64,000 bases of DNA from Gemmatimonadales bacterium (GTDB lineage: Bacteria > Gemmatimonadota > Gemmatimonadetes > Gemmatimonadales > GWC2-71-9): assembly GCA_039794085.1 (NCBI GenBank), contig JBDIWC010000014.1, positions 11,987-75,986 of the forward strand. Direction: 5' to 3'. The translations under genes were made by a program, and so were the position numbers. Below are positions 1-64,000 of the stretch, in pieces (position 1 is the first letter of the stretch; each line of letters starts with the position of its first letter). Below the pieces are notes generated by a model. The model was given only the letters and a program-made list of their open reading frames with translations. It made no database searches and had not been told where the DNA came from.

Positions 1-128
1 AAGTTGTCCACCCACACCGACGTGATTCCCTTGATGGTGCGGCTCGCCTCCTTGACGGCGTTCTTCACTGCGTCATCGAATCCCTTTTCGGACTGTGCGA
101 TGACTTCGATCACCTTGACGACGCTCAT
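1..128 (-). CDS. Dodecin family protein (3' end outside window)
   Basis: Manual translation MSVVKVIEVIAQSEKGFDDAVKNAVKEASRTIKGITSVWVDN; GAGGAGG SD upstream; not in ORF track. Confidence 0.85.
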   Translation of the reverse strand, partial: MSVVKVIEVIAQSEKGFDDAVKNAVKEASRTIKGITSVWVDN

Positions 129-304
129 GGGGTCCTCCTCTGCTGGGGCGAAGGGTCAGGGCGCCCGCCATGCGGGGGCCACTCTGACATGGTAACCCGA
201 AACGGGGAAAGCGCCATGCCCCGGCACCACGAGGTGGTCCCCTTCCCCACGGTCCCATGCCGGAGGACATTCCGGACAGATGCTTCCTCGCCCGGGGCCG
301 CCTG

Positions 305-913
305 TCAGAACTGCACTCCGACACTCAAGGGGAAGAACGCAGATCCCCGAACGCCACTCACGCTCTGTGCATAGCGCACTTCGTTCCGGAGCGTCAGACC
401 AAGGGCCCGATACGCGATGCCGATCCCGCCGCTGACCCCCAGGCCCAGGGCGGTCCGGGTGAAGCCCGTCGCCTGGACGGAGGAGTCCCGATGGAGCCGC
501 GACATCATCGGCCCTCCGCCCAGAAGAAGGTACGGGGATCCCCGACCGGACCTGGACGTGTGCACCACCCCCATCGCGAAGAGGCCAACGGATTGGTCGT
601 TTGTCGCGGTGGGCAAGGTTTCACCATTCACCACCGCGAAGGTCCCGTCATTGGACGTGAGCCTGTTGTAGAACCCCTCGATGCGCAACCCCGCCGCTCC
701 CGCGACACGCCGCTCGAAGCTGCCGCGCACATGCAGCCCCGCCTGATCGGCACCCGTCATCCTGGAATCCCGGTTGGCTACAGCCACCAGACTCTGGTTT
801 CCGCCGGGAACGCTGTACCCGAAATCGACAGCCCAAGTGCCCGATTGACCCTCCAGAATTGCACCGGGGAACACCACCACGAAGACTGCACTCAACAATG
901 CCCGGAGATTCAC
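305..913 (-). CDS. Putative outer-membrane beta-barrel protein
   Basis: Signal-peptide-like N-terminus, amphipathic beta pattern, C-terminal Phe (LSVGVQF), GGAGG SD. Confidence 0.65.
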   Translation of the reverse strand: MNLRALLSAVFVVVFPGAILEGQSGTWAVDFGYSVPGGNQSLVAVANRDSRMTGADQAGLHVRGSFERRVAGAAGLRIEGFYNRLTSNDGTFAVVNGETLPTATNDQSVGLFAMGVVHTSRSGRGSPYLLLGGGPMMSRLHRDSSVQATGFTRTALGLGVSGGIGIAYRALGLTLRNEVRYAQSVSGVRGSAFFPLSVGVQF

Positions 914-1080
914 GCCGCCTCCATGTGTAATGATGACGTGTGGGGTGAATTGTGGTTGGACTATACCAAGGTACCCCCCCGATCATGGGTGCGCCAGATC
1001 CCGGCCGGGACGGTCGGACCAGGTTCCCGGGAGCCGGGGGCAAGGCCCCCCTGATCAGCCGACGAGGAAACCAGTGCCCC

Positions 1081-1181
1081 TCATTCCCACGCACGCGGGA
1101 ATCCGTTTGTAGGGGCCGTTCGCGATCCGCCCCGACATCGTTCACCTCCCAACACTCTGCACGCCACGCTGGAGCGTGGCG
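1081..1181. repeat. Cluster of three REP-like palindromes downstream of merA
   Basis: TCATTCCCACGCACGCGGGAATCC (1081-1104), GTAGGGGC..GCCCCGAC (1109-1136), CGCCACGC-TGGA-GCGTGGCG (1162-1181). Confidence 0.6.
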
Positions 1182-1199
1182 ATCCCAGGCGGATCCTCC

Positions 1200-3037
<1,838 letters not shown>

Positions 3038-3074
3038 GATCAGTATTCCTCCAGATCGGGACCAACGTAAGGCA

Positions 3075-3144
3075 TAGGACGTAGGACTTAGGACTTAGGA
3101 CGTAGGACGTAGGACTTAGGACGTAGGACATAGGACATAGGACG
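3075..3144. repeat. Heptamer tandem repeat (TAGGACN) x10
   Basis: Units TAGGACG/TAGGACT/TAGGACA read directly. Confidence 0.95.
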
Positions 3145-3199
3145 TCCCGCGAGTCGCAGGAGTGACTCCCGAGCGCGTGATCGGTGCACCCGAAGAGAT

Positions 3200-3224
3200 G
3201 GATTCCGGCTTTCGCCGGAATGAC
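3200..3224 (-). repeat. REP-like palindrome GTCATTCCGGCGAAAGCCGGAATCC
   Basis: Hairpin with GAAA loop; same family as 1081-1104. Confidence 0.75.
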
Positions 3225-3259
3225 GGCCCTTGCGGATTCCGATACCAAGCACCTCATTC

Positions 3260-3397
3260 CCTACCGCCTACCGCCTACCGCCTACCCGCCCCAACACCCA
3301 ACACCTCCACCGACCCCACCAGGTATTGGGTTCCGGGTAGTGGGTATTGGGCCCAGCCCCGCAGTTCCCAGCACCCAACACCCAGTCCCCAACACCC
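3260..3397. repeat. Mosaic of heptamer repeats (CCTACCG, CCCAACA, GGGTATT variants)
   Basis: CCTACCG x3 at 3260-3280, then degenerate CCCAACA and TGGGTAT blocks in opposite orientations. Confidence 0.75.
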
Positions 3398-3404
3398 TTC
3401 CCTC

Positions 3405-3770
3405 TCAGTTCAGGACCCACACCGACCACCGCGGATAGGACGCGAACACCAGCGACACGATCGTCGCCCCCCAGAGCAGCCGTTTCCGTCTCCGGATCAC
3501 GGCGGGCACGGCACAGGCGCGATCCGGGTCGCAGGCGCGGGCCTCCTGCCGGTCGATCTGGTGGAATCCCCACCCCAGAGCGACGGCCGTCACCCCCAGG
3601 AAATACGGGCGCAGCGGCTCGAAGGTGGTGGCGAGTCCCGCTCCGCTCACACCGAGTGTCACCGCGAGGAGGGGGCCGGCACAGCAGAGCGCGGAGGCGA
3701 ACGCCGCCAGGACGCCGCCCGCCAGGGTCATTCCGGTGCGGGTGCCTTCACTCTTCATGAACGCCTTCAT
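3405..3770 (-). CDS. merT: Mercuric ion transporter MerT
   Basis: ASALCCAGPLL, EPLRPYF and C-DPDRA-C motifs, three hydrophobic segments; start may be 3758. Confidence 0.92.
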   Translation of the reverse strand: MKAFMKSEGTRTGMTLAGGVLAAFASALCCAGPLLAVTLGVSGAGLATTFEPLRPYFLGVTAVALGWGFHQIDRQEARACDPDRACAVPAVIRRRKRLLWGATIVSLVFASYPRWSVWVLN

Positions 3771-3773
3771 CCT

Positions 3774-4190
3774 TCATGGTGTTCCATCCTCATGTTGTTC
3801 CAGTGCCTCCAGGATCGGGCACTCCCCCGTGAGTTCCTGATTCCGGCACGATTCGGCCATCCCTTCCAGCGTCTTCCGGAGCCGGGTGAGATCCCGGATC
3901 CTCCGCGTCACCAGACCGATCTTCTCCTCCACCCGCTGCTCCACCCGGGCGCAGGCGTCCTTCGAATGGAGCCGGAGATCCAGCAGCTCGCCGATCTCGC
4001 GGAGGGTGAACCCCAGCTCCTTGGCATGCCGGATGAAGTTCAGCCGGGCGATCGTGGCCTCGGTGTACCGCCGGTATCCCGACGGGGTTCGGCCTTCCGG
4101 AGGACAGAGCCCCCGGCGTTCGTAGTACCGGACGGTCTGGACCGGCACGCCGACGGTCCTGGCCACCTCGCCAATCCGCAGATCGGTCAT
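3774..4190 (-). CDS. merR: Hg(II)-responsive MerR regulator, co-directional with the mer genes
   Basis: IGEVA..TVRYYERRGL HTH; three Cys (DAC, ESC, ECPIL); true start MTDLRIG at 4190 with GGAGG SD. Confidence 0.9.
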   Translation of the reverse strand: MTDLRIGEVARTVGVPVQTVRYYERRGLCPPEGRTPSGYRRYTEATIARLNFIRHAKELGFTLREIGELLDLRLHSKDACARVEQRVEEKIGLVTRRIRDLTRLRKTLEGMAESCRNQELTGECPILEALEQHEDGTP

Positions 4191-4208
4191 TCGGATCCTC
4201 CGGAGAAC

Positions 4209-4240
4209 AAGGTACACCTTGCACCATGGTACAAGGTCAA
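4209..4240 (-). promoter_or_regulatory. MerR-type promoter/operator of the mer operon
   Basis: TTGACC-20 nt-TACCTT with dyad ACCTTGTACCATGGTGCAAGGT. Confidence 0.85.
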
Positions 4241-4328
4241 GACTTTTCCATGGGGAGACCGGGCTGGTCAGGGGTCCCCGTTGCCAGCCTGATCCGATTT
4301 GTGTAAACTTATGTGTAAGGAGACACAC

Positions 4329-4529
4329 ATGGCAACCAATCTCGCGATCGACCCCAAGCTTCTCGAACGCGCCCTGGAGATCAGCGGTGAGCGCACAAAG
4401 AAGGCCGCGGTCACGAAAGCGTTGCAGGAGTTCATTGCCCGCCGTGAGCAGAAGCGGATAGTTGAACTCATGGGTAAACTCGAGTGGGACGACTCGTTCC
4501 ACTACAAGGCCGAGCGCTCCCGGCCGTGA
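4329..4529 (+). CDS. vapB: VapB-family antitoxin
   Basis: MATNLAIDPKLLERALEISGERTKKAAVTKALQEFI; AAGGAG SD; GTGA overlap with PIN gene. Confidence 0.9.
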   Translation: MATNLAIDPKLLERALEISGERTKKAAVTKALQEFIARREQKRIVELMGKLEWDDSFHYKAERSRP

Positions 4530-4951
4530 CACTGTTTGTGGACACGAGCGTGTGGTCGCTCGCTCTGCGCCGAGACGCCTCGGCCTCTGAACCCGAGGTC
4601 CACATACTCAAGGATGCCCTGCTGGGCGCCGATGTTGTTGTCACGACCGGGCTGGTTCTCCAGGAACTGCTTCAGGGATTCTCCGGACCGAAGTCGCGTG
4701 CGCAGATCATCGAGCGCTTCGCAGCACTTCCGTTGATACAGCCCGATCGGGAAGACCATGTCGCAGCCGCCGAGCTCCGGAACACGTGCCGCAGAGCAGG
4801 TGTGCAGGTCGGCACCATCGACGCGCTGCTCGCTCAGTTGTGCATCCGGCACGATCTGACGCTCCTGAGTACCGACAACGATTTCGCGCTTGCTGTTCCG
4901 CACTGCGCCCTCCGCGTGTGGGCGCCAAAGGTCAGGCCCCGCCGAGGGTAA
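4526..4951 (+). CDS. vapC: VapC-family PIN-domain toxin
   Basis: LFVDTSVWS, LQELLQG, TIDALLA, LSTDNDF acidic PIN motifs. Confidence 0.92.
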   Translation: MTLFVDTSVWSLALRRDASASEPEVHILKDALLGADVVVTTGLVLQELLQGFSGPKSRAQIIERFAALPLIQPDREDHVAAAELRNTCRRAGVQVGTIDALLAQLCIRHDLTLLSTDNDFALAVPHCALRVWAPKVRPRRG

Positions 4952-5010
4952 CGCCCACCCCTGCGTCGCTTGGGGGATCCGGCGGATGGTGCGGGCCGAA
5001 GGCCCACCCC

Positions 5011-5109
5011 CGGGATACTAACGCTCCTAACGACCTCGCCAATCCGGAAATCGGTCATTCAGATCCCTCCAAGCGACAAGGTACACCCTGCACCATGGTA
5101 CAGGGTCTA
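5011..5109 (-). pseudogene. Second, truncated merR 5' end with its promoter/operator
   Basis: MTDFRIGEVVRSVSIP vs MerR MTDLRIGEVARTVGVP; operator ACCCTGTACCATGGTGCAGGGT; similar to 4161-4240. Confidence 0.8.
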
Positions 5110-5153
5110 GGCCTTTCCTCCTGGCGCCGAGCGCGGCTCTCCGGAGGCCGGTC

Positions 5154-5185
5154 TTGACTCGACACCATGGTCCAAGGTGTAACGT
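5154..5185 (+). promoter_or_regulatory. MerR-type promoter upstream of DUF302 gene
   Basis: TTGACT-20 nt-TAACGT containing ACCATGGT core and CAAGGT arm shared with the mer operator. Confidence 0.7.
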
Positions 5186-5243
5186 AGCTTAGCGCAGACT
5201 CCGCTGTGCGCTCCATCATCCCCCGTGCTTCGAGGAAATCGTC

Positions 5244-5693
5244 ATGCGTCTCCCGTTCCTGATGGTCACCGCCCTGTTGAGTACCGCCGCGTCCGCAGGT
5301 GCCCAGTCGTCCGATCGCGTGGACCACATCTCCGCCCAGAACTTCCAGACCACCGTCAAGCAGCTCGAGGCCGCACTCCAGAGCCGAGCCTTCATGATCG
5401 TGTCCCGTGCCGATCACCAGAACATGCTCCGGATGGTGGGAGCGAGCACGAAGGGCGCCGTCTCGATCGATTTCGGCAAGCCCGACATGATGAAGACGGT
5501 GCTGCCGGCCCATCCAGCCATCGGACTCGAAATGCCGATGCGGATGTATGTCTTCGAGCGCGCGGACGGAAAGACCGTCGTGAGCTTCCGCCTCCCCTCG
5601 TCCCTCTTCGCCGCCTACGGACCCGATCTCACCATGATGGGTGGGATGATGGACAAGATGTTCCATGAGATCGCCGCCGAGGCCACACGCTGA
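5244..5693 (+). CDS. Exported DUF302-domain protein, Met-rich C-terminus
   Basis: Signal peptide; ADHQNML, FGKP, IGLEMPMRMYVFE pattern. Confidence 0.8.
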   Translation: MRLPFLMVTALLSTAASAGAQSSDRVDHISAQNFQTTVKQLEAALQSRAFMIVSRADHQNMLRMVGASTKGAVSIDFGKPDMMKTVLPAHPAIGLEMPMRMYVFERADGKTVVSFRLPSSLFAAYGPDLTMMGGMMDKMFHEIAAEATR

Positions 5694-5707
5694 CGGGGGG
5701 GATCCCC

Positions 5708-6526
5708 ATGCTGATCACCTGGAATGACGTCGCGTTCGTGCTGGCGGGTGCGATCGCGATCACCTGGGGGCTGTGGCGCCGGGCCCGGCCCCCCAATCCC
5801 CTCCCCTCACCCGGGGTTACCTCCGGGGAGGTGGTGCTGACCCTGCTCGCGGCGGTTCCTGCCGCGGTGGGGCCCAACATCCTCGTCGTGGCCCTGACGC
5901 CGGGCATGCCAGCCATGCCCGTGCTGGTGCGCTGGGCCCTGCTGCCCTCCATCGCTCTGTTGGTCGTGGTCTGGGCCTTGTCACGCCGGGCCGGTTACAC
6001 CCGGCTCGTCAACCGGATCGAGACCGGGATCTGGGTCGGCATCGCCGCCACGGCGGCTCTCGACGCCTTCCGCCTCATGAGCTTCTCCCTCGGGTTCCTG
6101 CCGGGGAACCTGCCGCGGATGTTCGGCGTGCTGATTCTCGACCAGATGGCCATGGGTCCCAGCGTGACCTCGGATCTGGTCGGTTCCCTGTACCATGTCT
6201 GGGTGAGCGCATGCTTCGGCCTGGCCTACGCCCTCCTGGTCGGCCGGACCCGCTGGTGGGGCGGGCTCATCTGGGGACTGATCATCGAGGTGGGCATGAT
6301 GACGACACCGCCGATGGTGGTGGCCATGGGAACGGGCTACTTCGGCTTCGCCGCGGGCAGAGGAATCCTGAACGGGGTCTTCCTGGGCAGTCTGGTCCCG
6401 CACATCACCTATGGCATCGCCCTCGGCCTGTTGCTGGAGCGCTATCTCACGCACCGTGGTACCCTGCTTCACTTGGTGCGGGCAGCCCGACACCCTCCTC
6501 CGGGGTCACACCTGAGAGGGAATTGA
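5708..6526 (+). CDS. Uncharacterised polytopic membrane protein
   Basis: About seven hydrophobic segments; 14 nt after the DUF302 gene; GC-rich third positions. Confidence 0.7.
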   Translation: MLITWNDVAFVLAGAIAITWGLWRRARPPNPLPSPGVTSGEVVLTLLAAVPAAVGPNILVVALTPGMPAMPVLVRWALLPSIALLVVVWALSRRAGYTRLVNRIETGIWVGIAATAALDAFRLMSFSLGFLPGNLPRMFGVLILDQMAMGPSVTSDLVGSLYHVWVSACFGLAYALLVGRTRWWGGLIWGLIIEVGMMTTPPMVVAMGTGYFGFAAGRGILNGVFLGSLVPHITYGIALGLLLERYLTHRGTLLHLVRAARHPPPGSHLRGN

Positions 6527-6731
6527 GGTACACCCCTCTTGATTCTGACGGTGAATCCAGAAGACATTCAGTAGCGGTTCTTCTACATTGGTCGGGGGGA
6601 CTCTGAGTTTCCGATCCTCGGTTCGACGAACCGGGATGGGCCATTCTCATCACACGCTCTCGATCTGGAGGAGATCCATGAGGAAATCATCGCGAGGCGA
6701 CGCGGCCCTGGGCTCTGGACACTGAGCCCGG

Positions 6732-8933
6732 ATGCGACGCCGGGATGCAATACGTTGTGGGTCGGCCTTCTTCCTCGCGTGCCTCGCGCTTCTGTTCGTG
6801 CGCCCGGCCTCCGCCCAAGGGGCTCCGACGCTCGGAGCCGGCCCGGATGCCCGTCCCGAGTTGGCGGCCGGACGGATCACGGACAAGATCCGGCTGGATG
6901 GGCGACTCGAGGAGCAGGCGTGGGGCAAAGCCGATTCCATCACCACGCTGACGCAGACCGAGCCCACCGAGGGCGGCGAGACCACGGGACGCACCGTCGT
7001 GAAGGTGCTGGCTGACAAGGACCAGATCATCATCGGGATCGTTGCCCACGATCCCGACCCGACCGGCATCGTGGCCTTCGCCACCCGGCGTGACGCGTCT
7101 CTGCGGGATGAGGACAACGTGCGGATCGTCCTCGATCCCTTCCTGGACGGCCGCTCGGGCGTGGTCTTCTCGGTGAACCCGAATGGGGCCCGGTACGACG
7201 CCCTGGTCTCCCCGGGAGGGGAGAGGGAGAACTCGGATTGGGACGCGGTCTGGGACGCCACGGCGGTGCGCACGGGGCGCGGCTGGTCGGCGGAGATCTG
7301 GATCCCCATCCGCAGCCTGACCTTCCGATCCGACCTCCGGCGCTGGGGCTTCAACGTGGAACGACGGATTCAGCGCCTCCAGGAAACCTCGCGGTGGGCC
7401 AGTCCGGAACGCGATTACAGCTTCACCCAGACCAGCCGCGCCGGGCTCCTGACGGCGCTCCCGGCGTTCAGCGTCGGGGTCGGGCTCAGCGTACGTCCGT
7501 TCGTCGCCGGGGAGGGCGGCAAGCCGGCCCCCGGCGCGGGCATCGACACGGATCAGAGGGTGGGACTCGATCTCACCCAGCGCCTCGGCGCGAACCTCGA
7601 GGCGACCCTCACCGTCAACACCGACTTCGGCGAGACCGAGACGGATGCCCGGCAGACGGACCTGAGCCGCTTCCCCCTGTTCTTCCCCGAGAAACGGGCC
7701 TTTTTCCTCCAGGGCTCCGACATCTTCGACTTCGGATTGGGGCTGGGCCGTGATGTCATCCCCTTCTTCAGCCGGAGGATCGGCCTGCTGGAGGGGCGGG
7801 AGATCCAGCTGGACGGCGGGACGAAGCTGACGGGGCGGGTCGGCAATACGAACATCGGCGGGCTCGTCGTGCGGACGGGAGACGAGGAAGGCCTGACACC
7901 CGCAAACACCATGGGGGTCGTGCGGGTCAAGCAGAACCTGCTGGCCGAGTCCTCGGCGGGCTTCATCGCCACCGCCGGCGACCCCCAGGGGCGGGACGGA
8001 AGCTGGCTGGCGGGAACCGACGTCACCTATCAGACCTCCCGCCTCCTGGGCGACAAGAACTTCCTGGTCGGCGTCTGGGGGCTCCTGACGGACCGTGACG
8101 GACTCGATGGTGACAAGTCCGCCTTCGGCCTCAGGGTCGACTACCCCAACGAGCTGTGGGACGCCTCCGTCACCTTCAAGCATGTGGGGAGCGGCTTCGA
8201 TCCTTCCCTGGGCTTCGTCTCGCGCCGGGGCACAAACCGGCTCGACCTGGGTGTGAATTTCAGTCCGCGCCCCGGCTGGGACCTGGTACGCCAGATGTTC
8301 TTCGAGTTTCGAGGCTCCCTGGTGACGAGGGTGGATGGAAGCCTGGAAAGCTGGCAGGTGTTCACGGCGCCGATCAACTGGCGGCTGGAAAGCGGCGACC
8401 GGGTGGAGTTCAACGTCATTCCCCAGGGTGAAGGTCTTGCCGAGCCGTTTGAGATCTCCGACGGAGTGGTGATTCCGCAGGGGCGCTACGACTTCCTGCG
8501 CTACCGGCTCGAGGCGAGCTCCGCGTCGAAGCGGCGACTCAGCGGGATGATCAGTTGGCGCTTTGGAGACTTCTTCACCGGAACGTTGCACGAGATCGAG
8601 ATCTCCTCGTCCTGGACGCCGGTGCCGCTGTTCACGTTCGAACTCTCCAACGAGACCAATGTCGGACGCCTTCCGGAGGGGAACTTCACGAAGAACCTCC
8701 TGCAGGGCCGGATTCGGATGAACTTCTCGTCGGACCTGGAGCTGTCGAGTTTCATCCAGTTCGACAACGACAGCGATGTTCTGGGGACAAACACGCGGCT
8801 GCGCTGGACCTTTCGGCCCGTCGGGGAGTTGTTCGTGGTCTACAACCACGCCGTGCGCGACACGTCGGATAGAGGACTCGCCTTCGAGTCGAACAAGCTG
8901 ATCGTCAAGACCAGCTACGAGTTCCGATTCTGA
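6732..8933 (+). CDS. CBM9-like/DUF5916 exported or outer-membrane protein
   Basis: IRLDGRLEE, WDAVW, WSAEIWIP, TVNTDFGETE, FPLFFPEKRAFFLQG, FFSRRIG motifs; C-terminal Phe. Confidence 0.85.
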   Translation: MRRRDAIRCGSAFFLACLALLFVRPASAQGAPTLGAGPDARPELAAGRITDKIRLDGRLEEQAWGKADSITTLTQTEPTEGGETTGRTVVKVLADKDQIIIGIVAHDPDPTGIVAFATRRDASLRDEDNVRIVLDPFLDGRSGVVFSVNPNGARYDALVSPGGERENSDWDAVWDATAVRTGRGWSAEIWIPIRSLTFRSDLRRWGFNVERRIQRLQETSRWASPERDYSFTQTSRAGLLTALPAFSVGVGLSVRPFVAGEGGKPAPGAGIDTDQRVGLDLTQRLGANLEATLTVNTDFGETETDARQTDLSRFPLFFPEKRAFFLQGSDIFDFGLGLGRDVIPFFSRRIGLLEGREIQLDGGTKLTGRVGNTNIGGLVVRTGDEEGLTPANTMGVVRVKQNLLAESSAGFIATAGDPQGRDGSWLAGTDVTYQTSRLLGDKNFLVGVWGLLTDRDGLDGDKSAFGLRVDYPNELWDASVTFKHVGSGFDPSLGFVSRRGTNRLDLGVNFSPRPGWDLVRQMFFEFRGSLVTRVDGSLESWQVFTAPINWRLESGDRVEFNVIPQGEGLAEPFEISDGVVIPQGRYDFLRYRLEASSASKRRLSGMISWRFGDFFTGTLHEIEISSSWTPVPLFTFELSNETNVGRLPEGNFTKNLLQGRIRMNFSSDLELSSFIQFDNDSDVLGTNTRLRWTFRPVGELFVVYNHAVRDTSDRGLAFESNKLIVKTSYEFRF

Positions 8934-9047
8934 CGCTTTCTCGTGACGACCCGCCACCGCGGAACGCCTTGGGCCGTCGTCCATGAACCGGACGGGGACG
9001 AGCAACTACTTTTCGTCGTGACCGCTTTCCCCAGGGGTGAGCCATGA
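8934..9047 (+). pseudogene. C-terminal remnant of a DUF4258-like toxin
   Basis: RFLVTTRHRGTPWAVVHEPDGDEQLLFVVTAFP, no start codon, ATGA overlap with next gene. Confidence 0.55.
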
Positions 9048-9313
9048 GTGCCTTCTCTCTTCAGATCACGTATCGCAACGGCAAGCCCTTTGCCGCCTAT
9101 ATCTACCTGGCGCACCGGCCGGCCACGAAAAGCGTTCGCACGGAGCAAGTCGGACCCGAGCTGCTGATCGATTACGCGGCGGATGGTTCTTCCCTCGGGA
9201 TCGAGGTCGTCTCGCCTGGGTTCGTGACCGAAGAGGAGATTAACGTCGCCTTCGAACGCCTTGGTCTCGAACCGCCTTCGAGCGACGAACTCGCCCCGCT
9301 CCGGGCGGCGTAG
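9044..9313 (+). CDS. DUF2283-like putative antitoxin
   Basis: AAYIYL..SVRTEQV..LLIDYAADG..LGIEV pattern. Confidence 0.7.
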   Translation: MSAFSLQITYRNGKPFAAYIYLAHRPATKSVRTEQVGPELLIDYAADGSSLGIEVVSPGFVTEEEINVAFERLGLEPPSSDELAPLRAA

Positions 9314-9825
9314 TCGGTTTTCCCCACTCGCGATCCCACGCGGTGTGTGGCGACGGTTATTGGGGTCGGTGACGCTCCCCCCCCCGAAGAAAACCACTGA
9401 TGACGCAGGTGAATTGACCCCGAAAAGCCTCCGAGGAATCCGAACGCTTTCGCCATCGGGAGCAGCAACCAGGCCGCGAAGACCCCCACCGCGTACAGCA
9501 GCACCGAGAGATAGAACAGGACCCGCATCCACCGGCCAAAGGGATGCGAGACATGGCATACCCCTCCCGGCCGGCAGACCGGGCTCGACGAGCGGAACAG
9601 GATGCGGTAATCCAGGAGGAGGAGGAGTCCCGCGACGCCGAAGGTGATTTCCTTGTGGCGCGAGAGGACCGTGATCCAGGGTGCGGCGGCAACCAGCGAG
9701 GCCATGACCGTCCCCGCGCCGAGCGCCACCAGGGTGATCGGGAGGGCACAGCAGAGCAGCGTGCCCGTCGCCGCGACGGGGGTCACCGCTGCGAGAGCCT
9801 CCCGCCAACCCCGGGGCTGCGGCAT
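9172..9825 (-). CDS. MerT/MerF-like metal transporter; native 3' end apparently lost
   Basis: GTLLCCALP, HKEITF, VCRPGGVC; start ATG overlaps upstream TGA; plausible protein ends near 9425 but frame runs on antisense into DUF2283. Confidence 0.65.
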   Translation of the reverse strand: MPQPRGWREALAAVTPVAATGTLLCCALPITLVALGAGTVMASLVAAAPWITVLSRHKEITFGVAGLLLLLDYRILFRSSSPVCRPGGVCHVSHPFGRWMRVLFYLSVLLYAVGVFAAWLLLPMAKAFGFLGGFSGSIHLRHQWFSSGGGASPTPITVATHRVGSRVGKTDYAARSGASSSLEGGSRPRRSKATLISSSVTNPGETTSIPREEPSAA

Positions 9826-10733
9826 CAGAAGAGCGCCCTCGCCCCGATCGCCGGGCGAACGCCGGCGTTCGGCTGGGCTCCGTTCAGGTTCCGCACGGCG
9901 GGAATCTGCACGCTCCCCTCCACGAGCAGGTTGGAGCGAACCACCCATTGGATTCCGGGGCTGAGCCACGCCTCGTGACCGCCCGAATCGGGAACCGACA
10001 GATCCCGGTCCCGGCTTCGCTCCGTGACCACACCATTCCACTCCAGATAGAACTGAAGCGTGCGGGTCCGGATCGTCTCCACCTCATCCGGTACCCGAAA
10101 CCCGATCGCCACGTCGTAGCGCGTGGCCGCGCCGGCGCGGAACCCGTCGTCGCGGGTCGGGCGACGGTGGCCCACGTCGGCGTTGATTCCCCAGCGTCCC
10201 CGGATCACGGTACCGATCAGCGCCAGGCCCCCCTCAAACGCGCCGCTCCCCCGCTGAGCCGAGCGGGGAAAGGGGGACCCATCCCGCATCCGGGCGTCGG
10301 TGGATCCGGTCGGCAATGAAGCCGATCCCGCGAGGGCCAGACGCGACGTCCCGCCCAGCCGGTCGTGCGACAGCATCGCCCACTTGAGGCCAACGGTCAC
10401 ATCGCCGAGACCCGCGTGCTCATCCCACTCACCGGCGGACACCCGGAGACGCTTGGCGACGACCGGCACGGTGACCGAGGTCGTCACGCGTTGGGTCGGT
10501 GCCCAGGGGAGAAGCACGAACCGGGACACGAGTTGATCCACCGGTCCCCGGCGTTCCCCCATGACCACCAGTCGCACCGCCCGCTGCTCGAAGGCGTTGG
10601 TCAACGCATTCCCGGTGTGGAACGGGAGCCCCTGCGCCGCGAGCCGGCTCGGCACGGCCACCGCCCAGAGGAGGACCAGGGAAAGGATCGTCCGCCTCAT
10701 CCCCCTGGCCAGCCATCGCAACGCCGCCCCCAT
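9825..10733 (-). CDS. Putative outer-membrane 'transporter' (MetA/phenol-pathway-like beta-barrel)
   Basis: Signal peptide, GLGDV, SLPTG, GSG, SPGIQ motifs, C-terminal Phe; start may be 10700. Confidence 0.7.
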   Translation of the reverse strand: MGAALRWLARGMRRTILSLVLLWAVAVPSRLAAQGLPFHTGNALTNAFEQRAVRLVVMGERRGPVDQLVSRFVLLPWAPTQRVTTSVTVPVVAKRLRVSAGEWDEHAGLGDVTVGLKWAMLSHDRLGGTSRLALAGSASLPTGSTDARMRDGSPFPRSAQRGSGAFEGGLALIGTVIRGRWGINADVGHRRPTRDDGFRAGAATRYDVAIGFRVPDEVETIRTRTLQFYLEWNGVVTERSRDRDLSVPDSGGHEAWLSPGIQWVVRSNLLVEGSVQIPAVRNLNGAQPNAGVRPAIGARALF

Positions 10734-11101
10734 CAGGGCCGGCGAACCTCCCGCACGCTGAAGCCGGCCTGCTGCACCTCCCGCTTGAGCTGCGCATCGG
10801 TGAGGACCTGCCCGGTCTTCTCCCGAATCAGCACGAGCCCGTCACTGATCCGGACCAGGACGCTGTCCACCTCCGGGAGCCTGGTGAGCCGTTTCTCGAG
10901 GCCGGCGGCGCAGAACGGGCAGGTCATCCCGTCCAGGCGAAGGAGCACGGTGCTCCCGGCCAGCAACGAATCGGTTCCGGCGACCCTGGGCATCGGGTCG
11001 GTGGGGGCCGTGTGCTGCGCCGCCGCCCCCGGCGGGGCTGCTGCGAGGGCCAGGGCACCGAGGGTGCCCGCGCCGATCAGGGACTTGATGGGAAACCGCA
11101 T
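10733..11101 (-). CDS. Exported HMA-domain protein
   Basis: Signal peptide, DGMTCPFCAAGLEK; GGAGG SD. Confidence 0.85.
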   Translation of the reverse strand: MRFPIKSLIGAGTLGALALAAAPPGAAAQHTAPTDPMPRVAGTDSLLAGSTVLLRLDGMTCPFCAAGLEKRLTRLPEVDSVLVRISDGLVLIREKTGQVLTDAQLKREVQQAGFSVREVRRP

Positions 11102-11166
11102 GGTCCAACCTCCAGTCAGTCGGGGTCCGGGGGCATCCGGCCTGGTGCCGGAATCCCCTCGACAGG

Positions 11167-11197
11167 ATCATAACCTTGGAGTCAGCTACAGGGTCAA
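11167..11197 (-). promoter_or_regulatory. MerR-family (ZntR/CadR-like) promoter/operator
   Basis: TTGACC-19 nt-TATGAT with imperfect dyad ACCCTGTAG..CTCCAAGGT. Confidence 0.8.
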
Positions 11198-11299
11198 GGG
11201 GTCGGCCACGAGGCGAGTCTTATGCTCTCGACGACGCTGCTCCCGGGTGCCTTGGTCTCGCGTAACAGCGCCGCTGCTCGCGTTTTTCGGGTACGGCGC

Positions 11300-11890
11300 T
11301 TCGAGGCGCGCCGGCTTCGGACGGAGCAGGCCTACATCCAGTGAATCCGGCGATTCATCGGGTTTCACGGGCGGCGGCATCCGCGCGAGCTGGGCGTCAC
11401 CGAGATCCAGGCGTTTCTGGTGCACCTGGCGGTGGAGCGGCGGCTGGCGGCCGCCACGGTGGCTCAGGCGCGGGCGGCGGTGACCTTCCTCTACCGGTGG
11501 GTGCTCGATGATCCGATGCCGGAGCTGAGCGGGGTACAGGCGCAGCATCTGGCGGATCTGACGGCGGGAGCGGGCCGAGTGGCGCTGCCCGGGGCGCTGG
11601 GGCGGAAGTATCCATGCGCGGCGGCATCATCTGCACCCGTCGGTGGTGCAGCGGGCGGTGGCGCGGGTAGTCCGGGAAGCGAAGCTGCCCAAGCGGGCGG
11701 GTTGCCATACCTTGCGCCACAGCTTCGCGACTCACCTCCTGGAGAGGGGGGCGGGGCGGACATCCGGGCGGTGCAGGAGCTGTTGGGTCACCGGGATGTC
11801 TCGACGACGGTGCTGTGTACCCATGTGCTGAACCGGGGCGGGCTCGGGGTGCGGAGTCCGGCGGACCTCCTGGATCCGGAGGGTCCTGCA
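11300..11890 (+). pseudogene. intI: Integron integrase remnant, copy 1
   Basis: [87 protein letters not shown]; nonsense codon, frameshifts, internal deletions. Confidence 0.92.
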
Positions 11891-11893
11891 GCC

Positions 11894-11970
11894 TTTACAG
11901 GATTAGGTTGCGGGCGGTACACTCTTTCGGGATTGGGCGGGGTGGGGAGAGACAGATACACAAGTTGGGC
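11894..11970 (+). other. Putative Pc promoter and attI site, copy 1
   Basis: TTTACA-18-TACACT; similarity to copy 2 ends at CACAA-GTT (GTTGGGC 11964-11970). Confidence 0.6.
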
Positions 11971-12130
11971 CGCAAGACCGACCTTGGCTTGCCGGGACCT
12001 CCCTGAGGCATCCTGGATCGGGGTTGCGCTCGTATGGTTTGGGAAGCTGCCCCTCGGCGCGTGGGTGCCAAGGTTCTGGGGGGGACGAGTGGGGTTGCCC
12101 CAGGTCGATCTGCGTGCGAGGTTTCGTCGG

Positions 12131-12367
12131 ATGCCGACCGTTCTCCGGATCGGGCCGTATCGGTTCTTCTTCTTCTCGGGTGATCGCGGTGGACCCGCGC
12201 ACGTTCACGTGGCCCGAGGCGCCGATGAGGCGAAGTTCTGGCTCTCTCCTGTCCGGCTGCACACGAATGGCGGCTTTCGGAGCGTTGAGCTTCGCCGAGT
12301 GACAATTCTGGTCGAGGCGAACGAAGACAAGCTGCTGGAGGGATGGAATGGCTACTTCGGCAAGTGA
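12131..12367 (+). CDS. DUF4160 protein (putative TA component), integron cassette
   Basis: [28 protein letters not shown]. Confidence 0.88.
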
Positions 12368-12674
12368 TACCCGGCAGGCTGCCCTCGCGCAGTCCGTTTC
12401 CGTTACCGAGGACGAGCTGGTCATGGTCCTTCTCGATGGTCGCACCCTGGCGATTCCACTCGCGTGGTACCCGCGTCTCTTACACGGCACGCCGACTGAA
12501 CGAGCCACTTGGCAGCTGATCGGGCGTGGCGTCGGAATCCACTGGCCGGATCTGGACGAGGATATCGCCGTCGCGCACGCTCTCGAGGGCGTACCCTCCG
12601 GCGAAAGCGCCGCATCGCTGCGACGCTGGCTGGAGTCACGGCGAGATGCTGCCCAACAAGGCAATGCAGGCTAA
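12348..12674 (+). CDS. DUF2442 protein (putative TA partner), integron cassette
   Basis: [28 protein letters not shown]; stop lies inside attC. Confidence 0.88.
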
Positions 12675-12734
12675 CGCGGCCCTCCCTCGCTGTGCTCGGT
12701 CGGGTCCTCGCAGCTGATTGCCGAGCCGTTGGGC
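12651..12734 (+). other. attC site (84 bp)
   Basis: GCCCAAC...GTTGGGC boxes with inner imperfect palindrome GGCAATGCAG/CTGATTGCC. Confidence 0.85.
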
Positions 12735-12754
12735 CGTCTGAGGAGAAGCCGCGA

Positions 12755-13840
12755 ATGACGCAGATGACACCCACTCCATTTCCTATCTCTGCTTTGCTGT
12801 TGTCGATGCTGTCGGGTTGCGGCGGAGGCTCCGACAACACGGGTCCGCCGGCGGTTCCATTCAATGTCGTGGTCTCGATGAACGCCACTCTTTCGGCCAA
12901 CGACACACCATCGGACTACACGACGGAGTACCAGGCGATCTACGCCGCCGGCGCTCGCGGTGCGCAGACCGCCGCTCCCTGGAGCAGCCTGAATCCGACC
13001 GGCACCAACTACGATCTGACGATGATCGACAATCCTCTGTTCGGCTTGAACGCTCTGGCCGGATATGGTTTCAGTTCCATCCTGGTCAATCTGCCCGCTG
13101 TGGCGATCACATCGAGAACCATGCCGGCGGACATCGCCGCGCTACCCTTCAATGATGCCATGGTCACAACGCGCTACCGGGCGCTGATCGACCAGGTGAC
13201 TCCCCATTTAAACGCCAGCGTGCAATACGTTTCACTCGGCAATGAAGTCGACACCTACTTGTCCACACACCCGACGGAATGGGCGCAGTACAAGGAACTG
13301 ATCGAAGACGCGCGAACGTATATTCGTTCGTTGAAACCGAACATCAAGGTCGGTGTCACCACGACTTTCGACGGCGCCACGTCCACCCACATCGCCAACG
13401 TGGCCAGCCTGAACGCGAACATGGACGTCGTCATCCTAACCTACTATCCGATCAATTCCAGGACCTTTGTTCCACGCCATCCCTCGACGGTAGACGCGGA
13501 CATGGCCGCCATGATCAACATCGCCGGCGGTAAGCCGCTCGTGGTCCAGGAGTGGGGCTACCCATCGAGCGCCAGCCTCTCCAGCTCGCGGCAGATGCAG
13601 GCCGATTTCATCGCCAACACCTTTTCCTCCTGGAAGCAGCACGGGTCCGGCCGCATTCCCTTCATCAGTTTCTTCAAGCGACGCGAGTGGAATGCCGCTC
13701 ACTGCGAGACTTTGTCCGGCCAGACGGCCGGGCAAAGGTTCTACGAATTCCTCTGCTCGCTCGGGCTGTTGAACAATGATGGGACGCAGAAGACAGCCTA
13801 CCCGATCCTGATCACGGGGATGTCGACCATCGGACAGTAG
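12755..13840 (+). CDS. Lipoprotein with clan GH-A-like glycoside hydrolase domain, integron cassette
   Basis: Lipobox MLSGC; LGNEVD and VVQEWGYPS glutamate motifs; AGGAG SD just after attC; lower GC than host genes. Confidence 0.7.
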   Translation: MTQMTPTPFPISALLLSMLSGCGGGSDNTGPPAVPFNVVVSMNATLSANDTPSDYTTEYQAIYAAGARGAQTAAPWSSLNPTGTNYDLTMIDNPLFGLNALAGYGFSSILVNLPAVAITSRTMPADIAALPFNDAMVTTRYRALIDQVTPHLNASVQYVSLGNEVDTYLSTHPTEWAQYKELIEDARTYIRSLKPNIKVGVTTTFDGATSTHIANVASLNANMDVVILTYYPINSRTFVPRHPSTVDADMAAMINIAGGKPLVVQEWGYPSSASLSSSRQMQADFIANTFSSWKQHGSGRIPFISFFKRREWNAAHCETLSGQTAGQRFYEFLCSLGLLNNDGTQKTAYPILITGMSTIGQ

Positions 13841-13904
13841 AGCTGTGGACGGGATTTGGTGTCAGGCCTTGCAGTGACACATGCTGGGCCAGCAAGGCGC
13901 TGAA

Positions 13905-14310
13905 CACGGGCGGCATCCGCGCGCACTGGGCGTCACCGATGTCCAGGCGTTTCTGGTGCACCTGCCGGTGGAGCGGCGGCTGGCGGCCGCCACGGTGCCC
14001 ACGCGGCATTACCGGGACCGGGAAACGGGGGAGCGGCGCCGGCCTCATCTGCACCCGTCGGTGGTGCAGCGGGCGGTGACGCGGGCAGTGCGGGAAGCGA
14101 AGCTGCCCACGCGGGCGGGTTGCCATACCCTGCGCCACAGCTTCGCGACTCACCTCCTGGAGAGGGGGGCCGGGCGGACATCCGGACGGTGCAGCACCTG
14201 TTGGTCACCGGGATGTCTCGACGACCATGCTCTACACCCATGTGCTGAACCGGGGCGGGCTGGGGGTGCGGAGTCCCGCGGACCTCCTGGATCCGGAGGG
14301 TCCTGCAGCC
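13905..14310 (+). pseudogene. intI: Integron integrase remnant, copy 2
   Basis: HGRHPRALG..FLVHL..AAATV joined to [51 protein letters not shown]; deletion differs from copy 1. Confidence 0.9.
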
Positions 14311-14386
14311 TCTACAGACTAGGTTGCGGGCGGCACACTCTTTCGGGATTGGGCGGGGCGGGGAGAGAGAGAGACACAAGTTATGC
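14311..14386 (+). other. Putative attI site, copy 2
   Basis: Near-copy of 11894-11966 ending CACAA-GTTATGC; GTTATGC is complementary to GCATAAC of the next attC. Confidence 0.6.
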
Positions 14387-14435
14387 CCGCCAACGACCCT
14401 TGCTGTGAACCGAGGCTGGGCAAGGCCACCATCGG

Positions 14436-14464
14436 TTGCCATCTGCCACGTTCCACGTTACACT
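14436..14464 (+). promoter_or_regulatory. Sigma70-type promoter of higBA cassette
   Basis: TTGCCA-17-TACACT, 5 nt before ATG. Confidence 0.7.
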
Positions 14465-14469
14465 TCTGA

Positions 14470-14736
14470 ATGGCGATCGTTGGATTCAGTCACAAAGGCC
14501 TGGAACGCTTCTTCACTCGAGGGACTACCGCGGGAATCCAGAGCAAACACGCCAAACGACTTCGGCTGATTCTCGGGCGGCTCAGCGTGGCGAAGGAGCC
14601 TCGGGACATGGGACTTCCCGGCCTGAATCTCCACCGCCTCAAGGGTGATCGCCAAGGCACGTGGTCCGTACAGGTTAGCGGCAACTGGCGGGTGACCTTT
14701 CAATTCGTTGGGCCGGATGTCACGGACGTGAACTAG
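14470..14736 (+). CDS. higB: HigB/RelE-family toxin
   Basis: [36 protein letters not shown]. Confidence 0.92.
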
Positions 14737-14750
14737 GAGGACTATCACTG

Positions 14751-15047
14751 ATGAAGACTGTACGCATGGAGAACCCGCCGCACCCGGGAGAGGTCCTGCG
14801 TGAGCTCTGCTTGGTGCCCTTGAATCTCAGCGTCACCGATGCGGCCGCGTCCTTGGACGTCAGCCGGAACACGTTGTCCGCCATCCTCAACGGACGGGCT
14901 GGCATCAGCCCTGAGATGGCTGTTCGACTGTCGATCGCGTTCGACACGACTTCCGAGAGCTGGCTGCAACAACAGATGCAGTACGATCTCTGGCATGCCG
15001 AACAATCACGGAAGCGATTGCGAGTCCGGAGACTCGCGGTCGCGTAA
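14751..15047 (+). CDS. higA: HigA antitoxin
   Basis: [34 protein letters not shown]. Confidence 0.93.
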
Positions 15048-15069
15048 GGCCATCTCCTCAGTGCCGGTG

Positions 15070-15146
15070 GCATAACAGGGCGTTGCTGGCCGGCGTGACC
15101 CTCGCTTGCGCTCGGGGCCACGCGGCAGAACGCCGAGCCGTTAGGC
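15070..15146 (+). other. attC site (77 bp)
   Basis: GCATAAC...GTTAGGC boxes, inner GGCGTTGCTG/CAGAACGCC palindrome. Confidence 0.85.
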
Positions 15147-15314
15147 CGCAAATGCGAATCACGGAAGCAGCACTGCTCCATAGCCGTGTGATAGCGACGT
15201 TGTTCGGGATCGGCCGGGCCATCCCGAATGAGATCTCGCCTGCCGAAGCCAGTAGTTTGCGCCCCGGCAGCTAAGTCCTTGCCGCCGAGGGGTTTCGCAT
15301 CCATCTTTGTGGTC

Positions 15315-15370
15315 ATGAAGGTCCGGGACGTTCTCCGACTGCTTGCCGATGATGACCTGCTCTTGATTCA
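15315..15370 (+). pseudogene. HicA-like toxin 5' remnant
   Basis: MKVRDVLRLLADDD resembles HicA N-termini; breaks off at the operator. Confidence 0.45.
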
Positions 15371-15401
15371 ACGAGAACCCTGGAGTACACTCCAAAATCA
15401 A
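15371..15401 (-). promoter_or_regulatory. ZntR-like operator/promoter divergent from the regulator
   Basis: TTGATT-19 nt-TCTCGT with TGGAGT-N2-ACTCCA dyad; weak -10. Confidence 0.65.
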
Positions 15402-15424
15402 GGGACCTTTTTCGGAGCGCACTC

Positions 15425-15817
15425 ATGCGCATCGGAATCCTGGCGGGGGAGGCGGGGGTCACCCCCGACACCATCCGCTACTACGAACGGATCGGGCTTC
15501 TGGCTCCCCCCGAACGGGGTCGGAATCGCTACCGGCACTACGACCACTCCACCCTCGACGACCTCCACTTCATCCGGAAGTCCCAAACGCTTGGTCTCAC
15601 GCTCCATGACATCATGGGGATCCTGGAGATTGCCCGGGGTGGCCGACCGCCCTGCCAGCATGTCCGGTCCCTGGTGGCCGACCGGCTCGGTGAGGTCGAG
15701 CAGAAGCTCTCGGACCTGCGCGCCATGCGGACGACCCTGCGCGGAATCCTCGATCGGCTGGAACGGGTGCCGTCCTCCCCCGAGGGGTGCCGGTGTGCGG
15801 TCATCGAATCGGCCTGA
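15425..15817 (+). CDS. Heavy-metal-responsive MerR-family regulator (ZntR/CadR/CueR group)
   Basis: TIRYYERIGLL HTH, PPCQHV, C-terminal GCRCAVIE. Confidence 0.9.
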   Translation: MRIGILAGEAGVTPDTIRYYERIGLLAPPERGRNRYRHYDHSTLDDLHFIRKSQTLGLTLHDIMGILEIARGGRPPCQHVRSLVADRLGEVEQKLSDLRAMRTTLRGILDRLERVPSSPEGCRCAVIESA

Positions 15818-15912
15818 CGTGAAGCGACCGGTTTCCAGTTGACAGGCGTCGCGAGCGCCGGTTTACTTCCTGTCCATAAAGTCGTCGCAGGTTCCTGTTG
15901 GCCGAGGGGTTT

Positions 15913-16245
15913 ATGCAGCGGTCCCGACTCAGCATCCTGACCAGCCTCGTGCTCATCGCCGCCGTGGCCCTGCCCTACTACGCCCCTCTGACCTGCAGAC
16001 TGCTGGACCGGATGGAGATGCCGATGGACTGTGACGCCCACGGCACGATGTCGATGGTCGGTCCGACGTCCGGCGGAATGGATGTGTGTCAGATCCCCGC
16101 GTGTGGCCTCGCCCACGTCGCGCCCCTGTCCGGCACCACGGCAAGTTCCGTCGTCCCCGAACCCCTGGTCTCTCCCCTTCCGGCCCCGCCGTCCCTCTTC
16201 CAGTCCATCGACCTCGCCCCTCCCGCTCCACCTCCCCAAGCCTGA
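15913..16245 (+). CDS. Small exported Cys/Met-rich protein with Pro-rich C-terminus (CutF/DUF2946-like)
   Basis: Signal-like N-terminus, CQIPAC, ends APPAPPPQA, directly upstream of the TolC gene. Confidence 0.6.
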   Translation: MQRSRLSILTSLVLIAAVALPYYAPLTCRLLDRMEMPMDCDAHGTMSMVGPTSGGMDVCQIPACGLAHVAPLSGTTASSVVPEPLVSPLPAPPSLFQSIDLAPPAPPPQA

Positions 16246-16344
16246 GTCCGCTCTCCGCTGTATGACATAGTGACCCACGCCCGTTGGGGGGCGGGGTCCG
16301 TCTTCCCTTCAGCTTCCCGGCCGATTCCCGGGAGGAGAGGTGAC

Positions 16345-17676
16345 GTGGCAAATATCCTCAGGCCTCGTGTGGCTCCCCCCCTGCACCCGAGGGTCGCGGG
16401 CGGCGGCGCACTGCTCATCGGTCTACTGCTCGCGACTCCCGCCGTGGGACAGACCGGTGTTCCGACCTTCGCCCTCCCCACCGATTCGGCCGGGCGGGCT
16501 TTTGTCCACGACGTCCTGCGCCGCAACGCCGGGTTGTCGGGGGAGTGGAGCAGCGTGGCCGCCGCGGGAAGGCGGATCCGCCCGGCAGGTGCCCTGCCCG
16601 ACCCGGTGCTCCGCGGCGGGGTCCTCTCGCTCCCGAACCCCTCCTTCGACTTTGCAGCCGAAGCGATGACCCAGGTTCCGGTCGGAATCGAACAGCGAAT
16701 TCCCGGATTCGGCAAGCGGGGCGCGCGCACCCAGGTGGCGATCGCCGACAGCACCCATCGGTCGGCCGGAGCCCTGGCGCTGGCGGGTGTTTTGGCCGCG
16801 GAGGCCGCCTCCCGGTTTGTCCAGTTGGCCGAGCGGAGACAGGCCCTCCGGATCCACGACGCCCGGATCGCCCTGGCCCAGGCGGCGGTGACGTCCACCC
16901 AGAGTCGGTACGCCGCGGGCAGCGCGCCCCAGACCGATCCGATCCGGGCGCGGGTCCGTCGGGTTCAGCTGGAAGAGGAAAGGGATGCGCTGGTGGCCGA
17001 GGTGGCGGGAGCCCTGGCGTCGGCCAATGCCCTCCGGGGCACCGGGGACACCCTCGCCACGCCGGCGCGGGTCACCGGCGCGTCGGAAGCGTCCTCCTCC
17101 TGGGAAATACCCGCCGTTGACCTGATTCGCACTCTTCTGACGGAGGGCAACCCGGAGATCAGGACCTCCCGCGCCGACGTGGAGCGGACGGAACGGATCT
17201 CCACCGTGTACCGCCTCGACGCCCGACCCGATTTCACCGTTTCGGTGCAGGAGGGGATCCGGTTCGGCGGTCGGGAGCCGATGCTCACTGCGCTGGTGGG
17301 AGTCTCGATTCCCTTCTGGCAGGGACGGAAGCAGGGCCCCCTGGCCGACGCCGCGGATCTGGAGGTGATCGCGGCACAGGAGCGCCAACGCGACCTCGAA
17401 GCCCGGATCGAGCGGGAGGCACGCGCCCTGGTCGCGCGTCTCGAGGCGCTTCAGCGGCGCATCCGGCGGGTGGAGGAGGAGCTGCTCCCTCTGGCGCGGG
17501 CGGCGAGCATCTCCGCCCTGCAGCAGTACCGGATCGGCGGCACGGACATCACGGCGGTTCTTGCGGCTCAGGACGACGCCTGGCGGGCCGAGTTGCAGCT
17601 CAATACCCTGGTGGCGGACTACTTCGCGGGGCGGGCCCGCCTCGCGTATCTGCTCGGAGAGGAGTGGTACCAATGA
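16345..17676 (+). CDS. TolC-family outer-membrane factor (CusC-like)
   Basis: ALPDPVL, EQRIPGFGKR, RPDF, GVSIPFW motifs; GTG after GGAGG. Confidence 0.88.
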   Translation: MANILRPRVAPPLHPRVAGGGALLIGLLLATPAVGQTGVPTFALPTDSAGRAFVHDVLRRNAGLSGEWSSVAAAGRRIRPAGALPDPVLRGGVLSLPNPSFDFAAEAMTQVPVGIEQRIPGFGKRGARTQVAIADSTHRSAGALALAGVLAAEAASRFVQLAERRQALRIHDARIALAQAAVTSTQSRYAAGSAPQTDPIRARVRRVQLEEERDALVAEVAGALASANALRGTGDTLATPARVTGASEASSSWEIPAVDLIRTLLTEGNPEIRTSRADVERTERISTVYRLDARPDFTVSVQEGIRFGGREPMLTALVGVSIPFWQGRKQGPLADAADLEVIAAQERQRDLEARIEREARALVARLEALQRRIRRVEEELLPLARAASISALQQYRIGGTDITAVLAAQDDAWRAELQLNTLVADYFAGRARLAYLLGEEWYQ

Positions 17677-18875
17677 ATACGCAAATCCTTCGGGCCGGAT
17701 TGTTCGGCCTCGCGATACTCGCCGCATGTGGCGGCCAAGGCCCGGAATCGGCGACCCCTTCCACACAGGCCGAGGGCATGGAAGGGATGCCGGGGATGGA
17801 GGGGATGCCGGGAATGGAGGGCATGCCGGGGATGGCCGGCGCGGGAGACAGCGTGCTCCGGATCACCCCGGCCGCGGCAGCGCGATCCGGACTCCTGTAT
17901 GCCGTGGCCCGGGAGGGTCCTGCGGTAACCACGGTGCGGGCGTCGGCCCAGGTGGTGCCCAATGAGCGCGGGCTGACGGAAGTGAATGCCCGGATGCCCG
18001 GCTGGGTTGAGCGGCTGTGGGTCAACGAGACCGGGCGCTTCGTGCGGCGGGGGGATTCCCTCCTCGCCCTCTATGCCCCGGCGCTGCTCGCGGCCCAGGA
18101 GGAGTTGCTCCTGGCCCGAACCCTGGCGGCCACGCCCGACGGGGCCACCCTGGTGGCCGACGCGCGGCGACGATTGGAACTGTGGAACGTGTCGCCGGAG
18201 GAGATCGCGGCCATCGAGCGGGAGGGAGTGCCCCGCCGGCGGGTGACTGTGTTGGCGCCCCACGCGGGACATGTGATCGCCAAGCGGGTGGTGGAAGGGG
18301 AGATGGTGGAGGCGGGAGAGCCGCTGTTCCGCCTGGCGGATCTCTCGACCGTCTGGATCGAACCGGCGATCTACGAGCAGGATCTCGCCGCCATCCGGGT
18401 CGGCCAGGAGGCCACCGTGGAGGTACAGGCCTATCCCGGTCTGGCCCTCACCGGCCGGGTGAGTTTCATCCAGCCCACCCTCGACTCGATCACGCGAACC
18501 GTCCGGGTGCGGGTGGAAGTCCCCAATCCGGATCATCGGCTCAAGCCGGCCATGTTCGCCACGGTCTCCTTCCGGGTGGAGGGTCCCCGGGGGGTGCTCG
18601 TGCCGCTCGCCGCCGTTCTCCCCACGGGCACGCGGAACCTGGCGTTCGTGGTGCGCGATGGCGGCCTCCGGCCGGTGGAGGTCCGCGTCGGTCTCCGCGG
18701 CGACACGGAGGTGCTCGTCACCCACGGACTGGCCCCGGGTGACACCGTGGTGGCGCGGGCCACCTTCCTGCTCGACTCCGAGTCCAGTCTCGCGGCCGCG
18801 ATGCGGGGGATCATGCTGAACATGGGGATGGGCCTCGACATGGGAGGGATGCAGATGGAGGGCAAGACCCCATGA
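17673..18875 (+). CDS. cusB: RND periplasmic adaptor, CusB-like lipoprotein
   Basis: Lipobox LAAC, GMEGMP repeats, LFRLADLSTVW, LKPAMF, FLLDSES. Confidence 0.9.
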   Translation: MNTQILRAGLFGLAILAACGGQGPESATPSTQAEGMEGMPGMEGMPGMEGMPGMAGAGDSVLRITPAAAARSGLLYAVAREGPAVTTVRASAQVVPNERGLTEVNARMPGWVERLWVNETGRFVRRGDSLLALYAPALLAAQEELLLARTLAATPDGATLVADARRRLELWNVSPEEIAAIEREGVPRRRVTVLAPHAGHVIAKRVVEGEMVEAGEPLFRLADLSTVWIEPAIYEQDLAAIRVGQEATVEVQAYPGLALTGRVSFIQPTLDSITRTVRVRVEVPNPDHRLKPAMFATVSFRVEGPRGVLVPLAAVLPTGTRNLAFVVRDGGLRPVEVRVGLRGDTEVLVTHGLAPGDTVVARATFLLDSESSLAAAMRGIMLNMGMGLDMGGMQMEGKTP

Positions 18876-21800
18876 TCGCCTGGCTCATCGCGTGGTCGCT
18901 TCGGCGGCGCGTGCTGGTCCTCACCGTGACGGTCGCCGGGCTGATCGCCGGGGGCTGGTGGGCGCGGTCCACGCCCATCGACGCGATCCCCGATCTGTCC
19001 GACACCCAGGTGATCGTGTTCACCGAGTATCCCGGTCAGGCGCCCCAGGTGGTCGAGGATGCGGTAACCTATCCGTTAGTTCGTGCCCTGCTGGCAGTGC
19101 CGAAGGCCCGGGTGGTGCGGGGCCAGTCCCTGTTCGGCACCTCCTTCATCTACATCCTGTTCGAGGAGGGGACCGATCTGTACTGGGCCCGCAGCCGAGT
19201 CACCGAGGCCCTGCCCGCCGCCATCGACGGCCTTCCGGACGGCGTGCGCCCGCAACTGGGCCCGGACGCCACCGGTGTGGGGTGGGTCTTCCAGTATGCC
19301 GTGGAGGGAGAGGGGTATTCCCTCGACCAGCTCCGGTCGCTGCAGGACTGGGACATCCGGTTCGGCCTGCAGAGTGTGCCGGGAGTCGCCGAGGTCGCGA
19401 GCATCGGCGGGTTCGTCAAGCAGTATCAGGTCGTGCTCGATCCGGCCCGTCTCCTGGCGTCCGGCGTGACCTCGGATCGGATCATCCAGGTTCTCCGCGA
19501 ATCGAACACCGACGTGGGGGCCCGGACACTGGAGATCGGGGGGGGGGACTACATGATCCGGGGCCGGGGCTACCTCACCGGCGTATCCTCGATCGCCGGA
19601 CTCGTGGTAGCCACGGGTGCCGGGGGCGTCCCGGTCCGCATCGGCGACGTGGCGGACGTGACCATCGGCCCCGACCTCCGGCTCGGCATCGCGGAGCGGG
19701 ACGGCCGGGGCGAAGCCGTGGGCGGCGTGGTGATAATGCGGCAGGGTGAGAACGCCCTGCGAGTGATCACCGACGTGAAGGAGCGGATCGCCGAACTCCA
19801 GGCGGGCCTCCCTCCGGGGGTGCGGATCGTGCCGACCTACGACCGTTCCACGCTGATCCGGAGCGCGGTGAGCACCCTCCGGTGGACGCTGATCGAGGAA
19901 TCGCTCATCGTGGCGGCGGTCTGCTTTCTCTTCCTGCTCCATGCCCGGAGCGCCCTCGTCGCCATCGCCGTTCTCCCGCTCGGCATCCTGCTCGCCCTGG
20001 CCGCGATGCGCGTGGCCGGGGTGAACGCCAACATCATGTCGCTCGGCGGGCTGGCCATCGCCATCGGCGCCATGATCGATGCGGCCATCGTCATGATCGA
20101 GAACTTTCACAAGCACCGGGAACGCGCGCCGGAGGATGACCGGTGGGATGTGGTGCTCCGGGCCACCCGCGAGGTGGGGCCGGCGCTGTTCGTCTCCCTC
20201 CTCATCATCACCCTCTCCTTCCTGCCGCTTTTCGCGCTGCAGGCCGAGGAGGGCCGCCTCTTCCGGCCGCTGGCTCTCACCAAGACATTCGCGATGGCGG
20301 CCGCCGCCCTCCTCTCCGTCACCGTGGTCCCCGTCCTCATGGGGCTCTTCCTCACCGGGCGCACCCGTCCGGAGGAGGCCAATCCCGTGAACCGCTGGAC
20401 CATCCGTCTCTACCGACCGGTGCTGCGATGGGCCCTGCGGAACCGGGTGCTGGTGCTGGCCGGTACGCTGGCCGTGCTGGGCGCCACACTCTGGCCCCTG
20501 CGGCGTCTGGGCACCGAGTTCATGCCGCCACTGGAGGAGGGTACGCTGATGTACATGCCGAACTCGATTCCGGGTCTCTCGATCGCCCGGCAGCGGGAAC
20601 TTCTGCAACGGCAGGACAGCATCCTCATGTCGTTCCCCGAGGTCGCCTCGGTGTGGGGGAAGGCGGGCCGGGCACGCACGGCCACCGACCCGGCACCCAT
20701 CTCCATGGTGGAAACCATCGTCACCCTCACGGACCGTGCCACCTGGCCGGCGCCACTCTCCCAGGACGCCCTGATCGCCAAGCTCGACCGGGCGATGCGG
20801 TTTCCCGGCCTGGTGAACAGTTGGACCATGCCGATCAAGAACCGCACCGACATGCTCTCGACCGGCATCCGGACCTCCCTCGGCATCAAGATCTTCGGGC
20901 CCGATCTTCGCACGATCGAGTCGATCGGTGCGGACATCGAGCGCCGCCTGTCGTCACTGGCCGGCACCGCCAGCATCTTTGCCGAGCGGTCCTTCGGCGG
21001 ACGATACCTCGACGTCCAGTTGGATCGCGAGGCGATCGCCCGCCACGGTCTCACCACGGGCGCGGTACAGCGGGTGCTCGCCTCGGCCGTCGGGGGTGCC
21101 AACGTGACCTGGACTGTCGAGGGGCGGGAGCAATACCCCGTTCAGGTGCGTTTCGGGCGCGAGACGCGGGACGACCCCACCCGACTGGGGGGCATACTCA
21201 TCGGAACCCCGACGGGCCCCCAGATCCCGCTTCATCAACTGGCACACTTCACGTTCACGGACGGCGCTCCGATGATCCGGAGCGAGGACGGGCATCCGAC
21301 CGGGACGGTGTTCATCGACGTGCGCGGCCGGGACGTGGGGAGCTACGTGGAGGAGGCCCGATCCCTGCTCGAGCGCGACCTGACTCTGCCAGCCGGCTAC
21401 CGGCTTGCCTGGAGTGGTCAGTACGAGGCGCTGGAGAGGGTCACGGCGCGGCTCGCCCTCGTCGTCCCCGTGACGCTCGCGATCATCGCGCTGCTGCTCC
21501 ATCTCAATTTCCGGAACCCGGTTGAGGTGGCCATCGTGCTGGCCTCCCTGCCGTTCGCCCTGGTGGGCGGCATCTGGCTGCTCTGGATGCTCGACTACCA
21601 CCTTTCGGTGGCGGTCGCCGCAGGATTCATCGCCCTGGCCGGGCTCGCCACCCAGACCGGCGTGGTGATGCTCCTCTACCTCGATCACGCCTGGCGGGAG
21701 GCGGGTCCCGGCGGTCCCGCAACCCCCGAGGCCCTCCATGCGGCGGTGGAGGCCGGGGCCGTCCAGCGGGTCCGGCCCAAGGTGATGACCGTGGTGGCCA

Positions 21801-21997
21801 TCATGGCCGGACTGCTGCCCCTGATGTGGACCCACGGGAGCGGTGCGTCGGTGATGCAGCGGATCGCGGCCCCGATGCTCGGCGGCATGGTGTCGTCGAC
21901 GATCCTGACCCTCGTGGTCATCCCGGTGTTGTATGAGATCTGGCAGGGGAGACGTCTGGCCTCGACCCCGGCGCCGGGGAACACTCAGGTGGGGTGA
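18872..21997 (+). CDS. cusA: CusA/CzcA-family Cu/Ag efflux RND permease
   Basis: DAIPDLSDTQVI, LGPDATGVGW, GTEFMP, DPAPISMVET, RTDMLSTGI, RVRPKVMT. Confidence 0.95.
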   Translation: MIAWLIAWSLRRRVLVLTVTVAGLIAGGWWARSTPIDAIPDLSDTQVIVFTEYPGQAPQVVEDAVTYPLVRALLAVPKARVVRGQSLFGTSFIYILFEEGTDLYWARSRVTEALPAAIDGLPDGVRPQLGPDATGVGWVFQYAVEGEGYSLDQLRSLQDWDIRFGLQSVPGVAEVASIGGFVKQYQVVLDPARLLASGVTSDRIIQVLRESNTDVGARTLEIGGGDYMIRGRGYLTGVSSIAGLVVATGAGGVPVRIGDVADVTIGPDLRLGIAERDGRGEAVGGVVIMRQGENALRVITDVKERIAELQAGLPPGVRIVPTYDRSTLIRSAVSTLRWTLIEESLIVAAVCFLFLLHARSALVAIAVLPLGILLALAAMRVAGVNANIMSLGGLAIAIGAMIDAAIVMIENFHKHRERAPEDDRWDVVLRATREVGPALFVSLLIITLSFLPLFALQAEEGRLFRPLALTKTFAMAAAALLSVTVVPVLMGLFLTGRTRPEEANPVNRWTIRLYRPVLRWALRNRVLVLAGTLAVLGATLWPLRRLGTEFMPPLEEGTLMYMPNSIPGLSIARQRELLQRQDSILMSFPEVASVWGKAGRARTATDPAPISMVETIVTLTDRATWPAPLSQDALIAKLDRAMRFPGLVNSWTMPIKNRTDMLSTGIRTSLGIKIFGPDLRTIESIGADIERRLSSLAGTASIFAERSFGGRYLDVQLDREAIARHGLTTGAVQRVLASAVGGANVTWTVEGREQYPVQVRFGRETRDDPTRLGGILIGTPTGPQIPLHQLAHFTFTDGAPMIRSEDGHPTGTVFIDVRGRDVGSYVEEARSLLERDLTLPAGYRLAWSGQYEALERVTARLALVVPVTLAIIALLLHLNFRNPVEVAIVLASLPFALVGGIWLLWMLDYHLSVAVAAGFIALAGLATQTGVVMLLYLDHAWREAGPGGPATPEALHAAVEAGAVQRVRPKVMTVVAIMAGLLPLMWTHGSGASVMQRIAAPMLGGMVSSTILTLVVIPVLYEIWQGRRLASTPAPGNTQVG

Positions 21998-23931
21998 TTC
22001 CCCACGTCGAGCACTTCGCGCACCTTTCGGCCCAGCACCTCCATGGTGAAGGGTTTCTGCAGGAAAGCCGAACCTTCGAGGGAAATCCCCCGGGCGATCA
22101 TCGAGTCGGGGGCATACCCTGACAGAAAGAGCACCTGCACCTCGGGGCGATGTCGGCGCACCCCCTCGGCCACCTCGGCGCCATCCGCCCCGGGCAACAC
22201 AACGTCCGCCAGTAGAAGGTCGATCGGGCCGGCATGGGTTTCCGCCAGCCAGATCGCCTCCCCACCATTGGTCGTTTCCAGCACCGTGTACTCCAGCCGT
22301 CGCAGGAGGCGAACCAGCACCGTGCGGACCGCATCCTCGTCCTCGACGACGAGGATGGTCTCCTTCCCGACCGTTCTTTCCGGAGTGTTGCGATGCTCCG
22401 CCACCGGAACGGGGTCTCCAGGGGTCAGCGGCCAAGACACCCGGAAGGTGGTTCCGGCGCCGGGCGCACTCTCCACCTCGATGTGCCCACCTCCCTGCTG
22501 CACGATGCCAAATACCGTGGCCAAGCCAAGGCCGGTGCCGAGGTCGGCCTTGGTGGTGAAGAATGGCTCGAAGATTCTTTCCCGCGTGGCCTCGTCCATT
22601 CCGCAGCCTGTGTCCGCCACCGTCAGCACCCCCCACGTTCCCGACGGGACGGCCGTCTCGAGGCGGAGAACCCCTCCGCCCGTCATCGCATCACGAGCGT
22701 TGACCACCAGATTCATGAGGACCTGCTCCATCTGCCCGGGATCGGCCAGAATCGGTATCGGGTCGGGGTGGAGGGACGTGGAGAGTGTGATGTTGGCCCC
22801 GAGAAGGCGCCGCAGAAGATCCTCCGTGTCGTGGATGACATCGTTGAGATCCAACACCCGACGCTCGGCAATCTCATGCCGGCTGAAGGCCAGGAGCTGG
22901 CGGGTGAGTCGCGCCGATCGTTCCCCCGCCTGCTGAATCTCCTGGACGGCGCTCCGCAGATCCGAGGGGACGAGTTCTTCCAGAAGGAGGTCGGTGTGGC
23001 CGGCAATGACGGTCAGGAGATTGTTGACATCGTGAGCCACACCGCCCGCCAGGAGCCCCAACGCCTCCATCTTCTGGGCGCGACGTAACATCGCGGCGAG
23101 GTCGCGTTCCTCCTTCATGTTCTTGAGCACGAAGACGAACCCCCGGGCCGCACCCGAGGGATCCCGCATCGGTGCCCCGGTGGTGACCACGGGGATCCGA
23201 CTCCCGTCCCGCGCGACAATGGCTGTCTCGCGGTCTCCCCCGATCCGGACCGGCCCACGACGGACCTGGTCCGTCACCCGGAACATGTTCTTCCCGGTCT
23301 GGAGATCGAGAAGGTGTGCCACGTCCTCCATCGGTCGCCCCGCCGCGTCCCGCTCGGTCCAGCCGAGGAGTTGCTCCGCTGCGGGGTTCATGCCCGTCAC
23401 GCGACCCTCCACATCGGTGGCGAGGACGCCTTCGCTCATGCAATTGAGGGTGGTGGCCAGATCCTCCCGGCTCCTTCGCAGATCCTCCAGGGCCCTCCTC
23501 TGCTCCGACACATCCACCGAGAGGATCAACACACCCGCCCGAACCGGATGCATTCGGAGATCGAACCATCCTCCGGTGCCATCGGGGAAGGTGAAATGGT
23601 TGGTGAAGGAACCGGGCACGCGGGTCCGCAGGCAGGTGTCCAGACGCCGGAAGAGCTCGGTCTCCTCAATGTCCGGATAGACCTCCGGCATCCGTCGCCC
23701 GATCAACTCCTCCCGCGGGTACTTCCCCTGGCGGGCGGCCGCGTGATTGAGGTAGATGTACCGGTGCTCGAAATCGAGGATCTGAACCCCCTCGAACAGA
23801 TCATCGAACAGCACGTGCTGGCCGGCCTCGATGTTTCCCGTGGCGAGGGCGCTCTCCAAAGTCTGCACTCTCCGTTGGAGGAGCCGGAAGCCGGCCTCAG
23901 ATCCTTCCTCGCGATAGTCGTCCATGGGCAA
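21985..23931 (-). CDS. PAS-PAS hybrid sensor histidine kinase/receiver
   Basis: [36 protein letters not shown], receiver [15 protein letters not shown]. Confidence 0.95.
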
Positions 23932-24208
23932 CCTCTCCCGGTGGCGCCGTCGTCAGGGCAGAGCTGACCTAACGCTACAGTAGATACGGTCAATCATCTC
24001 TACGAATGTATCGTGTCGCGACGACCAGCACAACAGTCGCATTTATTGACGCTCGTGTATGTGTCTCATTGTGTGACAACGATTCGCCGCAAGTCGTGAT
24101 CCCGCATCACGGAACGGCAACACGCCACCATCGGGTTTCTCGGGGGAGGATGGCTTCCGAGGGAATCACCCGACTTGCTTCCTCACAGCGCCGGCCCGAT
24201 CTTGGTCC

Positions 24209-26761
24209 ATGCCCCCACGCCTCCGGCTTTTCCTGGTGTTGTCCGTCCTCACCACCTCTCCCCTCGCGGCTCAGCGCCCCGACACGCGGGTACCGGACCT
24301 GATCCGCCGGATGACGGTGGAGGAGAAGTTCTGGCAGCTCTTCATGCTTCCCGGTCAGCCCGGCGCCCCAGGGGAGGACTACCGGCACGGCGTCTTCGGC
24401 CTTCAGATTCCCCCGGCGGCCACGGCGCGGGCCGATGCACAACGGATCGACGACGCCCAACGCCATGTCGTGACCCGCACCCGGCTCGGCATCCCGATGA
24501 TCCCCTTCGAGGAGGCGGTTCACGGACTCCGCCGGCCCGGGGCGACGATGTTTCCGCAAGCCATCGCGCTGGCCGCCACCTGGGACACCGCCCTGATGGG
24601 TCGAGTGGCGGCGGCGATTGCGAAGGAGACCCGTACTCGTGGCATCCGTCAGGTTCTTGCTCCCGTGGTGAACCTTGCCACCGACGTGCGATGGGGGCGC
24701 GTGGAGGAGACCTACGGCGAGGATCCGTTCCTCGCCTCGCGCATGGCGACTGCGTATGTCACACCCTTCACCCGGGCCGGTGTGATCACGACACCGAAGC
24801 ACTTTGTGGCCAATGTCGGTGAGGGTGGACGGGACAGTTGGCCCATCGCCCTCGATGACCGCACCCTTGCCGACCTCCACTTCCCTCCGTTCCGGTCGGC
24901 CCTCGCCGCGGGGGCCCTGTCGGTCATGACGGCCTACAACTCCGTGGGGGGGCTGCCCGCCACGCAGAACCATCGCCTCCTGTCGGGGACGCTGAAGGGC
25001 GAGTGGGGATTCCGGGGTTTCGTGATTTCCGACGCGTCGGCCACGGGGGGAAGCACGGTTCTCCACCGCACCGACCCCAACACGCCGACCGCCACCCAGC
25101 ATGCCTTTGCGGCGGGACTCGACGTGGTGTTCCAGTCATCGTGGCCCGATCACCGCCCCTATCTGGATGCGTTTCGGCGCGGGCTCATCCCGAGCGAGGT
25201 CATCGATTCCTCCCTGACCCGGGTCCTCTCGGCGAAGGAGAATCTCGGGCTGTTTGAGGCTCCCTTCGTCGATCCCGACAGCGCAGCCCATTGGAACGGC
25301 CACCCGGACCACCTCGCGCTGGCCCGCGAGGCGGCAGCCGCCGCCCTCGTACTCCTCCACAACCTGAGAGGCCGACTTCCCCTCGATCCCGGCCTCGGAA
25401 CGGTGGCCGTGATCGGTCCCGACGCGGTCGAAACGCGGCTGGGCGGCTACAGTGCCCCCGGGGTGGCACCCGTCTCCATCCTCGACGCGCTCCGGAAGCG
25501 CCTCGGCAACCGGATTCGCCATGCCCCCGGCCCCGGACGTGCCACCCGCGAGTACGAGACGGTTCCTCCGGGACACCTCGACCTGACGACCGATTTCTTC
25601 GAATCACCCACCCTCGAAGGCGCTCCGATCGCAACCCGCCCCGACTCCCTGATCGACGCACGCTGGACGTTCAATCCGCCGGTGCGTGGTCTTCCCCCCG
25701 ACTGGTACGGGGTGCGATGGTCCGGGCACCTCACCGTGGGTGTCGACACGGTGTCTCGACTCGGGGTGGAAGGAACCGACGGCTGGCGGCTCTTTCTCGG
25801 CGACACCCTCCTGCTCGATCACTCACACAAGCGCGCGTGGGGGGTGGACCTTGTCCCGGTGCTCCTCCCTCCCGGCAGCCGTCATGCTCTCCGGCTCGAG
25901 TACGCCCACACCACGGGAAACGCCCGGGTGCGTCTCGTCTGGGACACGGGACATGGCCACGATTGGCGAGCCCTTACGGACAGCGCAACCGCGCTGGCCC
26001 GCCGGAGCGACGTGGCCCTCGTCGTGGCCGGCATCGAGGAAGGGGAGTTCCGGGATCGCGCCGGACTGGGTCTTCCCGGACACCAGGAGGAGATGATTCG
26101 CGCCGTGGCGGCCACGGGCACACCCACGGTCGTGATCCTCATCGGGGGAAGCGCCATCACCATGCCCTGGCTCGACGACGTCGACGCCGTCCTCCATGCG
26201 TGGTACCCCGGTGAGGCGGGCGGACGGGCCCTGGCGGATGTCCTCCTGGGAGACCACAACCCGTCGGGCCGCCTCCCGATCACCTTCCCGCGCGCCGAGG
26301 GGCAGCTTCCCCTCGTCTACAACCACCTGCCGACCGGCCGCGGCGATGACTATGTCGACCTCACGGGGGAGCCCCTCTTTCCCTTCGGATACGGGCTGAG
26401 CTACACGACCTTCGCCTATTCCGACCTCCGCATCACCCCGGATTCGATCTCCCCGGACGGGAGCACCCTCGTCGAGTTCCGGATCACCAACACGGGGACG
26501 CGCACAGGAGCCGAGATCGCACAGCTCTACCTGCGCGATATCCTCGCGTCGGTGACCCAGCCGGTCCTCGCCCTCAAGGGCTTCCAGAAGGTTGTTCTGG
26601 AGCCGGCGGAGTCGCGAGCCCTCACGTTCTCTCTAGGACGGGACGAGCTGTCACTTCTCGGCGAAGATCTCCGCCGAGTCGTCGAGCCCGGTCGCTTCCA
26701 TCTGTACGTGGGAGCCTCCTCCCGGGACATCCGGCTTCGGGGCATCCTCGAAGTTCGGTGA
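24209..26761 (+). CDS. GH3 beta-glucosidase/xylosidase with PA14-like insert and Fn3-like C-terminus
   Basis: WGRVEETYGEDP, PKHF, GFRGFVISD, NPSGRLP, FPFGYGLSYTTF. Confidence 0.95.
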   Translation: MPPRLRLFLVLSVLTTSPLAAQRPDTRVPDLIRRMTVEEKFWQLFMLPGQPGAPGEDYRHGVFGLQIPPAATARADAQRIDDAQRHVVTRTRLGIPMIPFEEAVHGLRRPGATMFPQAIALAATWDTALMGRVAAAIAKETRTRGIRQVLAPVVNLATDVRWGRVEETYGEDPFLASRMATAYVTPFTRAGVITTPKHFVANVGEGGRDSWPIALDDRTLADLHFPPFRSALAAGALSVMTAYNSVGGLPATQNHRLLSGTLKGEWGFRGFVISDASATGGSTVLHRTDPNTPTATQHAFAAGLDVVFQSSWPDHRPYLDAFRRGLIPSEVIDSSLTRVLSAKENLGLFEAPFVDPDSAAHWNGHPDHLALAREAAAAALVLLHNLRGRLPLDPGLGTVAVIGPDAVETRLGGYSAPGVAPVSILDALRKRLGNRIRHAPGPGRATREYETVPPGHLDLTTDFFESPTLEGAPIATRPDSLIDARWTFNPPVRGLPPDWYGVRWSGHLTVGVDTVSRLGVEGTDGWRLFLGDTLLLDHSHKRAWGVDLVPVLLPPGSRHALRLEYAHTTGNARVRLVWDTGHGHDWRALTDSATALARRSDVALVVAGIEEGEFRDRAGLGLPGHQEEMIRAVAATGTPTVVILIGGSAITMPWLDDVDAVLHAWYPGEAGGRALADVLLGDHNPSGRLPITFPRAEGQLPLVYNHLPTGRGDDYVDLTGEPLFPFGYGLSYTTFAYSDLRITPDSISPDGSTLVEFRITNTGTRTGAEIAQLYLRDILASVTQPVLALKGFQKVVLEPAESRALTFSLGRDELSLLGEDLRRVVEPGRFHLYVGASSRDIRLRGILEVR

Positions 26762-26833
26762 TCACACGTCGTCGTGAATCCTGGCGGGCCATCCTCTCGT
26801 ACAGGGGGCCCACCTCCACCGTGGAGCTTTTCT

Positions 26834-28066
26834 GTGACCGTTCGTGACGCCATCGGCATGGGCCTCGGCGCTCTCCGCCAGCACCGGCTCCGCACCCTGT
26901 TGTCGATGCTGGGAGTGATCATTGGCGTGGCGGCCCTGGTGGCTGTTCTCAGCCTCGGCGATGGCATGGAAACCTTCGCCCGGGCCGAGATTGCGGAGAC
27001 CACGTCACTGCAGGGAGTGTCCGTCAGCCCGGCCCTGACCCGCCGGCAGGATGGGCTCGCCCTCCCCGTCTCCCATGTCATCCAATTGACAGTGGATCAC
27101 CTCGATGCGCTCTCCGCCAGCCCGCATGTGACTCGGGGCATGATCGAAGTGAGCGCCGCGGCGCTGGCCCATCACCCCGACCAGCCCGACTCCACCCGAG
27201 CGGTGATGGTGACCGGCCGGGCGGAGTCCGGAGACAGCTCCGTACTCTCCCTTCCGGACCAGGGGCGTGGAATGAGTCCGGACGAAGCGCGAGGGAGCAC
27301 CCCCGTCATGGTGGTGTCCACGGCCTTCGCCGAGTGGATTACCGGGGAGAGGGCGGACGGGGCCGTGGGCCGCCGGGTGAGGGTGGGAACCCGGGATTGG
27401 GAGATCCTCGGGGTTCGGAGCGGTGGCCCGGGCCGGTTCTTCACGGCGGAGGTCCCCGTGGGCCTGGCCTCGGAGGCGTTTGCCCCGTCCCCTATCCCTC
27501 GCGTTCCCACGATCGCGCTGGCCGCACGGAGCATCGAGTCCGTGGATTCAGTCCGTGCGCAGGCCCAGTCCTGGCTCCGCTCCCAGGGTCCGGAGTGGCC
27601 CGACCTCGTCACGGTTGCCACCTCGGAGGGGCGGCTGCGGCAGGCGCTGACGGCCATCCGCGTGTTCAAGATCTTCATGGGATCGGTGGTGGGCATCGCG
27701 TTGCTGGTGGGGGGGATCGGGATCATGAACATCCTCCTCGCCTCCGTGGCCGAGCGCACCCGCGAGATCGGCATCCGCCGTGCCGTGGGGGCCCGGCAAA
27801 GGGACATTCGCCGGCAGTTCCTGGTCGAGGCGTTGACGATCACGGGGCTGGGTAGTGCGATCGGGACCGGGATCGGCCTGGCAATGAGTTACCTCGCCAC
27901 GGCGATCATGCGGATGCAGACCGAGGCCCAGGTGCAGTCGGGGTTCAGCCTGAGCACCCTGGTGGTGGCCGCCGCGGGGGGGATCCTGCTCGGCATCATT
28001 TTCGGGGCCTATCCGGCCCATCGCGCCGCCACCCTGGTGCCGGTGGACGCCATCCGGCACGAGTGA
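26834..28066 (+). CDS. ABC transporter permease (MacB/FtsX-like)
   Basis: RTLLSMLGVIIGV, LVGGIGIMNILLASVAERTREIGIRRAVGA, YPAHRAA. Confidence 0.92.
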   Translation: MTVRDAIGMGLGALRQHRLRTLLSMLGVIIGVAALVAVLSLGDGMETFARAEIAETTSLQGVSVSPALTRRQDGLALPVSHVIQLTVDHLDALSASPHVTRGMIEVSAAALAHHPDQPDSTRAVMVTGRAESGDSSVLSLPDQGRGMSPDEARGSTPVMVVSTAFAEWITGERADGAVGRRVRVGTRDWEILGVRSGGPGRFFTAEVPVGLASEAFAPSPIPRVPTIALAARSIESVDSVRAQAQSWLRSQGPEWPDLVTVATSEGRLRQALTAIRVFKIFMGSVVGIALLVGGIGIMNILLASVAERTREIGIRRAVGARQRDIRRQFLVEALTITGLGSAIGTGIGLAMSYLATAIMRMQTEAQVQSGFSLSTLVVAAAGGILLGIIFGAYPAHRAATLVPVDAIRHE

Positions 28067-28069
28067 GGG

Positions 28070-28174
<105 letters not shown>

Positions 28175-28269
28175 AGTGAAAATACCAAACGTCATCCCGC
28201 TGGGTTGGGGGAGGCCACGAGGGGATTCCATCGTCCTGGTAGGCGTTGGCCGTCGCGTCCTCACTTCAA

Positions 28270-28785
28270 TCAGGTAGGCGGAACCGGTGTGTTGCTCTCT
28301 GACTTGTGTCTTTGTGCCATGCGGACAAAAGCATAGAGAGAATCAGCCAGTGTGCCTGGAGCACGATTATCTGCCACAGCTGCCATCGGGGTCCGGTTCA
28401 AGACTACTTCCAACGCGGTATTGCAGTTTTCATGCCCTTTCTTCTTCGTAACCGTAACTTTCTTCTTCTTCACGTCAATCCCCGGAGTCGTCAAGGCCTT
28501 GGTCTCCAACACCCGTAGTATCGAGTCACGGTCCTCTTCGGTTTTCATGTACAGGCGCACCTTCACGCTTTCGGGATACTTGCCTCCATCCACCCAGACC
28601 ATGTGGACCGGGCCATGGGGCAAGATCTCAGTCCAGACCTGATCGTCGCGCGTATTCACGATATCTGTAAATCCCCAGCCGTCGGCCTTGAGGTCCTCCT
28701 TCATCCGCGAGGCGAATGCGATGCCTCCGTCCATGTCGCTACAGCCAAGTGTCATCTCGAAGCCCCGGAGAAGGTGAGAATGCAA
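28270..28785 (-). CDS. Hypothetical protein or gene fragment, lower GC
   Basis: 171-aa Lys-rich ORF, visibly more AT-rich than flanks; no family recognised; start uncertain. Confidence 0.45.
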   Translation of the reverse strand: MHSHLLRGFEMTLGCSDMDGGIAFASRMKEDLKADGWGFTDIVNTRDDQVWTEILPHGPVHMVWVDGGKYPESVKVRLYMKTEEDRDSILRVLETKALTTPGIDVKKKKVTVTKKKGHENCNTALEVVLNRTPMAAVADNRAPGTLADSLYAFVRMAQRHKSESNTPVPPT

Positions 28786-28870
28786 ATCTAGTGGGAGAAA
28801 GGCCGGACTGCAGGGCAGCTTGGCACCCCGCCGTGTCGCATCACCACAAGGGGGCGCCCAATGTGATTGC

Positions 28871-28896
28871 CCCTACTCCCTATTCCCTACTCCCTA
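28871..28896. repeat. Heptamer repeat CCCTA(C/T)T; related blocks at 29219-29243, 35622-35657, 52242-52256
   Basis: Direct reading. Confidence 0.75.
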
Positions 28897-28921
28897 AGCC
28901 GGCAGAGCCGGAACCAAAGAG

Positions 28922-29112
28922 GCGTGTCGAGTTTTCGCGTGAGTTCCCCGGGGCTTTCGCCCCGGGCTCGGCGGCGAGAGGCCGTTCACACGGCCGGGTG
29001 TTCGTCTGGGCTGCCGGTGGCGTGAGCCACCTCCCCCGGCCGAGCAAGGGGCGTCAGCCCCGGGAAACGCCACTCGCCGGGTCACGGCGCACTCCGCGAC
29101 GCGAAGGCACAC
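28922..29112 (-). ncRNA. Candidate structured non-coding RNA, family unknown
   Basis: End-to-end pairing plus nested hairpins with GAAA, GUGA and UCAC loops on minus strand; TTGACG at 29141-29136; strand uncertain. Confidence 0.45.
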
Positions 29113-29295
29113 AAGTTGAATACACTCCGAACCGCCGTCAAACGCAGTACCGGCGTGGGTTTCCGGGCGTCGGCCAAAATATTGTTGCCATTTTGTGTTC
29201 AAGCTTGTCCGTAAGGAACTATTCCCTACTCCCCACTCCCCACCTATGATTGAAACAGTCCCATCCTTCCCCGCATCCTGTGGCCGGAGATCCCC

Positions 29296-31209
29296 ATGCC
29301 GACACCCCTGACCCGTCTCACCGAGCCCCTCGTCCGCGAGAACGGCCACCTCCGCCCCGCCACCTGGGACGAGGCCCTGGACCGTGCCGCCGGAGGGTTC
29401 CGGGCCGCCAAGGCCGCTCACGGCCCCGACGCCCTGGCCACCATGAGCTGCTCCAAGGCGAGCAACGAGGTGAACTACCTCGCCGCGAAGCTGACGCGGG
29501 TGGCCTTCGGGACCCACAACATCGACAGCTGCAACCGGACCTGACACGCTCCCAGCGTCGTCGGTCTGGCGACAGTGTTCGGAGCGGGCGGCGGAACCAC
29601 CTCCTACCGGGAGGTGGAGGAGACCGATGTGCTCTTCCTCTGGGGCGCCAACGTCCGGGAGAACCATCCGATCTTCTTTCATCACGTCCTCAAGGCGATT
29701 CACCGGGGGGCCCTGCTCTATGCTGTGGACCCCCGGCGGACCTCCTCCGCCCAGTGGGCCGACGAGTGGCTCGGGGTGAACGTGGGCACCGACATCGTGC
29801 TGGCCAACGCGATGGCCCGGGTGATCATCCACGCGGGGCTGGAGAACCGTGCGTTCATCGATCGGGCCACGACAGGGTTCGACGCCTATCGCGCGTGTGT
29901 GGAGAGCTACACCCTGGAGTACGCCGAGCGGACCACCGGGGTCCCGGCCGACGTGATCGCCCGGGCCGCCCGCGCCTATGCCCGTGCCGACCGGGCGGTG
30001 ATCTGCTGGACCCTGGGCATCACCGAACACCACAACGCGGTGGACAACGTACTCGCATTGATCAATCTCGCGTTGCTCACCGGGCATGTCGGTCGCTACG
30101 GGTCGGGGTTGAGCCCCCTGCGGGGCCAGAACAACGTGCAGGGCGGGGGCGACATGGGCGCCATTCCGAACCGCCTGGTGGGATTCCAGGACTGGACCAC
30201 CGATCCCGCCATCCGGGCCAAGTTCGAAAAGGCATGGGGGGTGCCCCTGGTCCCGACGTACGGCAAGCACCTGTCGCAGATGTTCGAGGCGATGGAACAC
30301 GGGGAACTCCGCGCGGTCTACGCGATCGGCGAGAACCCGGCGCGTTCCGAGGCCGACCAGGGACGGACCGAGCGCCTCCTCCAGGGGCTCGACCACCTGG
30401 TGGTGCAGGACATCTTCCTCACCCGCACCGCGGAGCTCGCGTCGGTCGTGCTTCCCGCCTCGGCCAGCTGGTGCGAGTCGGAGGGAACGGTGACCAGCAG
30501 CGAGCGGCGGGTGCAGCGGGTCCGCAAGGCACTCGATCCACCCGGCAACGCCCGGGATGATCGGTGGATCATCTGCGAGATCGCCCGGCGGCTCGGGCAC
30601 GACTGGGGACACCCGAGTGCGGAGGAGGTGTGGAATGAGCTTCGAGCCCTGGCGCCGATGGTGGCGGGGATGACGTACGAACGGCTGGAGAAGGAGGGCG
30701 GGATTCAGTGGCCCTGCCCCGATGAGCAACACCCCGGGGAACTCTTCCTGCACCGACGGCTCTGGGCCGAACCCCGTGAGGGTCCGGCCGCACCATTCAG
30801 CGTGGTGGAACATGACCCTCCGGTGGAGCTCCCCGACGCCCGATATCCCTTTCAGCTCACCACCGGGCGCCGGCTCGACTCGTACAACACGGGGGTTCAG
30901 TCGGGGGGATACACCAGCCCGCTTCGGCGCGGGGAAACCGCCGACATCTCCCCCGAAGATGCCACCCGCCTCGGCGTGGAGGACGGGGACCTCCTCCGGG
31001 TGACCTCGCGCCGTGGCAGCGTGGTGGCCCCGGCCCGGATCGACACCAGTCTCCGTGCGGGCCTCGTCTTCATGACCTTCCACTTCCAGGAGGAGGTGGC
31101 GACCAACCTCCTCACCATCGACGCGGTGGACCCGAAGTCGGGCACGGCCGAGTTCAAGGTGTGCGCCGTGCGACTGGAGCCGGTACACTCCCTCGCCGGA
31201 ACGAGGTGA
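29296..31209 (+). CDS. fdhF: Selenocysteine-containing molybdopterin formate dehydrogenase catalytic subunit
   Basis: Two in-frame ORFs joined by TGA 29542-29544 in DSCNRT-U-HAPSVVGL; PLRGQNNVQG; SECIS-like hairpin. Confidence 0.88.
29545..29577 (+). promoter_or_regulatory. Bacterial SECIS-like hairpin
   Basis: GTCGTC-GGTCT-GGCGAC stem-loop beginning 13 nt after UGA, GU in the apical loop. Confidence 0.7.
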
Positions 31210-31210
31210 C

Positions 31211-33073
31211 ATGGATCTTCGCTTTCACGACACTCCTCCCACCGATGCCGAACGCGAGGCCGTCGACGCCTTCCTGGGTGAGCCGCCCGACGGGTGGACC
31301 GGCGGCCCCCGGGAGGCGCGCGATGCCCACACCGCCGCGGGGGGGCAGGACGCGCGCGACCAGCGGCACCTGCTCCTCCCCGTGCTGCATGCGGTCCAGG
31401 AGCGGGTGGGGTGGATCAGCCCCGGCGCGCTGAACCACATCTGCCGCCGGCTCACCGTTCCTCCCGCCGACGCGTGGGGGGTCGCCACGTTCTACGCCCT
31501 CTTCCCCACGACGGAACGGCCCCCGCGGGTGGTGCACGTCTGTGACGACATCGCCTGCCGGGATCGAGGGGGCGAGGCGCTGTGTGCAGCGCTGGAAAAG
31601 GAGGTGGGACCAGCCGGCGCCGTGATCCCCGACGCCAACGCCACCTGGATGCGGAGCCCCTGCCTCGGCCTCTGTGACCACTCTCCCGCGGCGTTCCTGA
31701 CCCAGGCGGGTACGGAGCCCCTGGAGCGGTTGGCCGGTCCGATCACCACCGGTGACGTCGTGTCGATGGTGCACCATGGACCCGATGCCCCCCTGCCGGA
31801 ACGCGTTCCCATTCCCCAGGCGGGCGATCCCACCCTCCGGCTCCTCCGCCGCGTCGATGTGGCGGACCCGACCAACCTGGACGAGTACCGGGCTCACGGC
31901 GGATACGCGCCCCTGCGGCGCGCCCTGACTCTGGGCCCGGTGGGCGTGATCCGCGAGGTGACCGAATCGAAACTGGCGGGACGGGGCGGCGCCGCCTTCC
32001 CCACCGGCCGCAAGTGGGATGCGGTGGCTCGTCAGCCCGCGCGTCCGCATTATGTGGTGTGCAACGCGGACGAGTCGGAGCCCGGCACCTTCAAGGATCG
32101 GGTGCTGATGGAGGGCGACCCGTTCGCGGTGATCGAGGCGATGACCATCGCCGCCTTCGCCACGGGAGCGGAACAGGGCTTCATCTACCTTCGCGGGGAG
32201 TACCCGGTGGCGCGGGAGCGGCTCCACCATGCCATCGACACGGCCCGGGATAGAGGGTTTCTGGGAGACGGGATTCTGGGCACGGATTTCTCGTTCGACA
32301 TCGAGATCCGCAAGGGGGCCGGCGCCTACATCTGCGGCGAGGAAACGGCGATCTTCAATTCAATCGAGGGCTACCGCGGCGAACCGCGCAACAAACCTCC
32401 CTTCCCCGTCGAATCGGGCCTCTTCGGATGCCCGACCCTGATCAACAACGTCGAGACCCTGGTCAACGTGCTCGAGGTGCTCCGCATCGGCGGTCCCGCC
32501 TACGCGACGATCGGCACGCGCGGTTCCACCGGCACCCGCCTATTCTGCCTCTCCGGATCGGTGACCCGGCCCGGGGTGTACGAGGTGGAGCACGGAACCA
32601 CGCTTCGTGATCTCGTCACCCGGGCCGGTGGCGTGGCCGATGGTCGCCCCCTGCAGGCGATTCTCCTCGGCGGGGCCGCCGGGAGCTTCGTCACCCCGGC
32701 CGATCTCGATCTTCCCCTCACCTTCGAGGATGTCCGGACCGCGGGTGTGACCCTCGGCTCGGGTGTGGTGATGCTGTTCGACGACCGGGCGGACCTGCCC
32801 GCGACCCTGGCCCGGATCGCCGCGTTTTTCCGCGATGAATCGTGCGGGCAGTGCGTCCCCTGCCGGGTGGGAACGGTGCGACAGCAGGAAGTGCTGGCTC
32901 GCCTCGCCGTGGGACGACCCCACGGCTCTGTGGCCACCGAACTCGTCCTTCTCGACAACATCGCCCGGGCCATGAAGGACGCCTCGATCTGCGGCCTGGG
33001 CCAGACCGCGGCCAACGCGGTGGAATCGGCGATCACACGGCTCGGTCTCTACCGGACGGAGAGTGCCTCATGA
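31211..33073 (+). CDS. Fused NuoE-NuoF-like NAD(H)/FMN subunit of formate dehydrogenase
   Basis: VCDDIAC and PCLGLC 2Fe-2S motifs, GRGGAAFPTG, NADESEPGTFKDR, GAGAYICGEET, ESCGQCVPC. Confidence 0.92.
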   Translation: MDLRFHDTPPTDAEREAVDAFLGEPPDGWTGGPREARDAHTAAGGQDARDQRHLLLPVLHAVQERVGWISPGALNHICRRLTVPPADAWGVATFYALFPTTERPPRVVHVCDDIACRDRGGEALCAALEKEVGPAGAVIPDANATWMRSPCLGLCDHSPAAFLTQAGTEPLERLAGPITTGDVVSMVHHGPDAPLPERVPIPQAGDPTLRLLRRVDVADPTNLDEYRAHGGYAPLRRALTLGPVGVIREVTESKLAGRGGAAFPTGRKWDAVARQPARPHYVVCNADESEPGTFKDRVLMEGDPFAVIEAMTIAAFATGAEQGFIYLRGEYPVARERLHHAIDTARDRGFLGDGILGTDFSFDIEIRKGAGAYICGEETAIFNSIEGYRGEPRNKPPFPVESGLFGCPTLINNVETLVNVLEVLRIGGPAYATIGTRGSTGTRLFCLSGSVTRPGVYEVEHGTTLRDLVTRAGGVADGRPLQAILLGGAAGSFVTPADLDLPLTFEDVRTAGVTLGSGVVMLFDDRADLPATLARIAAFFRDESCGQCVPCRVGTVRQQEVLARLAVGRPHGSVATELVLLDNIARAMKDASICGLGQTAANAVESAITRLGLYRTESAS

Positions 33074-34005
33074 CCGGCTTCGTGCAGATCGCCCCACCCC
33101 GCCGCCTGGTGACCCTGACCGTGGATGACCAGCAGGTACAGGTCCCCGAAGGGAGCACCCTTCGCGACGCCTGTGAGCTCGCCGGGAAGGCGATCCCCAC
33201 CCTCTGTTACATCGAGACGCTGCATCCGGTCAACGTCTGCCGCATCTGTGTTGTGGAGGTGGAGGGATCCCGGGTGCTCGTCCCCTCCTGTTCCCGCCAC
33301 GCCGAGGAGGGGATGGTGGTGCGGACCGACTCGGACCGGGTGCGGCACAGCCGGCGCATGGTCCTCGAGTTTCTCGGCTCGTCCGTGGACCTCTCGACGG
33401 CGCCCGGGGTGGCCGACTGGATGGCCGAGTACGGAGCCGATCCCGATCGGTACGGTCCCGCCGCGGCTCCGGCCGCCGCCAATGGCCGGGATCATCTCCC
33501 GCCCGGACATCATCATCCACCCGATCCCGCGCACCGGGCCACGGTGGCCCAGCCGGTCAAGGTGGACAACGAGCTCTATGTCCGCGACTACGGCAAGTGC
33601 ATCCTCTGCTACAAGTGCGTGGAGGCGTGCGGGGAGGACGCCCAGAACACCTTCGCGATCGCGGTGGCGGGCCGCGGGTTCGATGCCCGGATCTCCACGG
33701 AGTTCGCCGTGGAGCTCGGCGACTCCGCGTGCGTGTACTGCGGCAATTGCGTGGCGGTCTGCCCCACGGGAGCCCTCATGGGTGTGGCGGAGTTCGAGCA
33801 TCGCCAGGCCGGCACCTGGGACGAATCGGCCCAGACCGTCACCCGAACGGTGTGTCCCTACTGCGGCGTGGGGTGCAACCTGGAGCTGCATGTGCAGAAC
33901 AACGAGATCGTGAAGGTGACCTCGCCGGTGGACCACGACGTGACGTCGGGGAATCTCTGCATCAAGGGCCGGTTCGGCTGGCAGTATGTACAGAATAGGA
34001 CATAG
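33070..34005 (+). CDS. NuoG-N-like Fe-S subunit with C-terminal molybdopterin Fe4S4 domain
   Basis: IPTLC..VCRIC..PSC, CILCYKCVEAC, CVYCGNCVAVC, CPYCGVGC..LCIKGRFG. Confidence 0.92.
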   Translation: MTGFVQIAPPRRLVTLTVDDQQVQVPEGSTLRDACELAGKAIPTLCYIETLHPVNVCRICVVEVEGSRVLVPSCSRHAEEGMVVRTDSDRVRHSRRMVLEFLGSSVDLSTAPGVADWMAEYGADPDRYGPAAAPAAANGRDHLPPGHHHPPDPAHRATVAQPVKVDNELYVRDYGKCILCYKCVEACGEDAQNTFAIAVAGRGFDARISTEFAVELGDSACVYCGNCVAVCPTGALMGVAEFEHRQAGTWDESAQTVTRTVCPYCGVGCNLELHVQNNEIVKVTSPVDHDVTSGNLCIKGRFGWQYVQNRT

Positions 34006-34030
34006 GACATAGGACATAGGACGTAGGACG
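33996..34030. repeat. Heptamer repeat (TAGGACA/G) x5
   Basis: Same family as 3075-3144; contains the stop codon of the upstream gene. Confidence 0.9.
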
Positions 34031-34087
34031 TAGCGGCGCCTCATGGGACGCCCTGAAAATCGGGAACGGCCCGTAGGCCGGGGGGCG

Positions 34088-35011
34088 TCAACCCGCGGTG
34101 ATGCGTTCCGGGCCGCTGTATACCGTCAACCGGTCTCCCCGGGCGAAGCCGACCAGGGTCAGGCCCGCCTCGGTCGCCAGGCGCACCGCGAGCCCCGTCG
34201 GTCCCGAGATCGCGGCCAGGAGGGGTGCGCCGAGCAGGGCGGCCTTCTGTACCATCTCGAAGCTGGCCCGGCTCGTCACCACCACGAATCCTTCCGCAGT
34301 GTCCAAGTCCGCTCGCAGGACCGTCCCGACCAGCTTGTCGAGGGCGTTGTGTCTCCCGACATCTTCCCGCGCCAGAAGGATGGAGCCATCCCGGGCGGCC
34401 CAGCCCGCGGCGTGCACCGCACCGGACGCCCGGTTCAGCACCTGATAATCGCCGAGTTCCTTGAACGCGCGGTTGATCGCGGCAGGAGAGATGGGGGTTC
34501 CCTCCGGCACCCGATGTACCGGCCGGACCACGGCGGCGATGCTGTCGGCGCCGCAGATCCCGCACCCGGTCCGACCGGCGAGGCGACGGGTCCGGCCGGC
34601 GATGACAGTTTCGCACGACTCGGTCACCGTGACGTTGAGTTCCACACCCTGACTGTACTTTTCCACGCGTACGTCGAGGAGATCGTGCCGGGACGGAATC
34701 AACTCCTCCGTGATGCTGAAGCCAAGGGCAAAGTCCTCCAGATCCTTCGGCGTGGCCATCATGACCACATGCGGAATCCGGTTGTAGACGATGGCGACCG
34801 GTGTTTCCTCGATCACCTCCTCGGACACGGAGGTACCGACCCCGCCGACCCACCGTGTGGCGGGCACGGTGACAAGTTCCCCACGGTGGTCAGGAATGCT
34901 CCGCCGGGATGGGGCAGGAGCGGGTCCAGGCATGGAGGTATCGTCCGCCGATGGCATGATCGTTCCGGATCCGGTTCCCTCAATCATAGCCCCACGACCG
35001 GTCCCGGTCAC
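34088..35011 (-). CDS. fdhD: Formate dehydrogenase accessory sulfurtransferase
   Basis: EETPVA, MMATP, GCGICG, GAVHAAG, REDVGRHNALDKL; start uncertain. Confidence 0.95.
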   Translation of the reverse strand: MTGTGRGAMIEGTGSGTIMPSADDTSMPGPAPAPSRRSIPDHRGELVTVPATRWVGGVGTSVSEEVIEETPVAIVYNRIPHVVMMATPKDLEDFALGFSITEELIPSRHDLLDVRVEKYSQGVELNVTVTESCETVIAGRTRRLAGRTGCGICGADSIAAVVRPVHRVPEGTPISPAAINRAFKELGDYQVLNRASGAVHAAGWAARDGSILLAREDVGRHNALDKLVGTVLRADLDTAEGFVVVTSRASFEMVQKAALLGAPLLAAISGPTGLAVRLATEAGLTLVGFARGDRLTVYSGPERITAG

Positions 35012-35592
35012 GCCGTGTCGCGCGACAGGTCGAAGAGATGCATCGCCGCGAACGCACTGGGAAAGGTCTCCGTGGACATGGTTCCATCCCGGTGTTCAAC
35101 CGTGACGGTCACCGTGACCGGTCGCCGCGGGGAGGGCTCCGAGGATGGCTCACGTGACCCCGTCGGCGAGAGGTACTCGACAATGGCCTCCGCGGTGACC
35201 CCCGCTTCCCGCAGGCTCTCCGCCGCCATCCCCCTCTCCGCGCGGAGCAAGGCAAGCACCAGGTGCCCAGTCCCGAGAAGGGTGTGTTCGAGTTCACGGC
35301 AGGCCACCACCGCCCGTTCGATCGCCTGTTGTGCCCCGGCCGTGTAGGGAAGGTCACTCAGCCGACTTGCACCGGGGTTTCCCGGAGGCGCCCGTTCCTC
35401 CAGGACCCGACGCAACGCACCGCAGTCGATCGCGAGCCGGTCGAGAATGACCCGTGCGTCGCATTCGTCCTGGCGCAGAATCCCGAGCAGAATGTGATGG
35501 GTATCGACGGCGGGGTGAAAGAGGCGGCTCGCCTCCTCTCGTGACGCCTGAACGGCTCGTCGAACGGTGCGGGTGAAGGAGACGTCGTTCAT
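35008..35592 (-). CDS. Stand-alone Clp N-terminal (double Clp-N) domain protein
   Basis: FT..EEA..HHILLGIL and LPYT..GTGHLVLALL repeats, no AAA domain. Confidence 0.85.
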   Translation of the reverse strand: MNDVSFTRTVRRAVQASREEASRLFHPAVDTHHILLGILRQDECDARVILDRLAIDCGALRRVLEERAPPGNPGASRLSDLPYTAGAQQAIERAVVACRELEHTLLGTGHLVLALLRAERGMAAESLREAGVTAEAIVEYLSPTGSREPSSEPSPRRPVTVTVTVEHRDGTMSTETFPSAFAAMHLFDLSRDTA

Positions 35593-35664
35593 GCCGATTC
35601 CCCCCGGCGGGGGGGGGAGGGGCCCTACCCCCTCTCCCCCACTCCCTATTCCCTGTTGTTTCCA

Positions 35665-35738
<74 letters not shown>

Positions 35739-35822
35739 GCACTCCTGCGGAAGCAATGCACAATAGCGGCCTCCGGGGCCGGAGGCAAGCCTCCCGCCCC
35801 GGACAGGGTGGCCGTCACCCGA

Positions 35823-36020
35823 TCACTCGTCCTCGTCGAGGTCGTCGAGATCGTCCTCGTCCTCGTCGTCGAGATCGTCCTCATCCTCGTCGTCGAGATC
35901 GTCCTCGTCCTCGTCCTCCTCGTCATCGTCGTCAAAACTGAACCCGTCGTCCTCAAACTCATCGTCGTCGAAACTCCGACGCATCTCGAGCTCATCCAAC
36001 GACGCCTGCCAGGCCGACAT
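35823..36020 (-). CDS. Very acidic 65-aa protein with EDEDDLDD repeats
   Basis: GGAGGAG SD, ATG, 24-bp imperfect tandem repeats. Confidence 0.6.
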   Translation of the reverse strand: MSAWQASLDELEMRRSFDDDEFEDDGFSFDDDDEEDEDEDDLDDEDEDDLDDEDEDDLDDLDEDE

Positions 36021-36106
36021 GTTGCTCCTCCACGCGTGGTGTGGTGTTGAACGCCCCTCTTCCCGTTCCTGCCCCGGGACCGTTCCCGGGATCTTCAGCC
36101 GACGCG

Positions 36107-37954
36107 TCAGGACGCGTCCGCCACCCGGGCCGCCCGGGCCGCCTTCTTGCGGTCATTGGCCTGGAGCACCCGCTTGCGCAGGCGGATCCGCTCCGGGGTG
36201 ACCTCGATCAGTTCATCTCCCTCGATGTACTCCAACGCGTACTCCAGGGTGATCTGCCGGGGGGTTTCCAGCATCACGTTGTCGTCCGAGGCGGTGGTTC
36301 GCATGTTGGTGAGCTTCTTCTCCTTGCTCACGTTCACGTCCATGTCCTCGGGGCGGCTGTTTTCGCCCACGATCATCCCCTCGTACACCGTGATCCCCGG
36401 CGCCACGAACATCTGGGCCCGTTCCTGCAGGTTGCCCAGCGCAAAGGCGACCACCGAGCCCTCCCGATCCGCCACCAGCACCCCCCGCTTCCGCCCGCTC
36501 AGGGGACCGGCCCAGGGACCGTATTCCAGGAACCGGTGGTGCATCATGCCGGTGCCACGGGTGTCGGTCAGGAACTCCGACCGATATCCGAAGAGGCCCC
36601 GGGCCGGAACCTTGAACGTCATACGAACTGTACCCAGTCCCTGGTTTCGCATCTCCGACATTTCGGCCCGGCGGGGGCCCAGCTTTTCCATGACCGCCCC
36701 CATGTACTCCTCGGCCACGTCTACGGTCAGTTCCTCGTACGGTTCCAGGCGTTCTCCCCCCGGGCCCTCCCGGGTAATCACCCGGGGCCGGGACACCTGG
36801 AACTCATATCCCTCCCGCCGGATGGTCTCCATCAGGATGCCAAGATGCAGTTCCCCGCGCCCCGACACGGTATGGGTGTCGGGAGAGTCGGTTGGCTCCA
36901 CCCGCAACGCCACATTGCGTTCCAGTTCCCGGAAGAGCCGGTCCTTGAGCTGGCGGCTGGTGACGTACTTGCCCTCGCGGCCGGCAAAGGGCGAATTGTT
37001 GACGATGAAGTCGACCGAGATGGTCGGCTCCTCGACCGCGATTCCCTCCAGGCGCTCCGGGGTACCCGGGGCGGTGATGGTCTTGCCGATCTCGATGCCT
37101 TCGAAGCCGGCCAGCACCACGATGTCCCCCGCGGAGGCCTCGTCCACTTCCACCTTGGAAAGCCCGTCGAAGGTGAACAGCTTGGTGATCCGGCTCCGCT
37201 CGATCTCCTCCTCAGCCACGAGACCGGGCGTACCCAGAGGGAGCAGGGCGACGGGATCTCCCACCCGCACCCGTCCCCGTTCGATCCGTCCAATGGCCAT
37301 TCGGCCGAGATAGGCCGAAAAGTCCAGTGTGGAGATGAGCATCTGGAACGGCCCCTCGGGGTCTCCCTGGGGAGCCGGGATGTGCGTCAGAATCGTTTCG
37401 AAGAGCGGGCTCAGGTCGGTCCCGGGCTGGTCGAGATCCGCGGTGGCCGTCCCCGCGCGGCTCGACGTGTAGAAGAACTGGGCGTCGAGCTGGTCGGAGG
37501 TCGCCTCCAGGTCCATGAAGAGCCCGAGGACCTCGTCGTGCACCCGGTGCGGTTCGGCGTCCCCCCGGTCGATCTTGTTGATGGCCACGATTGGCTGTAG
37601 ACCAAGAGCCAGCGCCTTCCGGGTGACGAACCGGGTCTGCGGCATCGGGCCCTCGGCGGCATCCACCAGGATCAGCACCCCATCCACCATCCGCAGAATC
37701 CGCTCCACCTCGCCCCCGAAGTCGGCATGGCCGGGGGTGTCGACGATGTTGATCTTGGTGTCGCCCCAGTGGACCGAGGTGTTCTTGGCGAGAATGGTGA
37801 TCCCGCGTTCCTTTTCCAGCGGGTTGGAATCCATCACCCGCTCCTCCACCTGCTGGTTGGCCCGAAAGGCCCCCGCCTGGCGAAGCATCTGGTCGACCAG
37901 GGTCGTCTTCCCGTGGTCCACGTGGGCGATGATGGCAATGTTCCTGATACGCAC
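36107..37954 (-). CDS. typA: Translational GTPase TypA/BipA
   Basis: [38 protein letters not shown]. Confidence 0.97.
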
Positions 37955-38045
37955 GATACGTCCAATCTGGGGCCTGCTCGCAGGGGGCACACTGCCCCAT
38001 GTCCTTGGCGGGCCATATATAGGGGCCGGAGGCCCGGAATTCAAG

Positions 38046-39377
38046 TCATGACCACGCGGGTCGGGGCCCGCGAACGCGGACCGCCTCGGCGTGTCCCTCC
38101 AGTCCTTCGGCCGTGGCCAGGGCGATGATCGCTCCGGAATCCCTGGCCAGACGTTCCGGGCTGTATCGTACCACACTGGTCCGGGTCACGAAATCGTAGA
38201 CGCCGAGCGGGGAGGCGAACCGCGCCGTCCCCCCGGTGGGTAGCACATGGCTGGGTCCGGCCACATAGTCACCCACCGGCTCCGGCGTGTGGTGACCCAG
38301 AAAGACCGCCCCGGCATGCCGGATCTGCTCCAGCACCCGTTCCGGCTCCCTGGTGACGATCTCCAGGTGTTCGGCCGCACGGGCGTTTGCCACCTCGATC
38401 GCTTCGGCGAGCGTTTCCGCCACCACCAGCACGCCGTTCCGCTCCAGCGCCACCCTCGCGATGGAGGCCCGGGGCGCGGTGGCCAGGGCTCGCCCCACGG
38501 CGGCCGGCAGGGCTGCAGCGAGTGCCGGAGACGTGGTGACACACCAGCAGGAGGCGTCCTCGTCGTGCTCGGCCTGGGCGATGAGGTCGCGGGCGGTGTG
38601 GTCCGGGTTGGCTGAATCGTCGGCGAGGATGAGGACCTCGGTGGGGCCGGCGATCATGTCGATTCCCACGACCCCCACCACCTGGCGTTTGGCCTCGGCC
38701 ACCCACTTGTTCCCGGGCCCCACCACCTTGTCGACTCGAGGGACCGTCTCCGTTCCCAAGGCGAGCGCCGCCACCGCCTGGGCCCCGCCAATCCGGAAGA
38801 CCCGGGTGACACCGGCCAGGGCGCAGGCGGCGAGGACGGCATCGGTCACCCCGGCGGGCGGAACCACGGCGATGATCTCTCCGACCCCGGCCACCCGGGC
38901 CGGGACCGCGTTCATGATCACCGACGAGGGATACGAGGCCTTGCCCCCGGGCACGTACAGGCCCACCCGGTCGAGTGGCCGCACCCGCATGCCGAGGAGG
39001 GTGCCATCTTCCTCCCGGAGCATGAAGCCGGTTTCAACCTGGTGACGATGGAAGGTTTCCACGCGGAGGACCGCCAGCTCAAGGGCTTCCCGCAGGGGAG
39101 CCGAAAGCCGGTGGAGGGCCTCGTCCCAGGCCGCGCGGGGAATCTCCCACTCCCCGGGGTTCAGGTCCACGCCGTCGAACCGGGCGGTGAGCGCCCTCAC
39201 GGCGGCGTCCCCCTGCTCCCGAACCTGGTGGATGATGTGGGTGACCCCGGCCACCACCTCGGGGGCCGGTAGCGCCCCCGCCGGGAGGAACGGCGTCACC
39301 CGGTCGACCGGCGGAACCTGGACGGTCCGCAGGGGAACCGGGGTTCCCTCCCCTGCCACCGTGGCTGTACCCTTCAT
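38046..39377 (-). CDS. hisD: Histidinol dehydrogenase
   Basis: [44 protein letters not shown]; start may be downstream. Confidence 0.97.
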
Positions 39378-39380
39378 GAT

Positions 39381-40706
39381 ATGGAACCTCCCTTAACCTC
39401 GACCGGGTCGGTCCCGATCCTCCTCGGATCGGTCCTCGTCCTGGCCCTGGTGCTCACCAATGCCTTTTTTGTGGCCGCCGAATTTGCCCTGGTCGGGGCG
39501 CGTCCGAGCCGCCTGGAAGACCTCTCCCGGTCGGGTGACCGCAAAGCTACCCTGGCCCTCCGGGCGGTACAATCGCTCGACAAGTACATCTCCGCGACCC
39601 AGTTGGGCATCACCCTCGCCTCCCTGGGGCTCGGGTGGATCGGGGAGCCGGCCCTGGCGCACTTTTTCGACGGCATCTTCGAGCAGGTGGGAATCTCCCT
39701 GGACCCGGTGGCCGCCCATGGCATCGCGGTCGCGGTGGCCTTCAGCATCATCACACTCCTGCACATCATCCTGGGGGAGCTGGTGCCGAAGGCGGTGGCC
39801 CTCCTCTACCCGGAAACCGTGAGCATGTACGCGGTGCCACCCCTCCTCGCGTTCGCGTGGGTGATGGCGGTTCCCATCCGGATTCTCAACGGCACCGCGA
39901 ACTGGCTCCTGCGCCACTCGGGGCTGTCGGTTCCCGGGGAGCACGAGCGGATGCACTCCCCGGAGGAGATCCGGATGCTGGTCGAGCAGAGCACCGAGGG
40001 AGGGTCGCTGGGCAAGGAGGACGCCCGCCTCCTCGAAGGGGTCTTCGAGTTCAGCGAGAAGAGCGCCGAGGACGTGATGACACCCCGGACGCGGATGTTC
40101 GCGCTCGAGCGGTCTCTCTCCGCTCCCGCCGCCGCGGATGCGGTGGCCGCGTCGGGCCGGTCGCGCTACCCGGTGCACACCGGGTCCCTCGACGAAATCG
40201 TGGGGGTGGTGCATGCCAAGGACATCCTGAGCGCGCTGCGGACCCGGCCCGACGCGACCGTGGGCGACCTGATGCGCGCTCCCCTCTTCGTTCCCGGAAC
40301 CCGCGAAGTGGAGGACGTGCTGGCGGACATGAAGCGGCTCAAGGTTCACCTGGCCGTGGTGCTCGACGAGTATGGCGGCACGGCCGGGCTCGTCACCATG
40401 GAGGACCTGCTGGAGGAGATCGTGGGGCCCATCTTCGACGAGCACGACCTGCCCGACGTCGTCGTTCCCGAGGGCGAGGCCGTGACCCTGGACGGGTCCA
40501 CCCCGATCAGCGAGTTCAACACCGCGTGGGACACCGAGATCCCCGACGACGACTACACCACCCTCGGCGGCTTCCTCTTCGGCCAGCTCGGTCGGCTGCC
40601 GGTCGTGGGCGACCGGATCCCGGTCGCCGGACGGGTGTTCGAGATCGTCGCGATGGAGGGCCGCCGGGTTCAGCGGGTCCGGCTGCTGGACCAGCAGCCG
40701 GCCTGA
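39381..40706 (+). CDS. Hemolysin/CNNM family protein (DUF21-CBS-CorC)
   Basis: FFVAAEFA, QLGIT, GELVPK, VLDEYGGTAGLVTMEDLLEEIVG. Confidence 0.93.
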   Translation: MEPPLTSTGSVPILLGSVLVLALVLTNAFFVAAEFALVGARPSRLEDLSRSGDRKATLALRAVQSLDKYISATQLGITLASLGLGWIGEPALAHFFDGIFEQVGISLDPVAAHGIAVAVAFSIITLLHIILGELVPKAVALLYPETVSMYAVPPLLAFAWVMAVPIRILNGTANWLLRHSGLSVPGEHERMHSPEEIRMLVEQSTEGGSLGKEDARLLEGVFEFSEKSAEDVMTPRTRMFALERSLSAPAAADAVAASGRSRYPVHTGSLDEIVGVVHAKDILSALRTRPDATVGDLMRAPLFVPGTREVEDVLADMKRLKVHLAVVLDEYGGTAGLVTMEDLLEEIVGPIFDEHDLPDVVVPEGEAVTLDGSTPISEFNTAWDTEIPDDDYTTLGGFLFGQLGRLPVVGDRIPVAGRVFEIVAMEGRRVQRVRLLDQQPA

Positions 40707-40754
40707 CCCGCCGGACCCGGCGGCCCTCCATCGCCCCGATTATCTTGGGCTGCC

Positions 40755-41723
40755 ATGCCACGCCCCTCCATCGCACCGATCCCTCCCGGCGCCCTCGACC
40801 TCACCGGCGAGGCCGTTCGCAAGCGCCGCGCGCTTCAGCGCGGGGCCATGGAGCACCTCGCCACGGCGGGATTCGCGGAACTGATTCCCCCGACCTTCGA
40901 ATACGAGGAGGTGTTTCGGCGAGCGGCCGGGCGCGACATCGGACCCGCACTCATTCGCTTCCTCGATCTCGACGGCCGCTCCCTCGCCCTCCGGTACGAC
41001 TTCACGTCCAGCGTGGCCCGGGTGGCCGCCACGACCTTTTCCGGCACCACTCCCCCCTTCCGGTTCTGTTACTCCGGGAAGGTCTTCCGCCAGGGGCAGG
41101 ACGCGGGCAGCGGGGGCGGGGGCCGTCCCCGCGAGCTGCTCCAGGCCGGTGGTGAAATCCTCGGTCTCCCGGGACTCGAGGCCGACCTCGAGGTGATCCG
41201 CCTCGTGCTCACCATGCTGGCGACCCTGGGACTCGGGGGAGCCCGGATCAACCTCGGGCACGCCGCGGTCCTGGCTCCGATTCTCGACACCCTGGACCCG
41301 GAGGCCCGGGATCTCGCCCGGCGCGCCATCGGGCGCCGCGATGCCCGAGCCCTCACCGAGCTCCTCGCTGATGGCCCCGCCGCAACGGCACTCGCGGACC
41401 TCCCCTTTGTCATCGGACGCCGAGACGCCCTTCAGGAGGCCTCCCTCACCGCCCCGTCGGCCGCCGCGGAGGGCATCGCCCGCCTCCTCGCCCTCGACCT
41501 GGCCCTGACACCCGCGGAACGCGCCCAGGTGGTCTACGACCTCGGGGAGGTCCGCGGCCTCGACTACTATACCGGCATGCACTTCGAGGTGTTCGTGGAG
41601 GGCGCCGGGCGGGCGGTCGGCACCGGAGGGCGATACGACGATCTGATGGGACGTTTCGGAACTCCCATGCCCGCGGTGGGTTTCGCGCTCGACCTGGGCG
41701 CCCTCGCGGGAGTCATCGCATGA
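40755..41723 (+). CDS. hisZ: ATP phosphoribosyltransferase regulatory subunit
   Basis: PPTFEY, LRYDFT, RELLQAGGE, GLDYYTG, GGRYD; overlaps short hisG. Confidence 0.92.
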   Translation: MPRPSIAPIPPGALDLTGEAVRKRRALQRGAMEHLATAGFAELIPPTFEYEEVFRRAAGRDIGPALIRFLDLDGRSLALRYDFTSSVARVAATTFSGTTPPFRFCYSGKVFRQGQDAGSGGGGRPRELLQAGGEILGLPGLEADLEVIRLVLTMLATLGLGGARINLGHAAVLAPILDTLDPEARDLARRAIGRRDARALTELLADGPAATALADLPFVIGRRDALQEASLTAPSAAAEGIARLLALDLALTPAERAQVVYDLGEVRGLDYYTGMHFEVFVEGAGRAVGTGGRYDDLMGRFGTPMPAVGFALDLGALAGVIA

Positions 41724-42352
41724 GCCGGCTCCGGATCGCCCTTCCGAAAGGGCGTCTTCATGGGCCGACCCTGGCCCGATTTGCGGCGGCGGGCATGGCC
41801 CTCGAGGGTGACCCGGGCCGCCGTCTCCTGATCCCCTCCACCGATCCCGGCGTCGAGTTCCTGGTCGTGAAGCCGGGCGACGTCCCCGTCTACGTCGAAT
41901 CCGGCGCCGCCGACCTCGGCGTCACGGGAACGGACGTGCTCCGCGAGGCCGACGCCGACGTCCTGGAGCCCCTCACCCTCGGATTCGGCCGGTGCCGACT
42001 CGCGGTCGCCTCTCCCGTCTCCACCCCCTGGCCGCACTTGCCCGGCGGAGTCACGGCCCGGGTGGCCACCAAGTACCCGCGGCTCACCCGGGAGTACTTC
42101 GCGGCCATGGGACGCGCCGTCGAGGTGATCCCGATCGCGGGGTCCGTCGAGGTGGCCCCGCTGCTCGGACTGGCCCACTGGATCGTGGACCTGGTCGACA
42201 CCGGGCGCACCCTGCGCGAAAACGGGCTCGTGGAGCGGGAGTCGATCCTGGCGTGCGAGGCGACCCTGGTGATGAACCGGGCCACCCAGACGTTGCGGCT
42301 GGAGGACTGTCTGGACATCGTGGAACGGATAAAATCAGGCGTTAGGCGATAG
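41720..42352 (+). CDS. hisG: ATP phosphoribosyltransferase, short form
   Basis: IALPKGRL, DVPVYV, VATKYP, GSVEVAP, DLVDTGRTLRENGL. Confidence 0.96.
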   Translation: MSRLRIALPKGRLHGPTLARFAAAGMALEGDPGRRLLIPSTDPGVEFLVVKPGDVPVYVESGAADLGVTGTDVLREADADVLEPLTLGFGRCRLAVASPVSTPWPHLPGGVTARVATKYPRLTREYFAAMGRAVEVIPIAGSVEVAPLLGLAHWIVDLVDTGRTLRENGLVERESILACEATLVMNRATQTLRLEDCLDIVERIKSGVRR

Positions 42353-42363
42353 GCGATAGGCGA
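42343..42363. repeat. Heptamer repeat (TAGGCGA) x3
   Basis: Direct reading; contains hisG stop. Confidence 0.8.
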
Positions 42364-42420
42364 TACAGGGGCGACGCGCCAGCGTCGCCCGAGCCCCGGG
42401 TGTGGACGACAGGCTGCCGG

Positions 42421-43362
42421 CTAGGCAGTGCGATTCCGCGCGCCGAGGGTGACCGCGAGGGTGACCGCGCGCCGCAGGCTGTCGGCGCGGGCGGTGCCGG
42501 TGCCGGCGATGTCCATCGCGGTGCCATGATCGGGGGAGGTGCGGGGAAAGGGAAGGCCCAGGGTGATGTTCACGCCCCCGCCGAACCCGGCCACCTTGAT
42601 CGCGGTCATTCCCACGTCATGATAGGGCGCCAGGACGGCGTCGAACTCCCCCGCCATGGCCCGCACAAACACCGTGTCGGCAGGCAGGGGACCGCTCGCG
42701 TGCAGCGCCGCGGCCGCCGGGGTGAGGATCCTCACCTCCTCGTCTCCAAACAGCCCTCCCTCCCCGGCGTGCGGGTTGAGGGCGCAGAGCGCGAGGCGGG
42801 GATCCGCGATGCCGAACCATTCCCGCAGGGCCTGGCGGGTGACCCGACCGGTGCGCACGATCCGGTCGGTCGTGAGCAGGGCCGGCACATCCCGGAGGGC
42901 CACATGGGTGGTCACCAGCACGACGCGCAGGGTGTCGGTGGCGAGCATCATCGCCACGTCCACTCCCCCGGCCAGGGCGGCGAGCCATTCGGTATGACCC
43001 GGGAACGGATAGCCCGCCAGGTGGGTGGCGTATTTTTCGATGGGAGCGGTCACGAGGGCATCCACCTCCCCGGCCTGCGCCAGGGCGACCGCCTGCTCAA
43101 TGGATCGTCCGGCCAGGGTTCCCGCGCGGAGGGCCCGGCGGCGCGTCTCGGGATCGGCGGGGTCGCCGCGACCCACTCCCCCCCGCCACATGCCGACCCC
43201 GATCTTCCGGCCGACAGGGAGGGCGTCGATCAGATCATCGGGTCCCACGGCGACGATGTCGGCATCGAGCGGAGGACCCTCGGCGAGCACCGCCGCGGTG
43301 AGTTCCGGACCGACACCGCGGGGATCACCAAGGGTCACCGCGAGCCGACACCGGCGGGTCAC
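42421..43362 (-). CDS. pdxA: 4-hydroxythreonine-4-phosphate dehydrogenase
   Basis: GDPRGVGPE, FPGHTE, LNPHAGE, YHD, RTSPDHGTA. Confidence 0.96.
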   Translation of the reverse strand: MTRRCRLAVTLGDPRGVGPELTAAVLAEGPPLDADIVAVGPDDLIDALPVGRKIGVGMWRGGVGRGDPADPETRRRALRAGTLAGRSIEQAVALAQAGEVDALVTAPIEKYATHLAGYPFPGHTEWLAALAGGVDVAMMLATDTLRVVLVTTHVALRDVPALLTTDRIVRTGRVTRQALREWFGIADPRLALCALNPHAGEGGLFGDEEVRILTPAAAALHASGPLPADTVFVRAMAGEFDAVLAPYHDVGMTAIKVAGFGGGVNITLGLPFPRTSPDHGTAMDIAGTGTARADSLRRAVTLAVTLGARNRTA

Positions 43363-44693
43363 GGGTCCCGGATCTCCACGTAGTTGGCGGACCGGATCCG
43401 ATCGACGTAGCGTTGCATGGTGAGAATTTCGGTGAGACGGGATCGGACTTCGTCCCGGGAGTCCTCAAAGCGAAGGTCACCCGCCGGCGCGCGTTCGAGA
43501 ACGCGCACGAACCCGAACTTGCTCGGCAACCCTCCGGTCCCCGCCAGCTCGAACACCTCGCTCACCTCGGCCGGTCCCACTCCCTGAATGGCCTGCTGGT
43601 AGACCGGGGGCAGCCGGTCCTCCGGCACCACCATCAATTCCTTCGCCTCGGCCGTGTCGTGATGGCGGCCCTGAAGCGAGTCGAACGAGGCGCCCGCGAC
43701 GACTGCGCTGTGCAGCTTCTCGGCGAGGCGACGGGCGCTGTCCACCTCCGCGGGTCCGATCTCCGGCATGATCAGAATGTGGCGGGCCTGCACCTCGGAG
43801 GCCTGCACCCGCTGCACCTGAATGATGTGGAACCCGAAAGCGGTTTCCACGGGATCGCTCACCACACCCGGTTTGATGATGAATGCGAGTCGTTCGAAAG
43901 CGGGATCCATGACTCCACGGCGGAACCAGTTCAGATCCCCCCCGGCATCCTTCGATCCCGGATCCTGGGAGAAGCGCTTGGCGGCGACGGCAAAGTCCGC
44001 CCCGGCCCGGATCTCCCGGGCGATCGAATCGGCCTTGGCCCGGGCCCGCTCCCTCTCCTCCGGCCGGGGTTTGGGGGCCACGATGATCTGCCGGAGGGAA
44101 ACGGTGGCCGGGCGCCGGGCGGTTCCCTTTCGCGCCTCGAAGAACTTCCGCATCTCCTCCTCGGTGGGCACCACCGTCTTGAGTTTCTGGCGGCTTCGGA
44201 GGCTGGAGGTGAAGGCCTGGGTCAGGAGCTGGTCCCGTTGCTGATCCCGCATCCAGGCCCGCCATTCCTCCTGAGTTTGAAAGCCCGCCACCTGCAGGTC
44301 CCGGCGGAAGGCGTCGTCGCCGGCATACCGGGAGCGCGTGCTCTTCACCAGTTCATCGACCGCGGCGTCCACCTCCTCCTCGGTGACCCGGATGGTGGTG
44401 TCTCGCCGGGCCTCCAGCAGGAGGAGTTCGTTGGTGATGAGGTCGTCGAGCAGTTCGCGGCGCACGGCCCCGAGCGCCGCGGAATCGGTGGGGAGGCCTC
44501 TTCCCTGGGGAAACCGGATGAAAAGCTGTTCGTCGATCTCCGATGCGAGGATGGCCCGGGTTCCGACCACGGCCACGATCCGGTCCACCACGGTCGAATC
44601 CCCCTGGGCCGACAGCGGTTCCCCGTGCCAGAGGAGAACCGCGGCCACCAGGGCCATCGTCCGCCGAACGACCGATCCCCGGACCTGCCTCAT
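43359..44693 (-). CDS. surA: SurA-like peptidyl-prolyl isomerase/chaperone
   Basis: VDRIVAVVG, SQDPGS..GGDL, ETAFGFHII, ARHILI; upstream of pdxA. Confidence 0.85.
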   Translation of the reverse strand: MRQVRGSVVRRTMALVAAVLLWHGEPLSAQGDSTVVDRIVAVVGTRAILASEIDEQLFIRFPQGRGLPTDSAALGAVRRELLDDLITNELLLLEARRDTTIRVTEEEVDAAVDELVKSTRSRYAGDDAFRRDLQVAGFQTQEEWRAWMRDQQRDQLLTQAFTSSLRSRQKLKTVVPTEEEMRKFFEARKGTARRPATVSLRQIIVAPKPRPEERERARAKADSIAREIRAGADFAVAAKRFSQDPGSKDAGGDLNWFRRGVMDPAFERLAFIIKPGVVSDPVETAFGFHIIQVQRVQASEVQARHILIMPEIGPAEVDSARRLAEKLHSAVVAGASFDSLQGRHHDTAEAKELMVVPEDRLPPVYQQAIQGVGPAEVSEVFELAGTGGLPSKFGFVRVLERAPAGDLRFEDSRDEVRSRLTEILTMQRYVDRIRSANYVEIRDP

Positions 44694-44696
44694 CGT

Positions 44697-46139
44697 CTAC
44701 TGACCCTGCGGCACCGGCGGGCCACCCGGTGCAGGCTGAATCGGTCCGGCGGGCGGCGCGGCGGGCTGGCCCGCTTGCGCGGCCGAGTCGGCTCGGGCCT
44801 TGGCAATGGCGAGTTCCACGGCCCGGGCGAGACCGGCGCGGTTGATCTTGCCCCCCCGGTCCTCGCGCATCACGATTCCGAGCACCCCGGGAAGGGGCTG
44901 ATACTGCGCCGCCCCGGTGAGGAGGTTGTCGAAGTAGGTCTCCACCTTCGCGGCCGCCGCCGCCTTGCGATCCGACAACGGGTTGCTGGTGTCCGACACC
45001 TCCGGGGCGTTGAGCTGCATCGCGTTGATCATCTGCGTCGTGCCGGCGTTCATGGCGAGTTGAATCGCGGCCCAGGTTCCCTCGGGAAGCTGCACATTGG
45101 CGGAGTCGGCCTGGCGCAGCAACAGCTCCTGCTGGGCGATCGCGGTGGCGAACCGGACGAGGTTCGAGTCCGGCTGGATCGACACCTGCTGCAGTTGCCC
45201 CGGCTGCAGGGCCGTCATCCATTTGGCGAACTGCCCGACCGTCAGGTTGCCCGACTTGAGGTCCACCAGGGCCCGGCTCGACTTGAGGGAGCCCTGGAGG
45301 TCCATGATGGCCGCCTTGATGCCGGCGGGGGCGTTGTCGCGCACCTTCAGGTCGTTGGACGACGTGAGAGCGGCGAAGTAGGACGAATCGGCTCGCGCGC
45401 CCTCCAGGCCGCTGGCGAACTCGTAGAAACGGCTCCGGACTTCCTCCAGTGGCGGGCGGCGGATCAGGTGGAATCCGAAATCGGTCTGGACCACGTCGCT
45501 CAAGGCGCCCGGTTCCAGGGCCCAGGCCGCGCTGTCGAAGGCGGGAACAAAGGCGCCGCGAGGGCTCGGGGGGAGATACCCGCCGTCCTGGCGCGTCGCA
45601 TCGGGATTCCGCGCTTCGGCCTGGGAGGCAAAGGAGGTTCCCCTCCGCACCCGGGCCAGAACCTGCTCCGCATCACGCCGGGCGGCCGCGGTATCGGCGG
45701 GGGTGGGCCCCGCCGGGGTGATCAGGATGTGCTGGAAGAGCCGAATGTCCCCCTGGCTCCAGACCGAGTCCACCGCCGACTCGGGCGTGGCGGGGCGACT
45801 CGCCAGCATCGCCTCGCGGAGGGCACCGATCCGTTGCTCGGTGATCTGCGGCCACATGGCCCGGCGAACCAGGCTCGAGTCAACGGGAAAGGTGCCCTTT
45901 TCGGCCACGGTCTGGGCGAAGAGGGTGAGATCGACCCAGAGATTCGACACGAACTCCGCCGTTTCGACGTCGGCCGCCGTTCCGCGGATCGTGGCGAGGA
46001 TGTCGGCAACCCGGGAGGCGGGGAGTTCCTGCCCCCCGGCGGTCGCGGCCACATCCGCCCGGGCCGAGAAGAGGTCACCCAGATTGGAACATCCAGCCAG
46101 GGAGAGGAGAAGGACGGGAACCAGAACCAGGCGGCGCAT
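44697..46139 (-). CDS. Parvulin-type peptidyl-prolyl isomerase lipoprotein
   Basis: Lipobox LAGC, QHILI, FVPAFD, QTDFGFHLI. Confidence 0.85.
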   Translation of the reverse strand: MRRLVLVPVLLLSLAGCSNLGDLFSARADVAATAGGQELPASRVADILATIRGTAADVETAEFVSNLWVDLTLFAQTVAEKGTFPVDSSLVRRAMWPQITEQRIGALREAMLASRPATPESAVDSVWSQGDIRLFQHILITPAGPTPADTAAARRDAEQVLARVRRGTSFASQAEARNPDATRQDGGYLPPSPRGAFVPAFDSAAWALEPGALSDVVQTDFGFHLIRRPPLEEVRSRFYEFASGLEGARADSSYFAALTSSNDLKVRDNAPAGIKAAIMDLQGSLKSSRALVDLKSGNLTVGQFAKWMTALQPGQLQQVSIQPDSNLVRFATAIAQQELLLRQADSANVQLPEGTWAAIQLAMNAGTTQMINAMQLNAPEVSDTSNPLSDRKAAAAAKVETYFDNLLTGAAQYQPLPGVLGIVMREDRGGKINRAGLARAVELAIAKARADSAAQAGQPAAPPAGPIQPAPGGPPVPQGQ

Positions 46140-46175
46140 GCGTACTCCGGTGAAAGAAGAGAACTGCGTTTCGTG

Positions 46176-49100
46176 TTACCCGGCCCGCGGCGACGCCGAT
46201 CGGGCGCCTGCCTGCGCGGCGGCGGTCACGGCCCGCACCAGGGCGGGGATGATGTCCACGCCCCCGAGCCGGATCAATCGAAGCGACAGCGGGACCGTGC
46301 GCCGCACCTCGACCGAGAGTTGGACATCGTCGAGAGCCACGGTGAGCCCGGCCAGCCGGGGAGCGGTGCCCTCCCGAAAGGTGAGGCGCGCCTCGTCTCC
46401 CCGCACCAGCACATGCTGGAGTCCCATGCCGGCGCCGAGCACCCGCAGCCGGGTCATGTCGAGGAAGTGCTCCGCCTCGGCGGGGAGCGGTCCGAACCGT
46501 TCCCGGATTTCCCGGCCCAACTCTCCAATTTCATCAATTGTGCCTGCCCGCGCCAGTCGCCGGTAGAGATCCAGCTTTCCCTCGTCGTCCGGAATGTAGT
46601 CATCGGGGAGGCGGGCCGGCCGGTCGAAGACCACATCGGGCGGGGCCGGAGGGGCGGGCGAGGCGTCGCCCTGGCGGCTCCGCAGGGCCCGGACCGTCTC
46701 TTCCAACCAGCGGAGATAGAGATCGAACCCGACCGCCTGGGCATGCCCCGACTGTTCCGCGCCGAGCAGATTTCCCGCGCCGCGGAGTTCCAGATCCTTG
46801 AGAGCGATCCGGTAGCCGCTCCCGAGTTCGGTGTTGTGCTCCAGCACCTTCAGCCGTTCCTCCGCCTCCGGGTCCACGGTGTCGGGGGCGATCAGGTAGC
46901 AGTGCGCCCTCCGGTGACTCCGGCCCACCCGGCCCCGGAGCTGATAGAGCTGGGCGAGTCCGAACCGGTGCGCGTCGTGAACGATCATCGTGTTGGCATT
47001 GGGGACATCGAGTCCCGATTCCACGATCATGGTGGAGACGAGAATGTCGACCGTTCCATTCACGAAGTTCCCCATGACCTCCTCCAGCCGGTCGGTCGGC
47101 ATCTGTCCATGCGCCACCGCCACCCGGGCCCGGGGAACCAGGCCTCGCACCCGGGCGGCAATGGTCTCAATCGTTTCGATCCTGTTGTGAACCACGAACA
47201 CCTGCCCTCCCCGGTCGAGTTCCCGGGTGCAGGCTTCCTCGATCAGGGCATCGTCCCAGGGCTCGACGAAGGTCAGCACCGGGCTCCGGTCCTGCGGCGC
47301 CGTCTCAATCAGGGACAGATCACGGAGCCCCGCGAGGGACATGTGCAGGGTGCGCGGGATCGGCGTGGCCGTGAGCGTGAGCACATGGACCCGGAGACGA
47401 AGCTCCTTGAGGCGCTCCTTGTGCCGCACGCCGAACCGGTGCTCCTCGTCCACCACGAGCAGCCCCAGCTCCTTGAAGATGACGTCGCGGGAGAGGATCC
47501 GGTGGGTCCCGATGATGATGTCGGTCTCCCCGGTGGCAAGGCGGGCCAGGGCGGCCTTCTGTTCCTTCGGGGACCGGAACCGGGAGAGCACCTCCACCCG
47601 CACCGGGAAATCGGCCAGCCGTTCGGTGAAGGTCCGGCCATGCTGCTCCGCGAGGATCGTGGTCGGCACCAGGATGGCCACCTGCCGTCCGCTCTGGACC
47701 GCCTTGAACGCGGCGCGCACCGCGATCTCGGTCTTGCCATACCCCACGTCGCCCACCAGGAGCCGGTCCATCGGATGCGGGCGCTCGAGATCGCGCTTCA
47801 CCTCGTCGGTGGCCCGGCGCTGGTCCGGGGTGTCCTCGTAGAGAAAACTCGACTCGAGTTCGCGCTGCCACCGGGTATCGGGGGGACAGGGGTCTCCCGC
47901 ACTCACCGTGCGACGGGCATAGAGCTCGAGCAGCTCCGCCGCCATCTCCCGGATCCCGCTCCGGGTCCGGTCCCGCACCTTCTTCCAGGCGGTCCCGCCG
48001 AGACGGTGCAGGCGCGGCGGCGGTTCGTCGCCATCGTCCCCCCCCCCCCCGGCCCGATACCGTTCGATCTGGTCCAGCCCGTACAGAGGAACATTCAGCC
48101 GATCCCCTCCCTCGTATTCCAGGACCGCCACGTCAATCGGTCCTCCGTCCAGGGTGATCGCGTGCAAGCCGCGATAGATCCCGATGCCGTGGTCCAGGTG
48201 AACCACGTAATCGCCAATCGACAGCGTTCCCGTGAGGGAGGTGGGGGCCGCGGTGCGGAAACGCCGGGGACGCCGGAGGCGACGCGCCCGCCGGAAGATC
48301 TCGTGGTCGGTGAGTACCCGCAGCGTGGGCAGGACGAACCCGCCATCCAGCGATCCGACCGTCAGGGTGGCCATGCCCGCCACGGAGGGACCGTCGTGGA
48401 GCAGTTCCTCCAGGCGCTCGCACTGCCCCTCGTTGTCACACAGGATGAGAGTCGGCTTTCCACTCCCCAGTAGTCCGCGCAGCCGGGCCAGATCGCGATC
48501 GACTCTCTCCGGCGGGAAGAATCCGAACTGCCGGTCGACCTCCTCCTCCCGCACCAGGAGGCGAGGAAAGAGGCCCAGCATCCGCCACCACTGCCCCGGT
48601 TCGAGCAGCATGTCCTCCCGGGAGGGAACCGAATCGCCCTGGCGCCGCGCCACCTCGATGTGGTGCTCCGCCTCGCGCCAGCCGCGGGCCACCTCCTCGA
48701 GATCCACTCCCTCGCGCTCCTCCACGACGAGGGCATCGGGAGGAAGAAGTTCGAGCAGAGATCTCCGGTCCCGCGGTCCATTCTCCCCCTCGCCGGCGTT
48801 CAGCACCGCCTCCGCCGACACCGGAAGGATCACCACCTCGGGGAGCGACTCGCCCGATCGCTGGGTCGTCAGGTCGAACTGCCGAAGGCTGCTGATGTCA
48901 TCGCCCCACCACTCACACCGGGCGGGGTCCGCCATCCCGAAGCCGTACACATCCACGATCCCTCCCCGCACGCTGAACTCGGCCACCTCGGTCACCGAGG
49001 CTACCCGGCGATACCCCATCCGGTCGAGGTCGGCCACCATCGTACGGAGCGGGTATCGTTGGCCCGTCCGAAGAGTCACTCGCAGCGAGGACAGGGCCGA

Positions 49101-49496
49101 CGGGATGAGGGTGCGTTCGGCCGTGGCCCGCGCCGTGGTCACCAGGATGCGGAGATCCCCTCCGAGCAGCGCCGCCACCGTCTCCATCCGCTCCCCGGCG
49201 ATCTCGTAGTGCGGCTCGTCCTCCCCCAGGGACTCCCGCTGGGGATAGAGCGCGACCGGGGCCCGGCTCAGCTGGTTCAGGTCCGCAAGCCACCGATCGG
49301 CTTCGGCGGGGCCGGGGGCCACGATGACCAGAAGCCGCTCGGGAAGGGAATCCGCGAGCCATGCGGCCAGGAGAGCGGCGCTCGAGCCGGGGAGCCCCCC
49401 CAGCCGGGTGGAGGTCCCCCGGCGCGGCAGGTCCCCCGCCAGAGCCTGAACGGCGGGGACCCTCCCCAGCGCTTCGAAGACGAGGTCCAGACTCAT
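46176..49496 (-). CDS. mfd: Transcription-repair coupling factor
   Basis: VRGGIVD, VVHLDHGIG, GDVGYGKTE, DEEHRFG, TATPIPRTL, QLRGRVGR. Confidence 0.97.
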   Translation of the reverse strand: MSLDLVFEALGRVPAVQALAGDLPRRGTSTRLGGLPGSSAALLAAWLADSLPERLLVIVAPGPAEADRWLADLNQLSRAPVALYPQRESLGEDEPHYEIAGERMETVAALLGGDLRILVTTARATAERTLIPSALSSLRVTLRTGQRYPLRTMVADLDRMGYRRVASVTEVAEFSVRGGIVDVYGFGMADPARCEWWGDDISSLRQFDLTTQRSGESLPEVVILPVSAEAVLNAGEGENGPRDRRSLLELLPPDALVVEEREGVDLEEVARGWREAEHHIEVARRQGDSVPSREDMLLEPGQWWRMLGLFPRLLVREEEVDRQFGFFPPERVDRDLARLRGLLGSGKPTLILCDNEGQCERLEELLHDGPSVAGMATLTVGSLDGGFVLPTLRVLTDHEIFRRARRLRRPRRFRTAAPTSLTGTLSIGDYVVHLDHGIGIYRGLHAITLDGGPIDVAVLEYEGGDRLNVPLYGLDQIERYRAGGGGDDGDEPPPRLHRLGGTAWKKVRDRTRSGIREMAAELLELYARRTVSAGDPCPPDTRWQRELESSFLYEDTPDQRRATDEVKRDLERPHPMDRLLVGDVGYGKTEIAVRAAFKAVQSGRQVAILVPTTILAEQHGRTFTERLADFPVRVEVLSRFRSPKEQKAALARLATGETDIIIGTHRILSRDVIFKELGLLVVDEEHRFGVRHKERLKELRLRVHVLTLTATPIPRTLHMSLAGLRDLSLIETAPQDRSPVLTFVEPWDDALIEEACTRELDRGGQVFVVHNRIETIETIAARVRGLVPRARVAVAHGQMPTDRLEEVMGNFVNGTVDILVSTMIVESGLDVPNANTMIVHDAHRFGLAQLYQLRGRVGRSHRRAHCYLIAPDTVDPEAEERLKVLEHNTELGSGYRIALKDLELRGAGNLLGAEQSGHAQAVGFDLYLRWLEETVRALRSRQGDASPAPPAPPDVVFDRPARLPDDYIPDDEGKLDLYRRLARAGTIDEIGELGREIRERFGPLPAEAEHFLDMTRLRVLGAGMGLQHVLVRGDEARLTFREGTAPRLAGLTVALDDVQLSVEVRRTVPLSLRLIRLGGVDIIPALVRAVTAAAQAGARSASPRAG

Positions 49497-51295
49497 CGGC
49501 GGCGGCGGATCCCGCCCGCCAGGAGCATCTCCGCGAGTGCCAGCACGGCCAGGGCCCAGACCAGGGGTCCCCGAAGATCGGCCCGGGCCGCCGCCGTGAA
49601 CACCAGACCGGGTGCCTCGCCCAGGGTGGTGATATGCGCGCCGGGCCACAGGGTGCGAAGTTCCCCGTCGGCAATGCGTTCGAGCCGCGATTCCCGGGGA
49701 TCGGGCGAGGCCTGGATCACTCCGATCGTGTCAGAGCGTTCCAGGAGGTAATGAACGCCGGGGCCGGAGATCCGGAACCGACTCCCCCCCTCCACCTCCT
49801 GCACCGTCCCCTCGGGGCGCGCCACGGCCGTGGTCCGATCGGGAAGGGAGACCTGGTCGCCGGGGTGGCCTTCGAGGCGGGCCAGGTCTCCCGCCATGAC
49901 CCGGGTCAGCAGGCCGTCGAGAAAGGGGAGGAACCCGGCATGCACCGGGAGCCCGGACCATTCGGGGTCGAACCGGGATCCGACGAGAATCACATTTCCC
50001 TCGCGCACGAGCCACGGCTCCCCACCGGCCTGCGCCAGCACCCCGCGAGGGACCACGGCGTCCGGCACCAGGCGGTGACGCCGCTGGACCTGGACCCCGG
50101 CCGGTGCCACTCCCCCGCTATCCAGAGCCACGGCATCGCCCCATCCCTCGCCGAAGCGCCACGAGATTCCGCGACCGGCGAGGGCCCGGTTGAGCGCCCC
50201 GATCCGGGCCGGATCCTCCGGGGGGAGCACGACACTCGGGCCCGGGCCGAGCCGGTCCAGGGCGATCGTCCCCGGTTGGCCGTCGCCCGGGATGATCCGT
50301 CCGTTCTCGGCGAGGACCTGGGCCGCCGCGGAGAGGAAGGGATCCTCCGGCGGCCAGGACACCCGGGGGGGCGGCATGATCCTCACCGCTTCTTCCCGCA
50401 CATCATCCCCGCGGAGTTCATCGGGCGCCAGTTCCGCCCGGAGCAGGTGCCAGCCGGGGCGGGCCGTCAGGCGGATGGCCGACGTCATCGGGCCGACCCG
50501 GAGCAGCGCATGGGGGGGGCCGTCGCCCAGGCGGAGGGTGACGGGGATTCGCCGGGCGGTGTCCGCATCCACCCGGACGGACACCAGACCTCCCTCGGCG
50601 GTCCACGGCTGCGGGCTCAGATCGAACCCCGCCACCGCGGCATTGACGGGCGGAGCGCCTCCGGGGCGACCCACCAGCACCGGATGCGTGAGATCCACGG
50701 GACCGATCGCCGACCGCTGCAGGTCGCTCAGCACGACGATCTCTCCCGGGAGCGAGGCCGCCCGCAGCAGGGCGTCGGCGGTGGCGACCGCCTCGGCGAG
50801 GTCAAGACGATGGTTAGAGGGCGTGAGGCTGTCGAGCTGTTCGCGGAGCGTGGCCGGCGTCCCCCGCCGGGGCGGTCCTCCCGCCGTCAGGAGGGTCACC
50901 GCGTCCCCGGGGGTGGCACGCGCCAGCACGCGACGAGCCGCCTCGCGAATGCTCCCCCAGACGGCGTCGCCCCCGGACACCGCGCCGCTGCTCAGCGAGT
51001 TGTCGGCGATGAGCACCAGCCCGCTCGGGCCATGGGTTCCGGGACCCCGGCCGGCCGGTCGCGACGGACCCGCGGCCACCAGCACCAGCAGGATGATCAG
51101 CAGGGTCCGCAGGGCCAGCAACAGCCAGTGCTGGAGACTGAGGCGGCGCTGATGCCGCCGGGCCGTCTGGTCGAGATAGCGGACGGCGGGAAACACGACG
51201 GTGGGCGGGTCGCGCCGGGCAAAGAGATGCAACAGGATCGGGATCGCGGCCGCGGCCAGGCCCGCCAGCATCCAGGGAAGGGCAAAGCTGATCAC
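49493..51295 (-). CDS. BatA/VWA-domain protein
   Basis: SFALPWML..IPILLHL..FPAVRYL, ADNSLS, LSDLQ. Confidence 0.85.
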   Translation of the reverse strand: MISFALPWMLAGLAAAAIPILLHLFARRDPPTVVFPAVRYLDQTARRHQRRLSLQHWLLLALRTLLIILLVLVAAGPSRPAGRGPGTHGPSGLVLIADNSLSSGAVSGGDAVWGSIREAARRVLARATPGDAVTLLTAGGPPRRGTPATLREQLDSLTPSNHRLDLAEAVATADALLRAASLPGEIVVLSDLQRSAIGPVDLTHPVLVGRPGGAPPVNAAVAGFDLSPQPWTAEGGLVSVRVDADTARRIPVTLRLGDGPPHALLRVGPMTSAIRLTARPGWHLLRAELAPDELRGDDVREEAVRIMPPPRVSWPPEDPFLSAAAQVLAENGRIIPGDGQPGTIALDRLGPGPSVVLPPEDPARIGALNRALAGRGISWRFGEGWGDAVALDSGGVAPAGVQVQRRHRLVPDAVVPRGVLAQAGGEPWLVREGNVILVGSRFDPEWSGLPVHAGFLPFLDGLLTRVMAGDLARLEGHPGDQVSLPDRTTAVARPEGTVQEVEGGSRFRISGPGVHYLLERSDTIGVIQASPDPRESRLERIADGELRTLWPGAHITTLGEAPGLVFTAAARADLRGPLVWALAVLALAEMLLAGGIRRRR

Positions 51296-52215
51296 GCGAG
51301 GCCGGTTGACTGCACCAGGGCCTGCCGAAGCGCCAGACCAAAGGGTTGGTCGGTCATGACCAGTTCGTGAGCGATCCCGTGACGCCGGCACTCGTGCCGC
51401 CATCCCTCCACCACCTGGCCCACGGTCTCGTGGTACCGTCCCGCCCAGTCGGAGGGACGCAACACGAGGGCCTCCCCGGTTTCCGGATCCTCGAACCGGG
51501 TTTCCGAGGCCCCGGCCAGGTCCCGCTCCCCGGGGTCCATCACCTGCAACACGAGGACCTGATGGCCGCGGTGCCGCAGAAAGCGGAGGGCCTTGAGGGT
51601 CACCTCCCGGTCGAGGAGGAGGTCGGACACGAACACCACCAGGCCCCGCCGCCGGAGCTGGTCCACCACCCGGCGGAGGGCGGGCTCGGCCGCGGTGTGC
51701 TGACCGGGCATGACCTCCCCGAGGGCGGTGACCAGGGTGGTCCAATGGGGGAGGCGGGCCCGGGGCGGGACGATCCGTCGCACGGTGTCATCGAAGGTGA
51801 TGAGTCCGGTGGCATCGCGTTGCCGGAGGAGAACGAGCGCCAGCGCGGCCAGCAGACGCTGGGCGTAGGCGATCTTCGTCAGGCGCTCCGGCGAGCCGGT
51901 CCAGGCCATGGAACGGCTGGTGTCGAACACCAGCATCGCCCGGAGGTTGGTCTCCTCCTCAAACTGCTTGACATAGAGCCGGTCGGTGCGGGCCAGCAGT
52001 TTCCAGTCCACGTAGCGGGGCTCGTCTCCCGGCTGATACATCCGGTGCTCGGCGAACTCGACCGAGAATCCCCGCCGGGGGGATCGATGAAGACCCGCCA
52101 GAAACCCCTCCACGATCCCGGTCGTGGTCACTTCCATCCCCCCCAGCCGTGCGATTTCCACAGGGTCGAGTAGGTCCAGACGGGTCTGGTGGCGGGAGGG
52201 TGCGGCACGCAGCAT
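51292..52215 (-). CDS. DUF58 protein (MoxR-associated)
   Basis: GLHRS..SVEFAEHRMYQPGD..DWK, VKQFEEE, DTSRSM. Confidence 0.93.
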   Translation of the reverse strand: MLRAAPSRHQTRLDLLDPVEIARLGGMEVTTTGIVEGFLAGLHRSPRRGFSVEFAEHRMYQPGDEPRYVDWKLLARTDRLYVKQFEEETNLRAMLVFDTSRSMAWTGSPERLTKIAYAQRLLAALALVLLRQRDATGLITFDDTVRRIVPPRARLPHWTTLVTALGEVMPGQHTAAEPALRRVVDQLRRRGLVVFVSDLLLDREVTLKALRFLRHRGHQVLVLQVMDPGERDLAGASETRFEDPETGEALVLRPSDWAGRYHETVGQVVEGWRHECRRHGIAHELVMTDQPFGLALRQALVQSTGLA

Positions 52216-52350
52216 CGGCGAGCAAACGTAACACGAGGGAGGAGGGAATAGGGAGTGATCCCTCCCGCCGACGCGATCCCCCCGGCATCTTCCGGGACTC
52301 GCTCCGGGGGCGGCGCGCCCCTGGAGACTCACCCTTGCCCCGGACTCACC

Positions 52351-52719
52351 ATGACCTCGACCCTCTCCGACTTCCGCGCGTTTCGCGACCGGATGAATGC
52401 CTCGATCTTTGCCACCGGCAACCTCACCCTCAATCGCTTTTTTGCGATCGACGGCCGTGCCTACAGTGCCGGGGCCCTCGATGGGCGGACCAAGGAACTG
52501 CTTGGCCTCGTGGCGTCCCTCGTGCTGCGATGCGACGACTGCGTCACCTATCATCTCATGCAATGCCGGGACGAGGGGGTGAGTGACGCGGAGCTGCACG
52601 AAGCGATGGCGGTGGGACTGGTCGTGGGCGGCAGCATCGTGATCCCTCACCTCCGCCGCGCGATGGCCCGGCTCGAGGAACTCGCCGCGGAATCGGACGG
52701 GGACGCCGCTACCTCCTGA
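52351..52719 (+). CDS. Carboxymuconolactone decarboxylase/AhpD-like protein
   Basis: GALDGRTKELLGL..LRCDDCVTYH. Confidence 0.9.
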   Translation: MTSTLSDFRAFRDRMNASIFATGNLTLNRFFAIDGRAYSAGALDGRTKELLGLVASLVLRCDDCVTYHLMQCRDEGVSDAELHEAMAVGLVVGGSIVIPHLRRAMARLEELAAESDGDAATS

Positions 52720-53656
52720 GACCTCCGGGGAGCCGCCGGAACAGGCTGGTGCCCCGGCTCAGGAGAACACTGACAACCACCAGGCCTCCTCCGGCCACCT
52801 GCAGGGGCCGGAGGCTTTCTCCGAGAAGGAGGGCGGCGGCGGCGGCGGCGAAGACCGGAACCACGCAGCCGTAGAGGGAGGTTCGGTTGGTGCCGAGGAC
52901 CCGAACCGAATGGTTCCAGAGCAGGTAGGCGACCACGATCGACACCGCCGAGGCGTAGAGCAGAGCGCCCCAGGCCAGCGGAGGAATGGCCATCCAGTCC
53001 ATCGTGAGCAGATCGGGGAGGCCGAGCACCAGGAGCCCCGGCATCCCCGCGGCGGTCGTGAGGGTCGTGACCCGGAGAGGGGTGAGCCCCTCGCCCGCCT
53101 GCCGGACGCCCAGGGTGAACAGGGCCCAGCACACCACCGACCCCAGGGTCAGGAGGTCACCCGTCGTCCCGGGACCGCCAAAATGAATTCCGCGGTCCCC
53201 CGCGAGCACGACCATCAGAACTCCGAGCGTGCCGGCCGCCAGGGCCCAGCGCGCGGCGGGCGTCGGGCTCTCGATGCCCAGGATCCCTCCGAGAACGGCC
53301 ACCAGCACGGGGATGAAGGCGATGAGGACGGAGCTGTTGGTCGCCGTGGTGAGCGAGAGCCCGGTCATGAATCCCATCTGGTACAGCGTGTTGCCCAGCA
53401 CCCCCAGGCCGAACAACCGGAGGAGTTGCCGGCGCGGCACGGGGGACGGCGCCTCCGTGGCCCGGAGCACACCCCAGAGCAGCGCGGTGGCGCCCAGAAA
53501 CCGGAGTCCCGTGAAGGCAAAGACCGGAAAGGCACTCAGGGCATACTTGCTGACGCTGAAGTTGATTCCCCAGATGACCGACACGAGCACCATGGCAAGG
53601 TCATATCGGAGAACCGACGGGGGGGATGTGATGGGGGACGTGCGTACTCTCCTCAC
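52709..53656 (-). CDS. EamA/DMT family transporter
   Basis: IWGINF, two hydrophobic repeats, LLGESL; start may be 53593. Confidence 0.9.
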
Positions 53657-53706
53657 TTCGGGGCGCCAGAGAATACACGGGCCGCCCCGCGATTTCCACT
53701 TTCTCC

Positions 53707-53744
53707 TTCACACGTCACACTTCGAACTTCACACGTCGAACGTC
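53707..53744. repeat. Degenerate heptamer repeat (TCACACG/TCACACT/TCGAACT/TCGAACG)
   Basis: Five 7-bp units upstream of lepA. Confidence 0.7.
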
Positions 53745-53787
53745 CCCCGGCGGGCGGGCGGGGTGGGTCGCCCGCTATATTGTGCGG

Positions 53788-55590
53788 ATGTCACAGCAGC
53801 ACACCCGCAATTTCTGCATCGTCGCCCACATCGACCACGGCAAGTCGACCCTGGCCGATCGCCTCATCGAGGTCACCCGCACGGTTGAGAAGCGGCTCAT
53901 GCGCGAGCAGCTCACCGACACGATGGATCTCGAGCGGGAGCGTGGCATCACCATCAAGCTCAACGCGGTGCGGATGCGCTACCCCGCCCGGGATGGGGTG
54001 GAGTACACCCTCAACCTGATCGACACCCCGGGCCACGTCGACTTCACCTACGAGGTCTCGCGGTCCCTCGCGGCCTGCGAGGGCGCCATCCTCATCGTGG
54101 ATGCCTCCCAGGGAGTCCAGGCCCAGACCTTGAGCAACCTCTTCCTCGCCCTCGATGCCGGGCTGGAGATCATCCCGGTCCTCAACAAGATCGACCTGCC
54201 GGGCGCGGAGCCGGAGCGGCGGGCCCAGGAGATCATCGACCTCATCGGGGCCCGGCCCGAGGAGATCCTGGCGGTGAGTGCCAAGGAGGGCACCGGCGTG
54301 CCGGAGCTGCTGGAGGCGATCGTGGCCCGCATTCCTCCCCCGGCCGGCTCTCCGGAGGCCCCGCTCCGGGCTCTCATTTTCGACTCCTACTACGACCGGT
54401 ACCGCGGGGCGATCCCGAGCATCCGGGTGGTGGACGGGGTCATCCGGAAGGGGATGCGGATCGTCTTCGGCGCCCACCCGGACGACGGGTACGATGTGGA
54501 GGAGGTCGGGCACCTGCAGCTGGGGCAACGGCCCGCTCCGATGCTCGAGGCGGGCGACGTGGGCTATCTCGTGGCGAGTCTCCGCCAGGTGCGGGACGCC
54601 CGGGTGGGGGACACCATTCTCGACGCCGCCCACAGCACGACGCCGCTCCTGCCCGGCTACCGGGACGTGACCTCGATGGTGTTCGCCGGGGTCTACCCCA
54701 CGCAATCAGACCAGTACGAGCCCCTCCGCGATGCACTCGAGAAGCTGGTGCTGAACGATGCCAGTCTTCATTACGAGCCCGAAACGTCCACGGCACTCGG
54801 CTTCGGATTCCGGTGCGGGTTCCTCGGGCTGCTCCACATGGACATCGTCCAGGAACGGCTGGAACGCGAGTTCGGGCTCGACCTCATCACGACCGTCCCG
54901 ACGGTGGAGCACCACGTCTACCTGACCAACGGGACCATGGTGGTGGTGGAGAATCCCTCCCACCTCCCCGATCCCGCCACCATCGACCGGATCGAGGAGC
55001 CCTATGTCAAGGCCCGCATCATGGCTCCCGCCGAGTACATCGGGCCCATCATGCAACTCGGGCAGGACCGCCGGGGCATCTATCATGGGATGCACTACGT
55101 GGACACGGCCCGGGTGGAGTTCAGATGGGAGTTTCCCCTGGGCGAGATCGTGCTCGATTTCCACGACCGCCTCAAGTCCCTGAGCCGGGGATACGCCTCG
55201 ATGGACTATGAGATGGGGGACTACCGGGCCTCCAAGCTCGTGAAGCTCGACATGCTCATCAACGCGGAGCAGATCGACGCCTTCAGCGTCATCATCCACC
55301 GCGACAAGTCCTACGAGTGGGGCCGGAAGGTCGCCGAGAAGCTCAAGGAACTCATCCCCCGCCAGCTCTTTCAGGTCGTGATCCAGGCCGCGATCGGCCA
55401 CAAGATCATCGCGCGCGAAACCATCTCCGCCCTCCGCAAGGATGTGTTGGCCAAGTGCTACGGCGGGGACATCACCCGGAAGCGCAAGCTTCTGGAAAAG
55501 CAGAAGGAGGGGAAGAAGCGCATGAAGCAGATCGGACAGCTCGAGATTCCCCAGGAGGCCTTCCTCGCCGTCCTCCAGGTGGACAATTAG
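53788..55590 (+). CDS. lepA: Translation elongation factor 4
   Basis: [44 protein letters not shown]. Confidence 0.98.
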
Positions 55591-55606
55591 TCCTGGCACG
55601 GATCGC

Positions 55607-56593
55607 ATGGCAGGGACCCTCGTGATCCAGACCGCGTGGGCGGGAGACGTGGTTCTCACGACGCCCCTGCTCCACGCCCTGATCCCTCACGGACCGGTGG
55701 ATGTCCTGGTGACACCCACCGGCGCCTCGCTCCTCGAGAACCATCCCGGCATCCGGCGGGTGCATGCCTGGGACAAGACGCGGGATCGAAGGCCCGCGGC
55801 CCTCGCCCGTCTGGCCCGCCACCTGCGGTCGGTGAACTATGACCGGGCCATCCTCCCGCACCGATCGCTTCGCTCCGCCCTGGTGGCCCGCCTCGCCGGC
55901 ATTCCCGAACGCATCGGGTTCGGCGGACGCCTCCCCGCCCTGCTCTATTCACACCGGGTTCGCTGGCCCGCCGAACTCCACGAAACGGAACGGCTCCTCT
56001 CCCTGGCGCGGGACCAGGGCACGTCGGCGACTCCCACGGTGACTCTCCCGCTCACGACCGCCGAGCGCGACGGGGCCCGCGCCTGGCTCGCGGCCCGAGG
56101 CATCGCCCCGCCCTTCGTGGCCCTGGCCCCGGGTGCCGCGTGGGCCACGAAGCAGTGGCCCCGGTTCGGGGATCTGGCCGCCGGCCTCGCCGGTCCTGTC
56201 GTGGTGATCGGGAGCGCCGCGGAGCGGGATCTCGCCGGGGGCATTGCGGCGCGGGGCCCCGGGCGTGTTCATTCCGCGGCGGGGGAGACCAGTTTGCGAC
56301 AGGCGCTGGGCCTCATCGCGGAGGCCGCGGTGCTGGTCACCAACGACTCCGCGCCGATGCATCTGGCCGCGGCGACGGGCACGCCGGTGGTGGCGCTCTT
56401 CGGCCCCACGAGTCCGGAACTCGGGTTCGGACCCCGGGGGCCGCGAGACCGGGTTCTGGGCGTGGCGGACCTCGGGTGCCGCCCCTGCTCACCCCACGGC
56501 CCCCGGCGGTGCCCCCTGGGGCATCACCGGTGCCTGAGGACCCTGCCGGTGGACGAGGTTCTCCAGGCCGTCAACGCGGTTCTTTCCACGTGA
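55607..56593 (+). CDS. waaF: GT9 LPS heptosyltransferase II-like
   Basis: GDVVLTTP, APGAAWATKQWP, TNDSAPMHLA, LFGPT. Confidence 0.85.
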   Translation: MAGTLVIQTAWAGDVVLTTPLLHALIPHGPVDVLVTPTGASLLENHPGIRRVHAWDKTRDRRPAALARLARHLRSVNYDRAILPHRSLRSALVARLAGIPERIGFGGRLPALLYSHRVRWPAELHETERLLSLARDQGTSATPTVTLPLTTAERDGARAWLAARGIAPPFVALAPGAAWATKQWPRFGDLAAGLAGPVVVIGSAAERDLAGGIAARGPGRVHSAAGETSLRQALGLIAEAAVLVTNDSAPMHLAAATGTPVVALFGPTSPELGFGPRGPRDRVLGVADLGCRPCSPHGPRRCPLGHHRCLRTLPVDEVLQAVNAVLST

Positions 56594-56600
56594 GTTTTCT

Positions 56601-57590
56601 ATGGATGTGATCGTCGGGATCGATCTCGGGGGAACCAACATCGCCGCGGGGGTGGTGGCCGCCGACGGGTCGCGCCTGCTCACCTTCCGGTCCCGGCCCA
56701 CCCGCCCCGAGGAGGGCGCCGATGCCGTTCTCCGGAGGATGGCCGGCACCGCACGGGAGGCGACCTCCGCCGCCGCGGCCGACCACCCCGACATTCGCGT
56801 GCTCGGCGTCGGCATCGGTGCGCCCGGGCCGCTCGACACCACGACCGGGGTCGTCCTGCTCACCCCGAACCTCGGGTGGACCGACATGCCCCTCCGCCAG
56901 CGCATGGCCGACGCCCTGGCCCTTCCCACGACTCTCGACAACGATGCCAACTGCGCCGTGCTGGGAGAATGGTGGCAGGGTGCCGCGCAGGGCTGTCGCG
57001 ACGTGATCGGGCTGACCATCGGCACCGGCGTGGGGGGAGGGATCCTCCTCAACGGCGCCATCCACCACGGGGCGTCGGACTGTGCCGGGGAGGTCGGTCA
57101 CTCCACCATCGACGCCCATGGCCGGCGCTGTGTTTGCGGCAACGACGGCTGCGTCGAGGCCTATGCCGCGGGACCCGCCATCGCCCGCCGGGCCACCGAG
57201 CTGATCGCCTCCGGGGCCGAGTCGCGCCTCGCGGCACCCGGCACCGGCCCCCTCACGGCCCAGATGGTGTATGAGGCCGCCGAACTGGGCGATGACGTGG
57301 CACGAGAGGTGGTCCGGGACACCGCCAAGTACCTCGGGGCGGCCGTGGCCAATCTGATCAACATCTTCAATCCGGAGGTCGTGGTGCTGTGTGGTGGAGT
57401 GGTCCGCGCCGGGGATTCTCTCTTTCTGCCCCTGCGGCAGGAAGTAGCCCGCCGCGCCTTCCGTCCCGCGGTCGCGGCGTGCCGCATCGTGCCCGGATCC
57501 CTGGGCGACGCGGCGGGAGTGTACGGGGCGGCCCAGAGCTTCCACCAGCTCCGATTTAGCCGGGTCAGCCACCCGGCCCCGGGAGCCTGA
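56601..57590 (+). CDS. ROK family sugar kinase (glucokinase-like)
   Basis: GIDLGGT, DNDANC, GTGVGGG, GEVGH, CVCGNDGCVE. Confidence 0.93.
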   Translation: MDVIVGIDLGGTNIAAGVVAADGSRLLTFRSRPTRPEEGADAVLRRMAGTAREATSAAAADHPDIRVLGVGIGAPGPLDTTTGVVLLTPNLGWTDMPLRQRMADALALPTTLDNDANCAVLGEWWQGAAQGCRDVIGLTIGTGVGGGILLNGAIHHGASDCAGEVGHSTIDAHGRRCVCGNDGCVEAYAAGPAIARRATELIASGAESRLAAPGTGPLTAQMVYEAAELGDDVAREVVRDTAKYLGAAVANLINIFNPEVVVLCGGVVRAGDSLFLPLRQEVARRAFRPAVAACRIVPGSLGDAAGVYGAAQSFHQLRFSRVSHPAPGA

Positions 57591-57596
57591 GGACCC

Positions 57597-58562
57597 ATGC
57601 CGCGCGTCGGGGTCATCGGATCGCTGGTCTGGGACGTGATCCACGGGAGGGACCGAACCCGGGCTCCCGTGGAGGAGTGGGGAGGGATCGCCTACGCCCT
57701 CGCCGGCCTGGATGCCGCCCTGCCGGACTCCTGGGAAATCGTTCCCCTGATCAAGGTGGGACGCGACCTGAGCGAGCGCGCCGCCGGCTTCCTGCGCGAG
57801 ATCGAGCATCGCGCGCCGGGCGCCCGGTTCCCCGAGGTGGATTCCCCCACCAACCGGGTGGTCCTGCAGTATCAATCCGCGGAGCGGCGGTGTGAGCGGA
57901 TGGCGGGGGGTGTCCCCGGGTGGACCTGGCCCGAACTCGGGCCCCTGGTACGGGACCTGGACGCGATCTATCTGAATTTCATCAGCGGCTTCGAGCTCTG
58001 CCTCGGCACCGCCACCGCCCTCCGCCAGGGATTCGCCGGGCCGATCTATGCCGACCTCCACAGTCTCTTCCTGGGCATGCAGCATGACGGACTCCGGATG
58101 CTCCGTCCCCTGCCCGACGCTCCCTCCTGGTTCCGCTGTTTCGACGTCGTCCAGATGAACGAGGACGAGATGCGGGAGCTCTCCCCCGACCCGATGGCCC
58201 TCTCGGCGGGGGTCCTCGAAGCCGGGGTCTCGCTGTTGCTGGTCACCCTCGGGCCCCGGGGCGTGATCTATGTGGCCGCCCCCGATTTCGACCGTCTCTC
58301 CCTCGGGCCCCGGTCCGCCCACGGTCCCCCCCGCGGAGGCGCCATCCGGACTGCGCGCGTACCCTCGACCCCGGTTCCCGATGCCGACCCCACGGGATGC
58401 GGCGATGTGTTCGGGGCCGCCTGTTGTGCCCGGTTGCTGGCCGGCGATTCCCTGGATCACGCCCTGGCCGTTGCCGTCCGACTCGCCGAGCGCAACGCCG
58501 GATTCCGGGGGGCATCGGCTCTCCGCCAGCGGCTCCGCGGCCATCTCGTGGAGGCGCCGTGA
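57597..58562 (+). CDS. PfkB-family carbohydrate kinase (divergent)
   Basis: WGG, MNEDE, VTLGPRG, DPTGCGDVF. Confidence 0.85.
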   Translation: MPRVGVIGSLVWDVIHGRDRTRAPVEEWGGIAYALAGLDAALPDSWEIVPLIKVGRDLSERAAGFLREIEHRAPGARFPEVDSPTNRVVLQYQSAERRCERMAGGVPGWTWPELGPLVRDLDAIYLNFISGFELCLGTATALRQGFAGPIYADLHSLFLGMQHDGLRMLRPLPDAPSWFRCFDVVQMNEDEMRELSPDPMALSAGVLEAGVSLLLVTLGPRGVIYVAAPDFDRLSLGPRSAHGPPRGGAIRTARVPSTPVPDADPTGCGDVFGAACCARLLAGDSLDHALAVAVRLAERNAGFRGASALRQRLRGHLVEAP

Positions 58563-59452
58563 AGGTCATTCCCGTTCCCTCGTCCCTGGACGACCGTTCC
58601 CTCGACCAGCTCGCCGCGAGTCTCGGCGACTGGCCCCCGGACACCCGCCTCCTCCTCGATGCCCGGGCCACCACCTGGGCCTCCCCCTTCGGCTTCACCG
58701 CCCTGCTCAGCCTGGGCGAGGCCCTGGCCGACGCCGGCGCGGAAAAGCCCCGGTTTGCGGTGCCGGCCCAGGATGATGTCCGGTCCTACTGGGCCCGGGC
58801 CGGATTCTTTCAGCACGCCGACTCCTGTTTCGAGCTGCACGGCAAGGTACCCCGGCGATCCACCGACGTCGCCAGTGATGTCCTGCTCCCGGTGATGCCG
58901 GTGCGGGCCTCCGGCGACGTGCACGCCGTGGTCAACCGCATCCAGGAGGGGGCGGCCCGGATTCTGACCCATGAACTCGGGATCCCCACCAAGGCCACGA
59001 TGCGCTTTGCCATGACCCTGTCGGAAGCGTGCCAGAACGTCGTCGAGCACGCCGGCACGGGGGGCTGGGTGGCAGTCCAGGCCTACACCTGGCGCAAGCG
59101 ACTCGGGAAGCGCGTGGTCGTCATCGCCGTCAGCGACGGGGGAGTCGGGTTCCGTCGCTCCCTGGAGGCCACCGAGTCCCGGCGGCATGGCGAGCGATGG
59201 AATGACCGGGTGGCTCTCGAGTCGGCGCTGATACACGGCGTGAGTCGGTTCCGGGATCCGGGGCGGGGGCAGGGCCTGGGAGCGATCAAGCACTTCCTCA
59301 AGGATTGGCACGGCAAGATCTCGATCCGGAGCGGCACCGCCCGGCTCTCCATCCTGCCGGCCTGGGATGATGACGTTCCGATGGCCGAGGGATTACCATT
59401 CTTCCCGGGTTCCCAGGTCCAGATCGTGGTGCCGGCCCAGGAGGGCACGTGA
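58559..59452 (+). CDS. HATPase (anti-sigma/RsbW-like) protein with STAS-like N-terminus
   Basis: SEACQNVVEHAG N-box, VSDGGVGF G1, GRGQGL G2. Confidence 0.75.
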   Translation: MKVIPVPSSLDDRSLDQLAASLGDWPPDTRLLLDARATTWASPFGFTALLSLGEALADAGAEKPRFAVPAQDDVRSYWARAGFFQHADSCFELHGKVPRRSTDVASDVLLPVMPVRASGDVHAVVNRIQEGAARILTHELGIPTKATMRFAMTLSEACQNVVEHAGTGGWVAVQAYTWRKRLGKRVVVIAVSDGGVGFRRSLEATESRRHGERWNDRVALESALIHGVSRFRDPGRGQGLGAIKHFLKDWHGKISIRSGTARLSILPAWDDDVPMAEGLPFFPGSQVQIVVPAQEGT

Positions 59453-60000
59453 TCCATACCATCTGCGTCCATGGCGTGCTCCGGGACACCCTCGGAATCG
59501 CCCCCTACGGAGCGCTGGTCACCCGGCCCACCGGAGCCGCCGTCCGGGGACGCATCTGCGAGGTCATCGCCCGGACGCCGGTTCCCACCACCTGGCTCGA
59601 CTTTGGAGCGGTGGATCTCATGGACTTTTCCTGCGCCGATGAAGTGGTCGCCAAGCTGCTTCAGGATCCCGACCCGGACCACGCGCGATATGTGGTCCTG
59701 TCCGGACTCACCGAAGAGATGTGCGACGCGATCGATTCCGTTCTGTCCCGCCAGCACCTGGCCGTGGTCGGATGCCTGCGGGAAGAGACCTCACCGACCC
59801 CCCTCCTCCTCGGCTGGGCCACTCCCGATATGCGCACCGTCTTCACCGCCGTCCAGGATCATGGCCCCGGCGAGACCCACTCTCTCTCCACCCGGATCGG
59901 CTGGAGCGTGGAGAAGACGGCGGACACCCTGCAGAGTCTCGCACTCCGCGGTCTCATCCACGCCTCGGCCGGCCAGTTCCGCCCCCTGGTCGCCCCATGA
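59449..60000 (+). CDS. Uncharacterised protein, STAS-like N-terminus plus possible winged helix
   Basis: LVTRPTG..LDFGAVDLMDFSCADEVV; helical C-terminus ending LALRGLI; GTGA/ATGA overlaps. Confidence 0.65.
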   Translation: MIHTICVHGVLRDTLGIAPYGALVTRPTGAAVRGRICEVIARTPVPTTWLDFGAVDLMDFSCADEVVAKLLQDPDPDHARYVVLSGLTEEMCDAIDSVLSRQHLAVVGCLREETSPTPLLLGWATPDMRTVFTAVQDHGPGETHSLSTRIGWSVEKTADTLQSLALRGLIHASAGQFRPLVAP

Positions 60001-61202
60001 AGCGTACTCCCTCGACACCGTCCTCGCCCGCCTCACCTCCACCCGGGACCCCCCCGCGCGGGTCGTCCACTCTCGCCGTGCACGGAGGGGCCTCGCCCCG
60101 CAAGCCGGACTGGAGCCCGGTGGCTCCGCCCATCGTCCAGAGCAGCACCTTCGTCAATCCGGTCGGATCCACGGCCGAGGTGCTCTATTCCCGGTACGGC
60201 AACAATCCGACCCAGGTGGAACTGGCCCGCAAGTACGCGGTGCTGGAAGGAGCGGAGAGTGCGTTGTTCGTGGGAAGCGGGATGGGAGCCACGGCCCTCG
60301 CCCACCTCGCGGTTCTCCGCCCCGGTGATCACCTGGTCTCCAGCGAATGGATCTACGGCGGCACCCGGAACCTCTTCGACAGCGAGCTGGGCCGGTTCGG
60401 CATCGAGGTCACCTACGTCAACCCCGACCATCCGCGGGAATGGCGGCGGGCGATTCGATCCACCACCCGGGCCCTTTTTCTGGAGACGCCCACCAATCCC
60501 CTTCTCCGGATCATCGGCATCGAGCCGATCGCGGTGATCGCCCGGGAGTACGGGGTGGCCCTGCTGGTGGACTCGACCTTCGCGAGCCCGATCAACCTCC
60601 GCCCCCTGAGCCAGGGGGCGGATGTGGTCATCACCAGCGCCACCAAATACCTCAACGGTCACAGCGACGTCATCGCGGGCGCGGTCGCTGGATCCGCCTC
60701 GGTCATCGAGGAGGTCACCCGACTGATGCGCCTCTGGGGACAGGCGATCGACCCGCACGCCGCCTGGCTCATCGATCGCGGAATGCGCACCCTGGCCCTC
60801 CGGGTGGCCCGCCACAACGAGAACGGCGCCGCGGTGGCCTCCTGGGCCGAGACCCGCGCGGGGATCCGGCGGGTCCACTACCCCGGGCTCCCGTCCCACC
60901 CCGATCATGCCGTGGCCCGGCGGACCCTTCAGGGCTTTGGCGGGATGGTGGGGCTCGAACTTGACGGAGGTGTGGAGGCGGCCGAGCGCTTCCTCCGGCG
61001 GCTCTCCCTGGTGACCCACGCCCCGAGCCTGGCCGGGGTCGAGAGCCTGATTTCAGAACCCCGTCTCACCTCGCACGCCTCCTTCACGCCGGAGGCCCGC
61101 CATGCCATGGGCATCCCCGACGGATTCCTCCGGCTGAGCTGTGGGATCGAGGATGCCGCGGACATCATCGGCGACCTCGACCACGCCCTGGGAACCGGAT
61201 GA
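59997..61202 (+). CDS. Cys/Met metabolism PLP enzyme (cystathionine gamma-synthase/lyase family)
   Basis: YSRYGNNPT, SGMGA, ETPTNP, SATKYLNGHSD, SLAGVESL, RLSCGIED. Confidence 0.93.
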   Translation: MKRTPSTPSSPASPPPGTPPRGSSTLAVHGGASPRKPDWSPVAPPIVQSSTFVNPVGSTAEVLYSRYGNNPTQVELARKYAVLEGAESALFVGSGMGATALAHLAVLRPGDHLVSSEWIYGGTRNLFDSELGRFGIEVTYVNPDHPREWRRAIRSTTRALFLETPTNPLLRIIGIEPIAVIAREYGVALLVDSTFASPINLRPLSQGADVVITSATKYLNGHSDVIAGAVAGSASVIEEVTRLMRLWGQAIDPHAAWLIDRGMRTLALRVARHNENGAAVASWAETRAGIRRVHYPGLPSHPDHAVARRTLQGFGGMVGLELDGGVEAAERFLRRLSLVTHAPSLAGVESLISEPRLTSHASFTPEARHAMGIPDGFLRLSCGIEDAADIIGDLDHALGTG

Positions 61203-61248
61203 CTCCTCCCCGCTACCCTGAGCCGGTGAAGCGTCCTATCTTCCCGGG

Positions 61249-61938
61249 GTGATTCGCTTTTCCCACGTCTCCAAGTCGTTCCCCGGCGGGGGATCCGCCC
61301 TGCGGGACGTCTCGTTCCACGTGCCGCGGGGGGAGTTCGTGTTCCTCACCGGGCATTCGGGCGCGGGCAAGTCCACCATCCTGTCCCTGCTCCATGCTCA
61401 CGAGCGACCGACCGAGGGAGAGGTCCGGATCTCCGGATATTCCACCGGCGCACTCCGCCCCCGTGACGTGTCCAAGCTCCGGCGCCGCCTTGGCATCGTC
61501 TTCCAGGACTTCCGGCTCCTCGACTCCCGGACCGCCGAGGAGAACGTGGCCTTTGCCCTCGAGGTCACCGGAGCGCCCCGGGCCTCCATTCCCGGACGGA
61601 CCATGCGCGCTCTCACCCGGGTCGGTCTGGCCGGCAAGGCACGGGCCTATCCCCGGGAACTCTCCGGCGGGGAGCAGCAGCGGGTGGCCATCGCCCGGGC
61701 CATCGTGAACGACCCCCCGATCGTGCTCGCCGATGAGCCCACCGGCAACCTCGACGAGCGGGCGCGGAATGGCGTGTTCCAGCTCCTGCGGGACGTGCAC
61801 GACGGGGGAACCGTGGTGGTGATGGCCACCCACGATCTCGACCTGGTCCAATCGTACCCGGAGGGACGGGTGGTCGAACTCCGCGAAGGCCGGATCGTGT
61901 TCGACAGCGCCACCGACGGCACCCCGGAGGTCCCGTGA
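61249..61938 (+). CDS. ftsE: Cell division ATP-binding protein
   Basis: GHSGAGKS, VFQDFRLL, LSGGEQQRVAIARA, DEPTGNLD. Confidence 0.95.
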   Translation: MIRFSHVSKSFPGGGSALRDVSFHVPRGEFVFLTGHSGAGKSTILSLLHAHERPTEGEVRISGYSTGALRPRDVSKLRRRLGIVFQDFRLLDSRTAEENVAFALEVTGAPRASIPGRTMRALTRVGLAGKARAYPRELSGGEQQRVAIARAIVNDPPIVLADEPTGNLDERARNGVFQLLRDVHDGGTVVVMATHDLDLVQSYPEGRVVELREGRIVFDSATDGTPEVP

Positions 61939-62807
61939 GACTCGTTTGGCGCGAGGTCCTCCTCGGGTTCCGGCGCATGCCTCTCCTGTCGCTCCTGTCG
62001 ATCCTCATGATCGCCGTGTCGCTCTTTTCCGTGTCCCTCTTCGGGCTCGTCGCCATCAACCTCCGCCACAGCCTCTCCGGGCTGGCCGAGCGCGTCGAGG
62101 TCGTGGCGTTTCTTCTGCGCGGCACCCCCACCGAGACCATCACCTTGGCGGCGGAGGACATTACCGCCTTTCCCGAGGTCCTCGCCGTCCGCTATGTGAG
62201 CGAGGACGACGCGCTGGAGAGGGCCCGGGAGGAGCTGGTGGAGTTCCGAGAGGCCTATCAGGACCTGGCCACAAACCCCCTGCCCGCCTCCCTGGAAATC
62301 CGGCTCCGCCCCGAGTTCCGCACCAGCACCGCGGCCCAGGCCGTGGCGGAACGCCTGCGGGGATACGGCTTCATCGACGACGTGCGGTTCGGGCAGGAGT
62401 GGGTGGAGCGCCTCGACCGGATCCGGGCCCTGGCCGGGATCGTGGGGCTCGCCACCGGCATCGCCTTCGCCTTCGTGGCCACCGTGATCATCGGGGTGAC
62501 CATCCGGATGACCATCCTCCAGCGGGCCCGGGAGATCGCCATCATGCGGCTGGTGGGGGCCACGGACAGTTTCATCCGGAGGCCGTTCCTGCTGGAGGGG
62601 GCCCTGCGCGGACTGGCGGGAGGTCTCCTCGCCCTCGCTCTCAGTTGGCTCACCCTGGCGGGGTTCCGGCAGATGATGGGCATGACGTTCACCGATCTCG
62701 TCTTCTTCACGCCGACGGAAGGTGCGCTGCTCACCGGGTTTGGCGTGGTGATCGGACTCGGTGGGAGCCTCCTCAGCGTGAGGCGTCATCTGCGGGAGGT
62801 CCGCTAG
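61935..62807 (+). CDS. ftsX: Cell division permease
   Basis: NPLPASL, REIAIMRLVGATDSFIRRPFLLEG. Confidence 0.95.
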   Translation: MRLVWREVLLGFRRMPLLSLLSILMIAVSLFSVSLFGLVAINLRHSLSGLAERVEVVAFLLRGTPTETITLAAEDITAFPEVLAVRYVSEDDALERAREELVEFREAYQDLATNPLPASLEIRLRPEFRTSTAAQAVAERLRGYGFIDDVRFGQEWVERLDRIRALAGIVGLATGIAFAFVATVIIGVTIRMTILQRAREIAIMRLVGATDSFIRRPFLLEGALRGLAGGLLALALSWLTLAGFRQMMGMTFTDLVFFTPTEGALLTGFGVVIGLGGSLLSVRRHLREVR

Positions 62808-62810
62808 ATC

Positions 62811-64000
62811 ATGGCACGCCTCCCCGGATTCGGCCGGTCCAACCGAGGGTCCCGCGCTCCCCGCCGGATCGCGGTTGCCGCCCTCGGGGCCCTGCTGCTG
62901 GCGGGCCTGTCCCGGGGCCATGCCCAGGGCCCTCCCGACCCGGAGGAAAGCCGACGACGGATCGAAGCCATCCGTGCCGAGCGCCAACGGCTCGAACAGG
63001 AACAGGCGCGGCTCCAGGGCCAGTTGAGTGACGTCGGGGTCGACCTTCGCAACATCGAGCGCCAGCGCGATGCCACCAACCGCCTGATCAACGAGATCGA
63101 TCGCCAGATCAGCACCCTGGGCAGCCAGCTCGACCAGACCAGCGCGCAACTGGTGCTCGCCCAGGACAACCTCGCCGAACGCCGGGCCGTGCTGGAACGG
63201 CGCCTGGTCGACATCTACAAGCGGGGCCCTCTCCACACGGTGCAGGTGCTCCTGGCCGCGGAGTCCTTCGCCGACCTGCTCAGCCGGTACAAATATCTCG
63301 ATCTGACCAGCCGCCAGGATCGCTCCCTGTTCGAGGACATCCAGCGGCTCAACCAGCGCATGATCGCCGACCGCCAGACCCTCCTGGCCGTCCGGGACCA
63401 GCTCGACCGCCGCAAGGATGAGCGAGGATCCGAGCTGCAACGATACAGCCAGCTCGCCAATGCCCGGGCTCGCCGCCTCAACACGCTCCGCTCCACGGCC
63501 CGGCAGACCCAGCAGCGGATCACCGCGCTGGAGCGCGATGAAGCCCGGCTCAACGAGGTGCTGGCCACCCTCGAACGGACCCGCCGGGCCACCCCGGGGA
63601 GACGACCCATCCCGGGAGCCGGCATCACGACCGATGACATCGGACGTCTCGACTGGCCGGTGGAGGGGCGCATCGTGTTCCAGTTCGGGCGCGAAACTCT
63701 CCCCGGCGGAGGAGTCATCCGGTGGAACGGCATCGGAATCGGGGCGCCCGTGGGCACGCCGGTTCACGCGGTGGCCGACGGACGCATCGCCGTAGTGCAG
63801 AACCTGAACACCTACGGATTGACCGCCGTCCTCGAGCACGGCAACGGATACTACTCCCTCTACATGCAACTCGCCGAGGCCCGGGTCCGCCCCGGGGACC
63901 AGGTGACCAAGGGCCAGGTCCTCGGCACGGTCGGTGGATCCAACACCGACAAGGGTCCCCACCTGCATTTCGAGATCCGGGGCGAGAACCAGATCGCGCT
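62811..64000 (+). CDS. envC: EnvC-like coiled-coil M23 murein hydrolase activator (runs off window)
   Basis: Manual translation: signal peptide, coiled coil, LDWPVEG, WNGIGIGAPVG, GPHLHFEIR; follows ftsEX. Confidence 0.88.
   Translation, partial: MARLPGFGRSNRGSRAPRRIAVAALGALLLAGLSRGHAQGPPDPEESRRRIEAIRAERQRLEQEQARLQGQLSDVGVDLRNIERQRDATNRLINEIDRQISTLGSQLDQTSAQLVLAQDNLAERRAVLERRLVDIYKRGPLHTVQVLLAAESFADLLSRYKYLDLTSRQDRSLFEDIQRLNQRMIADRQTLLAVRDQLDRRKDERGSELQRYSQLANARARRLNTLRSTARQTQQRITALERDEARLNEVLATLERTRRATPGRRPIPGAGITTDDIGRLDWPVEGRIVFQFGRETLPGGGVIRWNGIGIGAPVGTPVHAVADGRIAVVQNLNTYGLTAVLEHGNGYYSLYMQLAEARVRPGDQVTKGQVLGTVGGSNTDKGPHLHFEIRGENQIA

Follow-up and report, generated by a model that had tools for sequence, protein, structure and literature searches.

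The locus raises two linked questions: how two broken integron integrase genes (intI), each followed on the same strand by an attI site and gene cassettes, came to stand in tandem, and whether their cassettes still move. It lies in the window (the whole 64-kb stretch of DNA that was analysed), and all features described here are on the plus strand. We consider it fairly likely that these are two decayed copies of an inverted-group chromosomal integron in which intI is dead, but which retain attI, the predicted cassette promoter Pc and the cassettes; an integrase from outside is likely still rearranging these.

Both remnants belong to one sequence type (type A). Remnant 1 (11318-11873) carries two internal deletions, a TGA at 11342-11344, a 5-nt insertion near 11745 and a Cys in place of the catalytic Tyr codon. 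Remnant 2 (13905-14290) has a single large deletion, the same 5-nt insertion near 14163 and a further 1-nt deletion near 14202. Alignment to an intact 324-aa IntI from a congener covered approximately codons 23-82, 186-215 and 239-322 for stub 1, and approximately codons 42-69 and 226-322 for stub 2. The pair is joined by four repeat blocks: 11373-11461/13909-13997 (94% identity), 11618-11786/14036-14204 (93%), 11786-11900/14203-14317 (93%) and 11901-11971/14317-14387 (90%). These alignments and blocks bore out the statement of the earlier note that the two remnants differ in their internal deletions. In a domain search, the stub fragments matched Phage_integrase or Phage_int_SAM_4, and the best NCBIfam match of the two fragments scanned was the integron integrase TIGR02249 (E 7.8e-21 and 3.6e-9, below cut-off). 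The genes are thus IntI-family tyrosine recombinases as remnants only, and deletions, stop and frameshift leave neither copy with a full-length functional intI. Neither the third type A copy nor the intact genes have the 5-nt insertion found in both stubs. Because this frameshift is common to both stubs, the dead platform was copied, and the shared lesion marks the stubs as descendants of one already-frameshifted copy. The dN/dS between the stubs was 0.49 (18 changes, not confidently apart from 1 or from 0.2), whereas it was 0.16 between two intact genes.

Each remnant ends in a tail of about 95 nt with a promoter-like site and attI. The predicted Pc of copy 1 (11894-11923; TTTACA-18-TACACT) is a consensus match in the promoter scan, and its hexamers occupy the same place in the aligned tails. 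The corresponding position in copy 2 (14311-14339; TCTACA-17-CACACT) fell outside the promoter scan calls; both hexamers are one step farther off consensus, which we read as probable decay. The predicted attI sites span 11924-11970 and 14340-14386 (left edges approximate), with the crossover between G and TT at 11964/11965 and 14380/14381. The stretch CACAAGTT begins at 11959 and 14375, and the copies differ from the first base after GTT, so the shared tail does end its similarity at CACAA-GTT, as first described. The earlier note had staked its reading on other tails also diverging there, and all 9 tails of the source genome lose similarity at the GTT (one has GCT), a pattern consistent with an attI crossover.

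Behind these sites lie cassettes. Cassette 1 (11964-12727) holds a DUF4160 gene (12131-12367) and a DUF2442 gene (12348-12674), a domain pair of the dhiTA toxin-antitoxin type according to Table 1 of PMC8198452, and ends in a complete attC at 12651-12734 (GCCCAAC ... GTTGGGC). Cassette 2 (12728-13912) encodes a 361-aa glycoside-hydrolase-like protein (12755-13840; weak GH53/GH42 match). Its attC is reduced to the left arm (13887-13912), which is fused with stub 2 through a 9-nt microhomology, CACGGGCGG, and the attC covariance model gave no match at the cassette 2 end. Cassette 3 (14380-15139) has its own promoter-like site (14436-14464), higB (14470-14736), higA (14751-15047) and a complete attC at 15070-15146 (GCATAAC ... 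GTTAGGC). A premature stop ends higB five codons early. In HigB homologues the last five residues hold the Asp-Tyr-His critical for activity (PMC5027501), so the pair is likely no longer toxic. Of a fourth, hicA-hicB-like cassette, the truncated first part follows at 15140-15354, and its full form is on contig C22. The glycoside-hydrolase-like (GH) cassette with half an attC, the higB stop and the truncated fourth cassette are additions to the earlier note, whose observation that the core of each first cassette agrees with its own attC inverse core (GTTGGGC/GCCCAAC and GTTATGC/GCATAAC) was confirmed.

The earlier note also depended on attC models scoring these sites. A covariance model built from 24 attC sites of relatives, with sites of the source genome excluded and with covariation present in its alignment, placed 15070-15146 (41.2 bits, E 1.5e-7) and 12651-12734 (38 bits, E 8e-7) as its top two matches in the window, the third-ranked match reaching 11.8 bits; through this model the sites show paired R and L boxes and extrahelical bases. 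Free folding of the two sites gave z = -1.14 and -2.26, which is weak evidence, and an Rfam scan of 9000-18000 returned zero matches. A 95% copy of cassette 1 stands mid-array in the congener G001, starting exactly at GTT, and cassette 1 has exact borders both there and in study P2. As judged from these borders, the cassettes are true mobile units bounded exactly at GTT.

The downstream attI with a co-oriented intI had been presented as a surprise; the layout is in fact already published. PMC4889954 and PMC3607928 describe an inverted-integrase layout in which intI is directed towards attI, and the intact intI genes of congeners share it. In G001, an intact intI is directly followed by the same tail types (B and C), and in G063 (locus L216) a type-A-like tail ending TACACAA stands behind an intact intI. 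In the window and in intact relatives alike, intI is co-oriented with the cassettes and attI lies downstream. A quick IQ-TREE analysis of IntI gave a 42-row clade (SH-aLRT 96) comprising Treponema, Synechococcus, two named Gemmatimonadota and all relatives; intI was co-oriented in all 21 scorable rows inside this clade versus 1 of 23 outside. The window stubs were too short for the tree and were represented by locus L175 (type-A-like tail) and C22, so their grouping with Treponema-type integrases is through these stand-ins, the clade containing both the IntI of the relatives and the broken one of C22. The relatives' loci L012-L039 offer about 0.8 kb upstream only, where upstream arrays could escape notice; none was found at 10 named clade loci with more than 5 kb upstream. 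By comparison with the intact integrons of the lineage, the order intI, Pc position, attI, cassettes is the normal one.

The genome search proposed in the earlier note, for tail copies and an intact intI, delivered the former: the source genome holds at least 12 intI remnants, 9 of them with attI tails, and these 9 platforms form three sequence types, dispersed and in tandem. An intact intI was absent from the assembly (94.7% complete). Its best copy, C22, carries a 3' frameshift and is about 24 codons short of an intact, nearly identical relative. A toxin-antitoxin pair is the first cassette at 3 of the 9 attI sites, and the proposed rule that such cassettes come first was dropped.

The claim of stub, Pc and attI platforms held for a Pc-like site, attI and true cassettes, and was not supported as regards a maintained non-autonomous element. 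In the window pair, identity was 93.6% for the tail versus 92.8% for the stub; type B copies compared with the intact gene gave 87.7-90.7% for tails and 88.7-95.3% for stubs. This comparison of tails and stubs revealed no selection on the tail. The cis sites are no better conserved than the stubs, the deletions differ in every stub, and Pc is altered in both hexamers of copy 2, all of which argues against a dedicated, maintained platform.

The evidence for continued cassette exchange comes from study P2. One of its contigs is about 98% identical to 12728-13912 followed by 13909-14383, and its stub 2 has the same internal deletion as that of the window. It has a different attC before cassette 2, departs from the window at 14383 and, after GTTA, holds a different cassette opening with a core-like GTTAGGC. 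The first cassette behind stub 2 therefore appears to differ between populations, as established from the contigs of this one study. One dead stub with different first cassettes in two populations lends support to service in trans, the part of that proposal that stands; the servicing intact intI was not found in the assembly. Homologous recombination involving some other, almost identical tail could account for the P2 change instead. At the junction of attC and stub 2, the window is about 97 nt shorter than P2. A clean origin of stub 2 by attC x secondary-site recombination was rejected because even the longer P2 has at most 42 nt from inverse core to intI, less than the shortest complete attC of the arrays (61 nt). 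The type A tail had 0 matches in two exact-pattern scans of metagenome contigs, and of 5 genomes tested, one other than G001 contained it; the GH cassette was absent from G001 and G002. In depth (58-60), the P2 contig is no more than comparable to contigs flanked by matches to G001 arrays (52-64).

Taken together, the data probably reflect decaying inverted-group integrons still serviced in trans. The dead platform would have been copied into the array, by IntI copy-and-paste or by ordinary duplication; later deletions would have shortened intI and the upstream attC; and an intact IntI of another integron (resident but unassembled, recently lost, or incoming) would have changed the cassettes. 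Collapse of the two repeats may be prevented by the dhiTA addiction cassette that separates them. PMC12901181 provides a precedent for a dead intI with service in trans and for attC-gene-attI units.

A more mobile version, which we regard as rather unlikely, has the GH cassette, broken attC, stub, Pc and attI excised as one unit by the upstream attC and its own attI, and re-entering at other attC sites, where it would bring in a new promoter and docking site. In P2, the segment 12728-14383 has different sequence beyond each end, the change falling exactly at GTT crossovers, although ordinary cassette moves can alter each border independently and give the same picture, and this single unit was seen in two contexts, without an observed circle. 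The copying of the dead platform fits, as do excision and insertion of attC-gene-delta-attI units by IntI1 (PMC12901181) and copy-and-paste as a normal route (PMC8024014). By eye, stubs w2, C11a and C8d adjoin attC left arms, and a TAAC lies no more than 70 nt upstream of 3 of the 12 remnants (w1, C11a and C8d) against an expected 0.019 per 70 nt (P ~0.001, post hoc); however, this test is biased, since stubs inside arrays are expected near attC. Also against the mobile unit, the other stubs have unrelated deletions, and the conservation of the tails does not exceed that of the stubs. That dead intI-Pc-attI stubs are portable promoter and docking modules, fused to a cassette whose attC lacks its right arm, hopping between attC sites via IntI in trans and seeding new expression and insertion points, is doubtful. 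If it were true, arrays could acquire internal promoters and second entry sites, with a bearing on distal cassette expression and on the origin of dispersed arrays.

It is improbable that the arrays have been static since intI died, with population differences produced by homologous recombination or deletion. The assembly without an intact intI would suit this, as would the signs of ongoing decay (the higB stop, the truncated hicA cassette, the roughly 97 nt lost relative to P2 and the degraded Pc of copy 2). Xanthomonas strains with a common intI lesion usually have identical arrays, so service in trans is not the default. However, the identity of about 98% in P2 holds as far as GTTA, where a sequence opening with GTTAGGC takes over, and because this is not the next cassette of the window, simple loss of higBA is no explanation. 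Mis-joining of intI repeats into stubs in a metagenome bin is very improbable. The source genome consists of 115 contigs, and among the pieces listed none covers the whole stretch, 11657-11864 being unbridged; yet contigs of runs X1/X2 (possibly the source) bridge, with 0 differences, the stub 1 deletions, the attI1-cassette 1 and cassette 2-stub 2 junctions and attI2-higBA, and the genes nearby are intact. With stub 2 and its deletion recurring in a second study, an artefact is largely refuted for stub 2.

With the layout known, the main gain over published systems is the documentation of inverted-group integrons across the family (probably Gemmatimonadota, as judged from the tree). The likeness to that group (Treponema denticola-type 'reverse' chromosomal integrons; paraphyletic in the data set of Cury 2016) lies in the relatives' and C22 IntI within the Treponema/Synechococcus clade; here, in contrast, intI is dead and the platform exists in many dispersed and tandem copies. 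Xanthomonas integrons and class 2 integrons (intI2 stop codon) likewise have intI broken by stops, frameshifts or deletions while the array persists, and mobilisation in trans has been proposed or shown for such integrons and for CALINs. Xanthomonas, however, has mostly one locus with freezing arrays, whereas we found 9 attI-bearing platforms of three types, one of which apparently changed its first cassette after intI death. As a natural case of a dead integron that was copied and apparently went on to exchange its first cassette, it argues against taking every intI pseudogene as the sign of a frozen array. The unusual delta-attI-type and attI-type cassettes known from class 1 and class 2 integrons (PMC12901181) similarly hold a gene that has no attC of its own and is flanked by attC on the upstream side and attI downstream; our locus differs in lying within a chromosomal array and in having as its downstream site a complete attI, together with a promoter position and about 390 nt of intI. 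Toxin-antitoxin pairs are among the commonest cassette functions (PMC8618304), and of the chromosomal-integron examples (dhiTA, higBA, hicAB, parDE), dhiTA has the DUF4160/DUF2442 pair of our locus, which differs in its shortened higB.

The repeat search returned two partial repeats spaced about 2.4 kb apart, whose coding parts match integron integrase (Phage_integrase and Phage_int_SAM_4 in Pfam; TIGR02249 as the top NCBIfam match for both fragments scanned). Aligned with an intact 324-aa IntI of the congener G001, stub 1 (11318..11873, plus strand) covers about codons 23-82, 186-215 and 239-322, and stub 2 (13905..14290, plus strand) about codons 42-69 and 226-322; the middle of the catalytic domain is missing from both. 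Stub 1 has a TGA at 11342 as well, and its catalytic Tyr is replaced by Cys. Each stub runs into a 94-95-nt attI tail ending CACAAG|TT, at 11964 in copy 1 and 14380 in copy 2. The tandem decayed integrons of the earlier note are real. The two stubs share a 5-nt insertion absent from the third copy with the same tail class (type A) and from the intact genes, which points to descent from one platform copy broken beforehand. The dN/dS between the stubs was 0.49 (18 changes) versus 0.16 for two intact genes, a contrast that is no more than suggestive. Immediately 5' of stub 1 lie 16 nt matching the intI 3' motif (11226-11241) and a TAAC-led sequence resembling an attC left arm (11257-11285), which may be what is left of an older, third unit.

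Cassette 1 (11964..12727), behind attI 1, comprises a DUF4160/DUF2442 gene pair, the domain pair of dhiTA (PMC8198452 Table 1), and a complete attC. Cassette 2 (12728..13912) carries a glycoside-hydrolase-like gene, and its attC is reduced to the left arm and joined to stub 2. Behind attI 2, cassette 3 (14380..15139) holds higB-higA with its own promoter-like site and a complete attC. Next comes a truncated hicA cassette, of which only the start is left; contig C22 has it in full. The higB stop comes five codons too soon; YEDYH forms the C-terminus of three cluster mates, and a passage of PMC5027501 describes Asp90, Tyr91 and His92 as critical in P. vulgaris HigB. A covariance model made in this analysis, which differs from that of IntegronFinder and was trained on 24 heuristically picked attC sites of relatives (97.4% of cells paired), scored the two complete sites at 38 and 41 bits and everything else in the window at 12 or less, bearing out both attC sites. 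The right-hand attC spacer is mostly 8 nt in the lineage.

On one side of the integron block is a gene for heavy-metal binding (10733-11101, minus strand), whose MerR-type promoter at 11167-11197 has a long spacer; on the other is merR (15425-15817), with a similar operator-like sequence at about 15371-15408. The HMA gene adjoins merR in the relative locus L202, and on this gene order the block looks like an insertion into a metal-resistance island. TolC, CusB and CusA heavy-metal efflux operon-like genes were recognized by eye in the ORF list at 16270-21997.

Across the source assembly, tblastn found at least 12 intI remnants and no intact intI. The best remnant, on C22, is 93-98% identical to an intact G001 gene, but about 24 codons are missing and its 3' part is frameshifted. 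Further copies of the tail were indeed present: nine remnants keep it, as type A (two in the window, one each on C11 and C8), type B (one on C22, three on C8) or type C (C18), and similarity breaks off at GTT in all (GCT in C18). The attC model found 15 sites genome-wide, mostly 3' of stubs. With 18 TIGR02249 matches the assembly ranked second of 121 genomes, the first having 7% contamination; 67 of the 121 had a match above the cut-off, and several matches per genome are Xer genes. TA capture as the first event does not hold as a rule, since a TA pair comes first at 3 of 9 attI sites, the others having a TIR protein, a globin, a DUF4177 protein or unknowns.

Beside recA, C8:29100-39600 (L141) contains four stubs in 9 kb that keep their attI tails (one of type A, three of type B); cassettes lie between them, one with a TIR-domain gene. 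The type C attI of C18:58560-58770 (L144) has a GCT crossover triplet, matched by the inverse core at the end of its globin cassette, GCCAGCTAAC; in the intact type C integron of G001 the triplet is GTT. A type B integron at C22:56900-60500 (L145), near-complete yet broken, carries parDE-like and hicAB cassettes, and upstream lie a REP-associated-transposase-like gene (by eye) and another decayed intI 3' fragment. On C11:35900-39100 (L143), intI is split in halves by a four-gene cluster for predicted exported proteins, CsgG/TolB-like by eye, beside an IS-like fragment. Heavily deleted stubs also occur in relatives (L128, L129 and L130 of G027; L122 and L123 of G001; L152 of G178; L166 of G187; L178 of G002), where several downstream tails look intact, ending GTT.

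The earlier note had proposed a non-autonomous platform of intI stub, cassette promoter (Pc) and attI. The copy 1 tail has a sigma-70-like candidate promoter (TTTACA-18-TACACT), a signal weak alone (2 sites versus 0.8 expected), with the hexamers at one position in 10 of 11 aligned tails by a pattern that missed C22; both hexamers of the predicted Pc have drifted in copy 2. Tails diverge at the same pace as stubs (93.6% versus 92.8% identity in the window; 87.7-90.7% versus 88.7-95.3% in type B). In 9 of 12 remnants the deletions left the 3' platform in place; they differ from stub to stub, and the cassettes are decaying as well. These results speak against a designed element and fit turnover and decay of several integrons.

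Service in trans fared better. Contigs of a second metagenome study (P2; runs X5 and X6) carry a block of cassette 2, stub 2 and its tail that is about 98% identical and shares the internal deletion; the G001 assembly lacks this block. Compared with the window, they have another attC before 12728, another cassette (GTTAGGC start) after 14383, and about 97 nt extra at the attC/stub junction, lost in the window across the repeat CACGGGCGG. Cassette 1 also occurs in P2 and mid-array in G001, with exact borders. Thus, in one study's contigs, the cassette following a dead stub has been exchanged at the crossover point. Such a switch would call for an integrase acting in trans, unless it came about by homologous recombination between near-identical tails. 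For Xanthomonas, part of bioRxiv 10.1101/2025.06.18.660453 reports shared intI lesions usually paired with identical arrays. We consider it probable that a dead platform of the inverted group was copied into the array and trimmed, with an integrase in trans still servicing it occasionally; a section of PMC8024014 presents copy-and-paste as a normal IntI outcome. According to PMC12901181, IntI1 can excise and insert a unit that has attC on one side and attI downstream, and attI-gene-attI excision reached 100%; the persisting direct-repeat attI pair therefore suggests little present IntI activity or protection by the intervening dhiTA cassette. That cassette 2, stub, Pc and attI move as a single attI-terminated unit seems unlikely. 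Our search, mostly outside subscription literature, turned up no description of multiple internal intI-stub/attI platforms within a chromosomal integron.

The layout with attI downstream of a co-oriented intI is real here, and its novelty falls away. Two intact intI genes of G001 have type B and type C tails directly 3', and in the relative G063 a type-A-like tail follows an intact intI; among 29 family loci picked by the intI 3' end, 20 are full length, eight are broken and one runs off its contig. A quick IQ-TREE of 104 IntI rows, built without short-match loci or those with internal stops, placed all relatives in a 42-row clade (SH-aLRT 96) with Treponema, Synechococcus, Coriobacteriia, Acidobacteria and two named Gemmatimonadota. 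Every row with a scorable array in this clade is co-oriented (21/21; 19 without such an array, two unlabelled), and 22 of 23 scorable rows outside it are divergent. Gemmatimonadota, the phylum that the tree suggests for the host here, are listed as integron hosts in part of PMC8618304, and reverse-oriented IntIs of Spirochaetota appear in a section of PMC9668308. Co-orientation of intI with attI and cassettes is not new: it is the layout of the inverted integrase group, as passages of PMC4889954, PMC3607928 and PMC3575428 describe it.
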